NCBI GenBank assembly: GCA_963921275.4 | Contig: OZ001293.3 | Location: forward strand, 1,504,001-1,568,000 | Source: an uncultured Hormoscilla sp. | Lineage (GTDB): Bacteria; Cyanobacteriota; Cyanobacteriia; Cyanobacteriales; Desertifilaceae | DNA length: 64,000 nucleotides | Direction: 5' to 3' | Shown: in pieces, positions 1 to 64,000 of the stretch | Numbering within the stretch: position 1 is the first letter of the stretch | Layout of the letters: each line of letters opens with the position of its first letter | The notes under the pieces: model-generated | Seen by the model: the letters and a program-made list of their open reading frames with translations, nothing else | Told to the model about the DNA's origin: nothing | Databases searched by the model: none | Made by a program: the position numbers and the translations under genes

Positions 1-345
1 AAGACTGTTACATTTTTTTCCAGTCGGATTTTTTTCAGCACCGCCATTATTCTGTTCATATACTCTTTCACAATTACACCATTTCCACTATATCATTAAT
101 CTACTTGCATAGCTGTCTACCTAAGCAATCAACCCACGTTACGCACTACAATCTGTAACATATTAATTAATATGTAATAGTACGGCACGATTGCCATTGC
201 ACTACATTTCGTAATCCGTAATCTATCTAGCAATTTTGCAAATACAACGTATAAATATTTATACGTGTATCAGCTTTTAGGTTCTCAAAATCACCAAGCA
301 CTTGTGATTATTACGTGATACATTTTGTAGTGCAAAATATAGGAA

Positions 346-1822
346 TCAAGTGGTTTGCTCTTCAATTCTTTCGGGAAAATCTTCTGGCTTTATCACCTCA
401 TTTATTTGGGAAAATACTCGATAGTTACCTAAATCTGCTAGAGATAGATCGGCTCGATTAGCATTTTTCATTTTGATTAAATTGTATTGCACATTGTCGG
501 CATAAATTGCCAAGGCGATATTCAATACTTCCATAAAATTTATTACTCATTTGCATTCTGATTCCGGATAATCTTGATAACAATTGAGCAACTCAGCTAT
601 CTTAGCTTCTAAATGTACTCTGGCTGGCTTACATATTAAAATTATTTTCAGAATTACAATTATAGCAGTTCTCATATTACTGTAATATGTCGGAGATTGC
701 GTCGGGGGGGGTAACTCTATGAAGGCATAAGTGACTCGCCTTACTCCCCCCCCTCGCTCCGGACAAGTCGGCGATTATTCTATACCACATCAATTTGAGA
801 AACGCTATACCAGATATAGGGGATTTCCTGGAGAGAGCAGGATAATAAATAAGGGAGAAGGTGCGCGACGATTTTCTGTTGTTAAATATTCGATCGTGCG
901 ATTACATGTTCGTAGCAGTAAAGCTTTTGTTAATATTTGCTCGTGATGATCGTGATAAAGATTTGCCAATTTTGGAGATATATTTGCTTGTCTCGACAAA
1001 TACGGTATTATCTAACCCAAAAGCTAGATATTCTTGGAAGCTTTGCTTAAATTATTTGTAGCTAATTCCTTGAGTTTGTTGAAGAAAAATATTAGCTAGG
1101 TTTACATAGCTATACTGGCCAGGTCTGGCTAAAATTATTTTAATTAAGCGCAGCACCCCATCCCCCAGTGTCGTCGGGTTTTTGGGGGTATCCTTTCTCG
1201 ACTCAGAACGAGCAGTATACATCGCTAGATCGAATTTGAACTGTTCTTTCAGTTCTAGCGATCGCGTCCTGGCCGCGTTCCTTTGTTCTACTGAGTTGTT
1301 GAAATCGACATAGTTCGGCGCTAATAGATAAGCTGTATAACGCTGACTCTAATCTTTCGACTGATCGCCCGACTGTTCGGATTTAGCACAAAATAGTTTT
1401 AACTCTTGGTATTCTTTGCCGTTGATGAATGTTTTTAGCCAGCTTCTCAGTCGCTTGAGCGTTGGAGAGATGCTATATTTACTAATGATTGGATCTGTAA
1501 AACTTTTCACTAAACCCTGAATTGCTTCGTGCTGTCTGGACTCCTCCCAGTTATTCACTAAGATATAACAGCAACGCTTAATTGTATTAATAAATTCTGA
1601 CTCTAGGTTGACAAGGATAATGTTGTATAGAGCTTGTTGCGCTTCGGTTTGTTTGGAGATCGCGCCCTCATGAATAAATAGCTGCTTAAATTCTGCTAAC
1701 ACTTTTTCGGGAGGCTGCTTTTTGACAATCTCTATAAAAAAGCCATAGATGATTTCCTGAGACTCGGCGATCGGGAGCCTCAACTGACTTGAATTACCAG
1801 ACTTCATCTGCACATCCATCAT
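346..1822 (-). pseudogene. Conserved cyanobacterial hypothetical protein broken into fragments (1349-1822, 805-999, 346-534)
   Basis: TAG at 1349-1351 is followed by continuing coding-like sequence (SQRYTAYL). Co-oriented ORF fragments follow downstream, with a palindromic repeat near 690-765. Confidence 0.6.
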
Positions 1823-1990
1823 CGTCAGTTAATCGTTAATTGTTAATTGTTAATTGTCCGGGTTCACCCGCAAGCAAAGCCCAAGTTGCCTTTGTTTATT
1901 TACAAATATGAGATGCACCGGGCCAAACTACTATTGGAGAGAATTATATACCATAACTCTCTCCCTAATTAAAAATCCGATATATGAGAA

Positions 1991-2315
1991 TGGGGGCAGA
2001 GGGACTTGAACCCTCACGACTTTTAAGGCCAACGGATTTTCATCCTCCCGCAGCTTTCGCTACTGCCATCACCGGCTTTGAGAATTGGACCCTCCCTTTA
2101 CCCTCGACTTGACGTTAGGGTAGCTCCCGTCGGGCCTCTGCACCTTCCGATTTTGTCATCATTTGTCACAGGACAACTGTTTCGGCTTGGCTCAGGATTG
2201 CCTTGTCTGTTACCAGATTTAGGTTTCCCTGAATTTGAGAGCTTCCACTTGGCCGATTTCTCCACCAAGGCTCAGTTTTCTAAGTCCGTAGCGTCTACCA
2301 TTCCGCCATGCCCCC
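1991..2315 (-). tRNA. trnL: tRNA-Leu(UAA) split by a group I intron
   Basis: 5' exon GGGGGCATGGCGGAATGGTAGACGCTACGGACTT (2315-2282). 3' exon AAAATCCGTTGG...GGTTCAAGTCCCTCTGCCCCCA (2040-1991). Confidence 0.97.
2041..2281 (-). ncRNA. Group I intron in the trnL-UAA anticodon
   Basis: Inserted after the anticodon U and ends in G. Contains AATTCAGGGAAACCTAA and GGCAATCCTGAGCC, typical of the cyanobacterial/plastid trnL intron. Confidence 0.95.
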
Positions 2316-2812
2316 TTAGCATCTCTGCGCTCGTGGTTTATCTACACAACTTTCTCATCCTATCATCGATCCTGGCAAAGTGCAAGGGGATCTGAAAAAA
2401 ATTTTTTTCCTCTATGTGCCGGTACCGTTCTATCTTACCCTGGTGCGGAAATTTTGGGGAGGCAAGGGGTAAAATGGTTGGGATAACTGGCATCTATACT
2501 TTCGCGGGCTATCCCAAGCGATGAAAGGGAAATTGTCATTGCCAGGGGGGAATTCCTGACCGCCATTGTCCGGAACATCACCGGTAGTCCCCCCGGAACG
2601 CGCAGCAGCACGACGCAGGAGTGCTAGCAATCGAGAGCCCAGCGCGTGGAGATTGCTTCGGGGGGGAGTTACTCCTAATACACAAATATCTCTTAATTAT
2701 CCCCCCCTCGCAATGACATTCTTTAACTGCCCCAAAAGCGCAGTTTCTGACCGTTCGGAGTATAACGATCTCTGGTATGATTTTACTTGACATCTGAGGA
2801 TGTTTATGGTAT

Positions 2813-3037
2813 ATGGACGATACTTTGCTGACTTTACTGTTGTATGGGGGAGTGGCTGGAGCTTACCTGCTGGTGGTTCCGTTGCTACTGTTTTTCTACA
2901 TGAAGAGCCGGTGGTACGCATGGAGTTCCATTGAGCGGGGGTTTATGTACTTCCTGGTGTTCTTGTTCTTCCCAGGACTTTTGCTGTTGGCCCCGTTGGT
3001 GAATTTTAGACCCAGACGGCGTCCTATAGAAGGATAA
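2813..3037 (+). CDS. ndhL: NAD(P)H-quinone oxidoreductase subunit L
   Basis: [31 protein letters not shown] signature; ndhL-DUF3007-trpA gene order. Confidence 0.95.
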
Positions 3038-3057
3038 AGCATTTGGAGCCCAAGATA

Positions 3058-3357
3058 ATGCGACGAATTGATGTGATTGGCATTGGTTTGGCAGTTTTAG
3101 CGGCTGGGGGGATAGTATATTTGCTCTTCCAACTGGCGGGACTGGACAGTGTATCGGCGGGTATCTGGAGTCAGGCGTTGCTGGTGGGTGGGTTGGTACT
3201 CTGGGTGCTGACTTACCTGTTCCGCGTTCTGACTCAGAAGATGACTTACAATCAACAGCTCAAAAATTATGAAACGGCTGTTTTGGAAAAATGCTGGGAA
3301 TCTCTCACGCCCGAAGAACAAGCAAAATTTCAGGCGGAATTTGAACGAGAAAAGTAA
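3058..3357 (+). CDS. DUF3007 family membrane protein
   Basis: [10 protein letters not shown]...[11 protein letters not shown]; lies between ndhL and trpA. Confidence 0.9.
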
Positions 3358-4148
3358 TGACTTCGATATCGGACTGCTTTGATAATCTGCGATCGCGCCA
3401 TATTCCGGCTCTAATTCCTTTTATAACTGCTGGAGACCCGGATTTAGAAACGACGGCGCAAGCGTTGCAGGTTTTAGACAAGAATGGTGCGGATATAATT
3501 GAGCTGGGAGTTCCTTATTCTGACCCCTTGGCAGATGGACCGACGATCCAGGCGGCGGCTACCAGGGCTTTGGCGAAGGGAACAAAGTTGGAACAGGTGC
3601 TGGAAATGGTGGCACGGGTGAGTCCATCCTTGACTTCCCCCCTGATCCTGTTCACTTATTATAACCCCATTTTGCATCGGGGTATAGAAGATTTCCTCGA
3701 TCGCATTGCTACTGCTGGGGTGCGGGGGTTGGTGGTCCCGGATCTGCCTTTGGAAGAGGCCCGGGTGGTGCTCGAACCTGCTTCTCAAAGGGGTATTGAA
3801 GTGGTTTTGTTGGTAGCACCGACTAGCCCTCAAGATAGAATAGAAACGATCGCCCTTCAGTCTCAAGGCTTTATCTATCTGGTAAGCGTGACGGGGGTGA
3901 CGGGGATGCGATCGCAGTTGGGAACGCGAGTGGAAGATTTACTCGGGCAATTGCGTTCTGTTACTGATAAACCTATTGGCGTGGGTTTTGGCATCTCTAA
4001 ACCCGAACATGCTCGTCAGGTGATAGAATGGGGGGCAGATGCCGCGATCGTTGGTAGCGCGATCGTCAGAATGTTGCACGAACAGGGACTAGAGGCGATC
4101 GGGCATTTTTGCCAGAGTCTCAAAGATGGAATGCTGAACAAGACCTGA
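3357..4148 (+). CDS. trpA: Tryptophan synthase alpha chain
   Basis: [28 protein letters not shown] and VGFGIS motifs. Confidence 0.98.
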
Positions 4149-4322
4149 TATCGGGAACATATTTGGCATTGTCAATCTACTGGTAGGGGTAATGTGAGGG
4201 TAAGTGAGGGTAATCTCTGGCTAAGAAAACCCTCTCTTTTCGGCCCTAACGCGCGTTGCCCCGCCCAAATAAATCAATTCTGGCAAAATTGTAATCCGCG
4301 ATAATATTATCAACTGCGAACC

Positions 4323-5144
4323 ATGAAAATTTTGACACCGACATTAAAAAATCCTATAATTTACCCAGATTCGGATGGTAATCCAAGGGCTGAAAGTGAC
4401 CCAGCACGCGACTATCTAATCTATTGTATATCGGCTTTAAATCTTTACTTTGCCAACAGAGAAGATGTATACGTTTCGGGCAATTTATACATCTACTACA
4501 AGCAGAACGTTGCTGACGCAGTGATAGCCCCGGATGTGTTTGTAGTCTTTGGAATTAGCAATAAAAAGCGTCTCAGTTACAAGATATGGGAAGAAAATGG
4601 CAAAGCACCTGATTGGGTGCTGGAGGTGACATCTGCGACAACCCGCAATAAAGATGAGGAGGAAAAGTCTCAGAAATACGCTCAGATGCAGGTAGGCGAG
4701 TATTTTCAGTATGACCCGACAGGAGATTACTTACAACCTCAGCTCAAAGGTTCTCGTTTGGTTAATGGTAGGTATCAGCCGATCGCACCAGAAAGTAAGC
4801 CAGGTTATGAGCGATCGATCGCCTCAGAGGTGTTGGGGTTAGACCTGCGATTGGTGGCAGGAGAATTGCGGTTTTACGATCCTACCGCTGAGAGAAAGCT
4901 GTTGAGTCACCAGGAGATAGAATTAGCTCGTCAGCGAGCTGAGTTATCTCGACAGGAAGCTGAGCTAGCTCGACAGGAAGCTGAGTTAGCCCGTCAGCAG
5001 GCGGAAGAAGAACGCCTTGCTGAAGCACGAGCACGACGGGAAGCGATTCCTCGGTTATTGGGAATGGGGCTCAATGTCGAGCAAGTTGCTGCTGCTTTGA
5101 ATCTGCCAATATCCGAAGTCCAGCAGTTGGCTGAGTATATCTAA
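4323..5144 (+). CDS. Uma2 family PD-(D/E)XK endonuclease with coiled-coil tail
   Basis: YPDSDG, APDVFVV, PDWVLEVTS and EYFQYDP motifs; heptad repeat AELARQE. Confidence 0.9.
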   Translation: MKILTPTLKNPIIYPDSDGNPRAESDPARDYLIYCISALNLYFANREDVYVSGNLYIYYKQNVADAVIAPDVFVVFGISNKKRLSYKIWEENGKAPDWVLEVTSATTRNKDEEEKSQKYAQMQVGEYFQYDPTGDYLQPQLKGSRLVNGRYQPIAPESKPGYERSIASEVLGLDLRLVAGELRFYDPTAERKLLSHQEIELARQRAELSRQEAELARQEAELARQQAEEERLAEARARREAIPRLLGMGLNVEQVAAALNLPISEVQQLAEYI

Positions 5145-5346
5145 TCTCAATGTAAGATTAAGAAACCAGGTTTTTGGGAAAAACCTGGTTTCTGGGCTAC
5201 TGGAGAATAGGTCCACAACAAAAGTGAGATCCTCCCGGCTGAGTAATGATACAATTTAACAATGTAACACAGACTATTACTGGACAGACGCTCTAGATAT
5301 GATATCATAGTTATGGTCTTAATTGATTCGGTGAGGGAGCGAGGAA

Positions 5347-5919
5347 ATGAAATGCAAGTTATTCACGCAAATGCTGACTGGGTTGATGGCCTTAACCTTA
5401 GGGACCACCGCCGCCACAGAACCGGGTGCGGCCCAAAGCAACAATAAGTTCTACTGCGATCGCAGTGAGGGGGCACCAGCAACGATCGTGCGCACGAGCA
5501 AGGGAAATGTGCCAATAATTATCTGGGTAGACCGTAGTTTCGAGGCTTCGGGATGGAGTCCTCAGCGCCGCTGTCGGAAAGTTTCTGGCAGATTTCAACG
5601 CTATCACTCTCAAGGCATTCTGGAATACATTAGAACTGGAACAGTAAATCGCCATCCTGTATTGTGCGTTACCAATTACCAAGGGGGTGTTTGCCCTAGC
5701 ACTCAGGTGCTAATTACTCTCAAACCTGGGAGTAACGCACAGTTTTATTTGGAATCTCTGATCGCTATTCGGAATGGGAGTGGGGCACGTCTTCGCCTGA
5801 ACGAAGGCCATGTATTCTCTTACGATCGGAATCGCGAACTCTACGTGGATGTGGAAGAATGGCTAAAGGAACTTTCGGTTGAGGAGGAAAACTCTCAAAA
5901 CTCTGAGAGTCTGTGGTAA
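5347..5919 (+). CDS. COP23-domain secreted protein
   Basis: Signal peptide; GWSPQRRC..VSGRFQ and PVLCV motifs. Confidence 0.8.
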   Translation: MKCKLFTQMLTGLMALTLGTTAATEPGAAQSNNKFYCDRSEGAPATIVRTSKGNVPIIIWVDRSFEASGWSPQRRCRKVSGRFQRYHSQGILEYIRTGTVNRHPVLCVTNYQGGVCPSTQVLITLKPGSNAQFYLESLIAIRNGSGARLRLNEGHVFSYDRNRELYVDVEEWLKELSVEEENSQNSESLW

Positions 5920-5984
5920 GCGGGTGCTTCCCGACGGGAGCGGCCAATATGTGATTGCGAGGGGAGAGCAGAGAGGTTTTGGAC

Positions 5985-6521
5985 ATGAATTTTCGGGTAA
6001 GGAACCTCACTGGTCATTCCTACGATGTTAATAGCGTCGCCATTAGTCCCGATGGGCAGTTGTTAGCCAGTGGCAGTGATGACAAAACCATCAAGATTTG
6101 GAATCTGGGAAGCGGCAGGTTGCTGCGTACCCTCACTGGTCATTCCGACTTGGTTTGGAGCGTGGCCATTAGTCCCGATGGGCAGTTGTTAGCCAGTGGC
6201 AATTCCGACAAGACGATCAAGATTTGGAATCTGGGAAGCGGCAGGTTACTGCGTACCCTCACTGGTCATTCCGACCCGGTTAATAGCGTCGCCTTTAGTC
6301 CCGATGGGCAGTTGTTAGCCAGTGGCAGTGGTGGCATATTCACCTTCTCCGACAACGACAATACGATCAAAATTTGGCATCTGGATAGCGGCAGGTTAGT
6401 ACGTACCCTCACTGGTCATTCCCAGGATGTTGAGAGCGTCGCCTTTAGTCCCGATGGGCAGACAATTGCCAGTGGCAGTTATGACAAGACGATCAAGATT
6501 TGGAGGGGGCAGGGGCGGTGA
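5985..6521 (+). CDS. WD40 repeat protein (4 repeats, possibly an N-truncated remnant)
   Basis: Four [26 protein letters not shown] repeats. Confidence 0.85.
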
Positions 6522-7021
6522 GAGGGAAGGGGGCGGAGTCCGATGGATTTTCTAACCTCGCAAGGTTGCGAGGCACGAAGCAATCTGCCGCTGCGCTAAC
6601 GGGGGGGATCCTTAGCTGTGATTCCTAAAATCTCGGTTTTGGTTTCCCCCTCGCTCCGGACAGGTTATTAACCGAGAGGTATTGCCTCTACTCCTACTTC
6701 ACTCATACTTTCTTCTCCTGTTCGGACTATCATCTCTTGGTATTCCTACAACTTGACTCATTATATTCCATCCTCTCTCAGATGGCAACCTTTAGGAGCG
6801 ATCGCCCCCTAATCTCAACTCCCAATTATTCATCATCCTGTCCGTTTTGTTACCTATCAAGTTACATGAAGGTTGGGTTTCGTTCCTCTACCCAACCTAC
6901 GCGATCGCATTTTTAATTATCATCATTTAACCGTAATTATTATAATTCATCAACCGTTATATGGTAATGTTTTTGTCGTTTTTTAACCTACTTTAGCCTC
7001 GTTACCTGGATCCCGGTAACG

Positions 7022-7110
7022 CGGGGGTTTAAACGGGGGTTTAAACGGGGGTTTAAACGGGGGTTTAAACGGGGGTTTAAACGGGGGTTTAAACGGGGGT
7101 TTAAACCCCC
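7022..7110. repeat. 12-bp tandem repeat (CGGGGGTTTAAA) x7 ending in the palindrome GGGGGTTTAAACCCCC
   Basis: Directly visible, just downstream of the asnS stop. Confidence 0.95.
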
Positions 7111-7126
7111 GGCGGGTTGACGGTAC

Positions 7127-8515
7127 TTAAAATTCCACACTCAAAGGGGCACGGGGGAAAGGAATCACATCTCGAATATTACTCATTCCCGTCATCAACT
7201 GCACCAAGCGTTCAAACCCCAAACCAAACCCTGCATGAGGAACTGTTCCAAAGCGACGTAAGTCCAGATACCACCATAACTCTTCCGTACTCATTCCCTG
7301 AGCTTCGATCCGTCCCTCCAGCACCTCCAAACGTTCTTCCCGCTGCGCGCCCCCAATGATTTCCCCAATATTCGGAGCCAAAACATCCATCGCTGCCACT
7401 GTCTTTTCATCATCGTTCAAGCGCATGTAAAATGCTTTGATCTCTACTGGGTAGTCAGTGACGATCGCCGGCTTTTTGAACAGGTCTTCTGCCAAATAGC
7501 GCTCGTGTTCTGACTGGAGATCCACACCCCAGCGGACCGGATACTCAAACTTCTTGTCCGCTTTCTCCAAGAGGACGATCGCATCAGTATAGGTCAGCCG
7601 TGCAAATTCATTATTGATAATATTATCAGCCCTGGCCAGCACAGCATCATCAATCCGCTGATTGAAGAACTCCATATCCTCCGGACAACGATCCAGCACG
7701 TACTCAAACACATACTTGAGGAAATCTTCAGCCAACTGCATATTCCCTTCTAGGTCGCAAAAGGCCATTTCTGGCTCAATCATCCAAAACTCGGCCAAAT
7801 GGCGGGAAGTGTTGGAATTCTCGGCCCGAAAAGTCGGACCAAAGGTATAGACATCCCGGAAGGCCATCGCCATAATTTCCGCTTCCAACTGTCCGCTAAC
7901 AGTCAAATAGGCGGGTTTGCCAAAAAAGTCCTGACTGTAATCAACCTCTCGATCGTCTGTCAGGGGCACGTCCTGCAAATTAAAATTAGTGATCGTAAAT
8001 AACTCCCCCGCCCCTTCACAATCACTAGCAGTGATAATGGGGGTGTGAACCCAGAGGAAACCCCGTTCTTGAAAGAATTGGTGGATAGCAGCAGCAGTAG
8101 CATTCCGCACCCGGAAAACTGCCCCCAAGGTATTCGTGCGCGATCGCAAATGCCCGATCGTGCGCAAAAACTCAAAAGAATGGCGCTTCTTCTGCAAAGG
8201 ATAGGACTCGGAAGCAACGCCTAAAACCGTCACCGCAGTGGCCTTCAACTCAATGCGCTGTCCCTTACCCGGAGACTCCACCAGAGTGCCACTCACCTCC
8301 ACAGAGGCCCCCGTATTCACCTGTTTGAGCAGATCCTCATAATTAGGCAAATCTGCATTCAGCACCACTTGCAGGTTAGCTAAGAACGAGCCATCATTCA
8401 CCTCAATAAAAGCAAAACCCTTAGATGAGCGCTTCGTGCGTACCCAGCCCTTAATCGTCACCGGTTCTGAGGGCTGACCCTGCCGTAAAATTTCCGCAAT
8501 CCGTCGAGTTACCAT
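7127..8515 (-). CDS. asnS: Asparagine--tRNA ligase
   Basis: [32 protein letters not shown] and [12 protein letters not shown] motifs. Confidence 0.98.
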
Positions 8516-8533
8516 ATTTCCATTCCCAACAAT

Positions 8534-8872
8534 TCATCGTCCGATCCACCAGTGTAATATCCAGCCGAGGACAAGACCCAAGCCCCCAAACCGCACCGCC
8601 TGCCAAAAAGGTTCCTGGAGGCGGATCCAGGAAAACAAACGACTTTCCAACTCCACTTCCAGAACCTCCAACTGCTGTTTGACCTCCCGTAATTCCTGCT
8701 GCAACTCCTCCAAGCGCCGCTTCAGGGCCCCCTGTCGCCCTTGGCCCTGGCGCACTTGGCGGTACCGTTCCCTCAGATCTCCCAGCTCTCGCTCGGCATC
8801 AGCGAGAGCTTCTTCAAATTCCTGGTTAGGATCTAGTGGAGAGGATCCAGACGGTTCTTCTGATGACTGCAT
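8534..8872 (-). CDS. Conserved coiled-coil protein with C-terminal TM helix
   Basis: ELESRLFSW...FWQAVRFGGLG motif. The longer ORF start runs into an IS end. Confidence 0.75.
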   Translation of the reverse strand: MQSSEEPSGSSPLDPNQEFEEALADAERELGDLRERYRQVRQGQGRQGALKRRLEELQQELREVKQQLEVLEVELESRLFSWIRLQEPFWQAVRFGGLGLVLGWILHWWIGR

Positions 8873-8892
8873 GAGCAAGATAGAGTAATATA

Positions 8893-10358
8893 ACTTAAGT
8901 TGCGACCTATAAAAATTGAACACAAAAAGCTATGATAAAGAGAATTAATTTTAACTCGAACCCTTTGGATGTAACAGCAGGACTTAGGAAACAAATTAGT
9001 TATTCGACTAAAGCATGTTTCTACTTGTTTTCTAGTTACGTTCTGTACATATTCAACCCGCGTTCTTTTTACGCCAAGGTTTGAACATTATATTCATTGA
9101 CTCGTAAATCTTCTAATTGATAATTGTTATAAATTTTGTCTCCATAAACTTTTGATGGCAAATCAAAGCAATTGGAGAATTTTCGCATCATTACAACTAC
9201 CAGGAGCAAAATAAAATTCTATTGGGTACATCTCAGTTAGGCGATGAGTAATTATACTTAGTGCTTGTCTCCCTCAAAACGGTACATAATTTAGGCACTG
9301 TTGACCACCCTTGACCCATGAACTCCCAAAAGCAGGCTGAACTCCAGCAACATCTTGACGCGATTGCCGCGATTCTCTACCAGGAAGCCGACCCCACTGA
9401 ACTCACCACCCTTGAAGGCATTGAGAAAAACGTTCGTGCGCTTGCCCAAGAACACGTCTGGCCTCAACTAGGAATTTTTTTATCAACACGGCGACTTCCC
9501 GCCGCACCGGAAAACAGCGCTCTGGTCGGGTTGAGTCCCTGGTGAAACAAATTGGGTTAAGGGTGAAATTACCGGGGGCACAATGGCGAGCCGAGAATGT
9601 GCCGATTTTTCGGGCCGTCCGCGGACCGTAGGTGTTGAAGCATCGCTGTGCCTACCTGAATGGCGCATTAGTTGCCTAATCAGACTCAGTAAATCCACTT
9701 GTGCTGAGTAAATATACTCATCGCCTAACTGAGATGCACCCATTCTATTGGTTTACCAGTTTTGTTGACTAACATATGAACTCTCAATAAAAATAACGTT
9801 TTTTGCTGGCGATATATCCTCTATATTCTTTTTCTGTATAAATTTTACATCGATCGTGTTGTCACATCCTGGCACAGGGAAACTATCGATAATATATTCT
9901 TGACCCGGATTTAGCGAATGATTGAGCCATTGCTTGAAATAAACTCCCATACAATTGTTTCATCAATCTTATGTTTTCGACGATTAAACCTACTTTTACT
10001 TAACAGATTTTTGATCTAGTTATGTTCTGCCATAAATTGACGAGCTCTATCGCCCTCCCAAAAAATAAGCAGCAACTAATCCTACTGTCATCACCTCCGC
10101 ATTATTCATTTTTACTTGTGGATCTTCTTTGATATTGAGTGCTTTTAGCAGTTCATCGCCAAGAACAAAAATTGTTATAATCATATTTTCCATAATCTAC
10201 CGCAATCAACTGTTATTTTAGTACATTATAACCTATAAACATGGATGGCTACTGATAGCATAAAAATAATATATTTCTGTATCCTACCATCCTACCAAAA
10301 ATATCGGAAATCTCTAAGTGGGTAATCCATTTTTTTTTTAATAGGTAGCAACTTGAGT
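8893..10358 (-). mobile_element. Degenerate IS982-family element (copy C) carrying a nested insertion
   Basis: Terminal IRs ACT(T/C)AAGTTGC(G/T)ACCTAT; 7-bp TSD TAATATA (8886-8892 and 10359-10365); frameshifted homolog of the 274-aa transposase. Confidence 0.9.
9224..9741 (+). mobile_element. Internally deleted ISKra4-like element (518 bp)
   Basis: IRs GGGT(A/G)CATCTCAGTTAGGCGATGAGTA; 8-bp TSD ATTCTATT; N-terminal transposase ORF 9318-9545 with a T-run at LGIFLS. Confidence 0.8.
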
Positions 10359-10728
10359 TAATATATAGAAGCAAACAAATCTATCGGCTATTAAACCAAC
10401 AATTTTACCTGGCACTAGGAGTTGCGACTAAATGCCCAAAAACTTACACATCTCTCATATTTGGGGGAATTATCTCCTGCGAGCGAGCCATAAGGCGGTA
10501 TCAAAATCATCTCGCTCGTTCCGTATTATTAAGCCTAGCAGACGCTCGTCTTACTTGAGAGCGGCAAATGAGCGCAAGTCCACTTGCTTTTTGTGAGGCA
10601 AGTCCACTAAGCTAGAAAAAAGCAGTGGATGGCTAGCCCTGGCTGCTAACTATACGCGCTCGCTGGCGTTACGCCACGAGCGGGAGCTAGCTGCGGCCTT
10701 CCGTGTCGAAAGATGCGGATGTTATACT

Positions 10729-11563
<835 letters not shown>

Positions 11564-11607
11564 TGCACCTATCTAGTTGTTAGATTAGTGAGGGTTAAAC
11601 GCAGCAC

Positions 11608-11913
11608 ATGCTCAACCAGACCGCAACAACTCCCGAGAGTCCCCAAATCAATTCCGGCACCAAAGCCAGTCAGCAACTGAGTACCATTGAACTCGCCCAA
11701 GCTCTGGCCCAGCGGCTGACCATCACACCGGACAAATGGCACCGGCTCAAGTCTAACCGTCCAGCTCGGGCCAGGGAGCAAGCAGCCGCAGCCCTGGTAT
11801 TTCTCCTTAAGGATCGACCCGAGGAAGCTCTTGCTAGACTCCAACAAGCAACCGGTTGGCTAGACCACTCAGTCTCAGCACCACCTTGTCCTGGCCACGG
11901 ATCGAGTAAATAG
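11608..11913 (+). CDS. Conserved cyanobacterial protein (DUF6439-like)
   Basis: WHRLKSNR.ARAREQ and WLD.S.SAPPCP.HG motifs. Confidence 0.75.
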   Translation: MLNQTATTPESPQINSGTKASQQLSTIELAQALAQRLTITPDKWHRLKSNRPARAREQAAAALVFLLKDRPEEALARLQQATGWLDHSVSAPPCPGHGSSK

Positions 11914-12006
11914 TTAGTTGCTCCGGACGGGCGGATAGCCTGTCCGGAGCTTGTCAATTGACTATAGTCAATTGACAATTGTCAGCTGATTTAAGTAATA
12001 ATAAAA

Positions 12007-12438
12007 TCAGCAATCTATCAATTGCTTGCAGAGTTTCAACTCCCTGCCTTCATTATCCCACTGCACCCGATCGAATATTTGGTGTATAATAAAAATTCCC
12101 CGACCGCATTCAGAATCGTGCTCGGGGAGTAAGTTGACAGTCTCCGGTTCAAAAAAACAATCAGTCTGATGTCCACAACCCTGGTCTGAGATTACCCACC
12201 AATAGTGATTTCCCACCACTCTGAAGCGAACCGAGACCTTTTTACTGGAGTCAAGTTTGTTCCCATGCTTAGCTGCATTGACCAAAGCTTCTTGTAGTCC
12301 CAGTCGGAGTTCCGAGTGCCATTGGTCTGGAACTTTTGCTAATAACAAATCCAGGACAGGACAAAGATAGAGAGTTGAGGGAAAACTAATCGTGCTCCAT
12401 TTGCTGCGCCCTACGGAACGCTCTGAGATAGCAATCAC
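12007..12438 (-). CDS. pmgA: Anti-sigma-factor-like HATPase (PmgA)
   Basis: ISFPSTLYLCPVLDLLL, LQEALVNAAKHGN and ECGRG motifs. Confidence 0.85.
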   Translation of the reverse strand: MIAISERSVGRSKWSTISFPSTLYLCPVLDLLLAKVPDQWHSELRLGLQEALVNAAKHGNKLDSSKKVSVRFRVVGNHYWWVISDQGCGHQTDCFFEPETVNLLPEHDSECGRGIFIIHQIFDRVQWDNEGRELKLCKQLIDC

Positions 12439-12896
12439 GGCTGAAAAAACCCTTAGCTTTTAATAGGATAGACAGAAGTAGGCATAACCTGGAAATAGAT
12501 TTATTCATGGTCATGCTGTACTGAAACTTGGGTCAGTTAACCAAATTATTGATAACCTGATGGATAAGTTGCTAGAACAGATTTTTAGCTTCACAGGATT
12601 TTCACAAAATCCTTACTTCATCGAGCTATAAATCTGTAACCTACTGCCCACTAATTTACATTATATCCAAAAAATTGCTTCATTACACACCTGAGTGAGA
12701 ATACCATGCCCCCAACTGGCATGGTATTCCCACTAGACCCATCGGACTGCTATACTAGAGATCCCGCTGCTGTATCACTTGACAAGCATGAGATCCTATA
12801 CGCTAAACTAGCCTACAAAACAAAAAATACATAATTCAAGAAAAATAGTTACAATTAAATAGCCTTATATTACCCAGTCGGTTTTAACCGACTTTA

Positions 12897-13769
12897 GGGT
12901 GTGTCATCAATCAAATTGCTTGACAGAAGTAGATGGATACGGTATGGAGTCCTTATCCAGCAATAACAATCAAGAGGGCATGATATGAGACGCTATGGCT
13001 TGCGAGACGACCAGTGGGAACGGATCGAACACCTTTTACCTGGTAAAGAGGGTGACCCAGGCGCTACAGCCAAGAACAATAGATTATTCGTGTTCTGCCG
13101 TATTATATCGATATCGTGCTGGCATTCCCTGGCGGGATTTACCGGAGTGTTTTGGGGATTTTCGGGTTGTTCATACCCGCCATACCCGTTGGTCTGAAAA
13201 GGGAGTTTGGAAGCAGGTATTCGATGTCTTGGCCTCAGACGCCGATAACGAATACGCCGCGATTGATGCCACCATCCTGCGTGCCCATCAACGAGCGTGC
13301 GGGTGCAAAAAAAAACACCCTCAGATACGTGCGAAACCCAAGCCATAGGCCGTAGTAAAGGGGGACTATCGACAAAGATTCATGCCACTTGCGATTGCCC
13401 AAGGCAATCCCACAGGATTTCATCTTACCCCTGGCCAAGCCCACGACGGGAAAGGCGCTGACGTGCTATTGGATAAAATCGGTGAGATTGGCGCGCTGCT
13501 TGCAGATAAAGCCTATGATGCGGAACAACGTGTGCTCGAGCGCCTGAAAGAGGCGGATTGAATGGCTGTCATTCCTCCAAAAAGTAACCGCACAGAACAC
13601 AGAGAAGACGATGAAGAAATGTACAAGTGGCGGCATCTAATTGAAAATCTATTCCAAAAACTCAAGCAATACAGGGCTCTGGCGACACGCTACGATAAAA
13701 CGGCTCGCAATTTCTTGGGTGCCATCTACCTCGCGGCAGCTGTAATATGGCTTAATTGATGACACGCCC
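12897..13769 (+). mobile_element. IS5-family element with inactivated transposase
   Basis: IRs GGG(T/C)[34 protein letters not shown] and YKWRHLIENLFQKLKQYR motifs; frameshift and internal stop. Confidence 0.9.
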
Positions 13770-14055
13770 TAGCTATTAGCAGGGGGTTTGAACCCCCTGC
13801 GGGCTGACAACGAAGCCAGAAAATTACAGGAAGTCAAAGTGTAGCACTCTTTTTTCAAAATGGTATAACTTATGAAGAGCGCGAGGGCGAACCACTGCAC
13901 GAGCCCTAGTATATACTGCGCGCGGTCAGGACTTGCGTTTTTCGCACGCCCCCAACTGAATTGGTCCAAACCCTTTCCCTGTCAAGGGTTGAGGCGAAAA
14001 TTTTCCTCCTGGAAAAAAGCTCAATTCGTTCCCGTGCCGAGTATATCGGAAGTCG

Positions 14056-14495
14056 AAACTGTGAGTAGGTGCCGGTGACAAAAGTGTGCTCGCGCCTCAT
14101 TGTACCGGCAGTCTATACGCAAGCGGATGTATCAGCTAAGGGGCGTGAGCCCCGTTTCAGAACTGGCCAAAAAAGCGAGTGTCTTATGGCCACTTTGATT
14201 ATCGGTTTAGAGGCAATAGTTCACAAATTTTGCAGGTATCAGAACACCTAAAGAGTCACTAAACTGCGAGTAGGTGTTGGTGATATCGGAGCGCTCGGGA
14301 CTATTACACTAGCAGTTGATACGCAAGTGGACGTATCAGCTAAGGGGCGATCGCCCTTGCTTCAGAACCGGTCAAACAAGTATTATGGCCACTTTGAGCA
14401 CCGGTTTATAGGCGACAGTTCACAAATTTTGTAGGTATCAGAACACCTAAAAAGTTACCGAACTGCGAGTAGGTGCCGGTGAGACTAGAGCGCGG
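14056..14495. repeat. Tandem structured non-coding repeat of about 200 bp (205 + 199 + partial unit)
   Basis: Units start AACTG(T/C)GAGTAGGTG at about 14056, 14261 and 14460. Shared blocks: GTATCAGCTAAGGGGCG, TATGGCCACTTTGA, AGTTCACAAATTTTG(C/T)AGGTATCAGAACACCTAAA. Confidence 0.9.
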
Positions 14496-14552
14496 GTGCG
14501 GTCAAAAGTAGTTGCAATAGGAGAATCATCATGTTAAGTTCAACATTATTTA

Positions 14553-15502
14553 ACTCAAGTTGCTACCTATTAAAAAAAAAATGGATTACCCACTTAGAGA
14601 TTTCCGATATTTGTGTTTTTTGGTAGTCACAGAAATATATTATTTTTATGCTATCAGTAGCCATCCCTGTTTATAGGTTATAATGTACTAAAATAACAGT
14701 TGATTGCGGTAGATTATGGAAAATATGATTATAACAATTTTTGTTCTTGGCGATGAACTGCTAAAAGCACTCAATATCAAAGAAGATCCACAAGTAAAAA
14801 TGAATAATGCGGAGGTGATGACAGTAGGATTAGTTGCTGCTTATTTTTTGGGAGGGCGATAGAGATCGTCAATTTATAGCAGAACATAACTAGATCAAAA
14901 ATCTGTTAAGTAAGAGTAGGTTTAATCGTCGAAAACATAAGATTGATGAAACAATTGTATGGGAGTTTATTTCAAGCAATGGCTCAATCATTCGCTAACT
15001 CCGGGTCAAGAATATATTATCGATAGTTTCCCTGTGCCAGGATGTGACAACATTAGGATCGATAGATGTAAAATTTATACAGAAGAAGAATATAGAGGAT
15101 ATATCGCCAGCAAAAAACGTTATTTTTATTGAGAGTTCATATGTTAGTCAACAAAACTGGTAAACCAATAGAATTTTATTTTGCTCCTGGTAGTTGTAAT
15201 GATGCGAAAATTCTCCAATTGCTTTGATTTGCCATCAAAAGTTTATGGAGACAAAATTTATAACAATTATCAATTAGAAGATTTACTAAAAGAGTCAATG
15301 AATATAATGTTCAAACATTTGCGTAAAAAGAACGCGGGTTCAATATGTACAGAACGTAACTAGAAAACAAGTAGAAACATGCTTTAGTCGAATAACTAAT
15401 TTGTTTCCTAAGTCCTGCTGTTACATCCAAAGGGTTCGAGTTAAAATTAATTCTCTTTATCATAGCTTTTTGTGTTCAATTTTTATAGGTCGCAACTTAA
15501 GT
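14553..15502 (+). mobile_element. Degenerate IS982-family element (copy D)
   Basis: Near-identical inverted copy of 8893-10358 with the same stops and frameshifts; both IRs present. Confidence 0.9.
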
Positions 15503-15513
15503 TAAAATAAATT

Positions 15514-16728
15514 ATGATTTCTACTTCTGTTATCCCCCCTGCGATCGATCTCTCCGGGGTGAGATTAGAGATTAGAGCCTTACAGCCACAGCTGGTAGAA
15601 TGGCGCAAAAGGTTGCATCAGCGACCGGAACGGGGCTTTAAGGAGCAGTTGACAGCCCAGTTGATTTGCCAAAAGTTAACTTCATGGGGCATCGAGCATC
15701 TTCCAGGCGTAGCTGAGACTGGAGTGGTAGCCACGATCCCCGGATCGAAACCAGGACCCGTGCTCGCCATTAGAGCAGATATGGATGCACTGCCTATCCA
15801 AGAATTGAACGATGTGCCCTATCGATCGCAGCATGATGGAGTCATGCATGCTTGCGGTCATGACGGACATACGGCGATCGCCCTAGGGGTAGCCAAGTAT
15901 CTGGCCTCCCATCAGCAGGACTTCGCGGGCACAGTAAAGATCCTCTTCCAACCGGCTGAGGAAGGACCGGGAGGTGCTAAACCGATGATTGCAGCGGGAG
16001 TGTTGGAAAATCCTGACGTAGATGCCATTATCGGCTTGCACCTGTGGAATAATCTGCCCTTGGGCAGATTAGGCGTGCGCAGTGGCCCATTGATGGCCGC
16101 AGTGGAGATGTTTGAGGCTCACATTTTGGGCAAAGGGGGACATGGTGCTATGCCCCATCAAACCATTGATGCGATCGTGGTCAGCGCCCAAATTGTCAAT
16201 GCCCTACAGACGATTGTGGCCCGGAACGTCGATCCAATCAAGTCGGCGGTCGTCACCATCGGAGAACTCTATGCTGGCACGGCCAAAAACATCATTGCCG
16301 ATACCGCCCGGATGAAGGGCACGGTGCGGTATTTCGATCCGGCCTTCAAGGGATATTTCGGGCAGCGAGTCGAGCAAATTATTGCCGGTGTCTGCCAGAG
16401 TCACGGAGCCAGTTATAAATTAAACTACTGGAGTTTTTATCCACCCCTGATCAATGATGCTGGCATGGCTGAATTAGTCCGTTCGGTAGCTTTAGATGTA
16501 GTGGAGACACCAGCAGGAGTAGTCCCAGAATGCCAGACAATGGGGGGAGAGGACATGGCCTTTTTCCTACAACAGGTGCCAGGGTGCTATTTCTTCCTGG
16601 GTTCTGCCAACCCCGACAAAGGTTTAGCCTATCCCCATCACCATCCCCGCTTTGACTTTGATGAGATCGTCTTGCAGGTGGGAGTAGAAATGTTCGTCCG
16701 CTGCGTAGAAAAGTTTTGTCAGACGTAG
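15514..16728 (+). CDS. M20 family amidohydrolase (N-acyl-L-amino acid amidohydrolase-like)
   Basis: RADMDALP, MHACGHDGH, FQPAEEG, GGEDMAFF and HHHPRFD motifs. Confidence 0.95.
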   Translation: MISTSVIPPAIDLSGVRLEIRALQPQLVEWRKRLHQRPERGFKEQLTAQLICQKLTSWGIEHLPGVAETGVVATIPGSKPGPVLAIRADMDALPIQELNDVPYRSQHDGVMHACGHDGHTAIALGVAKYLASHQQDFAGTVKILFQPAEEGPGGAKPMIAAGVLENPDVDAIIGLHLWNNLPLGRLGVRSGPLMAAVEMFEAHILGKGGHGAMPHQTIDAIVVSAQIVNALQTIVARNVDPIKSAVVTIGELYAGTAKNIIADTARMKGTVRYFDPAFKGYFGQRVEQIIAGVCQSHGASYKLNYWSFYPPLINDAGMAELVRSVALDVVETPAGVVPECQTMGGEDMAFFLQQVPGCYFFLGSANPDKGLAYPHHHPRFDFDEIVLQVGVEMFVRCVEKFCQT

Positions 16729-16744
16729 GACGGGCGGATCGCCT

Positions 16745-16862
16745 GTCCGGAGGTAGTCTGTCAGCCCACTCAATGGCCACAATGCCCAAGGGAAACTCTA
16801 AACCCTCCCAGTAGGTTTCTGGGTGCAAGGCAGCTACTTCTGCCGGTTATAACCGGTACAAA
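16745..16862 (-). pseudogene. tsaE: C-terminal fragment of tRNA threonylcarbamoyladenosine ATPase TsaE
   Basis: LYRL*PAEVAALHPETYWEG...GIVAIEWADRL. The N-terminus is replaced by an IS fragment. Confidence 0.7.
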
Positions 16863-16864
16863 AT

Positions 16865-17055
16865 TCTTTTGGTTTTGAGTAAATTGATACATAAGCGCCG
16901 TCATTGTCCCATATTCTCAGTCCCATGTCCGGTTCTAAGGAGGCTATAGTCTTCTTTAAACCTTATATCTAAGACCCAATGGAGACTGTTTTCAACCCCC
17001 CAATGAGAGCGAATCGCTTTCGCCAAAACCGTAGCATCTGCTAGTGGTAAACTTT
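16865..17055 (-). mobile_element. ISAs1-family transposase C-terminal fragment
   Basis: IRSHWGVENSLHWVLD..F.ED motif. Confidence 0.85.
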
Positions 17056-17133
17056 CCTGCAGGAGTTCTGACTCTGGGGAAAAAGAGCGATCGGGCAATA
17101 TGCAATTAACAATATGCAATTAACAATATGCTA

Positions 17134-19450
17134 TTAGCTATTCAAAACAATGTCGATCGACCGATCGATCAAATCAACAGCTTCTGACTCATAGTGATAG
17201 GTTTTCGTCTTAAACTTCATCTCCTCCATTTGTTCCAGTTGTTTAGAAGGGAGATGTTTGTATTTATCTTGATACAGCTGCAAGGTCAGGCTACCGATTT
17301 TCGTCCTCTGCCCTGTGGTTGCTTGAATGCCCCGTTCTTTGAGTCGCTTGGCGACGGAAACGGTGGCTGTCGTTCCACTCTTTACTGTACGCTTTTTCTT
17401 CAAGCTGTCCAATGTTTGAGTCAGTTGCTCGACTGTTGAGATCAATTGCGTTTGTAACTGAGTATATCGTCTTGCGGGTTTGTCTGTAGCCACCGCAATC
17501 TCTAAAGCTTTGGTCTGTCCCACTGCCATAAATGTACTACTAGCGCGAGTCATGGTAGTATAGAGTAACTGGCGAGTCAGCATGTAGCGATCGCAGAGCA
17601 GCAGGGGCATAATCACATGGGTAAATTCAGAACCCTGGGACTTGTGGCAGGTCAGACAGAATGAATGCATAATCTGTTCCAGTTCGGACTGCTTGTAGTG
17701 AACGATCGCGCCCTCCTCAAATTCCACTGTTACCAGTTGATTTTTCGAGTCAACTGACACAACGATGCCAGTTTCTCCATTCATCACGGCGGGTGCGGTG
17801 TCGTAGCGATTTTTGAGTTGAATCACGCGGTCATTCACGCGGTAGACGACCTCATTCCACTCCACCTCGGCACTGTCGGGCAGTTTAGGATTAAAGATGG
17901 GCTGAAGCAGAATATTCAGATTGCGAACGCCACAGACACCCTTCTTTTGAGGTGCTAATACCATCAGAGATTTAGTTAAATCGACATCCTCTGCTTTCAT
18001 GGCCACTGCCAATTCAAAAATTGCCTGGGCTGTGGCTTCCGGTGTCGGGGTTTCCCACATGGCGCAATCTCCCACATCCATCCATTGTTTTGCCTGCTTA
18101 AACTCGTGCAGTTTTGGTATTTTACCTCTGTTAACATCTTCTGCTGCATAGATAATCGGGCTTTCATGTCGCTGTCGATGGATCTTCTGCAATCGGGTTG
18201 TGGGCACCATTTCCGAGATCTGCAAATCTCGCAGCACCATCCCGGGCCCGACACTGGGTAATTGGTCCGAGTCTCCCACTAGCAAGACTTTTGCTCTTGC
18301 GGGTAAGGCTTTCAGCAGGGAGTTAAACAGGAATATATCCACCATTGAGAATTCATCAACAATTAGCCAGTCGATATCCAGCGGATTCTTATCATTATAA
18401 AGAAAAGCTTGCCCTGCTCCCTGCCACTGTAGTAAGCGATGAATGGTGTATGCTTCTGTATCCGTGGCGTTTTTCATGCGGCTGGCGGCCTTGCCTGTGG
18501 GGGCGGCGAGAGCTACTTTCAAGTCCTTGAATTCTAACCACTGCACTAAAATCTTCAGTATATAGGTTTTGCCTCGTCCCGGTCCCCCAGTCAGGATGCT
18601 GAAGGCATGTCTTTCTGCCATAAATAAGGCTTGACGTTGTTCCTCGCTCAGATTGTACCGCTCGTCCTACTGCACTCTCATAACGAAGCAAACACTCTTC
18701 TAGGTCTTCTGTTGGTTGAGTAGGTTGCCCGAGAAACCAGATCGCCTGCAACGCTACTCTCAGTTCGATGCGGTAGACCCCTCTCAGGTAGATACTCCCC
18801 GATAATAATCCTGCTGCTAAAGTCTGGTTCTGTTTTCCCTTGCCGATCGCCTCTTGCACTGCCGATATGCTTGGGGTATGCTGGGGAAGCTCTAGCAGCT
18901 TTATTGCACGATTAATCAGTTCCGTTTCTGGCAGGAAGCAATGACCTTGACTTTGGGCATCTTTGAATACTTGAACAAGCCCTTGGAGATACCTGCTCTC
19001 GCTATCGGGCTCTATGCCTAAGGAGCGGGCGATCGCGTCAGCAGTCTTAAACCCAACACCATCGACTTCATCGATTAACCTGTAGGGATCGCTTTCAAGT
19101 ACATTCATGGTATCCTGCTGGTAATGCTCGCAAATCTTCATGGTTAACCCCAATGAAGTTCCATGTCCTAAGAGCAGGGCCACAGCAGGGTAGGCCGGGT
19201 TTTCTTTACTCTTGGACCAAGCTTCGGTAATGTCGCCGATGCGGTGCCGATCTAGTCCGGGGATTTGATAGAGTTGTTCTGGAGAGTTCTCTAGTACAGA
19301 GAGGGTAGCAGTGCCGAACTGGGCGACTAGCTTAGATGCCGTCTTTTCGCCAATCCCTCGAAACAGTCCACTGGAAAGATATTGCTCGATTTCGGCATTG
19401 GTGAGTGGGGGAAGTTGATTAGCCTGATTTGATTCACTCTCTTTTAGCAT
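17134..19450 (-). pseudogene. RecD2/TraA-like SF1B helicase, frameshifted near 18650
   Basis: HhH GIGEKTA, PYRLIDEVDGVGFKTAD, Walker A GGPGRGKT, VDEFSMVD, GDSDQLPSVG and HKSQGSEF, spread over two frames. Confidence 0.88.
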
Positions 19451-19798
19451 AGAAGTCCTTGGTTTGGCTTTTGTTCGAGTTTAAGAAAGAATTTATACTC
19501 GCTGCTGATCGTTAGCCCCTTACCAGCAGCCCAGAAACCAGGTTAAAGGGAAAAACCTGGTTTCTTAATTCTTGCGTTGAGATGATCCTAGGGCGATCGC
19601 TTATGATATGTCTTAAGCTAGAACCTCGGTACTGATACCGGGTAACTCTGGTCAGATCTTTGATATCTCGTTAATAGCTGCACTCCGAGACCCGGTTTCT
19701 AGCTTCTACTTGACCGATGCCCTAGCAACCCCACGATCTGACCGCTGACCACTGACCACTGACCACATCATATCTCAGAGGAGACCATCTGTAAGTTT

Positions 19799-22230
19799 AT
19801 GCTTCATATCAGACCTGTGACTGTGATCCTATCGGCAAGCATTCTAGCATTGATGGCTGGATGTGCCCAAGAGCAACCTCCAGCGACGGCACCGGATCGC
19901 CCGCCAGTCAGCAACGAAGATCCGATGTCTGAGGGGTTTTTGCGCCAGCGCAGCGGCTGCGCAGCCGCTAGCATCCCGAAGACATCGAAGGGGACTGTGA
20001 CAGAACTCACTGAACCGCAGATCCAGTTGAGTCTGGTGCCTCCAGATAATCCCGACCCTGCTACTAATGCCCAAATTCAACAATACCTGAACGGGTTGGC
20101 AGCCAAAGGACATCTCTCCCAACGCCAAGGAGTCTGGATCCAATCTGGCAATACCCTGCTGGCAAATCACCAAGGCACAGTGCCTCTGCCTGCTGCTTCC
20201 GTGACTAAGGTGGCAACAACTCTGGCGGCCCTAGAAACTTTTGGCCCCGATCATCGGTTTGTGACTTTAATTAGCGCTACCGGACCAATATATGAAGGGG
20301 TGCTACAAGGTGACTTGGTGGTCAAGGGGGGAGAAGACCCGTTTTTTGTCTGGGAAGAGGCGATCGCCCTAGGCAACCTATTAAATCAGCTGGGCATCAG
20401 GCGGGTAGCGGGTAATCTGATAATTGTGGGCAAATTTTATATGAACTTTGAGGCTAACCCACTCACAGCTGGCAAACTATTACAGCAAGGGTTAAATTAT
20501 CAGACTTGGTCAGCTCAAGTAGAAACCCAATATCGCACCTTGCCCCCAGGCATCCCTCGACCCCAGGTAATTATTAACGGTTTCGTGTGGTTTGCTCTGG
20601 GAAATCCTCCCAATGCCCAGACTATGGTGCGCCATTATTCTTTTCCCCTGGCGGAACTGCTCAAGAAGATGAATCGCTATAGTAACTCAAGTTGCGACCT
20701 ATAAAAATTGGATACAAAAAGCTATGATAAAGAGAATTATTTTCAACTCTAATCCCTTAGATGTAACAGCATGAATTGACTTGGGAAACAAATTGGTGAT
20801 TCGACTAAAACAGGTTTCAACTTGTTTTCTTGTTACTTTTTGTATATATTCAAAACAAGAATATTCTTTTCTTTTTGAGTTCTTTTTTCGCAAAGGTTTT
20901 AACATTATACTTGACGACTCTTTTAGTAAATCCTCTAATTGATAATCATTATAAGCTTTATCTCCATAAACTATTGAATTTGATGGTAAGTCAAAGCCAA
21001 AAGATTGCAAAACTTTAACATCATTATAACTACCAGGATCTAGATAAAATTCTATTGGCTTTCCATTTTTGTTTACCAACATATGAACTCTTAATCCATA
21101 AAAATAACGTTTTTTACTGGCAATATACCCTCGATATTCTTCCTTGTTATAAATTTGGCATCTATCAATCCTAATATTATCACATACTGGCACCGGGAAA
21201 CTATCAAGAATATATTCTTGACCCGGATTGAGCTCTTTAAATGTTTGAGCTATAACTTGGAAGAAAAACATCCAAATTGGTTCCTCAATATTGTGTAATC
21301 GACGATTGAACCTACTTTTACTTAACAGATTTTTTATATACTTGTGTTGGACCATAAATTGACAAGAGCGATCGTGGTGTCCTCCGAAAAAATATGCAGC
21401 AACTAATCCGACTGTCATCACTTCGGCATTGTTCATTTTTACTTGTGGATCTTCTTTTATATTTAACGCTTTTAGTAGCTCGTCACAAAGAACAAAAATT
21501 GTTGTAATCATATCTTCCATCATCTACATCCCCCAGCAATTAACTATTATTTTAGTACATTATAACCTATAAACAGCCAACCCGCCGTCTAGCACAAAAA
21601 AAATATAATTTTGTATCAAAAGCTACGAAATATTCCAAATATCTGTAAAGTATAAGTGGGTAATTCATATTTTTTTTAATAGGTCGCAACTTAGGTTATA
21701 GTAATAACTTGATGGCTGATATGCTAGCTAATACTGTGGGCGGTGCTCGGGTAGTGGCCCTCAAGGCTGCCGATCGCGCTGGGGTGCCCAGGGGCGAAAT
21801 TCAACTCGTTAATGGTTCTGGTTTGGGTGTCACTAATCAGATCTCTCCCCGGGCTGCTGTGGCCTTGTTTCTGGCGATCGAGCGCTATCTCCAGCCCTAT
21901 AATATGACTGTAGCCGATCTGTTCGCGATCGTCGGACAAGATGAAGGCATATTAGAGACTCGCCCCAGGATCCCTCAATTAGCAGTGGTCAAATCAGGCA
22001 GTTTGAATAATGTCAGTACCTTAGCAGGTGCCTTACCAACTCGGGAGCAAGAAACTGTCTGGTTTGTAATCATGAATTTTGGCAATGATTTAGTCGGATT
22101 TCGTGCCGAACAAGAAGCTTTATTACAGACTTTTGTCAAGCATTGGGGAGCAGTTTCATCTCTTCCTCCAGAGTTAAAACCATTACCCCAAAGGAAGAGC
22201 AAAACTTCTCGCAGTGAAATTGCTAACTAG
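19799..22230 (+). pseudogene. dacB: D-alanyl-D-alanine carboxypeptidase (S13/PBP4) lipoprotein interrupted by IS982
   Basis: PAASVTK, SNN motif split at the insertion (RYS|NN), NGSGL and KSG motifs. Confidence 0.88.
20685..21696 (-). mobile_element. Intact IS982-family element (copy A); transposase at 20699-21523
   Basis: 1012 bp with IRs; 7-bp TSD TATAGTA; DSFP, GDKAY and RKQVET motifs. Confidence 0.95.
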
Positions 22231-22389
22231 CTAATTGTGAATTGTGAATTGCTAATTGCGAATCGCTCAAGAGCATAGGGAAAGATGGTGACGGAACCAG
22301 CTTATAGGTTGGGTTTCGTGCCTCAACCCAACCGGAGGCTCAATTTTCCATTCTCAATTTTCTATTCTCAATTCTACATTTTCCATTTC

Positions 22390-22652
22390 TCAAAGATATC
22401 CTTGCGTTTTTGAAGCCAGAGTGTGACTGGCAGATAGACTATCTCGTGCAGAATCAGCATAGCCCAATATAGCTGCGATTACCTTGCCACTTTTCCTTCA
22501 TAAACATCAAAATAGTCCTCACTTCGCGCAGTTTGCATTGATTAAATTCAATAACTGACCAGCCCATCAATGGTCACCCGATCGCCGTCAGCAGCAATCA
22601 AATCTATTTCCAAGAATAGTTCGCCGATGTCACCAAATCTGCCATCAATCAT
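22390..22652 (-). pseudogene. Clan AA aspartyl-protease-like remnant
   Basis: MIDGRFGDIGELFLEIDLIAADG start followed by stops. Confidence 0.55.
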
Positions 22653-22689
22653 ATTTTACCACATGATCCTGTTTCATTGATACGGAAAA

Positions 22690-22935
22690 TTACAAGCCAG
22701 CCACTAGAATATTTCTGACGATATTTTTGCATAGCAACATCTTCTTCCGCATGAAATAGTCTCCGGCCTTTGGCTCAATGACGATCGACCAGTTATAGTA
22801 GTCGGCTATTAGTTCAGGCCGTACCAGCTCAAAGACTTCGCGACAATGCTCTATACGTGCTTCTCTTTGAGCTTTCCGTCTTGCTAATTCTTCTGGCGAT
22901 CGTGTATTCTGGGAATATTCTTCCCCGACGCGCAA
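22690..22935 (-). pseudogene. Small hypothetical protein fragment upstream of the protease remnant
   Basis: VFELVRPELIADYYNW.IVIEP..GDYF motif; appears frameshifted. Confidence 0.5.
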
Positions 22936-23144
22936 TGGTTTTTGGGACTGACTGGGTCATGTTATCTCCTCCCTGTTTACGTTCGTAGTAAGAACTTTAG
23001 TTCTTGCCCGTTCGCGCCCGGAAGCACGCTTCGTGCTTACTACGAACCTGCCTGGAAGCACGCTTCGTGCTTACTACGAACCAGATCACACTTCTTGATT
23101 TGTTGCCTTTCTCGCTGCAACTCAGATGGCACTATTTTTTGCCT

Positions 23145-24126
23145 TTATAGTTCCGGATGCTGTTCGTGAAACAGTTTTTCTGTCAGCTGCTCGACTTCCT
23201 GTTCTATATTATTTCTCAGAAGCATCCATTCCTTCGCCAAGTCAGTTTCGTCCTCCTGAATTTTTCTGCCTTGTAACTCAGGATGTCGGGCATAATATAA
23301 TCTGTCTGCGAGCGCATCCAATTGCTCTTTACTATTCTCTCCCTCCAAGGACAGATGTATCAAACTTCGCTTTAACTTAGGACCGGGAGTATGCTCTGAG
23401 GATCCAGACCCAAAGGGTGAGGATCCCAAATAATCTCACAGGTGTTCGGGTCTATATCTAACTCTTGAGGCATCTTTCCCGTCAGCAGATAAATTGCCGT
23501 TAGTGCCAAACTATACAGACCGCTAGAGTAAACAGGTTTGCTAGCAGCTTGTTCCGAGGCCATGAACCCGTACCAATAATCATCGAGTTTCTGGACTCTC
23601 CCTGGAGATTGACTGCCGTTGCCATAGTTTCCTTAACTGCACCGAAATCAATCAAGACAGGTTGGCGATCGCTGCTGCGGAGGATAATGTTATCAGGTTT
23701 AATGTCTCTGTGAACAATACCTTTACTGTGGACAGTAGTCAAGACAGGCAGGAGAGAGACTAAGATTTCCCGTACAGCAGTTTCGCCGAGGGGCCCTTCG
23801 GACGACACTAAGTCAGTGAGGGTGAGGCCATCAATCCATTCCTGAACGAGATAGAATTGGTCAGCAGACTGAAAATAGGCATATAATTCGGGAATTTGAC
23901 GGCTTTGCTGGCCCAGTTCTTCTAAGATAGTAGCTTCTCGTTGAAACCGTTGTTGGACCATCTGCTGAATATGGGGGTCACCAGTAACCGGTTTGAGGCG
24001 CTTAATGACGCAGCGGCGTTTTGAAGGCATATGGGTATCTTCAGCGAGGAAAGTTTCGCCAAACCCGCCAGTACCCAAGTCACCGAGGATCCGATAGCGA
24101 TCGAGCAATAGAGTTTGAGGCATCAT
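23145..24126 (-). pseudogene. Ser/Thr protein kinase, frameshifted
   Basis: GTGGFGET, VIK, HRDIKPDN and LIDFG motifs; continues in other frames after IGT. Confidence 0.88.
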
Positions 24127-24302
24127 CAGGTATCAGAGAATATATCAGCAACTTGATTCCGATTTTAAGTAATTAATAGCTTGCGTTCCCGTTCGCCGCC
24201 GCCGTCACCCTTTAGGGTGCGGCTACAAGAACAAAGCCCGCGCGGGCTATAGTGTTGACTGGATAAGGGATGAGGGCGTTTTGGGAAAATGAAATCGCTC
24301 CC

Positions 24303-24429
24303 GTTCGTAGTAAACACTTTAGTGTTTGCCATTCGGTTCGTAGTAAACACTTTAGTGTTTGCCATTCGGTTCGTAGTAAACACTTTAGTGTTTGCCATTC
24401 GGTTCGTAGTAAACCCTAAAGCGTTTGCC
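24303..24429. repeat. 33-bp tandem hairpin repeat (3 copies plus a diverged fourth)
   Basis: Unit GTTCGTAGTAAACACTTTAGTGTTTGCCATTCG with no spacers; relatives at about 22981-23082 and 25871. Confidence 0.9.
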
Positions 24430-24803
24430 CGATCGCCAACAGATTTTTTCCGTAAAAAGTATACACAAAATATAGGCTATCGAGTATAATGAGAGAGTTA
24501 GCCGATAGGGAGGATAAAGTGAGTGCATCCGGTGTTTGCTTCTTGAAAATTGAGCAATTGTTAAGGAACTTCGATTAAACAAGATGTTCATCCCTAGAGC
24601 CCTAAACTCCTGACAGCGAGGGTGTAAAGGGCGAATTTAACAAGTTATTAATACCTTATTCCTAATTGAGATAGAGGCTATTTTACATCCGCAATTAGTA
24701 GTATTTAATGCCAAAACGCAAAAGTGAGATGCTCCCGATAAAGTTAACCTCTCCAAAGAGGCGATCGAGTAAAATAAAGAAGAGAGAGTGAATCGAAGAA
24801 AAA

Positions 24804-25868
24804 ATGGATAACGTAGCAGCGGATTATGACGGGACGTGGAAACAGGCGCTTATAGACTACTTCGAGCCCTGCATGGAATTTTTATACCCGGTAGCCCATG
24901 GGGACATAAACTGGCGTCAGGGCTATGAAATTCTGAATACAGAATGGCAAAAAATTGTCCCCGAAGCCGAAGTGGGCAAGCGGTTCACGGACCTATTGGT
25001 GAAAGTGTGGCGAAAGAATGGCTCCGAGAGCTATGTGCTAGTACATATAGAAGTTCAAGGGGAGTATGAAAAAGACTTTCCAGAACGGATCTACGTTTAC
25101 AACAGCCTGATCTTCCTGCGCCACCGGCTTCCGGTGGTCAGCTTGGTAATTTTAGGCGATGACAGACCCTCATGGAAACCAAATGAGTTTGTTTCGACGC
25201 TTTGGGAGAGTCGAACATATCTCTCTTATCGGGTAGTAAAACTGCTGGACTACCAAAACCAGTGGGAAGAGTTGGGGAAAAGCACAAATCCATTTGCAGT
25301 GATGGTTCGAGCCCATCTGAAGACAATGGCGACGCGCCAGGACGCCCGGGAACGGTTGGAATGGAAAAGCAGGGTAGTCAGAGAGCTGTTGGATGTAGGA
25401 TATACTCAAAAGGAGATTCGCAACCTGTTACGGCTGGTGTACGGAATGATGCGACTACCAGAGAATTTAGAACGGGAATTTCAACTGCGACTAGATAGTT
25501 TTTTGGAGGAAAAAAAGATGCCCTATGCAATGATGCCTTGCGAGCAAGATGCCATGGAACGAGGACGGATCCAAGGACTGGAAGAGGGACTGGTACGGGG
25601 ACTGGTACGGGGACTGGAACGAGGACTGGCACAGGGACTGGAAAGGGGAATCCTGCAAAAAAGCCGAGAGGATATAATCGACATCCTAGTTCTGAGGTTT
25701 TCCGAAGTACCGGAGCAGATTGTCGATCGCATAAACGAACTGGATGATGCCTCGGTACTGCGGGAGCTTTTGAGGCGAGCAGTGACGATCGCCTCTCTAT
25801 CAGAGTTCTCCGAAGAGATCGAGCGACTGACTGCTGCCGAAGATAGTAGTGCTGAGCAGCTAAACTAG
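24804..25868 (+). CDS. Rpn/YhgA-like PD-(D/E)XK protein with DUF4351-type tail
   Basis: DYDGTWK, DLLVKV, LVHIEVQ and FPERIYVY motifs; G(L/R)xx tetrapeptide repeats. Confidence 0.8.
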   Translation: MDNVAADYDGTWKQALIDYFEPCMEFLYPVAHGDINWRQGYEILNTEWQKIVPEAEVGKRFTDLLVKVWRKNGSESYVLVHIEVQGEYEKDFPERIYVYNSLIFLRHRLPVVSLVILGDDRPSWKPNEFVSTLWESRTYLSYRVVKLLDYQNQWEELGKSTNPFAVMVRAHLKTMATRQDARERLEWKSRVVRELLDVGYTQKEIRNLLRLVYGMMRLPENLEREFQLRLDSFLEEKKMPYAMMPCEQDAMERGRIQGLEEGLVRGLVRGLERGLAQGLERGILQKSREDIIDILVLRFSEVPEQIVDRINELDDASVLRELLRRAVTIASLSEFSEEIERLTAAEDSSAEQLN

Positions 25869-25990
25869 CCGTTCGTAGTAAACGCAAAGCGCGTTTGCTG
25901 ACTTTCACAGAACCGAGAGCAGTCTGGTTTAATCAGAGTCATAAGAGGGGCTCACGCCCCTCCTGAAATTAGAGCGCGATCGCCCCTCTG

Positions 25991-26211
25991 ATACCATTTG
26001 GAAAAAATGTTGCTACAATTATTGTGCGAAAGTTCTCTCACTTCGCTGCTATCCCGCCTTCCCTGTCTGGTGGGTAGTGTGGGGACATCGTACTCGCACT
26101 ACCCACCAGACAGGGAGGGTTCAAACCCCCGTCTAATAGCTAAAGTCCGTTAAAACCGACTAATAAGATAATGAGCAACTAATTGTAGCATTGTTTTTCC
26201 AAAATGGGATG
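25991..26211. mobile_element. MITE-like element
   Basis: Imperfect terminal IRs CCATTTGGAAAAAATGTTGCTACAATTA and TAATTGTAGCATTGTTTTTCCAAAATGG; internal 19-bp hairpin. Confidence 0.6.
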
Positions 26212-26257
26212 ACACTATAAAAAGGGGCGATCGCAGCTTTAACCCAGCAAGATTACA

Positions 26258-27472
26258 TCAAACTGCGGAACGCTTTACCAACTGCATTATAGCAGCGAAA
26301 AGAAATTGTATTAGTCGCCAGCACATTAATAATAGGATGCCTACCGTCAAAGTCGAAATGAGAAAAGATGTTATTTGCTCAAAACCTAGCGGTTTATGCG
26401 AATTTAGTAATTGCTGGACTAAGGTGGCAATTAAAGAAGGATAGCCCAAAAGTTCCTGCCATAGAATAGGGAAAATTATCCATAAAAAATAGCCAATAAT
26501 GCTAAAGCTAGCAACTGTGTAGACCGCTAAAATAGACATCATCAGTGGAGACCAAGGTAAACCCTTGGCTGAATAGTCGTTTGACTGACTAAATATATGG
26601 CGGAAAATGCGTGCTCGTTCGCGACTAAGATTGGTAACGCCTAAAGCGTCTGATAATGCCCAGTAGCCATCGAATTTTAATACCGGGTTGAGATCTAAAA
26701 TACAGCTAGAGGCGATCGCTAAAATGGCAATTTTTAAGGCTGTCCATTCGGTAAAATTGTAAAAATTTACATAAATTGCTGCTGTAACAAGCTGAAAATA
26801 AATTCCTCCCAAGTCAACTATTACCCGCTGCCAACGTTTCAACCTCCACGCATCGGTGACATCGCTGTAAAATACCGGAAAGATTAGGTAAATAGTTAAA
26901 CCGATATTACTGGGTTCTGCCCCATAATGAAAGCAAGCACTGGCGTGACCTAACTCATGGAGTAGCAGAGAAACGAACAAGAAAAAATATCCCCATATTA
27001 AGTCTTTTTCAGTAAAGCTAAGTTCTAAGTAATGTCGCGGAGCAATTACTGTGGCAGTAACAATAACAGCTAAAAGGAAAAAAGCTACTGGTCGGTAATA
27101 GGCAATGGAAAGATAAGTGGCAATCTTATTAACAACAAATTTGGGGAGAAGTGGCAGGCGCAGTAAAAAACCTGAAATCTTGTTTTTTTGATTACATTCG
27201 ATTTCGCTAATGCCAGAAAATACTTTTTTGTAGGCTGCCTCTACCTCAGATGGCGACAGATTTTTTCCGGTTTTTTGCCTAACTATTTCAGCGATTTCTT
27301 CAAATGATTTACCTACGCTCTGCTGGTAGAGGAGTTCGTAGGCAAAAGGTGATAGTCTGATATATCTCGGCGGAGCGCCAACTAATAATAAATAGACTGG
27401 TCTATTTTCCGATGTCTCCACAACCAGTCTTTCTTGAAGTCCTTGCCAATTATAGGTTTTCTCTATTGCCAT
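26258..27472 (-). CDS. Membrane M50 (site-2) metallopeptidase with N-terminal RRE/PqqD-like domain
   Basis: HELGH zinc motif, NPVLKFDGY and multiple TM helices. The N-terminal 90 aa have a strand-rich then 3-helix pattern. Alternative GTG start at 27493. Confidence 0.8.
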   Translation of the reverse strand: MAIEKTYNWQGLQERLVVETSENRPVYLLLVGAPPRYIRLSPFAYELLYQQSVGKSFEEIAEIVRQKTGKNLSPSEVEAAYKKVFSGISEIECNQKNKISGFLLRLPLLPKFVVNKIATYLSIAYYRPVAFFLLAVIVTATVIAPRHYLELSFTEKDLIWGYFFLFVSLLLHELGHASACFHYGAEPSNIGLTIYLIFPVFYSDVTDAWRLKRWQRVIVDLGGIYFQLVTAAIYVNFYNFTEWTALKIAILAIASSCILDLNPVLKFDGYWALSDALGVTNLSRERARIFRHIFSQSNDYSAKGLPWSPLMMSILAVYTVASFSIIGYFLWIIFPILWQELLGYPSLIATLVQQLLNSHKPLGFEQITSFLISTLTVGILLLMCWRLIQFLFAAIMQLVKRSAV

Positions 27473-27506
27473 ATAGGTTTTCTCTATTGCCACTCTTCTA
27501 TCTCGA

Positions 27507-28490
27507 CTACTTTTGCAATGATTCAATATTTTTATGACAGATTTTGGCGATATCTATAGATAAAGATTTTAACTCTGTTTCCAACTTTTCAACCGCTACA
27601 GTTCGCCAAGCTAGTTGGGGAATATCTTTAGTTAGTTCTTTGGCGCGATCTAGACATTGGCAAGCTGCTTCGATAACATAATTAATATGTCCTCCGTAGA
27701 ATATTTTACGAGTCAAGTTTTTCAGTACGCGCTCGTCACATTTTACAGGCCATTCTTCAACTACACGCGACAGTAGTAGAGAGGGAGTCCCTGACTGTAA
27801 ATCTTCTTTCCAGTCTTGAATGTCGTCCCAGATTTGACATGCAATCAGATCCTGTTTGACAGCTTCACTCAATGATGCTAAAAGACTATCATCTCCTGCT
27901 AACTCTATCAATGCGGCAACACTGGTTTTAGCAAGTGCAGATTTATTAGCACCAATTTCAAGAGCTAATGTTTCAGTATATTCAGAAAATGGCAGTTCGC
28001 CAGAAGCAAATTTTTGCTCTGTAATGCAGGCATCTACATACTCGCGGTAGTAGCTGCGGAATAGTTCCCAGAACTGAGAATTCGCTGGGAAAAGAGAATA
28101 CAATATACTGTAGGCTTCTAACTGCATGGCTTGAAAGCTTAAAGCGTACTTTGTGGTCATCCAAGCTTCATTTGTGCGATCTATGATTCCATCGCACAGG
28201 ACCATGGATGTTCCAAAAAGTTTTACCACCACCATAAGGGGATGAATTTCTGTAAGTGATAGTGATGGAAATGCAGCTAAAAATAAGTCAGGTCCGTAGC
28301 CGGTCAGAGAGAAATCGAAATCTCTGGGAAATACTATATATTCGTGCCAGTTATCACTTAAACCGCGCAGTTCTTCTTCAATTTTTGCAAACTCCTCTTG
28401 CGTTTCTCTTAAAATCATTTGTTCCGTTAAATATTTTTGATTTTTACTATTAGCCGTCATCACAACTGAATTAATAATTTTAAATTGCAT
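27507..28490 (-). CDS. Class I isoprenoid-synthase-fold protein (putative ComQ-like peptide prenyltransferase)
   Basis: Predominantly helical; Asp-rich motifs CDGIID and QIWDDIQDWKED; KSALAK between them. Confidence 0.7.
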   Translation of the reverse strand: MQFKIINSVVMTANSKNQKYLTEQMILRETQEEFAKIEEELRGLSDNWHEYIVFPRDFDFSLTGYGPDLFLAAFPSLSLTEIHPLMVVVKLFGTSMVLCDGIIDRTNEAWMTTKYALSFQAMQLEAYSILYSLFPANSQFWELFRSYYREYVDACITEQKFASGELPFSEYTETLALEIGANKSALAKTSVAALIELAGDDSLLASLSEAVKQDLIACQIWDDIQDWKEDLQSGTPSLLLSRVVEEWPVKCDERVLKNLTRKIFYGGHINYVIEAACQCLDRAKELTKDIPQLAWRTVAVEKLETELKSLSIDIAKICHKNIESLQK

Positions 28491-28556
28491 AGACTACATT
28501 ATCTAGTCTATGCATTGTTTGATCAAATGATCAAAACTACACCTCCGCACTTGTCA

Positions 28557-29255
28557 TCACTTCGGCCACCCTATCCCATAATCTGGTAGACCGACCGCGG
28601 CTAATTCCAGACGTTGTTCGAGTTCTTCAACATCCAAATTTTCCAAATCTTCAGCCTTAAGATTGCTGAATTTTTCTGACAATTTTTATGACAGCGTTTC
28701 CACTGTCAATACTCCGGACAGTTTTTAGACCCTATTTCGACCACAACCGTGTCTCCTGGGAGCTCGATGTCCCCGGGTCGCTCGATGTCTCGGGAGAGCT
28801 TGATGTCCCCCGGACGTATGGCGAAAACCCTACGATGTCCCCCGGACGCATGGCGAAGAAAACCCTACGATGTCCCCCGGACGCATGGCGAAAACCCGAG
28901 GGACATCGGGGGGACATCGGGGGGAGATCATAATCGCACTACTCCCGAGACATCGTAATCGCACTACCCCGGGGACATCATAATCGCACAAAAGGGGAGA
29001 CACGGCACAAGGGTTGCAGCCAAAAGGGCCTTATTTTTTTCAATGTCTGCTCGATGTCTCCCCTTTTGTGCGAGTAGTGCTCCCAGGAGACATCGAACCC
29101 AGGACTAACTTGCCTAAAATTGCTCTATCGAGCAAAGGCTGACGCTGCGATGCGCGAGGGGTAGTGCGAGTAGCGCGCCCCGAGTGCATCGCAAGGCTTG
29201 CAGCTACGTACAGCCAAAACGGTCCGGACTATTGCACTGTTTTATCTGCGTTCAT
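28557..29255 (-). pseudogene. RiPP precursor B (core AAVGLPDYGIGWPK), disrupted by a MITE and a TAA
   Basis: With 28707-29234 and one TSD removed it reads MNADKTVETLS*KLSEKFSNLKAEDLENLDVEELEQRLELAAVGLPDYGIGWPK*. Confidence 0.85.
28707..29234. mobile_element. 528-bp non-autonomous element with internal GC-rich repeats
   Basis: IRs CAATA(C/G)TCCGGAC; 6-bp TSD CACTGT (28701-28706 and 29235-29240); repeated GATGTCCCCCGGACG. Confidence 0.9.
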
Positions 29256-29369
29256 TGCTTCTACTCCTACAATTAGATTGGACAAACTGGTACAGGAATA
29301 TACCACAGCAAGTAAAGTCACTGGGTGGGGTTATGTATATGGCGTTGCCATGATTTTACAATCATTCAA

Positions 29370-29525
29370 TTACATTAGCAAACCCCATATCCAAAAAAAT
29401 ACAGCGAAAGGATTTACTAATTCTAAACGTTCTTCGAGTTCTTCAACATCCAAATTTTCCAAATCTTCAGCCTTAAGATTGCTGAATTTTTCTGACAGCG
29501 TTTCCACTGTTTTATCTGCGTTCAT
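29370..29525 (-). CDS. RiPP precursor A (51 aa; core VNPFAVFFWIWGLLM)
   Basis: AGGAG RBS before ATG 29525; leader near-identical to precursor B, different C-terminus. Confidence 0.8.
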   Translation of the reverse strand: MNADKTVETLSEKFSNLKAEDLENLDVEELEERLELVNPFAVFFWIWGLLM

Positions 29526-29787
29526 TGCTTCTACTCCTACAATTAGATTGGACAAACTGGTACAGGAAGAGACTACAGCAAGTAAAGTCACTCCATCTTA
29601 GACTAATGTGGCTCCCTTGGCTGCAAGCTACTTCAATTTTTAGTCTTCTCCTCTAGTATAGACACGATCTGGGATTCGCACAGTAAAAAAAGGGATAATA
29701 TAGGATAAGCTTGAAAATTTAAATTAGTGTAAAAGAATATAATTTAGTTGCCCAAGGTTGCCAAAGAGAGAAAAAGATACTATAATA

Positions 29788-30799
29788 ACCTAAGTTGCGA
29801 CCTATTAAAAAAAATATGAATTACCCACTTAGACTTTACAGATATTTGGGATATTTCGTAGCTTTTGATACAAAATTATATTTTTTTTGTGCTAGACGGC
29901 GGGTTGGCTGTTTATAGGTTATAATGTACTAAAATAATAGTTAATTGCTGGGGGATGTAGATGATGGAAGATATGATTACAACAATTTTTGTTCTTTGTG
30001 ACGAGCTACTAAAAGCGTTAAATATAAAAGAAGATCCACAAGTAAAAATGAACAATGCCGAAGTGATGACAGTCGGATTAGTTGCTGCATATTTTTTCGG
30101 AGGACACCACGATCGCTCTTGTCAATTTATGGTCCAACACAAGTATATAAAAAATCTGTTAAGTAAAAGTAGGTTCAATCGTCGATTACACAATATTGAG
30201 GAACCAATTTGGATGTTTTTCTTCCAAGTTATAGCTCAAACATTTAAAGAGCTCAATCCGGGTCAAGAATATATTCTTGATAGTTTCCCGGTGCCAGTAT
30301 GTGATAATATTAGGATTGATAGATGCCAAATTTATAACAAGGAAGAATATCGAGGGTATATTGCCAGTAAAAAACGTTATTTTTATGGATTAAGAGTTCA
30401 TATGTTGGTAAACAAAAATGGAAAGCCAATAGAATTTTATCTAGATCCTGGTAGTTATAATGATGTTAAAGTTTTGCAATCTTTTGGCTTTGACTTACCA
30501 TCAAATTCAATAGTTTATGGAGATAAAGCTTATAATGATTATCAATTAGAGGATTTACTAAAAGAGTCGTCAAGTATAATGTTAAAACCTTTGCGAAAAA
30601 AGAACTCAAAAAGAAAAGAATATTCTTGTTTTGAATATATACAAAAAGTAACAAGAAAACAAGTTGAAACCTGTTTTAGTCGAATCACCAATTTGTTTCC
30701 CAAGTCAATTCATGCTGTTACATCTAAGGGATTAGAGTTGAAAATAATTCTCTTTATAATAGCTTTTTGTATCCAATTTTTATAGGTCGCAACTTGAGT
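29788..30799 (+). mobile_element. Intact IS982-family element (copy B); transposase at 29961-30785
   Basis: 1012 bp; protein identical to copy A; flanks TATAATA and TATGGTA do not form a TSD. Confidence 0.95.
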
Positions 30800-31966
30800 T
30801 ATGGTAATTTCGTACAGAGTCATTATGTCGGAAGTAACATCCAGGTATGTGGGGAAAGTTTGCCTTCTGCTGAAACTGCCGAAAACCGATCGCCCTCTAC
30901 CGCCACTAACCCAGACAGCATTAAACGGGAAAAAATCCACGATCTCACCGAGGCCCCGGAATGCGATCGCCTGTACGATCGGACCACAGAACTAACCACC
31001 CTGAAACAATGGATATTAGCAGAAAATATCCGCATCGTCACCATCATCGGATTATCAGGTATTGGCAAAACCGCCCTCGCCCGGCAACTCGTCGAACAAA
31101 TTAAAGATAAATTCGATCGCGTCATCTGGCGCAACTGTACCAACAGTCTCACGTTAGACTCGCTAGAAGCAAATTTAATGCAGTTTTTCTCCCGAGATCG
31201 AGAAACTCCATTACCATCCATCATTGATTATATGCGATCGCGCCCTTCTCTGATCGTACTCGACGACTTCCAAGAAACACTTCTCAGTGGAGAGTTAGCG
31301 GGCACCAACCATGAAAATTACAGTAAATTCTACAAGCAAATAGCAACCTTACCCCACAACAGTTGCTTGCTACTCCTGAGTTGGGAAAAACCGACCAGAA
31401 TAGTCACCTTAGAAAGCAGAAACCTTCCCTGTCGCACTTTACAACTTAATGGTTTAGGAGAGTCGGCGCGGGAAATATTTTCAGCAAGAGGATTAACTGA
31501 TGAAGATCAATGGTTAGAATTAATTCAACTGTACGGCGGTAATCCTTTATGGTTAAGTATAATTGCCAATACTATCCTCGAATTATTTAACGGTAGCCTC
31601 GCCCAGTTCCTATCCTATCCAAGTCTATTCTTAGGAGATTTAGAACCGATATTAGAGGCCCATTATCGACGCTTGTCCGAGTCGGAGAAATTAGTAATGC
31701 AGTGGTTAGCAACCCAAGATACAGCGGCAGATATTGCTCGCAAACCGACAAATTTCTCCTTTTCAGACTCTGATTTCCTGAAGGCAGTACAGTCTTTGCG
31801 CAAACGTTGTTTAATTACCAAAGTGACAGATAATAAAACATTGCGCTTCACCCTTCAACCCGCGATTAAAGAGTATATGAAAACAAAATATCATCCCAAA
31901 AGTGCTGACTACGGGCGGGGCGGCGGCTACGAATGGGACTTGGGTTCGATCTTACCAGATAGTTGA
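30800..31966 (+). pseudogene. NB-ARC/STAND NTPase, N-terminus lost at IS982
   Basis: GLSGIGKT Walker A, LIVLDD Walker B and GGNPLWL motifs; the ORF begins inside the IS end. Confidence 0.8.
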
Positions 31967-32578
31967 TAAATCCAGAACGAATCCTGATAAAACGCTTTCC
32001 CCCCTAAGATGATCGGGATTATCTAACACTTCCACTTCGGCATTGGGACGATAAATATAGACCATTCTATTATTTCGGTCAATCAACCAGCCCAAGGACG
32101 TACCATTGTCAATATATTCCTGCATTTTCCGTTGCAGAGTTTGCAGTCGGTCACTGGGAGAACGCAACTCTACCACAAAATCAGGGCAAATGGGGGCAAA
32201 TTTAATTTGTTGTTCTCGGGTGAGGGAATTCCATTTTTCCAGTCTCATCCAAGCTAAGTCCGAAGATTTAGTCGCCCCGTTGGGTAGGATAAACCCAGTG
32301 GAAGAGTCAAACCCGACTCCAGTGCCATCCTGTTTTACCCAAATTGCGAATTGCCCAATTAGATCGAAATTCCGATTTCCAGTTTCCGAACCAGTCGGTG
32401 ACATGATAATAATTTCTCCTGATGCTGTGCGTTCGATGCGATAATCGCGGTTGAGTTGACAGAAGTCAAAAAATTGGTCGGCAGTCATTTCAACTACTGG
32501 ATAAAATTTTAACACCATTGGTGCTAATTCTGGATAATCTATCTCCTGAACTGGATTCTCTGTTTTGGCGGCTGTCAT
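31952..32578 (-). CDS. Uma2 family endonuclease (copy 1)
   Basis: FDSSTGF.LPNG, CPDFVVELRS and LGWLID motifs. Confidence 0.93.
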   Translation of the reverse strand: MTAAKTENPVQEIDYPELAPMVLKFYPVVEMTADQFFDFCQLNRDYRIERTASGEIIIMSPTGSETGNRNFDLIGQFAIWVKQDGTGVGFDSSTGFILPNGATKSSDLAWMRLEKWNSLTREQQIKFAPICPDFVVELRSPSDRLQTLQRKMQEYIDNGTSLGWLIDRNNRMVYIYRPNAEVEVLDNPDHLRGESVLSGFVLDLSTIW

Positions 32579-32610
32579 TTTATGTTACCTCACGATATTT
32601 ATTTTGAATT

Positions 32611-33237
32611 TTACCAGATAGTTGATAAATCCAGGACAAATCCTGGTAAAACGCTTTCCTCCCTAAGACGCGCGGGATGATCTAACACTTCCACTTCCGC
32701 ATCGGGACGGTAAATATAGACCCTTCTATTATTTCGGTCAATCAACCAACCCAAGGACACACCATTATCAATATATTCTAGCATTTTCTCTTGTAGGGAT
32801 TGCAGTCTGTCACTGGGAGAACGCAACTCTACTACAAAATCAGGGCAAATGGGAGCAAATTTAATTTGTTGTTCTCGGGTGAGGGAATTCCATTTTTCCA
32901 GTCTCACCCAAGCGGCATCGGAGGATTTAGTCGTTCCGTTGGGTAGGATAAACCCAGTGGAAGAGTCAAAAGCGATTCCAGTGCCATCTCGGTCTGTCCA
33001 GTTGGCAAGTTGTTGAATAAGCTTAACGTTCCGATTTCCAGTTTCCGAACCAGTTGGTGACATGATAATAATTTCTCCTGATGCTGTGCGTTCGATGCGA
33101 TAATCGCGGTTGAGTTGACAGAAGTCAAAAAATTGGTCGGCAGTCATTTCTACTACTGGATGAAATTTTAACACCATTGGTGCTAATTCTGGATAATCTA
33201 TCTCCTGAACTGGATTCTCTATTTTGGCGGCTGTCAT
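32611..33237 (-). CDS. Uma2 family endonuclease (copy 2)
   Basis: Same motifs; 659-bp tandem unit. Confidence 0.93.
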   Translation of the reverse strand: MTAAKIENPVQEIDYPELAPMVLKFHPVVEMTADQFFDFCQLNRDYRIERTASGEIIIMSPTGSETGNRNVKLIQQLANWTDRDGTGIAFDSSTGFILPNGTTKSSDAAWVRLEKWNSLTREQQIKFAPICPDFVVELRSPSDRLQSLQEKMLEYIDNGVSLGWLIDRNNRRVYIYRPDAEVEVLDHPARLREESVLPGFVLDLSTIW

Positions 33238-33269
33238 TTTATGTTACCTCACGATATTTATTTTGAATT

Positions 33270-33896
33270 TTACCAGATAGTTGATAAATCCAGGACAAAT
33301 CCTGGTAAAACGCTTTCCCCCCTAAGACGCGCGGGATGATCTAACACTTCCACTTCCGCATCGGGACGGTAAATATAGACCCTTCTATTATTTCGGTCAA
33401 TCAACCAACCCAAGGACACACCATTATCAATATATTCTAGCATTTTCTCTTGTAGGGATTGCAGTCTGTCACTGGGAGAACGCAACTCTACCACAAAATC
33501 AGGGCAAATGGGGGCAAATTTAATTTGTTGTTCTCGGGTGAGGGAATTCCATTTTTCCAGTCTCACCCAAGCGATGTCCGAGGATTTAGTCGCCCCGTTG
33601 GGTAGGATAAACCCAGTCGAAGAGTCAAACCCGACTCCAGTGCGATCCTGTTTTACCCAAATGCCGAATTGCACAGTTAGATCGAAATTCCGATTTCCAG
33701 TTTCCGAACCAGTTGGGGACATGATAATAATTTCTCCTGATGCCGTGCGTTCGATGCGGTAGTCGCGGTTCAGTTGACAGAATTCAAAAAATTGGTCCGC
33801 AGTCATTTCCACTACTGGATGAAATTTTAACACCATTGGTGCCACTTCGGGATAATCTATCTCCCTTTCTATGTTTTCGGTTTTTGCCGCTATCAT
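33270..33896 (-). CDS. Uma2 family endonuclease (copy 3)
   Basis: Same motifs; 659-bp tandem unit. Confidence 0.93.
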   Translation of the reverse strand: MIAAKTENIEREIDYPEVAPMVLKFHPVVEMTADQFFEFCQLNRDYRIERTASGEIIIMSPTGSETGNRNFDLTVQFGIWVKQDRTGVGFDSSTGFILPNGATKSSDIAWVRLEKWNSLTREQQIKFAPICPDFVVELRSPSDRLQSLQEKMLEYIDNGVSLGWLIDRNNRRVYIYRPDAEVEVLDHPARLRGESVLPGFVLDLSTIW

Positions 33897-34204
33897 TGTT
33901 GTCGATCCTGCTATTATAGTTATGGTCTACTTCTAAGATGATAACTTAATGGGGGCTAGGCTGCAATTATTAAGGCGATCGCGGCTTTGGTGCCAGTCCG
34001 GGATACAAAACAGACAAGCAGTCGCTCTTGAAGACGAGCAGATGAGTAGATTTATGCGTAAAATGAGATGATGGCGCTGGATCTGGATTAGCAAAATCAG
34101 GGTCAATCAGCTTACCGCTAACCTTGAATAACTGCTCGCTGGCAGTAGCGGTTAGTGCAAGATAGAAGAAACACAGAGTCCTTCCCACTTCTGGACAAAA
34201 CGTG

Positions 34205-36071
34205 ATGGCCATCAACACCAGACAGCAAACAGTTATCATCGGTACTAACCTCTATCCTTACTTGGAGTGCAACTATCTCGGGCAGAAATTACGCCTGGAT
34301 CTCACAAAAGATGAGCAGATCTTAGGGCGGGACGCCCAGCAGGCAGACTTGGTAGTGGATAATAGCTGGCGGGTAGTGAGTCGTTGTCAGGCGGTCCTGC
34401 GCCGCTGCGGCTCGGAATATCAGATATACGATGGTAATGGGTAAACAGCCTAGCACAAACGGCTTGTTTCTCGATCGCACTCGTATTACCCCATCCCAAG
34501 GTATCATTCTGAACAATGGCATGGAATTGCGGCCAAGACCCCCAGAACCAGGTGCGCCTCACCTATTTTAACCCCTCTAGCGGACTGATCGCTAGCCCGA
34601 TCGCTCAACATAGCATTTCCCTGAAAAACGGACAATGCGAACTGGGTCGCAACCCCAGCGCTACTTTGCAACTAGATTCTCCGGTAGTTTCCTGGCGTCA
34701 CGCCATGATCTTGATGTCGGTGAGGTGGTGGACAAAACCCTGGAAGAAATTGAAATGAGCGATCGCCAGGACGTGTTAGTCAGTCAACTGAGTGGCGGTC
34801 AGCGCAAACGGGTGAGTATTGGAGTGGAACTGCTGCTGTTTTTCCTGGACGAACCGACTTCTGGTCTGGACCCGGGGTTGGATAAAAAGATGATGCAGTT
34901 GCTGCGCAAGTTGGCCGACCAGGGACGTACCGTTATCCTGGTCACCCATGCTACCGCCAATATCACGCAATGCGATCGCATCGTCTTTTTAGGACGTGGG
35001 GGACGTCTCTGTTACTTCGGACCTCCCCAGGAGGCGAGTAAATTCTTTACCCTGACCTCTGGTGAAGACTTCGCCGACATCTATATCAAACTAGAACAAG
35101 GGGAAGATATTATCCAGCAATGGGCTAGTCAATTTCAGAGTTCGGACTACTACCAAGATTATATCATCAATCATCTGAGTGCGGGCCACCAGCCCCAGTC
35201 GGTGGTAACATCTCCTCAACAGGTTAAACCTTCTTTCTTTTGGCAATTATCTCTGCTGAGTCAACGCTACTTGCGACTCCTCTGGCGCGACCCCGTTAAT
35301 CTGGGATTATCCCTGTTTACCGCCTCTATTGGCATCAGTCTAATTACTCTCGCAATTGATAAAGAACCTTTAGTTCTCCCCGATACACCTGATTCTACCC
35401 TGGCCCCTTTAGCCTTGCGAGTATTATTTGTCTTTACCTGTGCTGCTATTTGGGTAGGACTCTCCAGTTCCTTGCAAGAAATTGTTAAAGAATCAGCAAT
35501 TTACCTGCGCGAACGGTTGGTGAACCTAGGATTATTTGCCTATCTGGGTTCAAAACTGTTAATTCTTTCGGGGTTAGCGCTGTTGCAAACTCTGTTAATC
35601 TGTGCAGTAATTCTAGTTGGATTCAAATCGCCCTCGCCGGAATTGATCCCCTGGTTTCTGGGGTTGGGTATCACTACCTTCGGGACATTATTAACTAGCA
35701 TGAGTCTGGGTTTGACGATCTCGGCCCTGGCCAAAAATGGCACTCAGGCCAATAGCACTTTACCCCTGCTGTTAATCCCTCAGATTATTTTCTCCGGGGT
35801 TTTGTTTAAGATGGAAGGTCTTGCTAGTAAGATCTCTTGGTTGATGCTGAGTCGTTGGTCGATCGGGGCCTATGGGGCCTTAGTAGATGTGAATGGAATG
35901 GTACCCAAGGGATTTGATGGCGAACCTCTGCCCTACCTGCCCTTCCAGGGAAGCCATGTTTATGCTGCCACTTGGGGTAATCTGGGCTTAAATTGGGAAA
36001 TGTTGTGCCTGCATACCTTAGTTTACCTGGGAGTGACCTGGTTGGTGCAGAAGCGGAAAGATATTTTTTGA
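34205..36071 (+). pseudogene. FHA-domain ABC transporter ATPase/permease with frameshifts and internal deletion
   Basis: FHA motifs (ILGR, VSR, STNG), LSGGQRKRVSIG, LDEPTSGLD and an ABC-2 membrane domain; the Walker A region is missing. Confidence 0.85.
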
Positions 36072-36258
36072 GTGCGAATGGTGAATTGCGAATGGTGATG
36101 CTATTTGTTGGGCGATCGGGTATAGTGGGAGATGAGACGATCGCGACCTACCGATCGCCGGTCTGCGCTTCATGTAGCAGAAAATACATGGCTCCATAAG
36201 TAAGGAAGAGAGAGAAGATGGCTCTGGAAAATTTTCTGGCAAAAATGTAGAGTTTGAC

Positions 36259-38146
36259 GTGCGATTCGTTCTAGCCTAAGGTGGTCAAACACGGAACGCT
36301 AGTCTAGGAAACTAGAAACTCTAGTACTCATGGGGGTTAGATTCCCGTGCGATGAGTTCCAGCCTAACGTAGTCATATACGGAACGCTGGCCTAGGAAAC
36401 TAGGAACTCTGGTAATCATGGGGGTTTAATTCCCCCTCCCCAGGTACAGGGGTAACCGCGTGAGGTGCTGCGAAGTAACATCATCGTGGTGCCAAGCGAG
36501 GACTCAAATGTAGGATAACTGGCAGCCCAAGCCGGTGACTCTGCTAGGAAAGATGTCCATGGCTAGAACAAGCGAACCTATGTAAACCTCGTTAAACCCA
36601 ACCAGCGAAATAAGGCTTAATGCGCTGGAACAAAAGTTAATGCAGTTAGTGTTAATTAGGGAATTGGCTAACATTGTACCCAAATAACTGCCGGGGAAAA
36701 GTAGGGGCCTAAAGGCATCGTGAAATGATACCAGGGAACGAAGTAACCTCAGCGAGAGGAACGAAGTAACCCCCGTGGTGCTGTCCTCATTTGGACAAGT
36801 CAGATGTGCGTCCGCGTAGCGTGCGCGCAGCGCATAGCGCATGCCCATGAGGGGAGAGATGGCCCGAGAAGCTAATGCCTAGGCGGTGTCTGGAGCATGC
36901 CTTGGTGTCTGGAGCACACCGAGTCCTTCAGGACAAGAGTGTGCGGAAGACGCCAAAGTCCTTCAGGACAAGAGCATGCGGAAGACGCCGGTAATGCCTA
37001 TGGATACGCAGACGCGGGTCGGTGATACTAGTAAACTATTGGTACAAGTAGCTCTAAAATGTCATAAGCCCATTTACAGCGTTAGCGAAAGCGAGTTGAG
37101 GATTGAGGAATATTTAACTGGTAAAACGGAGTGTTAAATGGTGATACTAAAGGTTATCCGGCAGATCCACTCACCAACCAGGAAAGGGGCGGACGTGCAA
37201 GTAGTAAGGGACAATGGGAGTAATCCCTAGTAATCCTACCCGTGAAAGGGGCCTAGTACCCAGTAGCCGTGTGCGGTGAAAGTCGCATGCACGGTTCCGA
37301 AAGGGAGGGTTGTCCCGCGAGGGACAGCTCGACCCCGACTTCTCCCCAGGCGCGGGGGTAACACCGGTTGGAGGTGCTGCGGAGTAACATCGCCGTGGTG
37401 CTAAGCGAGGACTTAAATGTAGGATAGCTGATAGCCTAAATCGGCGACGCCGCGCTTGTTAGATGTCCAAGGTCAGAATAAGCGAATTCATGTAAACCTC
37501 GTTACTACGAACCAGCTCTAAGGCTTAATGCGCTGGCCCAAAAGGGTGAAGTAGTTAGTATTGGTTATGTCAACTGACCAATATCGTGCTCAAAGAACTA
37601 CCGGGGTAGAGTGAAGACCTAAAGACAGCATGAAATGATACTAGGGAACGAAGTAACCTCTCATGAGCTGTCCTCATATGGACAAGTTAGATGTAAAGCG
37701 GAAGCTATGAGGGGAGAGATGGCCCAAGAAGCAAAAGCCTGGGGTAATTCCTATGGATATGCTGACGTGGGTCGGTGATAGATAGAATCTTTGGGTGAAA
37801 GTAGCCTTAATGTTTTAGATCAGGAGAAATCCTAGATAATTAATGTTGGACTAAAGACCTGACCGGGTAAAACTTGGAGAACCTAGTAAATTAGGTAAAT
37901 GTTAGTAAAGAGCGGTTAATATGGGTTGGTACTGTTATCCCCCGCGAACCTTCCGGAGTTAGGCATATATGTAGTCTGAGACTAACCATAAGGGGTGAAA
38001 TTGCATGAAGAAAGGGACAAAGGGAGTAATCCTGAGTAATTCTACCTAGGACAAGGGCTATCTACCCAGTAGCCGTGTGCGGTGAAAGTCGCATGCACGG
38101 TTCCGAAAGGGAGGGTTGGGAGGCGACTCCTAGCTCGACCCCGACT
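36259..38146 (+). ncRNA. ORF-less group II intron, outer member of the twintron (36259-36346 + 37341-38146)
   Basis: GTGCGATTCGTT start; DV AGCCGTGTGCGGTGAAAGTCGCATGCACGGTT near 38071; EBS1 GTCAA (37569-37573) pairs with exon TTGAC. Confidence 0.92.
36347..37340 (+). ncRNA. ORF-less group II intron, inner member of the twintron
   Basis: GTGCGATGAGTT start; DV near 37265; EBS1 GGGAAT (36659-36664) pairs with ATTCCC (36341-36346). Confidence 0.92.
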
Positions 38147-38557
38147 CCGGATATTGTGGTAAAAGATGGAGACGATCGTCCCATGATGTTTGTCGCTGTC
38201 GTAGCCTCGCAGGTATATAGATCTGAGAAATTGAAAGTTCATTACCTAGAGAATTATCAACAAGTACCTTTTCTGATGTTTGTCAATCTCACACAAGTGA
38301 GAATATATCAATCGGGAAATTATCATCCAGTCATGATATTAAATCCTGGAGAAATTTTTCCAGTTTACGACCCTGACTATCAAAACCATGAGGTTGTTTT
38401 TCAGGATTATTTAGTTGGATTAATGGATGCTTGGTTAAGTGATTTATCTTATCATTGGAAAAGCGAGCATCCTCCTTTTGAAACGCAAGTTAATGAAATC
38501 GGTTTGATTTCTCTGCTAGAAAATGGTTTTCTTGAGAGAATATTGGAGTGGGATTAA

Positions 38558-39162
38558 ATGTCGATATTTTTGTATATTGAAACAAATGGGATCGTGTCTT
38601 TGGCTCAAAAACGAAATCAAGCAATTGAGTCATTGCTGGAAAACTTACCTAATGATGTTCAGTTAATCTTACCCAGCATTTGCTACATGGAAGCGCTATT
38701 TGCTTTTCAACAAGATAAAAAACGGAGAGATATCTTTAAGCAATCTTTGGTTATTGAGATTAATGAAGCAAGACGAAGCAATTTGAACATTTCGCAATTG
38801 TTGATGAATGACTTAGAACAAAGTCAAGTGAAATATAATTTCCTCTCACAACAGTTAAATGATGAATTCATTGAGGCTTTGAGAATTTTGCAATCTCGTC
38901 TGACTTTGATCCATCCTCAACCGGATACGTTAATCAGAACTTTAGTCGCTCCAAATTTGAATAAATCGACAGAAAAGAGAGATGATTTTATTTTGCGGTG
39001 TATTTTAAGACTACGCTCAAAATTATTCGCACCTTAGGAAAACCTTTTTTAGTGAAAATACGAAACAGTTTGGACAGCAACCTGTTCGAGAGGCTTGTCG
39101 AGAAGTTGGCATTACTTATTTTGGGAATATAGAAAATTTGCAAGGTTGGTTGCGATCGTGAG
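38558..39162 (+). pseudogene. PIN-domain-like protein (copy 1), 3' frameshift
   Basis: LYIETN, PSICYMEA, RDDFIL and (shifted) FFSENTKQF motifs. Confidence 0.7.
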
Positions 39163-39303
39163 TAGCGTCCCTTGCAACCAATGCTTTACAATATCTAGTA
39201 ACCTTGCCTCCCGATCGCCAGTTCGCCAGGGCAAATGTAGCGTAAGATACATTTGCCAGAGGAAATCATGTATATCAAGTAAGAAGAGAGAGGAGATGAA
39301 TCA

Positions 39304-39765
39304 ATGCTGGACAATTTTATCGCCAAAAATATAGATTTTGACCCGGCGATCGTGGTCAAAGATAAAGACGATCGTCCCATGATGTTTGTCGATGTCAGAT
39401 CTTACCGGACATTTAGCTCTGAAGACTTGACAATCCATCACCTGGAAGATTATCAACAGGTGCTTTTTCTGATGTTTGTCAATCTCAAACAAATCAGAAA
39501 ACAAATCAGAATATATCGGTCTGGTAATTATCAGCCAATAACGATCTTAAAAATAGAAGATATTTTGTCATTTTATGCTTCTAATTATCAAGAATACGAA
39601 GTAATTTTTCAGCATTATTTGGTGAGCTTAGTAGATAGTTGGTTAAGTGACATATCTTATGATTGGAAAAGCCAAAATCATCATTTTGAAACGCAGATTA
39701 ATGAAGTCGGTTTAATTTCTCTGCTAGAAAAAGGTTTTGTTGAGAGAATATGGGAGTGGGATTAA
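39304..39765 (+). CDS. Hypothetical protein upstream of the PIN-like gene
   Basis: Intact ORF; paralog of the intron-split gene; its stop directly abuts the next ATG. Confidence 0.75.
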   Translation: MLDNFIAKNIDFDPAIVVKDKDDRPMMFVDVRSYRTFSSEDLTIHHLEDYQQVLFLMFVNLKQIRKQIRIYRSGNYQPITILKIEDILSFYASNYQEYEVIFQHYLVSLVDSWLSDISYDWKSQNHHFETQINEVGLISLLEKGFVERIWEWD

Positions 39766-40369
39766 ATGTCTGTTTTTTTGTATATTGAAACCAATGGAAT
39801 CATGTCTTTGGCTCAAAAGCGAAATCAAGCAATTGAGTCATTGCTATCAAACTTGCGAGCGGATGTTCAGTTAATCTTACCTAGCATTTGCTACATGGAA
39901 GCGCTATTTGCTTTTCAACAAGATAGAAAACGGAGAGATGAATTCGATCACTCTTTAACTATTGAGATTAATGAGCCGAAGCAATTTGAGCATTTCGCAA
40001 TTGGTGATGAATGGCTTAAAACAAATGGAAGAGAGATATGATTTACTCTCACAACAGTTATATACTGAATTAATTGATGCTTTGAGGGTTTTAGAATCTC
40101 GTTTGACTTTGATACATCCTCAACCTGATACCTTGCGCAGAACTTTGGAGCGTGCCAATTTGAAGAAATTGACAGAAAAGAGAGATGATTTTATTTTGCG
40201 CTGTATTTTAGACCAAGCTCAAAATAATTTTTCCGAAAGGAAAGCCTTTTTTAGTGAAAATACGAAACAGTTTGGACAGCAAACTGTTCGAGAGGCTTGT
40301 GGAGAAGTTGGGATTACTTATTTTGGCAATATAGAAAACTTACAAAGTTGGTTGCAATCTCTTCAGTGA
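39766..40369 (+). pseudogene. PIN-domain-like protein (copy 2), frameshifted near 39975
   Basis: Two overlapping ORFs that together match copy 1. Confidence 0.72.
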
Positions 40370-40409
40370 GAATAATGAGATAGGCGATGTCCACCTCATC
40401 AGCAGACCT

Positions 40410-42440
40410 TTAGTCATTGCGGGCATGCTCAAATTCGTACAGATAGAAGAGTCGGCTGAACTTTTGCAGTAGATATCCCACCACTGCTAAGAAGATGGCA
40501 ATTATAGTTGGCCACCAGAAACTAGCCGTGGGCGTAATTGCTAAGATAGAGTCTGATGTTGATATTTCACCCATAGTCGCCAGTATGGCGATCGCCCGGG
40601 CATCCAGCAATAGGCCCAGAACCAGAAATACACCAGCAGCAACATAGCTTAACAGAGCAAGGCGATTAATTTTGTTCAGGGCCTTCTGGCAGACCTGGCA
40701 ATGTTGGGTATGTGTCGTCCAGATATCAAACAACTGCTGCTTGTCCCGTTCCGCTGGCGGCAGGTCCGGGTTACATCCCTCAGCCCAGCCCATTTCACCT
40801 CCCGCTTTCAACTCCAGCCATTTACGGAAGGCAATTACCATCTTATCTTGAGGATTGGGAGTGTAGACTTTTTCCAACCATTTACCTTTTCCCTGCTTGG
40901 CCAGCAGCTTTTCTTGATAGTGGAGAAACACTAGTAGGTTGTCAAGGAATAATTGATGGGTAAAGCCGCTTAAGTTTGATGCGAGCATCTTCGGTGGTAA
41001 ATTGCCAGTCAATTCTGCTATATTGAGCATTTCTGCGCGATTCCCAAGCACTTACTTCTCGTTTCAAGCTCTCCATGTCGGGAATGCGACGGTCTAGACA
41101 CTGACGAGTTAAAACACTCAGTTCAATTTCTGCCATGTTGAGCCAACTACCATGTTTAGGGGTATAATGGATTTCTAACTTATCGAGAATCGGTTTGGCT
41201 TCAGCAGCAGGAAAAGTTGCATATAAAGCAGAGGGACTGTGGATGTTGAGGTTGTCATGAATGACTATAATTCGCTCAGCTAATGGATAGCAGACATCTA
41301 CTAAATATTTCATTTGATGAGAATAATCTTGTTTACTGCGACGCTCGGTAACTTCTACATGTCGCCATCCGCCCAAGGGTTCAGAGAACATGAAGATATT
41401 ACAAACGCCATTTCTTTCATATTCGTAGTCATAGCGTCGGGGTTGACCTGGTAAGGATGGAAGGGGAATTTTGGTTTCACTTACTAACTGCTTACTTGTC
41501 TCGTCAAAACAAACCACTGGATAATTTGGCTCGTAAGGACAAGTATAAAGGCTTAACACATCTTCCATATGGTAAACAAACTCGGCATTTTCTTTAGGTG
41601 GAATTACCCAACAGTCCTGTAACCAAGGCTTTAGTTCATTTTTTTTTAAGGTTTGACGCACGGTTTCATGAGAAATACTCTCGACATACCCTAACTCAAC
41701 CATGCGATCTGCCAACAGCCTCAATGTCCATGAACCTTGGCCTTCGGGAGGTTCTCCACAGGCCAGGGCAATTAAGTGAGCTTCTTGTTCCCCATCTAGT
41801 AAACGAGGTTTGGTACGAGTGGGCGATTGACGGGACAACGCCGCTAATAGACCTTCTTCTACAAAACGCTTAGCTTATCGTTCAATGGTCGAAACGCTGA
41901 TATCTAAAGCTTTATTAATCTCCAAGTCACTCCAACCACTTTGTCTGAGTTATCGGCATCTTCAAGTTCCTGCACCAGGCGCGGCCTTCTCAACTTACTT
42001 TCCCGCTGCCCTTGTATAATCTTCTGGCCAGATCCACAGCAAACCTTGACGTTCCTGGGTGGGATAAACCACTGCACTGGACTGCTGGTTGGCACAATGC
42101 TTCGCTTCAGTCTGCCGATCTTGAGATTGGGGAATTTTGACACATTTTCCCTCACGGTCAAACCGCCAAGCATGGTAGGCACACAACAGAGTCCCATCCG
42201 ACTCAACTCGACCTTCGGACAGAGGTGCAAGTCTGTGGGGACAATAATCTGCAAAGCAACGCCATTTCCCTTCCGCATCTCGCCATAAGACTAAGTCTAA
42301 CCCCAGTAACTGTATGGCATGAGGACGAGACGGGTCGAGGTAGTCTACAACTGCTACTGGATACCACTGTTTTGTCCACTCAAATATATCTGACTCTGCT
42401 GCTGGCAGCAGCTGGTGAAGATTCTCTTTCTTCTCTTCCA
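40410..42440 (-). pseudogene. Rieske/pheophorbide a oxygenase family, disrupted by IS630 with loss of the central part
   Basis: CPHRLAPLSEG and CAYHAW Rieske motifs; C-terminal HTQHCQVC. Confidence 0.88.
40933..41905 (-). mobile_element. IS630-family element, 5'-truncated
   Basis: VCFDE, DNLNIH and YTPKHGSWLNMAEIE motifs; N-terminal HTH is broken. Confidence 0.9.
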
Positions 42441-42533
42441 GAATGTTCTCCGCAGTTATCTTACTCCTTCCTACATTAGTTAAATAGTGGGCGATGCCTA
42501 CATTCTCATGGTGGGCGATGCCCACCCTACGTT

Positions 42534-43067
42534 CTACTTTAAGTCAAGTAAGCCCTTTTCCTTGAGTTTGGGGTTAAAGCGAATTTCCTCTCGGACTCCA
42601 CGTTCGGCAAGTCCGGCTTTAATTTCCGCTTCCACCCGCCTCGATACATTTTTCAACAGTTTCATTTGCCCCAGTTCGTCACTCGCCGCATAACTGCTTT
42701 GTTCTTCATCTGTCATGGTGATTTTCGCATCAATAGGTTCAGTCCATTTGCCTGCCTCAGCACCATTCCCAGGTGGGGTAGTACCATTTTCCGCGATCCA
42801 AGCATCCCGGATATTTTCTAAGGTTGTCCGCTTGGGTCTGTCAATAGTTTGCACCTTCAACCAATAGCACCTCTGGGGTTGACGGACTAAATGTTGCTTC
42901 AAGCTGACAAAGACATCACGAGAATAGTTGACAAGTTGCAGATATTGCGCTTCATCAAAGATAGCGTAAATCCCAATTTTGCCTTGCAACTGCTGAGGCA
43001 AGTGACCAGTTTCGTCAAGATAGGGCAGATATGTTAGACTAGCGAGGGCTGGAATATTATTTGTCAT
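42534..43067 (-). CDS. GIY-YIG-like conserved protein
   Basis: GIYAIFD...YSRDV..SLKQHL..QP and PPGN motifs. Confidence 0.8.
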   Translation of the reverse strand: MTNNIPALASLTYLPYLDETGHLPQQLQGKIGIYAIFDEAQYLQLVNYSRDVFVSLKQHLVRQPQRCYWLKVQTIDRPKRTTLENIRDAWIAENGTTPPGNGAEAGKWTEPIDAKITMTDEEQSSYAASDELGQMKLLKNVSRRVEAEIKAGLAERGVREEIRFNPKLKEKGLLDLK

Positions 43068-43074
43068 GGCCTAG

Positions 43075-43383
43075 TTACTTAATTTTGCGGTAAATAGCAC
43101 AGAGGCGACTGGGTTTGAAGATTTTGGCTTTGAACATGAAGTTGGGCGGGACGTTAACGATCGCATGTTCTTGGGAGTCATGATACTTTTCAAACTCCGG
43201 GGCCATGCCTTTGGGTGTCCCGGCGCTGTAGGGTACGGGTTGAAACAGGAACTCCGTAAACTCTACGGGAACTCCATTGAGTTGTTGACTCACTTGGTTT
43301 AAGAAAGCTTCACTTTGGAGTAAGCTAAAGAGAGTGGCTTTAGCCTCCGGGTCCAGGGTAAAGCTGAAGAGCAAAATTTTCAA
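43075..43383 (-). CDS. Conserved hypothetical protein
   Basis: FQPVPYS..TPKGM and NVPPNFMF.AKIFKPSRLCAIY; co-oriented with its neighbour. Confidence 0.7.
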   Translation of the reverse strand: MKILLFSFTLDPEAKATLFSLLQSEAFLNQVSQQLNGVPVEFTEFLFQPVPYSAGTPKGMAPEFEKYHDSQEHAIVNVPPNFMFKAKIFKPSRLCAIYRKIK

Positions 43384-45806
43384 TGATTCTCAGAGACATT
43401 TACGGTATATGGGCGGCTGTAAGTACAGGTAGACAGGCGGATAAGCAATACCTCGCTGGGTCGATTGCTCAATCTTACCACAAGTGGTGTTGTCCAGAAA
43501 CCGGTAACTTCTGCGAAACCGGGTTTCTGATGATGAGGACGCGCACCAGTCGGCTCAAAGTAGGGGGAGGGGTGTCTGTCGTATTTGAAAAGACTGGCGC
43601 TGGCAAGAAGCAAGCCTATGCCCTCTGCACGGAAGCACCATCGGACGGCAGTCTCGCAAGCTGGCAGTGGTATCCTGCCAGTACAGAGTCCCAATCTACG
43701 GGTTTTTACCATGCTATCTATCCCCGCAGCTGGTATGTTTATGAAAATGTGTTGAGTGCGGCTCTGACTTGCGAGCAGTTTTCCCCGATAATACCGGGAA
43801 ATTACCAGGAAACCAGTTACCCAATTGCCATCTTTGAATGGACGGCCCACAACCCCACGGATACGCCCATTACTCTCAGTATTATGCTCACCTGGGAAAA
43901 TACGGTGGGTTGGTTTACCAATCAGCTGAAGTCGCCAGAGGTGACTGTAAGGGATGATGGCAGCCCAGTATATGATTATCAGCCCCGCTGGGGGGAAAGT
44001 ACGGATAATTACAATCGCTGGATCGAGAATAACTTTCGCGTCGGCTGTCTGATGAGTCGCTTGTCTACGACAAATATCCCCGTGGAAGGGGAAGGTCAAT
44101 GGGCGATCGCGACGGTGAGCAATCCAGCGGTAGAGGTATTCTATCATAGTCGCTGGAAGCCAGGGGGGACGGGAGCGCAAATCTGGGAACCCTTTGCCAC
44201 AACTGGGGAGTTGAGTGACTCGGAAGATGAAAGTCCGGCAGCTGCGGGGGAACGAATAGCTTGCGCGATCGCGGTGCGGTTTACGATTAGACCGGGACGG
44301 ACTCGGAAAATACCTTTTATTTTAGCCTGGGACTTCCCGGTGACGGAGTTTGGGGTGAAGACTCAGGACTTGGCCCGATCGGGAGAGATGCCTTCGACGC
44401 AAATTGGGACGCAGATCGGTTATTATCGTCGCTACACGGACTTCTTCGGGCGGAACGGCAAAAATGCCTGGTCCATGGTTCGCACGGCCCTGAAGCACTC
44501 GGACAGTTGGAAAGAACAGATCCAAGCATGGCAGAAACCGGTGCTAGAAAACTGCGATCTACCGAACTGGTTTAAAATGGCCTTGTTTAACGAACTGTAC
44601 CTGTTGACGGGGGGCGGAACTCTCTGGACTTCGGCGTCAGAAGATGACCCGGTAGGTCAGTTTGCAGTCTGGGAATCGGTAGATTATCGTTGGTATGAAA
44701 GCCTGGACGTGCGACTGTACGGTGCCTTTCCCTTGGTATACCTGTGGCCGAAACTGGAAAAAGCAGTGTTGCTGGCCTATGCCCGGGCCATTCCCACCTT
44801 CGATCGCAGGACTCGGGTCATTGGTTATAATCAAGTAAAAGCCGCGCGCAAAGTCATGGATGCGACTCCTCATGACTTAGGTGCGCCCAACGAACATCCC
44901 TGGGAGCAAACCAATTATACCAGTTATCAAGATTGCAATCAATGGAAAGATTTACCCTGTGATTTTGTCTTGCAAGTCTATCGAGAGTTTGTGCTGACAG
45001 GTAGCACGGATATAGAGTTTTTGCAAGAATGCTGGCCCGCTATTGTCGGAACTCTGAATTATTTGAAGACTTTTGATAAGGACGGGGATGGCATTCCGGA
45101 AAACTCAGGGGCACCAGACCAAACCTTTGATGACTGGCAACTGCAAGGTGTGAGTGCTTATTGTGGAGGGTTGTGGTTGGCGGCCCTGTCCGCAGCAGTG
45201 GCGATCGGGGAAATGGTAGGTGATGCTGCTACCATAGCTGAATATCAAACATGGCTAGAACAGGGGAAAGAAATCTATCAAGAGAAACTCTGGAATGGCG
45301 AATTTTACCAACTGGATAGTGAAAGCGGTTCGGATGTGGTCATGGCAGACCAGTTATGCGGTCAATTTTACGCCCAACTGCTGGGATTACCAGATATCGT
45401 ACTCCGATCGCGTGCCCAATCAGCTCTGAAAAAGATATACGAAGCATGTTTCGTGAAATTCAATCAGCAGCACTCCGAGAAACTGGGAGTAGCAAATGGC
45501 GTGCGATTGCGCTGCGCGCACGCTACGCGAACGGACGGCACTGCGTCAAACCCGGATGCAACTCATCCATTAGAAGTATGGACGGGAATAAACTTTGGAC
45601 TAGGGGCATTTATGCTACAAATGGGAATGAAAGAGGAAGCAATGACAATTGCCGAAGCAGTAGTAAGACAAATATACCAGAAGGGGTTACAATTTAGAAC
45701 GCCAGAAGCGATAACTGCGGCAGGGACATTTCGTGCGAGTCATTACTTGCGGGCAATGGCAATATGGGGGATGTACGTCGTGGGGCAGGCGTCTCGCCTG
45801 CCCTAG
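43383..45806 (+). CDS. GH116 beta-glucosidase (non-lysosomal glucosylceramidase); native N-terminus possibly lost
   Basis: ALFNELY, WYESLDV, PHDLGAP, PDQTFDDW and FRTPEA motifs. The first roughly 65 aa look non-homologous. Confidence 0.85.
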   Translation: MILRDIYGIWAAVSTGRQADKQYLAGSIAQSYHKWCCPETGNFCETGFLMMRTRTSRLKVGGGVSVVFEKTGAGKKQAYALCTEAPSDGSLASWQWYPASTESQSTGFYHAIYPRSWYVYENVLSAALTCEQFSPIIPGNYQETSYPIAIFEWTAHNPTDTPITLSIMLTWENTVGWFTNQLKSPEVTVRDDGSPVYDYQPRWGESTDNYNRWIENNFRVGCLMSRLSTTNIPVEGEGQWAIATVSNPAVEVFYHSRWKPGGTGAQIWEPFATTGELSDSEDESPAAAGERIACAIAVRFTIRPGRTRKIPFILAWDFPVTEFGVKTQDLARSGEMPSTQIGTQIGYYRRYTDFFGRNGKNAWSMVRTALKHSDSWKEQIQAWQKPVLENCDLPNWFKMALFNELYLLTGGGTLWTSASEDDPVGQFAVWESVDYRWYESLDVRLYGAFPLVYLWPKLEKAVLLAYARAIPTFDRRTRVIGYNQVKAARKVMDATPHDLGAPNEHPWEQTNYTSYQDCNQWKDLPCDFVLQVYREFVLTGSTDIEFLQECWPAIVGTLNYLKTFDKDGDGIPENSGAPDQTFDDWQLQGVSAYCGGLWLAALSAAVAIGEMVGDAATIAEYQTWLEQGKEIYQEKLWNGEFYQLDSESGSDVVMADQLCGQFYAQLLGLPDIVLRSRAQSALKKIYEACFVKFNQQHSEKLGVANGVRLRCAHATRTDGTASNPDATHPLEVWTGINFGLGAFMLQMGMKEEAMTIAEAVVRQIYQKGLQFRTPEAITAAGTFRASHYLRAMAIWGMYVVGQASRLP

Positions 45807-45825
45807 GGCGGGGGTCTCGCCTAAC

Positions 45826-46110
45826 TACCTTCAAACCTCGCCAACAATTCTTCACGAGACAATTCCAGCAGTATCGGGATATATTCTGCTGCCGATAATG
45901 TTAATAATGGCGGGATAATTGCTTCTAGTTGTGGATCGATTTCACCAAAGCGTATACGCAGGATACATGCATGCGATCGCTGACTGGCGTTCTCTCATGA
46001 TACCTTGCTGGAAACCTTGCTGGAAACCTTTATCCGTAGCATTTTCCAGTCGTTTTAAGTACAGAGGAGATAATTTCATCGATTTTATCTTGGTCGTCTT
46101 CATCGGACTG
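45826..46110 (-). pseudogene. Partial duplicate of the C-terminus of 46228-47154
   Basis: Near-identical DNA to 46228-46500 (CCTTCAAACCTCGCCAACAATTCTTCACGAGAC...). Confidence 0.8.
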
Positions 46111-46227
46111 GTTCAGTTGGATTAATTTTTTTCTTTTTTGCTCGATTGACCCCAAAGACAATTCATGTTTATGGGGTCAGTTCTCGATGTCGGTTGTCAG
46201 ATGTCGGTTTCAGTTATCCACCAACCG

Positions 46228-47154
46228 CTAATTACCTTCAAACCTCGCCAACAATTCTTCACGAGACAATTCCAGCAGTATCGGGGTATATTCTGGTGCC
46301 GATAATGTTAATAATGCTGGGATAATTGCTTCCAGTTGCGGATCGATTTCACCAAAGCGCATACGCAGGATACTTTCGATCGTGTACTGGCGTTCCCTCA
46401 TAAGTTGCTGGAGACCTTGCTGGAGACCTTGCTCGGTAGCTGTTTCCAGTCGTTTTAAGTACACGGGAGATAATTTCATAATCAAATCTTCGTCATCTGT
46501 ATCCAAATCTGCTTCATTCCGTTGACGTGCTTCTAAGACAAAAAGCAGGTCATACACTAATTCTAGCGTATTCTCTCGTAATGGGTTATCCTCTGAGAGT
46601 GCTTCTAGTTCCCTCATTGCTTGTTCTTGAACCTTACCCCTCCCTAAAATTCGCAACCACATTGTTTCTGGGGTACGGGGCAGTTGATGAATAGCTATCA
46701 GACCGGTTTTCAAGCCTTCTCCCAAAGAATATATGCCACTCATCCCAATTGCTGTATCCGGTTGGGCCGGAAAGCTTTGCAGCATTTCCTGAGAAATTGT
46801 CGGAGTTATTATCCACACCTGAGGGTATTCCGCTTCTGCTATGGTCACATTTTCGCGCCTGGCCCGGCGTGCTAATAAAGAATGATAGTCATACATTTTC
46901 CCCATACATTCGCGAATTTCATTTTTTTCGACAGCATTGCGGAATACCTCAAAACCCGCGGCACCTTTAACCGCCAGTTGTCCCAGTAAACCTATCTGTT
47001 CCGCCTTGGAGGCCGCGTCAGCAGCAGGGATAAAGAACACATCTATTTGTCTGACTTCCGATGTAATTTTTTTGCTGATTTCTACCTCTCCCAGGAGATT
47101 TAATAATTCCCAGAGATATTGTTTGGCAAATTGATCGTGGACTAAGCGAGTCAT
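46228..47154 (-). CDS. Rpn-like/DUF4351-type conserved cyanobacterial protein
   Basis: MTR..HDQFAKQYL, RQIDVFF and WLRILGRG motifs. Confidence 0.8.
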   Translation of the reverse strand: MTRLVHDQFAKQYLWELLNLLGEVEISKKITSEVRQIDVFFIPAADAASKAEQIGLLGQLAVKGAAGFEVFRNAVEKNEIRECMGKMYDYHSLLARRARRENVTIAEAEYPQVWIITPTISQEMLQSFPAQPDTAIGMSGIYSLGEGLKTGLIAIHQLPRTPETMWLRILGRGKVQEQAMRELEALSEDNPLRENTLELVYDLLFVLEARQRNEADLDTDDEDLIMKLSPVYLKRLETATEQGLQQGLQQLMRERQYTIESILRMRFGEIDPQLEAIIPALLTLSAPEYTPILLELSREELLARFEGN

Positions 47155-47598
47155 TTATTGTAGCATCATGTCTGATTAATACCCATCATTATCTCATCTG
47201 TAGGTTTGGTTGACCCACGTTACCCAAGGAATAAAGAATAAATTTTATCGCAATCTGGACTATTGAGAATAGTTACTATTTTTGGGATTAAGGACAAGGC
47301 AGGCTGGTTGTTGGAAATTACGGCGGCGATCGCCCTATTGCTGATACAGAGGCTTACGTATTTAACCGGTGTGACAATGGCCGATCGCTCTAGTATCACC
47401 GGCACATGCACAGAGTTGATACCTGCCTCCTTGCCAAGCTTTGTCTATGAACCGGTGGTTGCTGCTGCCCGATGAGCGATCGCCTTAATGGGCGACAGCT
47501 TATGCTATAGTAGAAGAATGGCACTGAAATCAACTTGTCAGTGGTCAGCGGTCAGCGGTCAGTGGTTAGTAGATGAGTAATTAGCATTAGCAACAGGA

Positions 47599-49394
47599 AT
47601 GAGAAAAAGACGAAATTTGTGGTTATTTGTATTGAGTTTGGCATGCGTGCTGCTGATCCAAGTCCATGCGATCGCCAAAAAGCATGTGAATGCAGAAGTA
47701 GGGGTAAAGCAAGTAGCAAATCTAGAGGAAATAGAGAAAAAGGTAGAGGCCGTGCCCCCCGGGTTTTCGCCGTGCGTCCGGGGGGCACGGGAGGAAAGTG
47801 ATGAAGAAGGGCAGCTAAAACGATTTGAGGAAGTAGTCAAAGATGCCGAGAAGTTAGAGGGTTTATTCACAGTTTACCGCCAGGATAAAAAAGGTAAACT
47901 ATATCTAGAAATAAAGCCAGAACAGCTGGATAAAAACTACCTGGGGGTGATAACGCTATCCACAGGTATAGGGGAGGCCGGGATATTAAAGGGCATGCCG
48001 ATCAGGGAAATATTGTTTCAATTTCGTCGGTTACAGAACAAAGTGTAGTTTGTGGTTCCGAATATCAACTTTAGGGGGAGTGAAGACGATCGGGTGCAGC
48101 GAACGATCTCTCGATCGTTTAGCGACTCAGTGCTGTACAGCATAAAAATAGAAAGTATTCATCCAGAACGAAAGACATTGCTGATCGATCTGGGGAGTCT
48201 GATGCTAGGACAAAGAGACATAGGTAATTTGTCATCGGTAGTGAGAAAAATGTTAGGAAATAGACAGAAATAAATCCTATTTCGGCGAGGCCAAAGCCTT
48301 TCCATTAAATGTAGAGATAGAGTCAGTTTACGGGTTTAAGAGTGCGTCCGGTGCAGGTGCAGATATTCCCAGCTTGCCAGACAGTCGGGCCTTTAGCCTA
48401 TCAGTACATTATAGTCTGTCAGAACTGCCAGTCAATAACGGCTACCGTCCCCGGGTGGCGGACGAACGGGTGGGCTATTTTGTGACAGCATACAAGGACT
48501 TAGGCAACGATAACCGGAAAGATCCATTTGTGCGTTACATCAACCGCTGGCATCTGGAGAAAAAAGATCCATATTCGCCGCTGTCGCCGCCGAAACAGCC
48601 GATCGTATTTTGGATTGAAAATACGGTGCCAGATGAATACCGGGAGGCGATCGCTCGAGGCGTGCTAATGTGGAATCGGGCATTTGAAAAGGCAGGTTTC
48701 TCGAATGCGATCGAGGTGCGGCAGATGCCAGATGATGCTCAATGGAACCCGGAGGACGTGCGCTACAATACGATCCGCTGGACGACTGCCCTTTGAGGTG
48801 ATTCCGGTGCAGAAACAAAGGGAGGCATTGAGTGCTATTGCAGAGTACGTGTTTGCATCAGATGCCTTTCAATTTTCACCCCAACTGTTGAATCAGTTAG
48901 CACCGTCCCGCTGGTGGCACTGGGGAACAGTTCCCGCCGTGTTCCGACTGGATTATCCGATTAGCGATCGCCTGTTTTTCGTGCAACGGGTAGTGTTGCG
49001 ATCGCTCTTAGCGGCACCGCGTTTGAGCAGGATGCGAGACTTAGAATTGAAGGCAGCACCCGAAGAGGTCTTGATGCTGCCTGAATTATTTGATACATTG
49101 CAAAACAGTATTTGGACAGAAGTAGCGCAAAAGGACCAAGAGAATATTTCCAGTATCCGCAGATCCTTACAGCGAGAGTATGTAGAAATATTAAGTGCAA
49201 TGGTGCTCCGTAAATCCCGAGTTCCTGAAGATGCACGCACCCTGGCATGGTATCATTTAGGTCAACTGCGTTCGGACATCGACAAGACCTTGAGAAGAAG
49301 GGGCCGGAGTTTCGATACCTATACCAAGGCCCATTTGGCCAAAACCCGCGATCGCATTGACAAAACCTTGTCTGCCCCCCTACAATCCAATTAA
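47599..49394 (+). pseudogene. Zinc-dependent metalloprotease (DUF5117/DUF4953 type) with stop, frameshift and deletion
   Basis: GYRPR.ADERVGYF, YINRW.LEK, WNRAFEKAGF and DVRYNTIRW motifs; TAG at 48046; no HExxH segment. Confidence 0.85.
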
Positions 49395-49474
49395 TTTTGT
49401 GAATGGCTAATTGTTAATTGCGAATGGCTAATTGCGAATGGCAATGAACAACTATCAACAAAGAAGGGAAAATC

Positions 49475-49789
49475 ATGGATTTAGGAATCATAGCAGCGAT
49501 CGGGTATGGAGTGCTGGCCCTGGGAGGTGGTATCATGGGATACGTGAAAGTCAAGAGCAAGATTTCTCTAATTTCCGGTACCGTTACCGGTTTATTGCTG
49601 CTGGTAGCTGGGGCGATGCAATTAATGGGAATGTCAGTGGGGCTAATTTTAGCCGAAGTAGTAACAGGGATCTTAATAATTACATTTGGAATGCGGTTGT
49701 TCAAAACCGGCAAATTTATGCCTGCCGGGTTGATGATTATAGCTGGTGTGGTAGCCTTAGGGGCGATGCTTTCCCCGATGTTTATTTAA
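49475..49789 (+). CDS. TMEM14 family small membrane protein
   Basis: GGIMGY.K..SKISL.SG and KFMPAGL motifs. Confidence 0.9.
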   Translation: MDLGIIAAIGYGVLALGGGIMGYVKVKSKISLISGTVTGLLLLVAGAMQLMGMSVGLILAEVVTGILIITFGMRLFKTGKFMPAGLMIIAGVVALGAMLSPMFI

Positions 49790-50113
49790 GTGCTGGTCGT
49801 GCCGCCTACAATGGCAAATCCAATCTAAAACCAGGTAGAACATTTTCCCCAGATAAGCTGAGAAACCCGGTAAGTTAAGAGTTACCGGGTTTCTGGATCT
49901 TCGGTTTATTTATACCTGCCTACTTACCACCCCTGATCGCCATCGGGTGCCTTGCCACCACTGGCGATCGCTCTGCAATTCTTCACATAAGCGAATCCAG
50001 CTGCCGATTTTGCAGCTGGATTCGCGTGAGAATATGGCGGTTAATGCCGCGAGTTTCCCTTTACTTCGACCAATAATGAATCCTGCTTCGACGTTTTCCT
50101 TACCCTGCTTCCG

Positions 50114-50449
50114 CTAGGAATAAGTGAAGTTTTTTAAGGAAAACTGCTTGCTATCAGCTGTTGCCAACGCCTCACCGTTTTCTTTTTGATAGGTCGTTTC
50201 TGGTTGCTCAAAACCCTCTTGCCTGCCATGACTGTACGACCAGCCCCACCTATAAATACACGGCCCTATCTCCCCTGGGACAAGAGCTCTAGCAGAGATA
50301 TCGAAGTACCTGCATGTCCAAGGATTACTACAGAACAGCGCAAATTCCCCATTATTTACCCTGTTTTGAGCTACGGAGGTAGCACCCGTAATAGCTAGCA
50401 TGGTAGTTGCAATCGAAGTAGCTATCAAGCTTTTCTTGTTGATTTTCAT
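50114..50449 (-). CDS. Hypothetical secreted protein, possibly truncated
   Basis: Signal-peptide-like N-terminus. Confidence 0.45.
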   Translation of the reverse strand: MKINKKSLIATSIATTMLAITGATSVAQNRVNNGEFALFCSNPWTCRYFDISARALVPGEIGPCIYRWGWSYSHGRQEGFEQPETTYQKENGEALATADSKQFSLKNFTYS

Positions 50450-51489
50450 GTTTTTCATAGGTTATCAACCTCTAACTTCCCTGATTTGTTTTATCCTATT
50501 CGGACCGAACGCCCGCCTCGACATCGGTGGGTCGTTTTTGGGCAGTACCGCCGACAGTCTACTGTTTGATGATGGTAGCTTCTACAGTGCTACCAATCCA
50601 GAAGCACGGCCATTACTGACGATTAATGTTCCCATCGGTTTGCAGTTGGGACCGAACTCTGGTTCAATTCGAGTGCTGGGACCAGGACATAATCTGACCC
50701 AACAAAGTTTCGCCGTGATTCGAGACAACAGACCTACCGGTGTAGCAGTAGCACCAGGCAATACCTTAGTTGGTCATGAAGTTCATCTCGAAGGAGGTAA
50801 TCTTACTGCTATTGATGGACGAGTCGAACTGGGTGGGGTAGTCGAAGGGAGGGTAGAAATTGTCCCAGCATCAGGCGGTTTGAAATACGACTGTGCTATC
50901 TCCAAAGGAGACATTCGGCTGTCTGGGGCTGCATCGATAGATGCAAGTGGTGCTGGGGGTACAGTGCAGTTAGTGGGACGACAGATTCAGTTGCGAGAAG
51001 CTGCGGCGATCGTTTCCAATGCCACTGGCCCTGCTGATAGTGGTCCGTTTGTCGTGTGTGCCACCGAGTCAGTGGAAATGATTGGAGATTCAAACCCAGA
51101 AGCCTTCCCCACTGGTTTGTTCAATCAAGTGGAACAGGATGCCACTGGCAACAGTGGTGAACTAACGATCGTCACGGGGCGGTTGAGGATCGCGGATGGG
51201 GCCCTGGTGATTAACAGTACGGCAGGACTTGGGAGTACAGATCCTCTCCAGGTGACGGCAGATGTGGTGGAACTCAGCGGGAACCAGGGAATTAATGTAT
51301 CGGGTTTGTATTCTCAGGTGCTTCCCCTTGCTACGGGAGGCAACTCTGGGAACATGACAATTTTTACTGGACGCCTGCTACTTCTTGATGGCGGCGTCAT
51401 TAGTACAGGTACCTTTGGGGAGGGAAATGCAGGAGATTTAATAATTCGAGCAACTGAGTCCGTAGAACTGAGAGGTATAGATTCGGGCA

Positions 51490-52432
51490 GTGCGAATCGT
51501 TTTGGCGTAAGTCTGAAATATGGCGATCGCCGGGCTGGTTAATACCAGCAACTCTGGTCATCATGGGGGTTCAATTCCCCTTCCCCCAGGTACGGGAGTG
51601 ACCGCGTGAGGTGCTGCGGAGTAACATTACCGTGGTGCCTCCCGAGGACAAATGTAGGATAAGGTCTCAGCCCAGAGACCGACGCCGCATGGCTGCGCCA
51701 CGCTGCGCGATCGGAAAGAGGCTCATGGTTAGAGCAAGCGAATCCCTGTAAGCATCGTCATCTTAAACAAGCGAAAAGAGGCTGACACGCTTGGTGCAAA
51801 ATGCGCACGCAGTCCGCGTATCAGTGGTTGCACGTCACTGATATCGTACCCGAAATGACTGCCGGTGTATAGGGGAGACCTAAAAGCCTCGTGAAATGAT
51901 ACCAGGGAACGTTCCGGACAAGAGCGGTGCTGTCCAGATGGACAAGTCAGATGTGCGTCCGCGTAGCGTGCGCGCAGCGCCTAGCGCATGCCCGCGTGGG
52001 GAGGGAGGTCCTAAGAAGCTAATGCCCGGGGTAATGCCTGTGGATATGCAGACGTAGGACGGATATGGTAAAAAGCTCTAGGAGATAGTAGCCCTCTAAA
52101 CGTGCTTAACCAGTGGCAACACTAGGTAGTAATGATGGACTGAAATCCTAACCGGGTAAAAAATTTAGAGGCCCCATACGGGCACCTGTTAGTAAAGAAC
52201 GGTCATAGTGGTTTTCTAGTTCTCCCCCGTAAACCTTCCGGAGTTAGGTACTCAACTAGTTCATGACTGACCATAAAGGGGCTATATTTCATAGGGCAAG
52301 GGACAACGGGAGTAATCCCTAGTAATCCTACCCGTGACAAGGGTTTACCAACCAGTAGCCGTGTGCGGTGAAAGTCGCTCTTCAGGTTCCGAATGGGAGG
52401 ATTGTCCCGCGAGGGACAGCTCGACCCCGACC
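51490..52432 (+). ncRNA. ORF-less group II intron (intron 4), domain V partly mutated
   Basis: GTGCGAATCGTT start; EBS1 TGCACG (51829-51834) vs exon CGGGCA; DV 3' arm GCTCTTCAGG; ends CTCGACCCCGAC(C). Confidence 0.9.
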
Positions 52433-52682
52433 ACTTATTTGGTGAAACCCTGGTGAGAGAGTCTAGCAGCATTTTCAGTACTGGCGGTTTTTCTCCTGGC
52501 AGCAGTAAGCTGCCCGACACGGTCACGGGCAGGGCAGGCAAGATCATGATCGATACGGGACAGTTAATCCTCTCAGATGGTGCTTTAATTGTGTCGTCAA
52601 CTGCCAGAAATCAGGACGGTGGCAACTTAACAATTCGAGCCACTGATTCCGTAATCCTTAGAGGAAACAATCCCTCTGCTAA

Positions 52683-54372
52683 GGTGATTTATGAAAAAGA
52701 AAGTACCAGCCGAAACAAGTACATAAAAATTCAAAAACATGTGTTAGGCGGATGTTTTGCACGTCACGGGAGAGTCGCATAAATAACTTAACAAAAATTT
52801 ACAGCCGTTGCGCTGCGCTCACCTACTTATCCTTAAAAGGTTATAATTGAGCAAAAGGAAGTCTGTGGATTACTAGATGAGTCAAGCTCTTTCCCCCCAA
52901 GAATTAAGTTCTGAGCAAATTGCTGACATTCATTTGGCAACGCGCGAAGATGCATGGAGCAGAGCGCCGATAGCGCTGCGCTGGGGGCGCAGCCATGCTT
53001 TTCAGGCTGAAATGGCAATCAAATACTGTCGAGGAAGTGCTCGTCAAAGTGAGAGAGTGTTTGGCTGGAAACAAACCGCTGTCGCTTTGGGACTAGCAGA
53101 ACGGCGAACAGGCATTACCTGTGTGGGAGCCCAGTCAGCCCATAGCGGCAGAAAACCCTGGGAAGAAAAGTATCCCTCAGCAGCCGAAGCTCTACGGCAG
53201 TTAGCTGAAGCTCATGTCCAACAGCGATCCACTTTTAACAGCACCATCGGCTATACCAGCGGAGGTGCAACTGAAGCGATCGCACAATTAAAAGTTCTCG
53301 AATTTCCAGCAATTACCCGGGAGCATCTCAATGCAAGCCTTTTGGCATTAAACACTGCTAATTGCTAATGGGTGCATCTAAATTTAGCTTTCGATATCTC
53401 TGCTCCTTGCTCTTGTCCCAGGGGACTCGGCACACAGGAGACATCGCGTCTTCAAAAATTATCAGGAATTACTAATCCCTCCTTATCTTCGGAGTCCCCC
53501 TTGTCCCCCTTGTCCCCCTTGTCCCCCTTCTTTTTGCTTCTATGAGATGCACCCAATTACCCTCTGTCAGCACTATGGCGGAGGTACTTAATCCTATGGG
53601 CTATCGCCTGGATCCAGTGGTGAAAGCAAAGCCTCAAAAAACAATTCTCCTTACTGATGCAATCTTTGACAATATCAAAGCTAAAGCTAAAGAGCTATCC
53701 TCTGAATATACCTCATGTCAAGTCAGACGTTTGTCTGTAGACTCTAAAGCCACTGTCAAGCTTGGCGATTATTCTCCTGGGGGTTTGACACGAGGAAATA
53801 CTCAAGCAGCAGACCATGATATGGGGAGTAAAGAAGCCGATATTCCCAAAGGAATCCTTGAGGAAGATAGTGGGCAACTTTTCATTACTTTTGGTAGCGA
53901 CTATAAAACTAGCGACTGAGAGCGTTGATTGTTTTGAAGAATGGTGGCAATGTCCACCCAAGAGCAAAAAGACTGTGAATTGATTCAAGGAAAAATTGAC
54001 AACATAAAGTAGTGGTGTAAGGACTCAATTTCTCAAGGAAATGGTGGAATAAGTTGACACAATTGGCAAGACCATTCAATTACTCTACTATCCCCCTTAC
54101 CATAGCAAGTATAATCCCATTGAACGCTGTTGGGGCCTTCTCTCATGGGAATGGAACCTTGCTGTCAGATGTTGAAACTATGCTGGGCGTCTAGTATGAC
54201 TTGGAAGGGACTTCATCCGATTGTTAACTTGAGCTTGAAGCTTTACCAAAAAGGAATTTCCGTGATCCTTAAAAGCGATGCGCTCGATTGAAAAACGACT
54301 TGAAGGTAATCCCCTTTTGCCTAAATGGGACATTCTGATTCGTCCCGGGTACTTTCTTTTCTGTAAATCACC
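52683..54372 (+). mobile_element. ISAzo13-family element with degenerate transposase
   Basis: IRs GGTGATTTA..(A/G)AAAAGAAAGTACC; 3-bp TSD TAA; SVDSKA and YYPPYHSKYNPIERCWG motifs. Confidence 0.88.
53319..53554. mobile_element. 236-bp MITE with ISKra4-like ends nested in ISAzo13
   Basis: Ends GGGAGCATCTC and GAGATGCACCC; 8-bp TSD AATTACCC. Confidence 0.8.
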
Positions 54373-55796
54373 TAACCCTTTCAGGGAAACGAAAAGCTCT
54401 TTCTTGTCGTCAGGAGTCAATTCACTGTCATTGAGTGGAAATCCATTTCGACCCAGAGCTAATGGCGGTGATATTACTATCGACACGGGATGGTTAATCC
54501 TTGCCGATGGGGCGCGGATATCTGCGGAGACTCAAGGGATTGGCAATGCAGGGAATTTGTCCATCCGGGCCTCTGAGGGAGTACAGTTGAGGGGAGTTGA
54601 CAATGAGGGTCAGGGCAGTTCCTTGCTTACCACAGTCTCACAAAGCGCGATCGGGGATGCGGGAGCCATCACCATAGAAACAGACAGGTTAATGGTCGCT
54701 GATGGGGCGAGCATTTTATCGGAGACTCTGGGCAACGGCAATAGCGGTAATGTAGTAGTACGGGCCCAGTTTTTGCGCGCTCAAAATCAGTCCCAACTCA
54801 GTGTCAGCTCGCAAATACCAGAGAATTTTGGGGCGGGGACTTTGGAGATTGTGGCGGACAAAATAGAACTGGAAAATCAAGCTAGTTTCCGGGCCGAAAC
54901 AGCAGCAGGCGATCGGGGGAACATTAACGTCGAAAGCCAAGATTTGCGATTGCGCCGCGATGCCTTTATCAGCACGAACGCTACCGGAACGGCAACGGGG
55001 GGCAATATTACCATCAATGCTGATACGATCGTCAGTTTGTCGAACAGCGATATTAGCGCCAATGCTATACAAGGATCGGGGGGAAATATATTTATTGGGA
55101 CTTCTGGGATATTTCTATCTCCTGATAGCGAAATAACGGCTACTTCTGAGTTTGGGGTGACGGGAACGGTGACCATCTTCAACCCCGAGGCGGATACTAG
55201 TGGTGGGTTATTGAAGCTGCCAGAAAACCCAGTTGATGCGTCCAGTCTGCTGGGAAAAGACTTCTGTGAAGTGAGTAAAGATAGCTCTTTCATCATTACT
55301 GGACGAGGTGGCATACCTGCGAATCCCCACGACTATCTCTCTCCTAACTCTGTGAGGGTTAACTTGGTGGATCCGGTAATCTCTGATGATTCTGCCACAT
55401 CATCTTCAGAAAATGTCTCTCGTCGAAGAGTGCGACCTGAAGTCAATTGGAAAAGGGAAAGGCCGATTGTCGAAACCACAGGTTTTGTGCAACATCCCGA
55501 TGGGACGATCGAGCTAGTTGCCGATGCGTCCGCTGGGCCAAGTGTGTTAAAACCCGTTAATTGTCATGATTTAGCAAGAGATGGCTAACGAACGCTCTCC
55601 TTTTTTTAACAGGAGTTACCGCACAAGTTTAACCATCGCGACAGGCGATCGCCCCATTAGGGTGCTGCTATCATCTAATACCAATGCCAAGATGCTAATG
55701 ACTAATATCTATTCTCTATTCTTGTATTATATCAACATATTAATCAATGTAAATGGACTGAATATAAAAGGCGCTCGCGCCATCTCAGACAAAAGA

Positions 55797-58300
55797 TTAA
55801 TCAGCTTCGCCAATGAGAGTGAAAGCTGCCCAGTCTTCGGGGTTGGGGTATTGTTGCATGGTGGCGAGAATTGCCTGACGCAGGGCTTGGGCTTTATCGG
55901 TGGTGCGCTGAAGATTTTGATAAAAGGAGACCATCAAATATTTGGTAGGGTCATCGAGGACTTTCCACAGAGAGACGACTAAACTGGGAACCCCTGCGGC
56001 AATAAAAGAACGAGATAGTCCAATCACCCCATCGCCACTGATGCGCCCCCGGCCCCTGTCGCAGGCACTCAGCACTACAAGTTCAGCAGTTAACTTCAAA
56101 TTGATGATTTCTCGCGCTGTCAAAAAGCCATCCTCTTTACCAGAAGGGGTGAAGGTAAGGGCACTTTGAAAGCCTCCAATTTTATCCAGCAAGCCATGAG
56201 TAGCCAAGTGAATATGCCTTGCATCTACCATCTGTTGTACTACTGCCGGTTCTGTAGCTTGGCTGCCAATCAGGGGTTGACTGCCCAGCAAGGAAGCGAT
56301 CGCCTTTGCTTCTGCTTCGGCCCCAGGCAAACTAGATAGCTGTTTCATGGGCTCATTGAGCCTAGTCTGCAAACTGGGCATGGCAGGATTGCCTACCACC
56401 AAATTCTGTCCCGAACTGCTTTGTGGCAAGCGTTGTCGTTGTTGGCGAGTTAAGTCCAGCACTTGAATTGCTGGTGCTGTCAGGAGCGTATGCTTTTCAA
56501 TCAGATATTTGTTGTTGGCATCCAGCAAAGCCGGAAAAGGTACCAGAAATAAGCCATCTTGAGGGATAAGGTAACGCGGGCTTCTGGGTTTGGGGGCAGC
56601 AAATCAGCAATAGGTGCAATCAAAACTTGATGCAGTTGCTGGAGTTGTTGTTTGTGTCGGCAAGACCGACGCCAGAAGCAACGGGCCCGAGAAATTACTT
56701 TTGTTAAGGTATTATCCAGCTGGCTGAGGTTGCTGCGACGAAAGGTGATTTTACCATCAGGCTGAATTACCCAAATATACAGGCCGATCGCCCGAGGTGG
56801 CGATTTACTAAATTTGAGCAAACTTTGCCTGGGGCGATCGTAGATAACGGAGTATTGCACCAAAGTCGAATTCTGGGCTTTAGCAATGTCTCGCAGTTGG
56901 CCGATAGTTGGCGCAGGTGCGAGGGATTGAGATTTGGGGTCAGCCCCTAAATTAAGGGTTAATAAATCCACAAAAGCACGGGCGCGACCTGCTTCTGCAA
57001 GCACTAAAGCTTCATCAGTGCGGTTTTGAGCCACTAACATTTCTTGCTGGGTCCGGTAGATATCCGATGCCCATTCCCGGATGTTAATATTCAGGTCATC
57101 CCGACTCATCGCGAACAGATTAGTATTGCCCAATACTTGGCTTAGCAAGCGGGCGTGAATTTTCAGGGCAGACTCTAAATTTCGGCCAGCCGCTGTAAAC
57201 TTCCCTGCCCGAAATTGAATAGTGCCTAAATGTCCTAAGGCCCAGGCTTGAGAAATATCAGCATCCCCTGCAGATTCCTGGTTCATCTCTTGATAAAGCC
57301 CGAGACTTTGCTTTTGTAAATCGATCGCCTTTGGATAATTTTCCAGATGGGCGTAGGTGCGGCTGAGATAATCTAGAGATTAAGCTTGCCGGAATTGGCT
57401 CAAATATTGGTTGTCGCTATTTTTGGCGATCACCAAACTTTCTGCTAACAGAGAAATCACCTTCTGAGAGTCACCCAAGGGGGCATAGAGTAGGGCCAAT
57501 TGTTGCAATGCTTGCCATTGACCTTGGATGTCTCCCCCCTGTCGCGCCAACTGCAACGCTTGTGTTTGAGATGCGATCGCCCGGTCAGCTTCATTAATCA
57601 CGTGAGACCAACTACTTTGGGTTTGCAGGACAATAGTTTCCAACCGAGGGTCTCCCGATGCTCGGGCAACTGCTAGCATGCGATCGAGGGTAGCTTTCAG
57701 TTTGGTTTTCTGTTTTGCTGCCCCGTAAGCACTCGCTAACTGACTTAGGGTTAACACCTCTTGCAAGGGGTCATTCAGTTCCTGCACCAAAGGTAAATAT
57801 TGTTCGTAAGCTGCAATTGCTTTTGGATATTCTGTATTTGCCAGATAAGCTAGAGCCAGCTTTCCTAAGACAATGCGTTCTATGTTGCGATCGGCACTCC
57901 CTCTTGCCAGTTGTAACTGTTCTTCGTAGAATTCGATTCCCTGGTAATCTCCCAACTTGCTGTAGGCATTACCTAGCATAGTCAGCACATTTTCTATTAT
58001 CGCATATTCTTTAATTTCCGTCGCGATCGCCCAAGCTTTTTGATAAACTGCAACTGCTTTCTGGTATTCCCCCATGTATTGATAAGCCTGTCCTACCCCT
58101 GTCCACACCCGTAATTCTTGCAGTCTCTCTCCCGATTGTCGTGCTATTGCCAAATTGCTTTCAAATTGATTAATTATTTCCCGATAATATTCTCGTAATT
58201 GTTCCGATTCTTGGGCAACAATCATCTGCCTATATCCCAAACCAAACAGTAAAACCACGAGACTAATTAATTTGATTAATGTATGATTTTTCCTTGCCAT
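55797..58300 (-). pseudogene. TPR + CHAT (caspase-like) domain protein with stop and frameshift
   Basis: TPR helices; IHLATHG, LVVLSAC and SLWKV motifs; split into three ORFs. Confidence 0.88.
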
Positions 58301-58461
58301 TTTATTTCCTCAAAAATCTTCTCAATTTTTCATTCTCAAGTTAAACATTAAGCTGTCGTTCATTTAAATTGCATAGGCCGATCTGCTGAGATCCTTGCTC
58401 TCAAAGACTTTCCCAATTTTGAATTTTGAATTTTGAATTGCTTAGGTGCCCACCCTACTAT

Positions 58462-60330
58462 TTATTCTCGACTGAGGCGAATTTCACGAGCTTTGTCTAA
58501 GCTAGCACTAGCCTCCTCCGGGCGATCGAGTGACTGCAACAGATGACCCCGAACCTCCCAAGCTTCATAGTAGTCAGGTTCAATTTCAATCGCTTTGTCT
58601 AAGCTAGCGATCGCCTCTTCTAACCTATCCAATTTTTCTAGAGCCTGACCCAGATCGTACCAAGCTTCTGGGAGGTTTGATTGCAATTTAATCGCTTTAT
58701 CAAAACTCTCGATCGCCTCTTCGTAGCGTTCCAACTCAAATAAAACCTCACCTCTGCTATACCAAGAAAGGTAAAAATCTGGTTTCAATTCTAGCACGCG
58801 ATCGAAGCTAGAGAGGGCCTCATCGTAGCGTTCTAAATCAAACAGAGTCTTGCCTCGATTGTACCAGGAATCTTGGTTATCTGGTTTATATTCAATGGCG
58901 CGATCGAAGCTAGACAGCGCCTCTTCATATCGGCTTAAATCGTATAGAGCAAAGCCACGATTGTGCCAGTAAAGGTAGTCCGAGGGATTAATTTCGGTAG
59001 CTTTATCCCAGCTAGCGATCGCCTCTTCGGGACGTGACAAATTAAACAAGGCCATGCCTCGGTTTAACCAAGCAGACTCGTCATCCTCTTGGCAAGCAAT
59101 GGCGCGATCGAAGCTAGAGAGTGCCTCATCGTAGCGTTCTAAATTAAACAGTGCTACGCCTCGGAATTTCCAGACTTGGCCGTCCGATGGTTTAATTTCC
59201 AGAACCTTGTCCCAGCTAGCGATCGCCTCATCCGGGCGTCCTAAATTAGTTAGCACGTAGCCCCGCATCTGCCAAGCTGCATGTAAGTTTGGTGAAAGGG
59301 CGATCGCCTTATCTAATCTCGCGATAGCCTCCGAGAAACGTCCCAAATTCGCCAGGGCCACCCCTCGGTTGTTCCAAGCATCAGGAAAATTAGGTTGAAT
59401 GGCGATCGCCTTCTCATAGCTAGCGATCGCCTTATCAAAGCGTCCTAAATTCATCAACGCCAAGCCCAGATTATTCCAAGCTTCTTGCTTGTCAGCTTTG
59501 ATCGCCAGGGCCCGCTCGTAGCTTGCGATCGCCTCTTGGTACTGTTCTAAATTCATCAGCGCCAAGCCCCTATTATACCATGCTTCGTCGTAGTCAGGTT
59601 GAATTTGACAAGTTTTTTCCCAACTAGCAATAGCAGCAGCCAAATCACCCGCATTATATTGTTTATTACCCTGATTGAACCAAGCAGTAGCTTCATCAGT
59701 AGCAGCAGGCTGTCGAGCGATTATTGTCTGAATAATTACTTGTGGATCTGTAGTTTCAATTCCTAGCTGCTGCGCCATTTGCGCAACTAAGTTGGAGTCT
59801 TGCTGCAACAGCACCAATAATTCATCCAGACTAATAGGTTTGGTCTCTGGTACAGTCGAATTAGCATCAGGTCCGTCATATTCCCAGATTTCAGCATCCT
59901 CCTGGTTTGGTCTAGACAGCTGCATCCCGATTTCATAAGCCGTCGCTCCAATTTGCTGGATAGAAGGGATAGCCCTCGTCTGGTCCCCCAGCTGCATCAT
60001 CCGCGCTGCCAACTGCTGATTCGGTGCCGGTGCGGCGTCCCCTGGGTAGTGCGAGTAGCGCTCCCAGGGGACGCCGCACGCCAGGAGCTTTTCTCCAAAG
60101 CGCCCCAGCCATTCTACCCATTGCTCCGGCTTGCCCCGGTCCGACAGCTTCTCAAAAAACTGTAATATGCGATCGGGCTGCCAGCCCCGTGCCACCCCTT
60201 CTAGCAACTGCTCGAACAAAAATTCATAATCAGCATCCGTCAGGGGCGGGGACTCTCCAGGGGATTTTGTGGACTCTCCGGACTGGTTGGTGTCGTCCCC
60301 GTCAAACAACCGCTGCCATAATTTAATCAT
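58462..60330 (-). CDS. Tetratricopeptide repeat protein
   Basis: Multiple AWxNRG.AL..L.RY.EA..S.D.A 34-aa repeats. Confidence 0.93.
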   Translation of the reverse strand: MIKLWQRLFDGDDTNQSGESTKSPGESPPLTDADYEFLFEQLLEGVARGWQPDRILQFFEKLSDRGKPEQWVEWLGRFGEKLLACGVPWERYSHYPGDAAPAPNQQLAARMMQLGDQTRAIPSIQQIGATAYEIGMQLSRPNQEDAEIWEYDGPDANSTVPETKPISLDELLVLLQQDSNLVAQMAQQLGIETTDPQVIIQTIIARQPAATDEATAWFNQGNKQYNAGDLAAAIASWEKTCQIQPDYDEAWYNRGLALMNLEQYQEAIASYERALAIKADKQEAWNNLGLALMNLGRFDKAIASYEKAIAIQPNFPDAWNNRGVALANLGRFSEAIARLDKAIALSPNLHAAWQMRGYVLTNLGRPDEAIASWDKVLEIKPSDGQVWKFRGVALFNLERYDEALSSFDRAIACQEDDESAWLNRGMALFNLSRPEEAIASWDKATEINPSDYLYWHNRGFALYDLSRYEEALSSFDRAIEYKPDNQDSWYNRGKTLFDLERYDEALSSFDRVLELKPDFYLSWYSRGEVLFELERYEEAIESFDKAIKLQSNLPEAWYDLGQALEKLDRLEEAIASLDKAIEIEPDYYEAWEVRGHLLQSLDRPEEASASLDKAREIRLSRE

Positions 60331-60461
60331 TTGCCCTCCTAGAACTCATTGCTCCTTAATTTTAAGCGCGAGCACGATAACGAAAGATGAGCAGTCACAT
60401 ATAAAATAAGATAAGATACAATTCATTGTATGAACCAGATTTGATTGACAGAATATAAGTT

Positions 60462-61823
60462 ATGGCACTGCCTATAGTAGCGATTATTGGACGCCCGAAT
60501 GTAGGAAAGTCCGCGATGGTGAATCGTCTGGCGGGCAATCAGCAGGCGATCGTACATGACGAACCGGGAATAACCCGCGATCGCACCTATCGGACCGCCT
60601 TCTGGCAAGACCGGGAATTTCAGGTGGTGGACACTGGCGGCTTAGTATTTGACGATGATACCGAATTTTTGCCTCTGATCCGAGAACAGGCAATGGCAGC
60701 ATTAGCAGAAGCAAGTGCGGCCCTGTTCGTCGTGGACGGACAAGCTGGACCAACCCCAGCAGACGCCGAAATTGCCCAATGGCTGCGCCAACAATCGGTA
60801 CCAGTGCTGCTAGCGGTGAATAAATGCGAATCGGTAGAACAAGGACCGATCCAGGCGACCCAATTTTGGGAACTAGGTCTAGGGGAACCCTTCCCCCTGT
60901 CCGCCATTCACGGCAACGGTACCGGGGAATTGCTGGACGAGTTGATCTCTCACTTGCCTCTGGTATCAGAAATTCCAGACATCCAGGAAACCAAAGTCGC
61001 GATCGTCGGACGCCCGAATGTCGGCAAATCCAGTTTATTGAACGCCTTTCTGGGGGAAAAACGGGCCATTGTCAGTCCCATATCAGGCACTACCCGGGAT
61101 GCCATTGATACTGTAGTAGAACGGGATGGGAAAAGATACCGATTAATTGACACCGCAGGGATTAGAAAAAAGAAAAACGTCGAGTACGGTGCAGAATTCT
61201 TTGGCATCAATCGTGCCTTCAAAGCTATTCGGCGCTCGGATGTGGTATTGTTGGTAATCGATGTTATAGATGGCATCACCGAGCAAGACCAAAAACTAGC
61301 CAGTCGCATCGCCGACGAGGGACGGGCATGCGCGATCGTGGTCAATAAATGGGATGCGATCGAGAAAGACTCCTACACGCTCTTCGATTATCAGAGACAT
61401 GTCAAAGACCGGCTATATTTTCTCGATTGGGCAGAAAGCATTTTTGTCAGCGCCATCACGGGTCAGCGAGTCAAAAAGATTCTGGATCTGGTGGACAAAG
61501 CGGCAGAACAGCACCAGCGGCGGGTGAGCACCTCTGTAATTAATGAAGTGCTACAGGAAGCTATCAGTTGGCACTCTCCCCCAACCAACCGACAAGGACG
61601 ACAGGGCAAAATCTATTATGGCACTCAAGTCAGGAGTCAGCCACCGACGATCGCCCTATTTGTGAATGACCCCAAACGCTTTAACGAAAACTACCGGCGG
61701 TACATAGAGGGTCAGTTACGGCAAAATCTGGGCTTTACCGGGACACCAATACGCTTGTTGTGGCGGGGCAAAAAAGCAAGGGATGTCGAAGATGTGACCG
61801 TCAACAGAGCCGTCCGCGTATAA
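60462..61823 (+). CDS. der: Ribosome biogenesis GTPase Der (EngA)
   Basis: Two GRPNVGKS G-domains; DTGG/DTAG and NKCE/NKWD motifs. Confidence 0.98.
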
Positions 61824-62045
61824 GCTATGGTAAACGGGGAGCATCCATATTTGCCAAAATAGCCTCCGGGGATCTCGCGCAGTGCCCGACAGGGCATGCA
61901 TTCGGGCGAAAAAATTATGACATAAATCGACAAATAAACGATTCCGTTTGCTTCGCCCGCCGCGTCGTGAGATGCACCTTCAGTGGCTCATACTTGTAGA
62001 GAACTACCCCATTTTATAAATGGGCTCTGATTTATGCTAGCTATA

Positions 62046-62196
62046 ACCTAAGTTGCTACCTATAGAAAATCAAGGTCAAAAGCAACCAAAATCATCCCAT
62101 ATCGCCTTGTAATTTACCAAAATGGCATTTTGGTGGATTCAATTGCCAAAAATGGCTGTTTCGGACGGAGAAATTTTTATAGGTAGCAACTTGAGT
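62046..62196. mobile_element. 151-bp MITE with IS982 ends
   Basis: Ends ACCTAAGTTGCTACCTAT and ATAGGTAGCAACTTGAGT; 8-bp TSD TAGCTATA. Confidence 0.9.
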
Positions 62197-62238
62197 TAGC
62201 TATAATATAAATTATTATCTGCTGAAGTGGTGCGAGTT

Positions 62239-62748
62239 ATGGCAAACAGGTCAAATATAAAAATAATTGTAGGTGCAGGAGCTACCATCATCGCGGCTCT
62301 AATACCGCTGATATGGAATCAGTGGATAAAGCAGAAGCTGTCTAGTCTTGAAAAGGTTTATCAGATAAAAGATCAATTTGTGCTCCGATGTAATAGTCAA
62401 GGTCAGACTTGTGACAAAATATACGAACGAGAAATCCCTACCAGTGGAACGATCGAAATAGAGTATCGGGTTCCTTCAATCCCCGGCTCCACCCACTGCT
62501 CACCTATTAAAGTCACTTTCTTGCTGAACGGGAAACAATTTTACACGAGTTCAATCTTGGGTTGGTCGAATGCGCCCGATGAGTTCTCGCAGTGGCCACT
62601 AACCACGAACTTGATTTCAGCGCCAGAAGCACCGTCGGGCAATAATATGATTGGTATCCGGGCGACGGGAGAGCCGTTTGGGTGTAACAAGGGACGTCTT
62701 TCGGGCTGGGGAGGAGATGTGCGAATCCAGTATTCGCTACCTGATTAA
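62239..62748 (+). CDS. Hypothetical membrane-anchored protein with a Cys-containing beta-rich domain
   Basis: N-terminal TM helix, four Cys, intact ORF. Confidence 0.7.
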   Translation: MANRSNIKIIVGAGATIIAALIPLIWNQWIKQKLSSLEKVYQIKDQFVLRCNSQGQTCDKIYEREIPTSGTIEIEYRVPSIPGSTHCSPIKVTFLLNGKQFYTSSILGWSNAPDEFSQWPLTTNLISAPEAPSGNNMIGIRATGEPFGCNKGRLSGWGGDVRIQYSLPD

Positions 62749-62846
62749 TTAAGGTCAATCATGGGGCTCATTAATCGCCAGTCACCAGTCCCCATTCCCC
62801 AGTCCCCATTCACAAATCACCAGTCACCATTCAAAAATCTTAGTCA

Positions 62847-63737
62847 ATGGACTTACTGCGTAGTCTCCCGATCGGGCTATATCTCGAACAACCGGTTACC
62901 TGGCTGCACCGGATAGACCCCAGAGTGAAACTCGGCTGGTTGCTGAGCTTTCTACTGGCTCCAATTTTAGCGAGCACGGAGTTTAGAATCATACTGGTGG
63001 TGCTGCTGATGCTGCTGACCCTGACAGCGTCAATACCTTGGCGGGTGTGGCGTCAGCAGTCAGGTTGGCTGCTACTATTAGCCGTGTTTGTGGTCATCAT
63101 CACCGCGATCGCTGGGGATGGACTGGTAATCCCATCTCAACCCCGCCTCCCGGCCAACGATGTAGTTTATCCCCAGCCTACCGACTACCACTATATCTTG
63201 TTAGACCTGGATCTGAAGCTATTCGCGATCGAAGTTACCCGCCGCTCCTTGGATCTGGGCCTGCGAGTTGCTACCTTAATCTTTACAGTCATCTACAGTA
63301 CCAACCTGTATCTGCTGACCACGGCCCCAGAGGAAATAACAGCCGGTCTTGAGGACCTGATGGCACCCCTGAAGCGGGTGAAGGTGCCAGTAACGGAAAT
63401 AGCCCTCACCTTGACCCTGTCCCTCAGATTTATCTCCCTAGTGCTCGAAGAAGTACAGAATTTAGTTCGCTCTGTACAGACACGAGCCATCAACTGGAAA
63501 AAGCTCGGTCTCAAGCGTAGTGCTCGGGTTTGGTTGATAGTAGCCCAGCGGCTGCTGGAAAATCTGCTATTGCGGGCGGACCAAATTGCCAGTGCCATGA
63601 CAGTGCGCGGCTTTACCAGTCCCGATCGACATCGGGTACAGTGGCACCAGCTTCGCTTAAAATGGGGTGATTGGCTAGTGTTAGTTCTGTTGGCTATACT
63701 TTGGGTCACTCGCTTAATCTGGGGCACTCAGGCTTGA
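62847..63737 (+). CDS. Energy-coupling factor transmembrane component (CbiQ/EcfT family)
   Basis: LHRIDPRVKL, LSLRFI, SVQTR and AMTVRGF motifs. Confidence 0.92.
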   Translation: MDLLRSLPIGLYLEQPVTWLHRIDPRVKLGWLLSFLLAPILASTEFRIILVVLLMLLTLTASIPWRVWRQQSGWLLLLAVFVVIITAIAGDGLVIPSQPRLPANDVVYPQPTDYHYILLDLDLKLFAIEVTRRSLDLGLRVATLIFTVIYSTNLYLLTTAPEEITAGLEDLMAPLKRVKVPVTEIALTLTLSLRFISLVLEEVQNLVRSVQTRAINWKKLGLKRSARVWLIVAQRLLENLLLRADQIASAMTVRGFTSPDRHRVQWHQLRLKWGDWLVLVLLAILWVTRLIWGTQA

Positions 63738-63826
63738 TGACAGTGTTGCAGACAAGCCTAGGGCAGGCCAGGGACAGCAGGTCGATCTGTCTGTTTTCAT
63801 TGATTGTCCTCCCTTCCTGAACTTGA

Positions 63827-64000
63827 ATGTCGGAAAATTACCTAAATCATCCCACTTTTGGTCTACTTTTCAGAATATGTGTAGTGGAAGCAGGTGGGGA
63901 ATTGTTTACAACACTCTATGCTCAACGCCTGTTCTTTGTGGTCACGAACAGTCCAGATGGGCTAAAATTCGATCCAGTCAGTCGCAACGAGGCTCGCATT
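63827..64000 (+). CDS. pipX: PII-interacting protein X (runs off the window)
   Basis: MSENYLNHPTFGLLFRIC...LFTTLYAQRLFFVV; downstream of der. Confidence 0.93.
   Translation, partial: MSENYLNHPTFGLLFRICVVEAGGELFTTLYAQRLFFVVTNSPDGLKFDPVSRNEARI

Follow-up and report, generated by a model that had tools for sequence, protein, structure and literature searches.

Nested group II introns have been described in several lineages, and one of the closest cases comes from the cyanobacterium Thermosynechococcus elongatus, where ORF-less TeI3 (F3) introns lie within TeI4 (F1) introns (Mohr, Ghanem and Lambowitz 2010, PMC2882425). As presented there, the ORF-less inner intron goes back to a relative that contains an ORF, its copies are identical and the outer introns have diverged. 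A trans-acting protein mobilises the inner intron, and the authors read the nesting as a proliferation strategy. The intron lineage described here, called the hunter lineage below, resembles F3 in being cyanobacterial and ORF-less and in occupying a single conserved site of mobile introns related to it, with near-identical copies at that site in diverged hosts (13 of 14 copies, at least seven host types). In the passages of that paper drawn on here, the T. elongatus site falls outside the catalytic structure, in domain IV and between the first and second ATG of the intron ORF, whereas the hunter site is a ribozyme hairpin of domain I. Unlike F3, moreover, the hunter lineage has mostly ORF-less hosts and about 370 potential sites, and its choice among them can be related to contacts at positions -14 and +1 of the insertion site.

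In the archaeon Methanosarcina acetivorans, introns repeatedly home site-specifically into group II introns, which serve as a perpetual homing site (PMC4424553, PMC2882425). Up to five introns are nested there in the cases covered by the passages cited, whereas the hunter lineage targets a domain-I hairpin and reaches two levels here. Sequential splicing has been shown experimentally for the Tr.e.I7/Tr.e.I8 twintron of Trichodesmium erythraeum (Pfreundt and Hess 2015, PMC4649490). There, too, the inner intron lies in its host's domain I, 154 nt in by the published splice coordinates, and the host is likewise a protein-coding gene of a filamentous cyanobacterium; that twintron, however, is a single locus made of two ORF-containing introns that belong to different subgroups, B1 inside B2, and the portions of the paper used here describe no family-wide target motif or multi-copy hunting lineage. 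Finally, the self-invading cox1i1149g2 "zombie" twintron of lycophyte mitochondria (Zumkeller, Gerke and Knoop 2020, PMC7049729) is, like the hunter, a family member inserted into its own family. That organellar insertion differs in lying in domain IV, with a dead internal intron without whose splicing the outer one is spliced, and the sections cited report no site-specific multi-copy pattern.

The locus compared with these systems occupies positions 36259-38146 of the window (the whole 64,000-nt stretch of DNA that was analysed) and is a real twintron, in which a complete, ORF-less group II intron lies within an ORF-less sibling. The features of the locus and its surroundings are the following.

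36218..36258, + strand: exon 1 of the host gene, ending ...GAGTTTGAC
36259..36346, + strand: 5' segment of the outer intron, 88 nt, from GTGCGATTCG... to ATTCCC, the 5' part of the first small domain-I hairpin
36329..36346, + strand: target motif CATGGGGGTTAGATTCCC in the outer intron, with IBS2a G at 36333, IBS2 GGGTT at 36334-36338 and IBS1 ATTCCC at 36341-36346
36347..37340, + strand: inner intron (hunter lineage), ORF-less, 994 nt
36417..36434, + strand: the inner intron's own motif CATGGGGGTTTAATTCCC, followed by C; with G at -14 and C at +1, a predicted poor target
36443..36448, + strand: inner alpha loop GGTACA, in the hairpin after the motif hairpin, pairing with alpha' TGTACC at 36675-36680
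36593..36599, + strand: inner EBS2a U (36593) and EBS2 AACCC (36595-36599)
36659..36664, + strand: inner EBS1 GGGAAT, complementary to ATTCCC at 36341-36346
36699, + strand: inner EBS3 candidate A, pairing with T 37341, the first base past the insertion
37262..37339, + strand: inner domains V-VI (RF00029, 47.9 bits)
37341..38146, + strand: 3' segment of the outer intron, 806 nt, starting TCTCCCCAGG and completing the split hairpin
38068..38145, + strand: outer domains V-VI (RF00029, 48.0 bits)
38147..38557, + strand: second exon of the host gene, whose family is unnamed and matches nothing in Pfam
38558-39037: PIN_12 gene after exon 2
39304-40369: tandem paralogous pair without introns

The boundaries can be fixed in several ways. 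Profiles built from the 5' and 3' ends of the family place them at 36259, 36347, 37340 and 38146. The outer intron starts with GTGCGATTCG and the inner one with GTGCGATGAG, both end in ...CGACCCCGACT, and GTGCG, the GUGYG-type conserved 5' end that starts 330 of 335 simple family members, is found at both 36259 and 36347. Both matches to the Rfam model of domains V/VI exceed its gathering score of 40. The 3' boundary lies one base beyond the Rfam match and is supported in three ways: with both introns removed, the DNA runs colinear with the paralogue at 39304, without an indel; in three congeneric genomes TTTGAC is joined to CCGG without an intron at the syntenic place; and at the window's fourth intron the reading frame of the host gene obeys the same rule. 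When the inner intron is excised, the outer one, now 894 nt long, aligns end to end with uninterrupted relatives (89% over 892 nt), and the split domain-I hairpin becomes whole again in its family-typical form, the insertion being base-exact. The exact ends and Rfam matches thus confirm the preliminary description, which had placed a complete intron 88 nt inside domain I of its sibling.

The pairing of 36443-36448 with 36675-36680 is the tertiary alpha-alpha' interaction within domain I; at least five of the six positions pair in every one of the 52 cluster representatives, each position being served by several types of pair, against 0-2 in slid controls. As to subgroup, membership of IIB (IIB2-like, CL-type) would entail EBS3 pairing with +1, EBS2a pairing with -14 and the 5' consensus GUGCGAUUC; both pairings covary in the family (see below), the outer intron has GTGCGATTC and the inner one GTGCGATGA. 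The outer intron's form is given for B2 in the passage cited from PMC4649490.

The window contains four mismatch-free copies of the motif CATGGGGGTTNNATTCCC, at 11473-11490 (minus strand), 36329-36346, 36417-36434 and 51562-51579, against a chance expectation of 0.06, and none of 100 shuffles reached four; all four introns of the window, the inner one included, share it, as had been claimed. The pairing earlier proposed for the inner intron is borne out by exact complementarity, of EBS1 GGGAAT with the outer intron's ATTCCC and of EBS2 AACCC with its GGGTT, and the sole mismatch among its contacts with this site is at -14. There 36333 is a G, so that the occupied site belongs to the suboptimal G/T class (-14/+1) and not to the preferred one. 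The outer intron's own sites, read by eye, are EBS2 CTACG (37505-37509), EBS1 GTCAA (37569-37573) and EBS3 G (37609), and the flank in exon 1 offers IBS1 TTGAC, IBS2 TGTAG and A at -14. By the same reading all of its exon contacts are intact: 5 bp for EBS1 (GTCAA with TTGAC), 5 bp for EBS2 (CTACG with TGTAG), U:A for EBS2a and G:C for EBS3.

These assignments were checked on 330 family introns, across which EBS1, EBS2, EBS2a and EBS3 all covary with the flanks. For 291 of 329 introns, EBS1 and the intron's own flank pair at 5/6 or more positions, compared with 24% (maximum 29%) in shuffles. Intron position 247 (EBS2a) agrees with -14 as U-A in 153/284, C-G in 13/20, A-T in 19/22 and G-C in 3/4 cases, and position 353 (EBS3) agrees with +1 as U-A in 227/284, G-C in 10/12 and A-T in 28/34. 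In IIB introns the EBS2a-IBS2a interaction is needed for mobility and dispensable for splicing, according to the portion of PMC8643678 drawn on here.

In the preliminary description, the target for which the inner intron is programmed was held to be the ribozyme scaffold of its siblings rather than an ORF, and a genome-wide search for further copies was called for. Defined as genomic matches to the exact 5' 30-mer of the inner intron, 14 hunter copies were found, each with the motif or a look-alike just before it. Rather than lying at unrelated sites, 13 of them stand in other introns, directly 3' of ATTCCC and within the same domain-I hairpin, which supports the proposal; the remaining one is ectopic, at the non-intron look-alike site ATGAGGGCAAGATTCCT, with A at -14. 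The GTGCG of the host occurs 85-93 nt upstream of 11 of the 14, the 5' part of the host being disrupted at two, and all 13 intron-hosted copies have the sense orientation of their hosts. At least seven distinct upstream sequences are represented, and the hosts are mostly ORF-less, with an ORF-containing one at 6622023. Four uninterrupted full-length hunters, 36347-37340 among them, are 99.3-100% identical, and the nearest relatives of the outer intron are only 89% identical to it; the inner copy, being identical or nearly so to others, is therefore young. Five copies are chimeric, with hunter sequence only over the first 402-410 nt, so recombination, too, shapes hunter loci.

Iterative nesting, also envisaged earlier, found no support within the lineage itself: none of the 14 copies is a hunter within a hunter, and the hunter's own site belongs to a class with 0 of 200 sites occupied. 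Self-nesting is predicted to be disfavoured because of the bases at that site, G at -14 and C at +1. Two candidates for it were rejected, copy 5193398 being split within its own motif by an antisense intron and copy 5893755 having its alpha hairpin split by an IS-like element with inverted ends.

Occupancy of the potential hairpin sites in the genome follows the predicted EBS2a/EBS3 pairing, with A/T far above G/T and G/T above G/C. By bases at -14/+1, six A/T sites are occupied and one is empty, one A/C site is occupied and two are empty, four G/T sites are occupied and 131 are empty, and all 200 G/C sites are empty. Adenine at -14 is present in 8 of 13 occupied and 3 of 360 empty sites (Fisher p = 2e-11, with related sites treated as independent). 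This grading provides in-genome support for a role of EBS2a-IBS2a and EBS3 in natural retrohoming.

The reading that best accounts for these observations, at a probability of roughly 85%, is that a young, ORF-less, probably IIB-type hunter retrohomed into an older, single-copy, ORF-less sibling and so produced the twintron. Hunter RNA, carried by an RT/maturase supplied in trans, would recognise the DNA encoding the sibling's first small domain-I hairpin (GGGGG-UUNNAUU-CCCCC, directly 5' of the alpha hairpin) through four contacts: EBS1 GGGAAU with ATTCCC (-6 to -1), EBS2 AACCC with GGGTT (-13 to -9), EBS2a U with -14, and EBS3 A with +1. It would then reverse-splice between pairs three and four of the hairpin's 3' strand. 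Since -14 and +1 are opposite partners in one hairpin base pair, A:U variants are nearly saturated, G.U variants are rare targets, and G:C variants, the hunter's own among them, are spared. The route was probably RNP retrohoming into DNA, with a candidate RT/maturase/HNH protein as the likely mobiliser. In splicing, the inner intron presumably takes the half-hairpin of the outer intron for its 5' exon; because the insertion lies within a domain-I helix, inner splicing would have to come before outer splicing.

The alternative that survives best, a minority view to be taken seriously, is that the nest is dead: the inner intron would no longer splice, the outer one, if it splices at all, would do so around it, and what is left would be a decaying pseudogene without ordered splicing. 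The state of the host gene speaks for this. As assembled, exon 1 lacks one nucleotide that the paralogue has, a 1-nt deletion that puts its ATG (36218) and exon 2 in different frames, and comparison with congeners shows exon 1 frame-shifted too, so that the locus bears no sign of selection for splicing; an intact paralogue stands in tandem at 39304. Other hunter loci are clearly dead, one with an antisense intron and others with IS-like insertions, and in the plant mitochondrial precedent, as far as the cited portion goes, the outer intron splices without inner splicing, albeit around an insertion in domain IV (PMC7049729). Against such decay, both introns are complete, with domain V/VI matches above threshold, alpha-alpha' is intact, the outer EBS-IBS contacts are all intact, the inner ones fail at -14 only, and the inner copy is young.

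It is improbable that the pattern arose without repeated site-specific homing of the inner intron. Copying of whole nests does have something in its favour, as two pairs of hunter loci have a common host type: hunters 4584358 and 4581308 form a tandem with 141 nt between them, and the 40 nt upstream of 1387525 are identical to those upstream of 1428685. Moreover, a 1742-nt twintron of an 871-nt family occurs elsewhere in the genome in five near-identical copies (about two mismatches apart, with four distinct flank pairs), so composite copying plausibly happens in this genome. Shared host types may represent duplications, and the 13 insertions are accordingly not 13 independent events. The variety of host upstream sequences, with the ORF-containing host at 6622023 among them, nevertheless opposes this alternative, as do the hunter at a non-intron site and the dependence of occupancy on predicted EBS2a/EBS3 pairing, and the contrast between near-identical hunters and a host 89% identical to its nearest relatives points away from co-divergence.

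Slightly less probable still is an insertion at the RNA level, in which the hunter reverse-spliced into host-intron RNA, followed by reverse transcription and recombination, instead of DNA retrohoming. The target belongs to an abundant RNA, which would suit this route, and the uniform sense orientation is predicted by both routes. The dependence on -14, however, matches EBS2a-IBS2a, which in EcI5 matters for DNA integration and not for RNA exon recognition or splicing in the results cited from PMC8643678, and the ectopic copy in non-intron DNA has A at -14 as well.

That the nest is a product of misassembly, in a genome with more than 400 near-identical repeats, is very improbable: contigs from four public DNA runs do break at repeat borders, none spanning the stretch, and their joints may stem from other family copies, but the same junction type recurs at 13 loci in different hosts, removal of the base-exact insertion restores a family-typical hairpin, and the chromosome, in which hundreds of repeats are resolved, forms one contig of 6.88 Mb, which suggests a long-read assembly.

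The probable retrohoming of the hunter into sibling ribozymes is a variant of the intron-into-intron homing known from Thermosynechococcus and Methanosarcina. In the latter, Dai and Zimmerly (2003) reportedly described homing into related intron ORFs. The bacterial and archaeal intron-into-intron cases described target an ORF or domain IV, whereas the hunter targets a structural hairpin of catalytic domain I. As that hairpin is common to about 370 copies, the genome offers a natural experiment on EBS choice among hundreds of near-identical targets, and the lineage would suit, as a compact system, tests of ordered splicing in bacteria.

Tentatively, and with rather more doubt than belief, the hunter might further be seen as a hyperparasite in an arms race with its own family, in which a compensatory change of one hairpin base pair sets susceptibility. 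A:U hosts are almost all invaded; if the view holds, the G:C introns (200 sites, the hunter included) would be resistant alleles, and with each invasion host-gene expression would come to hinge on two ordered splicing events.

Searches beyond the genome bear on how widely the pattern is replicated. Compared with 40 relatives, hunter DNA had no close copy, family members of congeners being at most 80% identical, and the two nearest congener copies inspected have different EBS loops and different flanks; the pattern is thus without cross-species replication. For the pattern GGGTTNNATTCCCGTGCGA, with up to two mismatches allowed in 20 relatives, the three candidates inspected (G002, G004 and G005) proved to be coding sequence. 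A hunter-specific junction pattern had 0 matches in a scan of metagenome_contigs. In genome_contigs, GGGTTNNATTCCCGTGCGA matched 23 loci, none cyanobacterial, with about 70 expected by chance (17 fixed bases, 2 x 596 Gb), and these were set aside as chance matches, not twintrons. An explanation of them as tRNA T-arms was also dropped, only 5 of the 23 overlapping a tRNA gene, and the remaining 18 had no intron features by eye.

Within the genome itself, 415 intron 5' ends and 448 3' ends were counted, far above the highest published figures found, a survey maximum of 101 introns in a genome and the "at least 150" given for Arthrospira. Pairing of these ends by a stack method is crude, with several mis-paired hosts and depths (a 5-nt "intron", hosts returned as None), and serves for rough totals. 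GIIM matches number 75, and RVT_N, RVT_1, GIIM and HNH are all present in each of the two ORFs sampled (590 and 592 aa), which are intact candidate mobilising proteins; a protein of this kind belongs to the GTGCGATGAG lineage, at 1143255. As a minor observation on the public DNA runs, one of their contigs covers exon 1 (36100-36313), with no differences.

The preliminary description had proposed that two ORF-less group II introns form a twintron in the window, and this is borne out by exact ends, by Rfam domains V/VI in both introns and by a colinear empty site. A complete inner intron splits the outer one after base 88, and neither contains a long ORF. The relevant features are listed here (seven-digit positions elsewhere, prefixed G000:C1 where needed, are chromosome coordinates).

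36259-38146, + strand: outer group II intron; starts GTGCGATTCG, ends CGACCCCGACT
36347-37340, + strand: inner group II intron, complete; starts GTGCGATGAG, same ending as the outer intron
37262-37339, + strand: domains V/VI of the inner intron; Rfam match, 47.9 bits
38068-38145, + strand: domains V/VI of the outer intron; Rfam match, 48.0 bits
10730-10807, - strand: domains V/VI, third Rfam match in the window
51490-52432, + strand: fourth intron, ORF-less, in a haemagglutinin-repeat-like gene; excision restores the frame

Profiles of the four introns in the window placed the ends at exactly 36259, 36347, 37340 and 38146, and three observations concur that the 3′ end of this intron family lies one base past the Rfam match. 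DNA lacking 36259-38146 is colinear with the tandem paralogue at 39304, without an indel. The empty site of the outer intron, with the junction TTTGAC/CCGG, occurs in the uninterrupted syntenic gene of three congeneric genomes, where that gene sits 3′ of the same ABC-transporter gene. For the fourth intron, the host gene has an open frame only if the 3′ end is set one base beyond the Rfam match. In addition, excision of the inner intron in silico yields an 894-nt outer intron that matches uninterrupted relatives end to end (89% over 892 nt). The central region of the inner intron (36770-36990), presumably domains II-IV, carries short tandem duplications, including a unit of about 36 nt (GTCCTTCAGGACAAGAG...GGAAGACGCC) present twice, as are GGTGTCTGGAGCA and GGAACGAAGTAACC.

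All four window introns do contain the same motif: the 18-nt CATGGGGGTTNNATTCCC is found four times, once per intron and with 0 mismatches, where 0.06 matches are expected by chance. In a consensus fold derived from 53 sequences (the restored outer intron and a representative of each 95% cluster), the motif is predicted to form a hairpin of GGGGG, a 7-nt loop UUNNAUU and CCCCC, with the insertion point within its 3′ strand. We take this target to be the small hairpin just 5′ of the alpha hairpin. The loop of the next hairpin pairs with the stretch just 3′ of EBS1 in 52/52 cluster representatives (0-2 in slid controls), several pair types being used at each position; this pairing is presumably the alpha-alpha′ interaction. 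Since the target stem is nearly invariant, the hairpin is supported by complementarity rather than covariation. With its 5-bp G:C stem and 7-nt loop TTNNATT, the target hairpin (36329-36346 in the window, and family-wide) resembles a tRNA T-arm; congeners and the fourth intron have the loop variant TTCAATT, and tRNA genes account for 5 of the 23 chance matches that the junction pattern has in other bacteria.

Recognition of the outer intron by the exon-binding sequences of the inner one, as proposed earlier, is consistent with the family at large. EBS1 (GGGAAU, intron positions 313-318) is complementary to ATTCCC, and EBS2 (AACCC, positions 249-253) to GGGTT. When these positions were checked by aligning domain I of 330 simple introns, the EBS1 columns paired with the intron's own flank at 5 or more of 6 positions in 291 of 329 introns, compared with 24% (maximum 29%) in shuffles. 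In IIB introns, EBS2a, two positions upstream of EBS2, pairs with position -14 from the insertion point, a contact required for DNA integration and not for splicing (Monachello et al. 2021, PMC8643678, excerpt). Position 247 of the present family covaries with -14 (U:A 153/284, C:G 13/20, A:T 19/22, G:C 3/4). A scan of all domain-I columns singled out position 353 against +1 (U:A 227/284, G:C 10/12, A:T 28/34), and from these alignments we take it to be EBS3. The lineage of the inner intron, hereafter the hunter, has U247 and A353, and an ideal site for it would therefore combine A at -14 with T at +1, positions that face each other as the second base pair in the target hairpin.

Sites with perfect IBS1 and IBS2 were sorted by their bases at -14 and +1.

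Table. Occupancy of hairpin sites by -14/+1 class.
A/T: occupied 6 (5 hunter, 1 second lineage); empty 1
A/C: occupied 1; empty 2
G/T: occupied 4 (one with IBS1 GTTCCC); empty 131
G/C: occupied 0; empty 200

A at -14 marks 8/13 occupied versus 3/360 empty sites (Fisher p = 2e-11), and T at +1 marks 9/10 versus 139/360 (p = 0.0015; +1 is undeterminable in three hunter copies), the sites being related, so that both p values exaggerate the contrast. The window twintron occupies a G/T site. G/C is the class of the hunter's own hairpin, in keeping with the finding that 0/14 copies lie within another hunter.

Copies at unrelated sites had been named as the counter-evidence to look for, and the genome search yielded none. 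The exact 5′ 30-mer of the inner intron occurs 14 times in the genome, with the motif or a close look-alike directly 5′ of every copy. A host GTGCG lies 85-93 nt upstream of 11 copies, the host 5′ parts at 2265897 and 5243199 are disrupted yet recognisable, and copy 5978581 is in non-intron DNA, directly after ATGAGGGCAAGATTCCT. Host upstream sequences are of at least seven different kinds, and the host at 6622023 has an RT ORF. Four copies are uninterrupted, with 994 nt each and 99.3-100% identity. Another two have the full length but are broken, by an antisense intron in one case and an IS-like element in the other. In five, the shared sequence is limited to the first 402-410 nt, including both EBS loops, and the 3′ part is different; the remaining three are truncated or disrupted. 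At 5258757 the same hairpin site is occupied by a second lineage, with EBS1 GAGAAT. No hunter was found in the scanned genomes of relatives or in metagenome contigs.

Intron copies are themselves interrupted in other ways. At G000:C1:5193482-5194426 an antisense group II intron lies within a hunter copy's own hairpin motif, with a short duplication at the junction, and this nest is therefore not resolvable by sense-transcript splicing. IS-like or MITE-like elements interrupt copies at G000:C1:5893660-5891680 and near 4584050 and 5258930; one shows inverted ends and, in the alpha hairpin, a duplicated 10-bp stretch (CCCCAGGTAC), and another, with ends like AAGTTGCGACCTAT, is in one case inserted precisely within an EBS1 loop.

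The best reading is retrohoming into sibling-intron DNA, whereby an RNP of hunter lariat and trans-encoded RT/maturase/endonuclease would insert into the DNA of sibling introns. The earlier idea of homing into the sibling scaffold is supported, and it is sharpened by the four contacts to which the choice of target can be linked. The inner intron breaks a helix that opens domain I and precedes alpha and every EBS element, so folding of the outer intron would probably have to wait for excision of the inner one. Plant mitochondria offer cases of outer introns that can splice with a dead inner intron still inside them, although the insertion there is in domain IV (PMC7049729, excerpt).

The hunter is not a new kind of element; it is a variation on known intron-into-intron homing. 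The ORF-less F3 introns of T. elongatus insert into domain IV of F1 introns, where they separate the first and second ATG of the ORF, and invasion of another mobile intron at a conserved site was put forward as a proliferation mechanism (PMC2882425, excerpt). Repeated homing into other introns is described for M. acetivorans (PMC4424553, excerpt). In the Trichodesmium twintron the inner intron also lies within domain I, but this is a single locus with two ORF-containing introns (PMC4649490, excerpt). No description of an ORF-less lineage targeting a domain-I hairpin of its own family was found in the literature searched, most subscription journals lying outside it.

The genome is crowded with such introns. 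The window belongs to a 6.88-Mb chromosome of 47.4% G+C, and the closest named relatives are Hormoscilla sp. MAGs, at 93-94% protein identity for the neighbouring ABC transporter. Crude stack pairing of the family's ends gives 377 pairs, or about 343 kb (5.0% of the chromosome). Simple elements of 700-1010 nt number 335, 330 of them starting with GTGCG, and form 52 clusters at 95% identity, the biggest with 139 and 71 members; the hairpin motif has 373 matches at ≤2 mismatches. There are 75 maturase-domain matches, and two sampled ORFs (590 and 592 aa) encode RVT_N, RVT_1, GIIM and HNH, so splicing and mobility proteins are available in trans. The highest published count found is 101 introns per genome (PMC8919778), and an excerpt of PMC4649490 states "at least 150" for Arthrospira; the Hormoscilla load, at 415 5′ ends and 448 3′ ends, is far over the highest published per-genome count found. 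The same literature yielded no publication on Hormoscilla introns.

The fourth intron has no Rfam domain V match even at E = 1, its domain V 3′ strand being CTCTTCAGG versus CATGCACGG in its siblings. Since several further intron families in this genome have a similar variant, CTCTTTAGG, this domain V may be derived rather than decayed. Self-invasion, at position 768, is seen in the largest family (871 nt; 139 clustered copies, most with at least 99% identity); the five resulting 1742-nt twintrons, e.g. G000:C1 1325884-1327625, are about 2 mismatches apart with 4 distinct flank pairs, either because the composite has spread or because self-insertion has recurred. The window also holds a group I intron (2073-2291, - strand; RF00028, full model, 66.9 bits). 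A 31,420-bp contig of the assembly, C3, has 17.6% G+C versus 47.4% for the chromosome and may be either foreign or a replicon of an unusual kind.

The gene hosting the twintron may be a pseudogene, its ORF being broken as assembled. Compared with the paralogue and congeners, exon 1 lacks 1 nt, which puts the ATG at 36218 out of frame; a contig from a public short-read run matches the assembly there. No Pfam family matches the product, and the gene 3′ of this one encodes a PIN_12 protein. Two tandem two-gene modules, each pairing a member of an unnamed 153-aa family with a PIN_12 protein, span 36218-40369, where congeners have a single intron-less module; the first holds the twintron and frameshift, and the PIN gene of the second is apparently split (39766-40041 and 39962-40369).
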